Source: Bugula neritina
Lineage: Eukaryota > Animalia > Bryozoa
DNA: 15,248 nt
Assembly (NCBI GenBank): GCA_964035545.1
Contig: OZ037774.1
Location: 1-15,248, forward strand
Direction: 5' to 3'
In this document: one piece after another, positions 1 to 15,248 of the stretch
Layout of the letters: every line of letters starts with the position of its first letter
Numbering within the stretch: the first letter of the stretch is position 1
Made by a program: the position numbers and the translations under genes
The notes under the pieces: generated by a model
The model's input: only the letters and a program-made list of their open reading frames with translations
Told to the model about the DNA's origin: nothing
Database searches by the model: none

Positions 1-66
1 ACTACAGTAGCCTATAAAATAAGGTTTAACCCTGAAAAGGTTAAGAAGGTAAACTACCCAGTAGTA
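1..66 (+). tRNA. trnF: tRNA-Phe (GAA)
   Basis: Cloverleaf: acceptor ACTACAG/CAGTAGT (one A-A mismatch), D-arm present, anticodon stem TAACC/GGTTA with loop CT-GAA-AA, T-stem GGTA/TACC. Confidence 0.92.
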
Positions 67-420
67 ATGATACTAAGAATAACTCACATAACCTGTGCTG
101 TCGCATTTACTTTTTTACTTCTTTTAATTATTCAAGTATTAGGAATAAAACCTTATTCCTCACGAAACAAGAACACCCCCTTCGAATGCGGTTTTGACCC
201 TAAAGATAGAGCCCGTCTGCCTTTTTCTATACGATTTTTTTTATTAGCGGTGATTTTTTTAATTTTTGACATTGAAGTAGCTTTGCTATTCCCCGTAATT
301 TTAAGACTAAAAATAAAAATAATTAAATCTTCTATTTTAGCCAGATCTTTATTTTTAATTATTCTTATATTAGGACTAATTCACGAATGAAAAGAAGGTT
401 CCCTAAGATGGATTAAATAA
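67..420 (+). CDS. nad3: NADH dehydrogenase subunit 3 (117 aa)
   Basis: ATG..TAA in table 5; motifs [36 protein letters not shown]. Confidence 0.97.
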
Positions 421-450
421 TTATAGTACATTTATTAATAACACAACTTA

Positions 451-1386
451 ATGACAAAAATATACCCAGCATGATTCGTATTCTTTTTTACTAATATAAC
501 AGGTCTTGCTATAATTATAAGAAGCTCCAACTGATTGGCCATATGAATTGGGTTCGAACTCTCCCTTTTAGGGTTTTTACCTATATTTATTATAAACAAG
601 TCCTCCATTGACAGAATAGTAAAATATTTACTTCTACAATCAGGGGGATCAGCACTAATATTAACATCCATAGTTATTAACAGACTGATTCAATCTGAAA
701 ACCTATTTTTGTTAAGAATCTTATTAAAAATCGGCTTATTTCCATTTTTTCAATGAGTCCCAACAATCATAACTACTTTAACTTGATTTGGGTGTTTTAT
801 AATTGCTACAATTCAAAAAATCGGACCAATTATTATTTTGATAAAAAGAAATAACAACAGATTTATATTTCTTTTAATCAGAAGAAGTCTAAGAATTTTA
901 TTTAGAGGAATGTTAGGACTAAACCAAACTAACTTACGAACTTTATTAGGGTATTCTTCAGTTTCTCACACAGCTTGAATAAGTACTTCTTTAGTACACT
1001 CTTCTAAATTAATAACAACCTATTTAATTTACTACTTTTTAATCAGAACAATCTTATTTTTTTTTTTAAATAAAAAAAACTTAAACAAAATTAACATTTA
1101 CTATTCCAATAACGACCCAAACATACCTAAAATTATTGCAATATTGATAGTTTTAGCTGGACTACCTCCTTTTTCTATATTTTTCTTAAAACTAATAATT
1201 TTAACAAAACTTAGTTATTATACTTTTATTGCAAGTACATTAATCCTAGGAACAGCACTTTCTTCCTATTACTATTTAACATTTATTATCACCAATTTAG
1301 TTAAATCAAATAAAAATAAAAACTTAATCTGACAAGGTATAATAGTACTACTAATTTTACATTCCCCTTTAATTATAATATTATAA
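451..1386 (+). CDS. nad2: NADH dehydrogenase subunit 2 (311 aa)
   Basis: ATG..TAA in table 5; SSNWLAMWIGFE, KIGLFPFFQW, GLNQTNLRTLLGYSS, LAGLPPF. Confidence 0.95.
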
Positions 1387-1387
1387 A

Positions 1388-2059
1388 ATGTCAACATGAT
1401 CACAAGTTCTTTTACAAGAAAGAAACAGAACAGTCAACCAACTTTTATCATTATTTCACGACTATTCATTAGCTTTAATCATTAACATTTTAGTTTTTGT
1501 AACAGGAATCTCAATCTCTATAATAAGGAACAAATTAATTTCGGACTCAATTATTCCAACCCTAGTAGAAACCGTTTGAACCATTCTTCCAATTTTTATT
1601 TTACTAGCTTTAGTGGTACCATCCTTACAAATTTTGTATTTTATAGAGGAAAGAAATCCTTACTTAACTATCAAAGTAATAGGTCACCAATGATACTGAG
1701 AATACAACTTGGCTGATCTAGACATTAGATTTGAAGCATTCATATATAAAGAACAAGAACTTTATATAGATGAATACCGACTGTTACAAACGGACAGCCC
1801 TTTAGTATTACCAATAATAAAAAATATCCGCGTACTAATCACCGCATCTGACGTTCTACACTGCTGAGCAGTACCCAGATTAGGGGTAAAAGCCGACGCA
1901 GTGCCTGGACGACTCAATCAAGTATACTTTAATGTAATCCGCCCAAGAATTATATATGGACAATGCTCCGAAATTTGTGGAGAACAACACAGATTTATAC
2001 CCATCGAAATCGAAGCTATCTCCAACAAAAAATTCTTAGAATGATGTAGTGCATACTAA
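1388..2059 (+). CDS. cox2: Cytochrome c oxidase subunit II (223 aa)
   Basis: ATG..TAA; [29 protein letters not shown] and CuA motif [15 protein letters not shown]. Confidence 0.97.
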
Positions 2060-2068
2060 AATCAAAAC

Positions 2069-2126
2069 AACTTGAAACAAAATTAGATTGCAAATCTAAT
2101 AAAGTACACATATAATACTCAAGTTT
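2069..2126 (+). tRNA. trnC: tRNA-Cys (GCA), D-arm replaced by a loop
   Basis: Acceptor AACTTGA/TCAAGTT, 7-nt unpaired AACAAAA instead of D-arm, anticodon stem TTAGA/TCTAA with loop TT-GCA-AA, T-stem GTA/TAC. Confidence 0.85.
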
Positions 2127-2131
2127 TAAAA

Positions 2132-2190
2132 TGAACTTATAAACGTCTAAGCTTCTAACTTAGAAAAGCGATTAAATTATTGCGAGTTCT
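2132..2190 (+). tRNA. trnS1: tRNA-Ser1 (TCT, reads AGN), D-armless
   Basis: Acceptor GAACTT/GAGTTC (6 bp plus terminal T-T), anticodon stem CTAAG/CTTAG with loop CT-TCT-AA, T-stem GCGAT/ATTGC. Confidence 0.88.
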
Positions 2191-3297
2191 ATGAAAAACC
2201 AAATAATAAAACACAACCCAGTAGGAAAAATAACTAACTCTTTAATTCAACTAGCTTGTCCTAAAAATATTTCTGCATTATGATCTTTCGGGTCTTTATT
2301 AGGTTTGTGCCTAATCACACAAATTTTAACAGGAATTTTTTTGGCCATGTTTTATATTCCAAATATCTATCAGGCTTTTGATTCTGCTATTTATATTTCT
2401 CGAGACGTAAATTTTGGCTGACTAATTCGCTCAATCCACGCTAACAGAGCATCTATATTTTTTATTTGTATTTATATACACACAGGACGGGGTATTTACT
2501 ACTCCTCACACCAAATAAAAGAAACCTGATTAGTAGGAGTCACACTCCTCTTAATTACGATTCTTACCGCTTTCTTAGGTTATGTATTACCATGGGGTCA
2601 AATATCATTTTGAGCAGCTACAGTAATTACGAACCTACTATCAGCTATCCCATATTTAGGGAGAACTATTGTAAACTGAATTTGAGGAGGATTTTCTGTT
2701 AGAAACGCTACTTTAACCCGATTTTATGCCCTTCATTTTTTATTTCCTTTCTTAATCAGAGCACTGTCTTTACTGCATATTATTTTTTTACATCAATCAG
2801 GGTCAAGAAATCCATTAGGATTAAACAGAAACAATGAAACTATAAAATTTCATATTTACTTTTCAGCTAAAGATTTAATCGGAGTTACTCTACTATGAAT
2901 TTTACTAGGAAGTGTAGTCCTACTAAAACCAAACTTACTAATTGACCCAGAAAATTTTATTCCGGCTAACCCTTTAGTAACACCTACCCACATCCAACCA
3001 GAATGATACTTTCTACCTATGTATGCTATTTTACGGTCTATCCCTAATAAATTAGGAGGTGTATTAGCTCTGATCATGTCCATTGCCATCTTATACTTTT
3101 TACCTATAATAAACAAACCACTCACCAAATCATCAAGAATAAATCCTAAAAACAAAATAATATTTTGGTTGTTAGTAGCCAACTTCATCGTTTTAATATG
3201 AATTGGTAGAAAACCTGTAGAATCCCCATTTGAAGAAATTGGGCAATTTATAACAGTAACCTACTTTTCTCTTTATTTAATTATAAGAAAAAATTAA
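2191..3297 (+). CDS. cob: Cytochrome b (368 aa)
   Basis: ATG..TAA; [66 protein letters not shown]. Confidence 0.98.
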
Positions 3298-3307
3298 ATT
3301 AATAAAA

Positions 3308-3628
3308 ATGCTAATACAAACTTTAGTTTCAAAAAATTTCGTTTCAATAAACATAGTATTTTTTTTAATAATAGTAATAACTTTAATCAGAATATTTTTT
3401 ATACGTAAACAATTATTATTACTGTTAATCACTTTAGAACTAATAAACCTTATAGTATTTATGATACTATTAATAAAAATAGTTTCGCAACTTCAACCAA
3501 TTTCAGTTGCATTTTATATATTAATTATGAGAGCATGTGAAGCCAGGATAGCGTTAAGATTAATAATTAGATTAACCCGAATTAAAGGGTCAGATATACT
3601 GAGATTAATTAGAAAATTTAAATTTTAA
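3308..3628 (+). CDS. nad4L: NADH dehydrogenase subunit 4L (106 aa from first ATG; true start could be a downstream ATA)
   Basis: Hydrophobic ORF with LLITLEL and ACEASMALSLMISLTRIKGSD motifs; directly upstream of nad4 with a 7-nt overlap. Confidence 0.9.
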   Translation: MLIQTLVSKNFVSINIVFFLIIVITLIRIFFIRKQLLLLLITLELINLIVFMILLIKIVSQLQPISVAFYILIMRACEARIALRLIIRLTRIKGSDILRLIRKFKF

Positions 3629-4972
3629 CAGTTTTTATTTTACTAAGTTTATCTTTTATAACACAAATCATAAGAAATAATAAAATAACACCTATTTTTT
3701 GAATATTTACACTATCTTTAATAACTACAACAACAAAACTGTGAAAAACATCTAGTAATTACTCTTGAACCTCGAGAATATTTAATTGTTCAAACTTTTC
3801 TATTGCCATGACCATTATTTCTATTTGAATCACAATAATAACCGTACTGGTAAGAACAAAATATGACTATATAAGCAAAAACTTCAACAATTTTATTTAT
3901 TTACTAATTTCTTTATTAATTATTACCATTACCTTTTTTATTACTGACAATTTACTAATAATATATATCACTTTTGAAGCATCTTTAATCCCTACACTAA
4001 TTCTAATTATCAAATGAGGATACCAACCAGAACGGTTAAAATCAAGATTTTACTTTATAATATACACAATTTGTGCTAGACTCCCTCTACTAATCATAAT
4101 TACAAAAATCAACAAAAATTTATTTTCTATAACAATAATGGCTAACTCACCCCTACACTTAATACAAAGAATATCAATACAAACTTTACAAACCTCCGCT
4201 TTAATAATAGCATTTTTAGTAAAAACCCCAATATGAACTGTCCATTTATGATTACCTAAAGCCCACGTAGAAGCACCAGTCAGGGGTTCCATAATCTTAG
4301 CAGGCATTTTGCTCAAACTAGGAGGATGGGGTTTAATTCAAATTACAAAAATAAGATTTAAAATTGTCAGAAACATAAAAAACTTATTTTATAGAGTAAA
4401 CCTTTGAGGAACTATAATAGTAGGAATTATTTGCCTCAGATCCGTAGATTTAAAAATATTAATTGCCTATTCCTCAGTAATCCATATAAATATAATAATT
4501 TTAGGAATTTTAAGAAATTCTAACTTAGGTATATTAGGCTCAATAATTATAATACTAGCACACGGGATTAGATCACCAGGAATATTTGCTATAGCAAACA
4601 TTTCGTATGAAATAACAAACACCCGAAACTTAATAATACAGAAGGGAGTAATAATAACACAGCCTAAAATACTATTTTTTTGATTCTTGTTAGCTGCTGC
4701 TAATATAGCCGCTCCACCTTCATTAAACTTGGTCAGAGAAATTTTAATTTACACAAGAATAATAAAAATAACGTTTGCATTTTTTACAATTGCAATTATA
4801 ACCACTTTAATTAGAGGAGCATACAACCTATACTTATTCTCTTCTCAAAAAGGAAGACCATCTAAATTAACACTGCCTAACAAAAAAATCACCAGAAATC
4901 AAATAAACTTTTTGTCTGCCTTATCATTACCAGTATTTATTATAACAATTTTTTTATATCAACTCAACATTT
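3622..4972 (+). CDS. nad4: NADH dehydrogenase subunit 4 (450 aa; ATT start, incomplete T stop)
   Basis: ATT follows an in-frame TAA and overlaps nad4L by 7 nt (ATTTTAA); [46 protein letters not shown]; a single in-frame T at 4972 abuts trnH (stop completed by polyadenylation, inferred). Confidence 0.93.
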
Positions 4973-5038
4973 GGAAAAATAGTTTAACAAAAACAATTAA
5001 TTGTGAATTAATAAATGAAAAATAACTTTCTTTTTCCA
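4973..5038 (+). tRNA. trnH: tRNA-His (GTG)
   Basis: Acceptor GGAAAAA/TTTTTCC, D-stem GTTT/AAAC, anticodon stem ATTAA/TTAAT with loop TT-GTG-AA, T-stem GAAA/TTTC. Confidence 0.95.
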
Positions 5039-5041
5039 AAA

Positions 5042-6736
5042 ATGAAAAAATGAAACAGCCTAACTTACCCATTAATAACTGCTATTTTACTAATAGCAAT
5101 GTTTTTAACTACACAAATATATCATACTTATATAATTGACACCCAAAACTCGGTAATCAAAGAATGAGAATTACTATCAATTAAAAGGGTAATAATTAAC
5201 ATTACCATTTTATTAGACAAAACTAGAATAATTTTTAGCAGCACTGTTTTACTCATTTCTTTCAGAGTTATAATGTTCACTACTTCATACATAGCAACAG
5301 ACAACAACATTAAATACTTTACCCTAACAGTAGTAACTTTTATCACATCTATAAACGCTTTAATTTTTTTTCCTAATTTAATTACAATTTTATTAGGATG
5401 AGACGGATTGGGTCTATCATCATACCTTCTAGTATTATACTACATAAATGAAAAAGCTATGAATGCAGCCATACTTACAGCTTTAACCAACCGAATTGGA
5501 GATGCATTACTTATCGTAGCCGTAGCGTGAACCATAATAAGAGGAAATTGAAATATATTTCTCTTAACTTTACAATCTCCTACATTTATTATAATAAGGA
5601 TTATATTAGCAGCCATAACTAAAAGTGCACAATTACCTTTCTCAGCTTGACTACCCGCAGCAATAGCAGCCCCCACCCCGGTTTCCGCTCTAGTGCATTC
5701 CTCTACCTTAGTTACAGCAGGAATTTACTTATTAATCCGATTTTTCCCCTCTTTTAATATATTAAAACACTTTTCAATATTCATAATAATCACCGGAATT
5801 ATAACCTGTTTAATAGCAAGAATAAGAGCATGTATAGAAAACGATTTAAAAAAAATAATTGCTTTATCCACACTCAGACAACTAGGAGTAATAATAATGT
5901 CTTTAGGAACAAACCAACCCGATTTAGCATTTTTTCACCTTATTACTCATGCTCTTTTTAAAGCATTACTATTTATTTGTGCAGGTAACATTATTCACAG
6001 AAACTTTAATAACCAAGATATGCGAATACTAGGAAACATGAATCAAACCATGCCCTTAACAACAACTACACTAAATATTGCCAACATATCATTATGCGGA
6101 CTACCTTTTATAGCAGGTTTTTATTCTAAAGACTTAATTATCGAAACAATTATACATACCAATGTACCAATCCTAACCATAATATTAATACTATTAAGAG
6201 TCTCACTAACCTCGGCATACTCAATAAAACTGGCCTTATTAACTTTGTGAAGTCCCGCCAAAGGCCCAACAATACAAAACTTAAGAGACCAAAGAAAAAT
6301 ATCACTAATTTCATACTTAACTCTAACAATTGGGGCCATTACCAGAGGAGCTAGGATAAATTGATTTTTTTCACCTCATCTAATAGACTTAACTTTACCA
6401 ATTTATATAAAATTACTAACTATTACAATTATTACTTTTATAGGAATTATAATATGAATAGTAATAAAACATAATAAAATCCCCCAAAACCATTTTTTAA
6501 CCACTATATGATTTTTAACGTTTATTACAACTTTCCATATTAACAAAAAAAGCACAACATTAATAAAAATCATACAGTACAACGAAAACACCTGAATAGA
6601 AAAAATGAGAGGAATAGGAATAAAAAAACTAATAAAAAAAAACACACAACTAAACCAATCAAGTACTAACATATCTTGAGTTATAACTATAACTAGGATT
6701 ATACTAATCACAATATTTACACTTATAAACTTATAA
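5042..6736 (+). CDS. nad5: NADH dehydrogenase subunit 5 (564 aa)
   Basis: ATG..TAA; [70 protein letters not shown]. Confidence 0.97.
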
Positions 6737-6737
6737 A

Positions 6738-7673
6738 ATGCTAACAATCAACACAATAATTAAATCTATCACTATATTTCTTTGTCTAGCCCTCAGAGTA
6801 GGGTTTTATACTCTAATAGAACGAAAAGTATTGTCTTATGCCCAACTACGTAAAGGACCTAACAAAGCTGGATTCCTAGGTATCCCTCAACCTTTAGCTG
6901 ACGCCATAAAACTGTTTACCAAAGAAACAACAAAAATTCAGAAATCTTTATTTGTATTATATAATATTAGACCGGTACTAGCAACTTCAATCATGTTTAT
7001 TACCTGAATATTATACAATACACCAGCTAATCACAACACTAGTGTAAAACTGAGAATTATACTATTTATTGTAATCTCCAGTTTAAATGTATACAGTATC
7101 ATACTATCTGGATGAGCTTCTAACTCTAAATATGCACTACTAGGAGCAATCCGTGCTGTGGCCCAAACTATTTCTTATGAAATCAGAATAGCACTATTAA
7201 TTATAAGTATTGTATTAATCTCTCTTAATTTCAATATAGAAAAAACATCCTTCAGACAAATACCCAGTTTATGAATAATATTTATTCTACCTTTAATTTT
7301 TTCAGCATGAATAATTACCATACTAGCAGAAACTAACCGATCACCATTTGACTTAGCAGAAGGAGAATCAGAACTGGTATCAGGTTTTAACATTGAATAC
7401 GGGAGAGGAGAGTTTGCTCTACTATTTATTGCAGAATACGGAAGAATTTTATTCATTACAATCCTAACGAGAACCTTAATATTAAAAGGCAAATTTGAAA
7501 GAATTAATATTACACAAATACTAAAAATTATAATCTTAGCTTTTACTTTTTTATGAGTACGTGCAACATTCCCTCGTATACGATATGACACATTAATATC
7601 TTTGACCTGAAAGACTTTCTTAACTTTAACAATTTGCAGAGTTACTGTCCTAGTAACTCATAACAACATCTAA
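6738..7673 (+). CDS. nad1: NADH dehydrogenase subunit 1 (311 aa)
   Basis: ATG..TAA; [78 protein letters not shown]. Confidence 0.97.
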
Positions 7674-8480
7674 ATGAAATTAAAAACAGACACAAAAAAA
7701 TGATTAGTTAATCCTTACCACTTAGTAGAATATAGACCTTGACCTTTAACTGGATCCATAGGAGCCCTTATACTAACCAGAGGAATCGCAGCATGATTCC
7801 ACAAATTTAACATAAATTTATTTTATTTAGGTATTATTTTAATTATCATCACTATAATACAGTGATGACGAGATGTGGCACGAGAAAGAACAATAATAGG
7901 ATTTCACACAAAAAAAACAGCTAAAGGACTACGAATCGGAATAATTTTATTTATTATTTCAGAAATTTGTTTTTTTTTCGCTTTTTTTTGGGCTTTTTTT
8001 CATAGAAGATTGGCTCCTACTATCGAACTAGGAAGGAACTGACCTCCAACCGGTGTCAACGCCTTATCACCATGGAGAGTGCCATTACTAAACACCGTAG
8101 TATTACTAGCATCCGGAATTACAGTAACCTGATCACATCATTCATTACTAACAAGAAATTACAAAGAAAGAACACAATCATTAACCATAACAATCCTACT
8201 AGGATTATATTTTACATACCTTCAAGGGTGTGAATACATTGAAACAAGATTCTCACTAAGAGACAGGATTTACGGCACTACTTTTTTTGTGGCCACCGGA
8301 TTCCATGGACTACACGTAATAATCGGGACAATCTTTCTAATTACCTGCTGTATACGACACATAAAATTACACTTCACTAAAACACACCATTTAGGCTTTG
8401 AAGCCGCAGCTTGATATTGACATTTCGTAGATGTAGTTTGATTATTTTTATTTATTTCTATCTACTGATGAGGAAGTTAA
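7674..8480 (+). CDS. cox3: Cytochrome c oxidase subunit III (268 aa)
   Basis: ATG immediately after nad1 TAA; [49 protein letters not shown]-stop. Confidence 0.96.
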
Positions 8481-8489
8481 AAGATAAAA

Positions 8490-8556
8490 AGCACTTTAAG
8501 TTAATTTAAACTTTCAACCTTCAAAGTTGAGAATAAGATTGTATTCTTAAGTACTA
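8490..8556 (+). tRNA. trnW: tRNA-Trp (TCA)
   Basis: Acceptor AGCACTT/AAGTACT (one C-A mismatch), D-stem AGTT/AACT, anticodon stem TCAAC/GTTGA with loop CT-TCA-AA, T-stem AAGA/TCTT. Confidence 0.92.
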
Positions 8557-8616
8557 AACAAACCCCATAATTTAAAATCCTAATAATATAAAAATTTATA
8601 GAATAAACAAAAAATT

Positions 8617-8679
8617 TTATAGCAGATAAAAACTTATCAATTTTTCATTGCAAATGAAATCTTTTTAAAGTATACTATA
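8617..8679 (-). tRNA. trnA: tRNA-Ala (TGC), only gene on the minus strand
   Basis: Reverse complement folds canonically: TATAGTA-TA-CTTT-AA-AAAG-A-TTTCA-TT(TGC)AA-TGAAA-AATT-GATAA-GTTT-TTATC-TGCTATA-A. Confidence 0.9.
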
Positions 8680-8812
8680 TTTATTTTTATTTACTTTAAA
8701 TTTGAAAAGATACTCTTAAAATTATAAAAAACATCAAATTAAAACAAGAAAATTTTTATCAAAGATTAACACAAGCACACTCATATAATCTATTCCATAA
8801 ACAAACTAAAAA

Positions 8813-8881
8813 TGATAGGTAGCTTAATAAAAGCATTAGACTTTTAATCTAATGATGAGATAAATAAAATCTCCCAATCAA
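8813..8881 (+). tRNA. trnK: tRNA-Lys (TTT)
   Basis: Acceptor TGATAGG/CCAATCA (one A-A mismatch), D-stem GCTT/AAGC, anticodon stem TTAGA/TCTAA with loop CT-TTT-AA, T-stem GAGAT/ATCTC. Confidence 0.93.
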
Positions 8882-9035
8882 AACGTTAAAGAAAATATTA
8901 AGTATAATAAAAAATATGACATTTTTAAAAATAAAAAGAGAGAATTACAAAATTAAAGTAAATAAATAAATAATGATATAAAGTAACCTAAACACAAAAA
9001 AAATTTTAAAAAAAGTACTTTTTTATAAAAATTAT
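8882..9035. other. Longest non-coding spacer (154 bp, very A-rich), candidate control-region element
   Basis: No gene recognisable between trnK and trnE; contains the palindrome AAAAAAGTACTTTTTT at 9009-9024. Function is inferred only. Confidence 0.45.
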
Positions 9036-9095
9036 GCTGTTAAACAAACATTTAGCTTTTCACGCTAAAGATTCTACCACTTCTAGATAACAGTA
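9036..9095 (+). tRNA. trnE: tRNA-Glu (TTC), D-armless
   Basis: Acceptor GCTGTTA/TAACAGT, unpaired AACAAACAT, anticodon stem TTAGC/GCTAA with loop TT-TTC-AC, T-stem TCTA/TAGA. Confidence 0.88.
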
Positions 9096-9130
9096 AACAT
9101 TCAAGTAATCTAAGAAACTCTTCACTTGAA

Positions 9131-9977
9131 AATAGAGTTTTGCTCTGGCTCAAAATTAATAAAACGAACTGTTCTCAATTAGTGTGCATGCAAGTGTAAG
9201 CCAACCAACAAACAACTATATAACTAAAAGTAAAATTGTTAATAACAGAAAAAATAAAGGAAATAAAATAATATTAACATTCCTAAATACTTTGTAAATG
9301 CAGTGCTTAATTTTACAACAATGATGAAAATCAGTTGAAAATGAGAGAAAAAAAGGTGGAAAAAATTGTGCCAGCATCCGCGGTTACACAATTACCTAAG
9401 TTATTAATTAGGAAAGATGGTAATATAATAATTAAAGAAGGAAAAAAAATAAAAAAAAAGTTTAATATAATTTACTGCTTTCCAACCCTTCAAATAATTT
9501 AAACCATGAAAATTAACTTTAGAACTAGGATTAGAGACCCTGCTACTAATAATATTAAACTAAAAATTCCAGGGTATTACGGGCTACAGCTTAAAACCTA
9601 AAGAGCTTGGCGGTTTTCTAACCACAACCGGGGGAGCTTGTAATTTAAATGATAATCCGCATTAATCTTCACCTTTCTTTGAACTTTCAGTTTGTATACC
9701 TCCGTCTAGTTAACCTCAAAGAGAAATAAAGTTAACTTTTTGATTGTGAAATCCCCAAGTCAGGTCAAGGTGCAACTTATAGAAAGGATATTATGAGCTA
9801 CATTACAATAGTTAATGAAATAAAAAATAAAAAAATTTTATAAAATAGTACTCGGCAGTAATAAAATTTTAACACCCTTTTATGAACTATACCTAGAAAA
9901 TGCACAAATCGCCCGTCAATCCCCCCTATAGGGGGATAAGTCGTAACACAGTAGGCGTACTTGAAAGTGTCCCTAAA
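9131..9977 (+). rRNA. rrnS: Mitochondrial small-subunit (12S) rRNA; ends approximate
   Basis: SSU motifs AGAGTTTTGCTCTGGCTCA (5' end), GCATGCAAGT, GTGCCAGCATCCGCGGTTA (530 loop), CTAGGATTAGAGACCC, GCACAAATCGCCCGTCA, AAGTCGTAACA. Confidence 0.93.
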
Positions 9978-10042
9978 GGGTTAAAAGCCAAAAACGGTAT
10001 TTAGCTGTTAACTAAAACTTTGTGAATTTTTCACTTAACCCA
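9978..10042 (+). tRNA. trnN: tRNA-Asn (GTT)
   Basis: Acceptor GGGTTAA/TTAACCC, D-stem GCC/GGT, anticodon stem TTTAG/CTAAA with loop CT-GTT-AA, T-stem GTGA/TCAC. Confidence 0.93.
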
Positions 10043-10046
10043 AACC

Positions 10047-10109
10047 AATAAAGAAAATATTAGATTTAGAATCTAAAAAATACATAACTATTATAAATGT
10101 ACTTTATTA
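10047..10109 (+). tRNA. trnL1: tRNA-Leu1 (TAG, CUN), D-armless
   Basis: Acceptor AATAAAG/CTTTATT, unpaired AAAATA, anticodon stem TTAGA/TCTAA with loop TT-TAG-AA, T-stem TACAT/ATGTA. Confidence 0.88.
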
Positions 10110-11368
10110 AAATTTTAACATAAAAACTTTTTGTTACCTTAAACATAAATTATATTTAGTATAGAAGATAGAACAAAAACAAAACACAACACACCGATAG
10201 GGAATAACAAAAAAAACTAAGCTAAGATAAAACCTTCTACCTTGTGTATCATAATCTACCTAACTAAAAAATCAATTTTATAAACCCGAAAGTAGAGTGA
10301 GCTATTTTTATTTAGTTAAGAACACAAAAAAATAATGTAACAAAATTATTTTTAAAAATAAAAATAGAGATGAAATGTCATTCGCACCTACAGATAGCTG
10401 GTTACTTTTTAAACACATACAAGTGTGACTCCTAAAAATGGAGAGTACTAATTTTGGGAAAAGCTAAAATTAGAAAAAGAATTATCTAACTTAATATAAT
10501 AACAAATCATACTAGGACTAAAAATACCCAAGATAAAAAACCTCTTAATTTGGTAAATAAAATACATACATAATTCTAGTTTAAATAATCTTACTCCACA
10601 ATAAAAAGTTATTAGAAAAAACAAAAAATTCTTAACAAAAATGGTTGAATAAGTAAAACAATTTTTTAACATTCCAAATAATATCAAAATGCCTAAAGGA
10701 ACTCGGCAAACCTAAGCAACGACTGTTTAACAAAAACATAGCTTCTTGAAACCATAAGAAGTTCTATCTGCCCGGTGACCAATGTTTAACGGCCGCGACT
10801 AAGTGCTAAGGTAGCATAATAATTTGTCTTTTTATTGGAGACTAGAATGAAAGAAGATAACGAGGCTTAACTGTCTCCAAGCATACTATTAAAATTGATT
10901 TAGAAGTGAAAAATCTCCTATAACAGTGAAGGACGAAAAGACCCTGTAGAGTTTGTAGTGAAATTAATAAAATAATAAATTCACTTTTATTGGGGCAATA
11001 AAAGATCAAATTTAAACTCTTTTAAAAAAATTTTTGATATATCAAAAGAAAACAGATCCTCAAAGAGAAAAAAGAAAAACTACCTCAGGGATAACAGCGT
11101 AATTCTTCCAGAGAGATCTAATTGAAGGAATGAGTTTGCGACCTCGATGTTGGACTAAGGTAACTTTTAAATGCAGAAGTTTATTAAAGTAAGCCTGTTC
11201 GGCTTTTAATACCTTACATGATCTGAGTTCAGGTCGGCGTAAGCTAGTCCGGTTTCTATCCTCACTAAGAAAATTTTTTTTAATTACGAAAGGAACAAAA
11301 AAAAAGAATAATTCTTTTACAAAAAATAAAATAACAACAAAAATAAACCACCATATCAAAACACACCA
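10110..11368 (+). rRNA. rrnL: Mitochondrial large-subunit (16S) rRNA; ends set by flanking tRNAs
   Basis: LSU motifs GGAACTCGGCAAA, GACTGTTTAACAAAAACAT, GCTAAGGTAGCATAAT, GACGAAAAGACCCT, CAGGGATAACAGCGTAAT, GACCTCGATGTTGGA, ACATGATCTGAGTTCAG. Confidence 0.93.
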
Positions 11369-11433
11369 ACCCTATTAATATAAAACATTATATTTACCTT
11401 CCAAGTAAAAAATCTAAAACTTTAGATAGGGTA
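11369..11433 (+). tRNA. trnG: tRNA-Gly (TCC)
   Basis: Acceptor ACCCTAT/ATAGGGT, AT-rich D-arm, anticodon stem TTTAC/GTAAA with loop CT-TCC-AA, T-stem CTAA/TTAG. Confidence 0.92.
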
Positions 11434-11447
11434 AATCATAACTAAAG

Positions 11448-11505
11448 TATAATGAAACCCACTCTTTTACAAAGAGCACACAGGTTATTATATAACCCAT
11501 TATAA
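11448..11505 (+). tRNA. trnV: tRNA-Val (TAC), D-armless
   Basis: Acceptor TATAATG/CATTATA, unpaired AAACCC, anticodon stem (A)CTCT/AGAG(C) with loop TT-TAC-AA, T-stem GGTTA/TAACC. Confidence 0.87.
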
Positions 11506-11523
11506 ATCAATCATCAAAGTCTC

Positions 11524-11593
11524 CAGAAAATAGTTTAAACAAAACTCTATCTTTGGAAGATAGTAATCGAGATACCTCTAACTCGTTTTCTGA
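11524..11593 (+). tRNA. trnP: tRNA-Pro (TGG)
   Basis: Acceptor CAGAAAA/TTTTCTG, D-stem GTTT/AAAC, anticodon stem CTATC/GATAG with loop TT-TGG-AA, T-stem CGAG/CTCG. Confidence 0.95.
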
Positions 11594-11626
11594 AACACTT
11601 ACAATCTTAATTAAACTTGACCTCAA

Positions 11627-11687
11627 AATAAGGAAGACAAAAGATTTAAAATCTTTTAAGTACATAATACACAAATGTACCTTATTA
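11627..11687 (+). tRNA. trnL2: tRNA-Leu2 (TAA, UUR), D-armless
   Basis: Acceptor AATAAGG/CCTTATT, unpaired AAGACA, anticodon stem AAAGA/TCTTT with loop TT-TAA-AA, T-stem TACAT/ATGTA. Confidence 0.88.
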
Positions 11688-11720
11688 CTTTTTACAAATT
11701 TTGTTAACAAAATTGAGTTT

Positions 11721-11784
11721 AATTGAGTAAGCTAAATCTAAGCTGTAAGGCTCATAACCTTAAAATGGAACTTCCCCTCAATTA
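11721..11784 (+). tRNA. trnM: tRNA-Met (CAT)
   Basis: Acceptor AATTGAG/CTCAATT, D-stem AGCT/AGCT, anticodon stem TAAGG/CCTTA with loop CT-CAT-AA, short T-arm. Confidence 0.94.
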
Positions 11785-11850
11785 ACACTAAATCACATAT
11801 GTGAATTAAGCTGATACCTTAAAAGAAAAGAATTACTACTTTTAGTGTTA
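11784..11850 (+). tRNA. trnI: tRNA-Ile (GAT)
   Basis: Acceptor AACACTA/TAGTGTT, D-stem TCAC/GTGA, anticodon stem TTAAG/CTTAA with loop CT-GAT-AC, T-stem AAAG/CTTT. Confidence 0.92.
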
Positions 11851-11888
11851 AGATCTTTTATCTCTCAATTAAATGAAGTTCATCAAAA

Positions 11889-11956
11889 AAAAAGGTAATT
11901 AAAAAATAATTTTAGTTTGTCAAACTAAGTTTGCGTTTTCAATTACGCCCTTTTTA
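11889..11956 (+). tRNA. trnD: tRNA-Asp (GTC)
   Basis: Acceptor AAAAAGG/CCTTTTT, AT-rich D-arm, anticodon stem TTAGT/ACTAA with loop TT-GTC-AA, T-stem GCGT/ACGC. Confidence 0.93.
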
Positions 11957-11960
11957 ACAG

Positions 11961-12020
11961 GGCTTTTCAATACATTTAGATTTGAACTCTAAAAATGGGG
12001 ATGCACATCCCCAAAAGCCT
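11961..12020 (+). tRNA. trnS2: tRNA-Ser2 (TGA, UCN), D-armless
   Basis: Acceptor GGCTTTT/AAAAGCC, unpaired CAATACAT, anticodon stem TTAGA/TCTAA with loop TT-TGA-AC, T-stem GGGGA/TCCCC. Confidence 0.9.
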
Positions 12021-12491
12021 ATGAATTTAAGAAATTTAGTTTATATAATATCTTTACTTATTTTAATCACCCCCTTAATAGAAAGCATTATTACATTAGG
12101 AGGCATAATAATTCTCGCCCCGTTACTTAGGACAATTATTATTGCAAAAATGATTAACTCGTGATTTGCAATAATCTTATTTTTAATTTATATTAGCGGC
12201 TTATTAGTACTTTTTGGCTACATAATAGCTATAAGCCCCAACCCTAAAAGGTTTAACAAAAAGCTAATAATTTATATTATCTTAGGATTTAGAATATGTT
12301 TTTTTCAAAACAAAAAAATCTTTTTTTTTCCCAAAAGCAACCTTAATTATGAAAACGAAGTCTTTTTCCTTTTTCAAAAGTTTAATTTACCCGTATATTG
12401 ATTAATAACTATCATCTTACTTATTACTTTAGTAATAGTGGTGTATATTTGTTTTAAATCACAAAAACCATTACGTCCTTTTTTAACATAA
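12021..12491 (+). CDS. nad6: NADH dehydrogenase subunit 6 (156 aa)
   Basis: ATG abuts trnS2; SWFAMILFLIYISGLLVLFGYMMAMSPN and C-terminal KPLRPF, TAA stop. Confidence 0.93.
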
Positions 12492-12556
12492 AAATTTTCT
12501 ATTTATTTATATTATTATATATTTTACAACTCCTATATATTACATATAAACTCCCC

Positions 12557-12579
12557 CTTCTTCTTCTCTTCTTCTTCTT
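12557..12579 (+). repeat. Interrupted (CTT)n microsatellite in the nad6-cox1 spacer
   Basis: CTTCTTCTT-CT-CTTCTTCTTCTT read directly, preceded by CTCCCC. Confidence 0.8.
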
Positions 12580-12602
12580 AAATTTCGTAATTCTTTCTTT
12601 TT

Positions 12603-14138
<1,536 letters not shown>

Positions 14139-14148
14139 AATTTCTATT

Positions 14149-14274
14149 ATGCCTCACCTAAGCCCTTTAAACTGAAACATAATCTACTTCATTATTTGAT
14201 CTTTAGTGTTATCAAACATAATTTCTTTAGAAACATTCAACCCAATATTAACCAACTTGCCTAACAAAATTTAA
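14149..14274 (+). CDS. atp8: ATP synthase F0 subunit 8 (41 aa)
   Basis: MPHLSPLNWNMIYFIIWSLVLSNMISLETFNPMLTNLPNKI-stop; MP(Q/H)L-type N-terminus followed by one hydrophobic stretch. Confidence 0.88.
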
Positions 14275-14280
14275 AAATAA

Positions 14281-14346
14281 GTAAATAAAGCTTTGAAGAA
14301 GCAACAGATTTGTAATCTGAAGATCATGTAAACATATGTATTTACT
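14281..14346 (+). tRNA. trnT: tRNA-Thr (TGT)
   Basis: Acceptor GTAAATA/TATTTAC, D-stem GCTT/AAGC, anticodon stem CAGA/TCTG with loop TT-TGT-AA, T-stem CAT/ATG. Confidence 0.92.
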
Positions 14347-14359
14347 TTTAAATACTTTA

Positions 14360-14426
14360 AGATGGTTAATACATAAATAAGTATATTTGATTTCGAATCA
14401 AAAAGAGTTTAACTTAACATCATCTT
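14360..14426 (+). tRNA. trnR: tRNA-Arg (TCG)
   Basis: Acceptor AGATGGT/ATCATCT, D-stem ATAC/GTAT, anticodon stem TTTGA/TCAAA with loop TT-TCG-AA, T-stem GTT/AAC. Confidence 0.92.
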
Positions 14427-14428
14427 AA

Positions 14429-14486
14429 GCGTGGGAAATAACTATGGCTGTAAACCGTAAAATGGGTAATTAAAACCCCCAACGTA
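14429..14486 (+). tRNA. trnY: tRNA-Tyr (GTA), D-armless
   Basis: Acceptor GCGTGGG/CCAACGT (one G-A mismatch), unpaired AAATAAC, anticodon stem TATGG/CCGTA with loop CT-GTA-AA, T-stem GGGT/ACCC. Confidence 0.88.
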
Positions 14487-14495
14487 ATGTAATTC

Positions 14496-14552
14496 TCTAA
14501 AACATATAATAAAACTTTGAATTTTATTAAGGGATTAAACTCCCTTTTAGAT
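14496..14552 (+). tRNA. trnQ: tRNA-Gln (TTG), D-armless
   Basis: Acceptor TCTAAAA/TTTTAGA, unpaired CATATAA, anticodon stem TAAAA/TTTTA with loop CT-TTG-AA, T-stem GGGA/TCCC. Confidence 0.88.
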
Positions 14553-14553
14553 C

Positions 14554-15243
14554 ATGGCAATAGACATTTTTTCCACATTTGACGACCATAACAAGGTACT
14601 TATTGACGCTTATATACTTATTTGAATCACACTTATTACACTTTGTGTGCTGTTAATAAAAAAAATATGATTTACTAGCTCTAAACTTTCTTTTTTCAAC
14701 ACAATAAAATCTGTTGTCTCAGAATTAGTTGCACGAAGAAATATAAAAACAATACTGGGCTCTTCTTCCTTAATAACAGCTATTATAACCACAGTTTTAA
14801 CACTTAACCTATTTGGATTAACACCTTATACTTTTAGAGCCACTAGACATTTAGTAATCAATCTTAGACTAGCCTTAATTTTATGATTGCATATTTTGAT
14901 AAAAAGAATAAGATTTAACTTATCAGAATTTTTAGCTCACCTTCAGCCTTTGGGCGCACCTGCAATAATTAGTCCTTTTTTATGCCTTATTGAGTTAGTG
15001 AGGCTCATAGTACGCCCTTTAACATTAGCTGTTCGATTAACCGCAAACTTAAGAACCGGGCACATTCTAATAAGACTCTTAGGAACAGGAATAGTTAGAT
15101 CACCTTTACCAGTAAGAATTTTATTAATAGCACTTGGATCTGCTTATTGCATATTCGAAATAGGAGTTTGTTTTGTACAAGCCTACATTTTTTCTTTGTT
15201 ACCCACACTATACGCTGACGAACACCCAGATAAAATTATTTAA
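14554..15243 (+). CDS. atp6: ATP synthase F0 subunit 6 (229 aa)
   Basis: MAMDIFSTFD start, NLFGLTPYTFSATSH, LAHLQPLGAP, RPLTLAVRLTANLSTGH, FEMGVCFVQAYIF, YADEH; TAA stop. Confidence 0.96.
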
Positions 15244-15248
15244 TTATA

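Follow-up and report, generated by a model that had tools for sequence, protein, structure and literature searches.

Nine of 22 mitochondrial tRNAs lack the D arm in the Bugula neritina complex, alongside two nuclear genes for mitochondrial EF-Tu

The window, i.e., the whole stretch of DNA analyzed here, is a complete bryozoan mitogenome (Bugula neritina complex) of 15,248 bp, whose NAD3 was identical to the published Bugula neritina NAD3 at 114 of 117 residues (3/117 differ). Gene order matched that of the B. neritina mitogenome AY690838 (PMC2678162), which is 15,433 bp long and which, like the present one, has a single strand bearing every protein and rRNA gene, with trnA opposite, and CTT repeats between nad6 and cox1. 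tRNAs were detected with ARAGORN in metazoan-mitochondrial mode (default thresholds unless stated). Nine D-armless genes and 13 cloverleaves together gave the standard 22, none of them duplicated and each being the sole gene for its anticodon. The nine D-armless genes were all on the + strand, spanning 2069 (start of trnC) to 14552/3 (end of trnQ):

2069..2126, + strand: trnC (GCA), D-armless, 58 nt; ARAGORN at a lowered threshold and minimum free energy (MFE) fold
2132..2190, + strand: trnS1 (UCU, AGN), D-armless, about 59 nt; hand-placed; cob ATG adjoins at 2191
9035..9096, + strand: trnE (UUC), D-armless, 62 nt; ARAGORN D-loop call
10047..10109, + strand: trnL1 (UAG, CUN), D-armless, 63 nt; hand-placed, directly 3' of trnN
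11448..11505, + strand: trnV (UAC), D-armless, 58 nt; ARAGORN D-loop call
11627..11688, + strand: trnL2 (UAA, UUR), D-armless, 62 nt; ARAGORN D-loop call
11960..12021, + strand: trnS2 (UGA, UCN), D-armless, 62 nt; ARAGORN D-loop call; adjoins nad6
14429..14486, + strand: trnY (GUA), D-armless, 58 nt; ARAGORN D-loop call
14496..14553, + strand: trnQ (UUG), D-armless, 58 nt; ARAGORN D-loop call; atp6 ATG adjoins at 14554

According to ARAGORN, D stems of 3-4 bp were present in the other 13 tRNAs (F, H, W, A, K, N, G, P, M, I, D, T, R); trnM was counted among these cloverleaves although its T stem was only 2-3 bp:

1..66, + strand: trnF, cloverleaf (ARAGORN)
4972-5039, + strand: trnH, cloverleaf (ARAGORN)
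8490-8556, + strand: trnW, cloverleaf (ARAGORN)
8617..8679, - strand: trnA (UGC), cloverleaf (ARAGORN); the sole minus-strand gene
8813-8881, + strand: trnK, cloverleaf (ARAGORN)
9978-10042, + strand: trnN, cloverleaf (ARAGORN)
11369-11433, + strand: trnG, cloverleaf (ARAGORN)
11524-11593, + strand: trnP, cloverleaf (ARAGORN)
11720-11786, + strand: trnM, cloverleaf (ARAGORN)
11782-11852, + strand: trnI, cloverleaf (ARAGORN)
11889-11956, + strand: trnD, cloverleaf (ARAGORN)
14280-14347, + strand: trnT, cloverleaf (ARAGORN)
14359-14427, + strand: trnR, cloverleaf (ARAGORN)

The minus-strand reading of trnA was identical at 51 of 63 positions to the + strand trnA of a relative (L014). A + strand trnA or second trnC at 8617-8679 was rejected, as the + strand reading did not resemble trnA or trnC from the relatives.

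At default thresholds, ARAGORN called six of the nine as "D-loop" tRNAs (E, V, L2, S2, Y, Q), and trnC was recovered only after the threshold was lowered; at 80% thresholds, the program returned several hundred calls and was uninformative. S1 (tct) and L1 (tag) were located manually from their perfect 5-bp anticodon stems, trnL1 being the sole TAG anticodon loop with such a stem. An 80-nt cloverleaf that ARAGORN proposed for S1 (2113-2192), running into trnC and cob, was discarded as implausible. Neither bacterial-mode ARAGORN (zero tRNAs in the mitogenome) nor Rfam at the gathering threshold (matches only to trnK and rrnL fragments) is suited to mitochondrial tRNAs. Unconstrained RNAfold returned exactly three helices for all nine genes: acceptor, anticodon stem and T stem. 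Acceptor stems were 6-8 bp long (perfect 7 bp in C and L1; one mismatch each in S1 and Y), RNAfold anticodon stems 5-8 bp (with extension to 6-8 bp possible in all genes but one) and T stems 4-7 bp, except for 3 bp in C; every anticodon arm had a 7-nt loop of the form Y-U-NNN-R-N. Where a D arm would lie, each gene had a connector of 5-8 nt, against about 6-9 nt in an earlier, sequence-only reading of the window, and so short a connector leaves no room for a D stem (3-bp stem plus loop). That reading had named the same nine genes, and the ARAGORN calls, the hand placement and the three-helix folds bear it out. In the MFE folds of all nine, the connector was unpaired. The bias toward D-arm loss that it described also holds: among the 22 tRNAs, nine were D-armless and none was T-armless.

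Chance is a poor source for these calls. In 40 dinucleotide shuffles of the whole stretch, ARAGORN made 1.6 D-loop calls per shuffle on both strands, which scales arithmetically to ∼0.07 expected in the ∼1.2 kb of free + strand (outside protein genes, rRNAs and cloverleaf tRNAs), compared with six observed, each of which provides a distinct and otherwise missing anticodon. Several of the nine also fit tightly against neighboring genes (Q/atp6, S1/cob and S2/nad6). Among the individual folds, trnS2 had a dG of -19.2 (z = -4.4) and the three-armed trnV a z of -4.3; trnE folded into three arms with an 8-nt connector, trnS1 had a 6-bp acceptor stem with a terminal mismatch, a 7-8 nt connector and a 5-bp T stem, and trnQ combined a 5-nt connector with an anticodon stem of up to 8 bp. 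Weaker were trnC (dG -6.7), with an A-rich connector of 6-7 nt and a 3-bp T stem, and trnL1 (dG -5.7, z = -1.2), with a 6-nt connector and a 5-bp T stem. Such folds are what one would expect if some of the nine, likeliest C or L1, were decaying relics replaced by imported cytosolic tRNAs. Yet both genes have perfect acceptor and anticodon stems, and neither codon family is served by a second gene; the acceptor stem of L1 is preserved relative to its orthologue in L016 by a compensatory change, and trnC has kept the sequence of its acceptor, anticodon arm and 3' part when compared with L014. In bilaterian mitochondria that retain all 22 tRNA genes, import of tRNAs is not known to be established. 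We therefore regard replacement by imported tRNAs as very improbable.

D-armless tRNAs are not new for bryozoans, as the sequence-only reading had anticipated. The 2009 description of the B. neritina mitogenome (Jang & Hwang, PMC2678162) listed 13 cloverleaf and nine atypical tRNAs, with no DHU arm in Q, L(UUR), S(AGN) and S(UCN) and an aberrant C; in its Table 1, E, V, Y and L(CUN) are minus-strand genes whose anticodons or shapes are unusual. In the present analysis, these four lie on the + strand, lack the D arm and have standard anticodons, so that the nine form a uniform set. If the 2009 annotation were correct, the four would be minus-strand genes with other truncated shapes and anticodons such as AUA (Tyr) and GAG (Leu), and there would be fewer simple D-armless genes on the + strand; besides the published table, this reading can draw on the GAG anticodon having been taken as a synapomorphy with Flustra (PMC3285623). 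Several observations argue against it. The published minus-strand trnV occupies the site of + strand trnY, whose GTA is the reverse complement of TAC, and G-U pairs of the + strand folds become A-C mismatches on the opposite strand. + strand genes with standard anticodons for all four were found by ARAGORN (L1 via the anticodon-stem search) within the non-coding NC4 of PMC2678162 or the 5' end of its rrnL, and Y, E, V and L1 of the relatives likewise lie on the coding strand with standard anticodons. The + strand structure of trnY is further favored by covariation: across five mitogenomes, 92% of cells were paired and seven pairs were altered on both sides, a result matched by none of 500 shuffles, and the acceptor-stem mismatch was kept in all five species. 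The 2009 minus-strand placement of E, V, Y and L(CUN) thus looks wrong, and we give little credence to the published arrangement. For this reference mitogenome of bryozoans, the strand of four published tRNA genes would need correcting. Two characters are affected: the "unique" anticodon GAG of Leu, which has served in phylogenetic argument, and AUA of Tyr, which had been interpreted as autapomorphic for Bugula.

Comparison with relatives bears on the order of the losses. Relatives were assemblies among L014-L020, with cheilostome status resting on an NAD3 tree and gene order; L013 was excluded because its gene order differs and its genes lie on both strands. In these probable cheilostomes, Y, L1, L2, S1 and S2 were likewise D-armless: trnY in four relatives, S1 and S2 in L014, L018 or L020 (S2 in both L014 and L020), and L1 and L2 in L016. 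Compensatory changes were seen in Y, with single ones in L1 and L2. D-armless C, E, V and Q were seen in the present genome alone; in relatives these genes are cloverleaves sharing acceptor-stem sequence with the genes here, which points to four lineage-specific D-arm losses. trnC matched the cloverleaf trnC of L014 at 46 of 58 positions, with the D-arm segment absent; trnE orthologues in L014 and L016 were cloverleaves with similar acceptor stems, and trnQ of L016 was a cloverleaf. For trnV of L016, ARAGORN called a 72-nt cloverleaf, yet its arms were unresolved in the MFE fold. Within the genome, trnL2 and trnL1 were the most similar pair of tRNAs (48/62 identical, with compensatory differences in the stems), and trnL2 is, judging from this match, a remoulded copy of trnL1. 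Loss would then have been stepwise and partly lineage-specific: S1 was presumably D-armless already in the bilaterian ancestor; S2, Y and L(CUN) would have lost the arm earlier, within cheilostomes; the D-armless L(UUR) would stem from replacement of the original gene by a remoulded L(CUN) copy, i.e., through duplication and remoulding of a tRNA-Leu gene and no independent loss; and C, E, V and Q would have lost it in the Bugula lineage.

The sequence-only reading had further proposed that so D-loss-biased a system may need specialized, co-adapted nuclear machinery. The nuclear genome does hold two mitochondrial EF-Tu genes (exactly two of EF-Tu type, i.e., bacterial type; the remaining matches were EF-1alpha), so that part of the proposal stood:

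G000 C1:22889144-22892643: EF-Tu1 gene, 8 coding pieces found
G000 C5:1581528-1583729: EF-Tu2 gene, 3 exons

Exons were joined for alignment and trees, whereas database searches used single exons. The C5 protein grouped with arthropod EF-Tu2 (SH-aLRT 100 in both LG+G4 and LG+C20 PMSF trees), in a clade that takes in mollusc, annelid and arthropod proteins, including the "EF-Tu 2" proteins of Drosophila and Musca; by its position in these trees, the second Bugula gene is an EF-Tu2 orthologue. The trees were built from non-nematode sequences, and orthology to nematode EF-Tu2 runs via the arthropod proteins. With EF-Tu2 orthologues in bryozoans, molluscs and annelids, duplication of the EF-Tu gene dates to the protostome ancestor or earlier, and the makeup of the clade makes it older than the extra D-arm losses; in the open-access literature, we found no paper giving this date. 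For EF-Tu, the other part of the proposal, a co-adapted, lineage-specific factor, was not supported.

Nonetheless, some features of the two proteins could be read as signs that D-arm loss in non-Ser tRNAs required co-adapted nuclear factors, for example an EF-Tu for D-armless tRNAs of many identities, with a shape-based division of labor mirroring that of nematodes. Apart from the presence of two genes, no terminal branch in the tree is longer than that of EF-Tu1 from C1 (1.06-1.4, compared with a median of 0.18-0.28), which could reflect some co-adaptation, and the EF-Tu2 proteins of bryozoans make up a separate subclade on a long stem, with a C-terminal extension of about 35-40 aa bearing a conserved GFN motif. 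However, EF-Tu2 is common to molluscs, annelids and arthropods, which have one to few D-armless tRNAs, and the Thr-to-Ile/Val change in its aminoacyl pocket also occurs in other EF-Tu2 proteins. In published assays, D-armless tRNAs are bound by bacterial EF-Tu, by bovine mitochondrial EF-Tu and by Trichinella EF-Tu1 alike (PMC1636415), and nematode EF-Tu2 is Ser-specific (PMC1636415, PMC12221289). A requirement for such factors is thus unlikely, and we found no evidence of a need for Bugula-specific elongation-factor machinery. Equally doubtful is the idea that one EF-Tu paralogue of the Bugula lineage changed its clientele to serve nine D-armless tRNAs, including those for bulky Tyr, Leu, Glu and Gln. 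Candidates would be EF-Tu1, which evolves fast, and bryozoan EF-Tu2, whose long tail bears the GFN motif; if true, labor divided by tRNA shape would have arisen independently of nematodes.

Delivery of the nine by the ordinary mitochondrial elongation machinery is the explanation we favor. EF-Tu contacts the acceptor/T helix (PMC1636415), which is kept in all nine D-armless tRNAs, and ordinary factors would deliver them because the helix that EF-Tu grips is intact. EF-Tu1 would be the general carrier, and the protostome-wide EF-Tu2 would probably carry tRNA-Ser, perhaps along with further tRNAs for small residues. Past the conserved G-x-G-V-I/V motif, the C1 protein continues for about 29 aa, in a Lys/Ala-rich tail resembling that of arthropod EF-Tu1, and the long (41-57 aa) C-terminal extension of nematode-type EF-Tu1 was not present in it. 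So short a tail fits with the retention of all T arms, which may have been kept because EF-Tu1 has no nematode-type extension that would compensate for T-arm loss. Taken jointly, we consider it probable on these comparative grounds that nine of the 22 are genuine, functional D-armless tRNAs that lost the arm stepwise and are delivered by ordinary EF-Tu, with T arms kept alongside a short-tailed EF-Tu1.

Among bryozoans, nine of 22 is an extreme case of a trait already known. In Flustra foliacea, both Leu tRNAs and one of the Ser tRNAs are D-armless (PMC3285623), and a MiTFi survey found Ser1 and Ser2 D-less in all bryozoans surveyed and Cys occasionally so, with other tRNAs occasionally losing the D or T domain (PMC3326299); both describe fewer D-armless tRNAs than here and do not name E, V or Q. 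Among EF-Tu2 proteins, those of lophotrochozoans have DCPGH-I-DY where the Drosophila type has DCPGH-A-DY, and a longer C-terminal tail with the GFN motif. Drosophila reportedly has two EF-Tu proteins, mEFTu1 and mEFTu2 (work attributed to Sato et al., 2017), despite mostly cloverleaf mitochondrial tRNAs, and in this pairing it resembles Bugula. Nematodes share with Bugula two nuclear paralogues of mitochondrial EF-Tu and wholesale tRNA truncation, and their EF-Tu2 is the namesake of the arthropod paralogue that groups with the second Bugula gene, which has a C-terminal extension. In nematode mitochondrial translation, EF-Tu1 is paired with T-armless tRNAs and EF-Tu2 with the D-armless tRNAs for Ser. 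The arm lost differs, however, being the T arm in nematodes and the D arm in Bugula, as does the EF-Tu1 tail (41-57 aa compared with a Lys-rich tail of about 29 aa). Bugula thus offers a natural system in which nine D-armless and zero T-armless tRNAs occur beside a short-tailed EF-Tu1, in agreement with the published rule that T-arm loss tracks EF-Tu1 tail length.

In metazoan-mitochondrial mode, ARAGORN returned 23 tRNA candidates in the window and gave six of them (E, V, L2(taa), S2(tga), Y and Q) a D-loop label. trnC (2069-2126) was called only at a lowered threshold, and S1(tct) and L1(tag) were placed manually, each at the sole anticodon loop of its kind whose 5-bp stem is perfect, a good acceptor stem lying at the correct spacing in both cases. 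An 80-nt ARAGORN cloverleaf for S1 was rejected (two acceptor mismatches; overlap with trnC and cob); the gap between these two genes exactly accommodates a D-armless S1 of 59 nt. A two-base-anticodon call, c[12279,12336], lies within nad6 and looks spurious. Unconstrained RNAfold gave all nine genes three helices (acceptor, anticodon and T) and an unpaired connector of only 5-8 nt, so that a D stem is physically impossible there. The anticodon stem could be extended to 6-8 bp in eight of the nine, and a longer anticodon stem is usual in D-armless tRNAs. The remaining 13 tRNAs have D stems of 3-4 bp (ARAGORN). The sequence-only reading, in which nine of 22 tRNAs lack the D arm and all keep a T arm, was correct, with short T stems in C (3 bp) and M (2-3 bp). 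ARAGORN makes D-loop calls readily in AT-rich DNA (the window is ~71% AT), averaging 1.6 over both strands in each of 40 dinucleotide shuffles of the window. By our own arithmetic ~0.07 calls would be expected in the ~1.2 kb of free + strand (outside protein genes, rRNAs and cloverleaf tRNAs); six were found, all on the coding strand and each with a different, otherwise missing anticodon. Three D-armless genes run right up to the start codon of the gene that follows: Q to atp6, S1 to cob and S2 to nad6. The nine-tRNA D-arm loss predicted by folding is real and well supported.

The window corresponds to contig C321 in an assembly of 216 Mb, and its NAD3 (code 5) is identical to the Bugula neritina protein at 114 of 117 positions; the source animal is taken to belong to the B. 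neritina species complex. All 13 protein genes are on the + strand (translation, invertebrate mitochondrial code), rrnL is present (Rfam), and gene order (F, nad3, nad2, cox2, C, S1, cob, nad4L, nad4, H, nad5, nad1, cox3, W, A(-), K, E, rrnS, N, L1, rrnL, G, V, P, L2, M, I, D, S2, nad6, cox1, atp8, T, R, Y, Q, atp6) is the same as in the published B. neritina mitogenome (PMC2678162). The nad4 reading frame extends into trnH (4972-5039); nad4 probably ends at an incomplete T stop at 4971, like the published genome, and the likeliest nad5 start codon is the ATG at 5042, immediately 3' of trnH, rather than 5015. The nad6-cox1 spacer (12489-12602) carries a CTT-repeat pyrimidine tract at ~12557-12580, similar to the CTT repeats of the published "NC10".

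Pieces of five one-strand mitogenomes were recovered via NAD3 homologues (L014, L015, L016, L018 and L020); a quick tree placed their NAD3 amid named cheilostomes, and they have gene blocks in common with the window, suggesting that all five are cheilostomes. trnY was D-armless in all four relatives containing it, and in the five-sequence trnY alignment 92% of cells were paired, with seven pairs altered on both sides; none of 500 shuffles reached this pairing, and slid registers fell to 33-51%. The D arm is missing from S1 and S2 in L014, L018 or L020, and from the two Leu tRNAs of L016. In contrast, cloverleaves were called for C (L014, L015 and L020), E (L014, L016 and L020), and V and Q (L016), which suggests that these four D arms were lost in the Bugula lineage. 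In the folds inspected, a D stem was seen for C, E and Q; the minimum-free-energy fold of V does not resolve the arms. Window C and E have acceptor-stem and anticodon-arm sequence in common with their cloverleaf orthologues. trnL1(UAG) (10047-10109) and trnL2(UAA) (11627-11688) are by far the closest tRNA pair in the genome (48/62 identical). Because their stem differences are compensatory and window L1, not L2, resembles the L016 orthologue, the comparison points to L2 being a duplicated, anticodon-remoulded copy of an already D-armless L1. Such remoulding accounts for one D-arm "loss" without a separate event, and would also be the reason why Flustra and Bugula were both reported with a D-armless L(UUR).

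It had also been proposed that a D-loss-biased translation system may need specialised partners, among them a duplicated or altered mitochondrial EF-Tu. A search of the animal's own nuclear assembly (G000) with an EF-Tu model did find two EF-Tu-type genes, both intron-bearing and on chromosome-scale contigs; other hits were EF-1alpha.

G000 C1:22889144-22892643, EF-Tu1 gene, eight coding pieces (loci L003, L005, L008, L011, L012)
G000 C5:1581528-1583729, EF-Tu2 gene, three exons (loci L001, L006, L010), 465-aa product

Two further minus-strand loci, an intronless EF-1alpha of 430 aa (C60:15087-16376) and an EF-Tu-like stretch broken by 12 TAA and one TAG (C154:6546-7007), probably come from ciliate passengers in the assembly, TAA and TAG then being sense codons. 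The EF-Tu1 start exon was not found beside the eight other coding pieces. Its product has conventional GHVDHGK and DCPGHADY motifs, altered conserved motifs (for example GHVDCPGH vs AHTDCPGH elsewhere) and a Lys/Ala-rich C-terminal tail of ~29 aa; identity to the other proteins compared does not exceed 59%. The EF-Tu2 product has a basic presequence of ~45 aa, GHIDHGK and DCPGHIDY motifs, and a C-terminal extension of ~35-40 aa with a GFN motif. Its exon 1 retrieved a tight set of close homologues, including an "elongation factor Tu-like" protein of the bryozoan Watersipora subatra (85% over exon 1; ~70% over the whole protein), beyond which identity to other animals was ≤66%. Trees were built from 90 and from 42 proteins. 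In them the EF-Tu2 product and proteins of Littorina, Batillaria and Capitella made up a lophotrochozoan clade, and this clade joined arthropod EF-Tu2 (Drosophila, Musca "EF-Tu 2" and the second gene of Tribolium) at SH-aLRT 100, with LG+G4 and with the site-heterogeneous PMSF model alike. EF-Tu1 grouped with arthropod EF-Tu1, beside vertebrate TUFM, and its terminal branch was the longest of all (1.06-1.4 substitutions per site; 90 proteins, no other bryozoan EF-Tu1). EF-Tu2-type proteins of bryozoans, gastropods and an annelid (P0122, P0150, P0179 and P0189), which group with arthropod EF-Tu2, have DCPGH-I-DY, a pocket Ile/Val and a GFN-motif C-terminal tail. At the aminoacyl-pocket position (Thr 239 in T. 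thermophilus), nearly all EF-Tu2 of the set, the bryozoan proteins among them, have Ile or Val, and one arthropod EF-Tu2 retains Thr; EF-Tu1 has Thr or Ser. We found no mention of EF-Tu2 outside nematodes and arthropods in open-access papers.

By these tree positions the bryozoan carries the protostome EF-Tu1/EF-Tu2 pair, whose duplication long predates the additional D-arm losses. Drosophila EF-Tu2 reportedly prefers small aminoacyl groups; if bryozoan EF-Tu2 resembles it, bulky D-armless tRNAs (Y, L, E and Q) would be carried by EF-Tu1. On the simplest reading, EF-Tu never had any need of D arms, which would leave them free to decay, and the shortness of the EF-Tu1 tail here would be why T arms persist; published work has T-arm loss tracking EF-Tu1 tail length. 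Co-adaptation of EF-Tu to the D-arm losses, for which the length of the EF-Tu1 branch gives some scope, seems improbable given that the pair is ancient and common to animals with only one or two D-armless tRNAs, and that D-armless tRNAs are bound by bacterial EF-Tu, bovine mitochondrial EF-Tu and Trichinella EF-Tu1 alike (PMC1636415); nematode EF-Tu2 is Ser-specific (PMC1636415; PMC12221289). Specialised machinery is at best weakly supported.

In the 2009 B. neritina annotation (Jang & Hwang; PMC2678162), 13 tRNAs are cloverleaves, the DHU arm is missing from Q, L(UUR), S(AGN) and S(UCN), C and Y are aberrant, and five genes (L(CUN), A, E, Y and V) are assigned to the minus strand, Leu with a GAG and Tyr with an AUA anticodon. 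The Flustra paper used these two anticodons as characters (PMC3285623). Several of these minus-strand placements look mistaken when set against the window. Where minus-strand trnV was annotated between R and Q, the window has + strand trnY, whose anticodon GTA is the reverse complement of TAC; the 246-bp "NC4" contains + strand trnE, and the rrnL 5' end + strand trnL1. The window's sole minus-strand gene, trnA (8617-8679), lies on the coding strand in the five probable cheilostome relatives, and its minus-strand reading matches L014 trnA at 51 of 63 positions; it is the one genuine inversion. It is flanked by ~400 bp of AT-rich sequence without assigned genes (8557-8616, 8680-8812 and 8882-9034), where the control region and a promoter for the minus strand may lie. 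D-armless tRNAs were already known in bryozoans (PMC2678162), the MiTFi survey reporting both Ser tRNAs D-less throughout bryozoans, and Cys and others occasionally (PMC3326299). The reduction seen here is extreme, though not new in kind and in a species already published; what is added beyond these papers is a consistent + strand reading of the nine, the polarity of loss, and L1-to-L2 remoulding.
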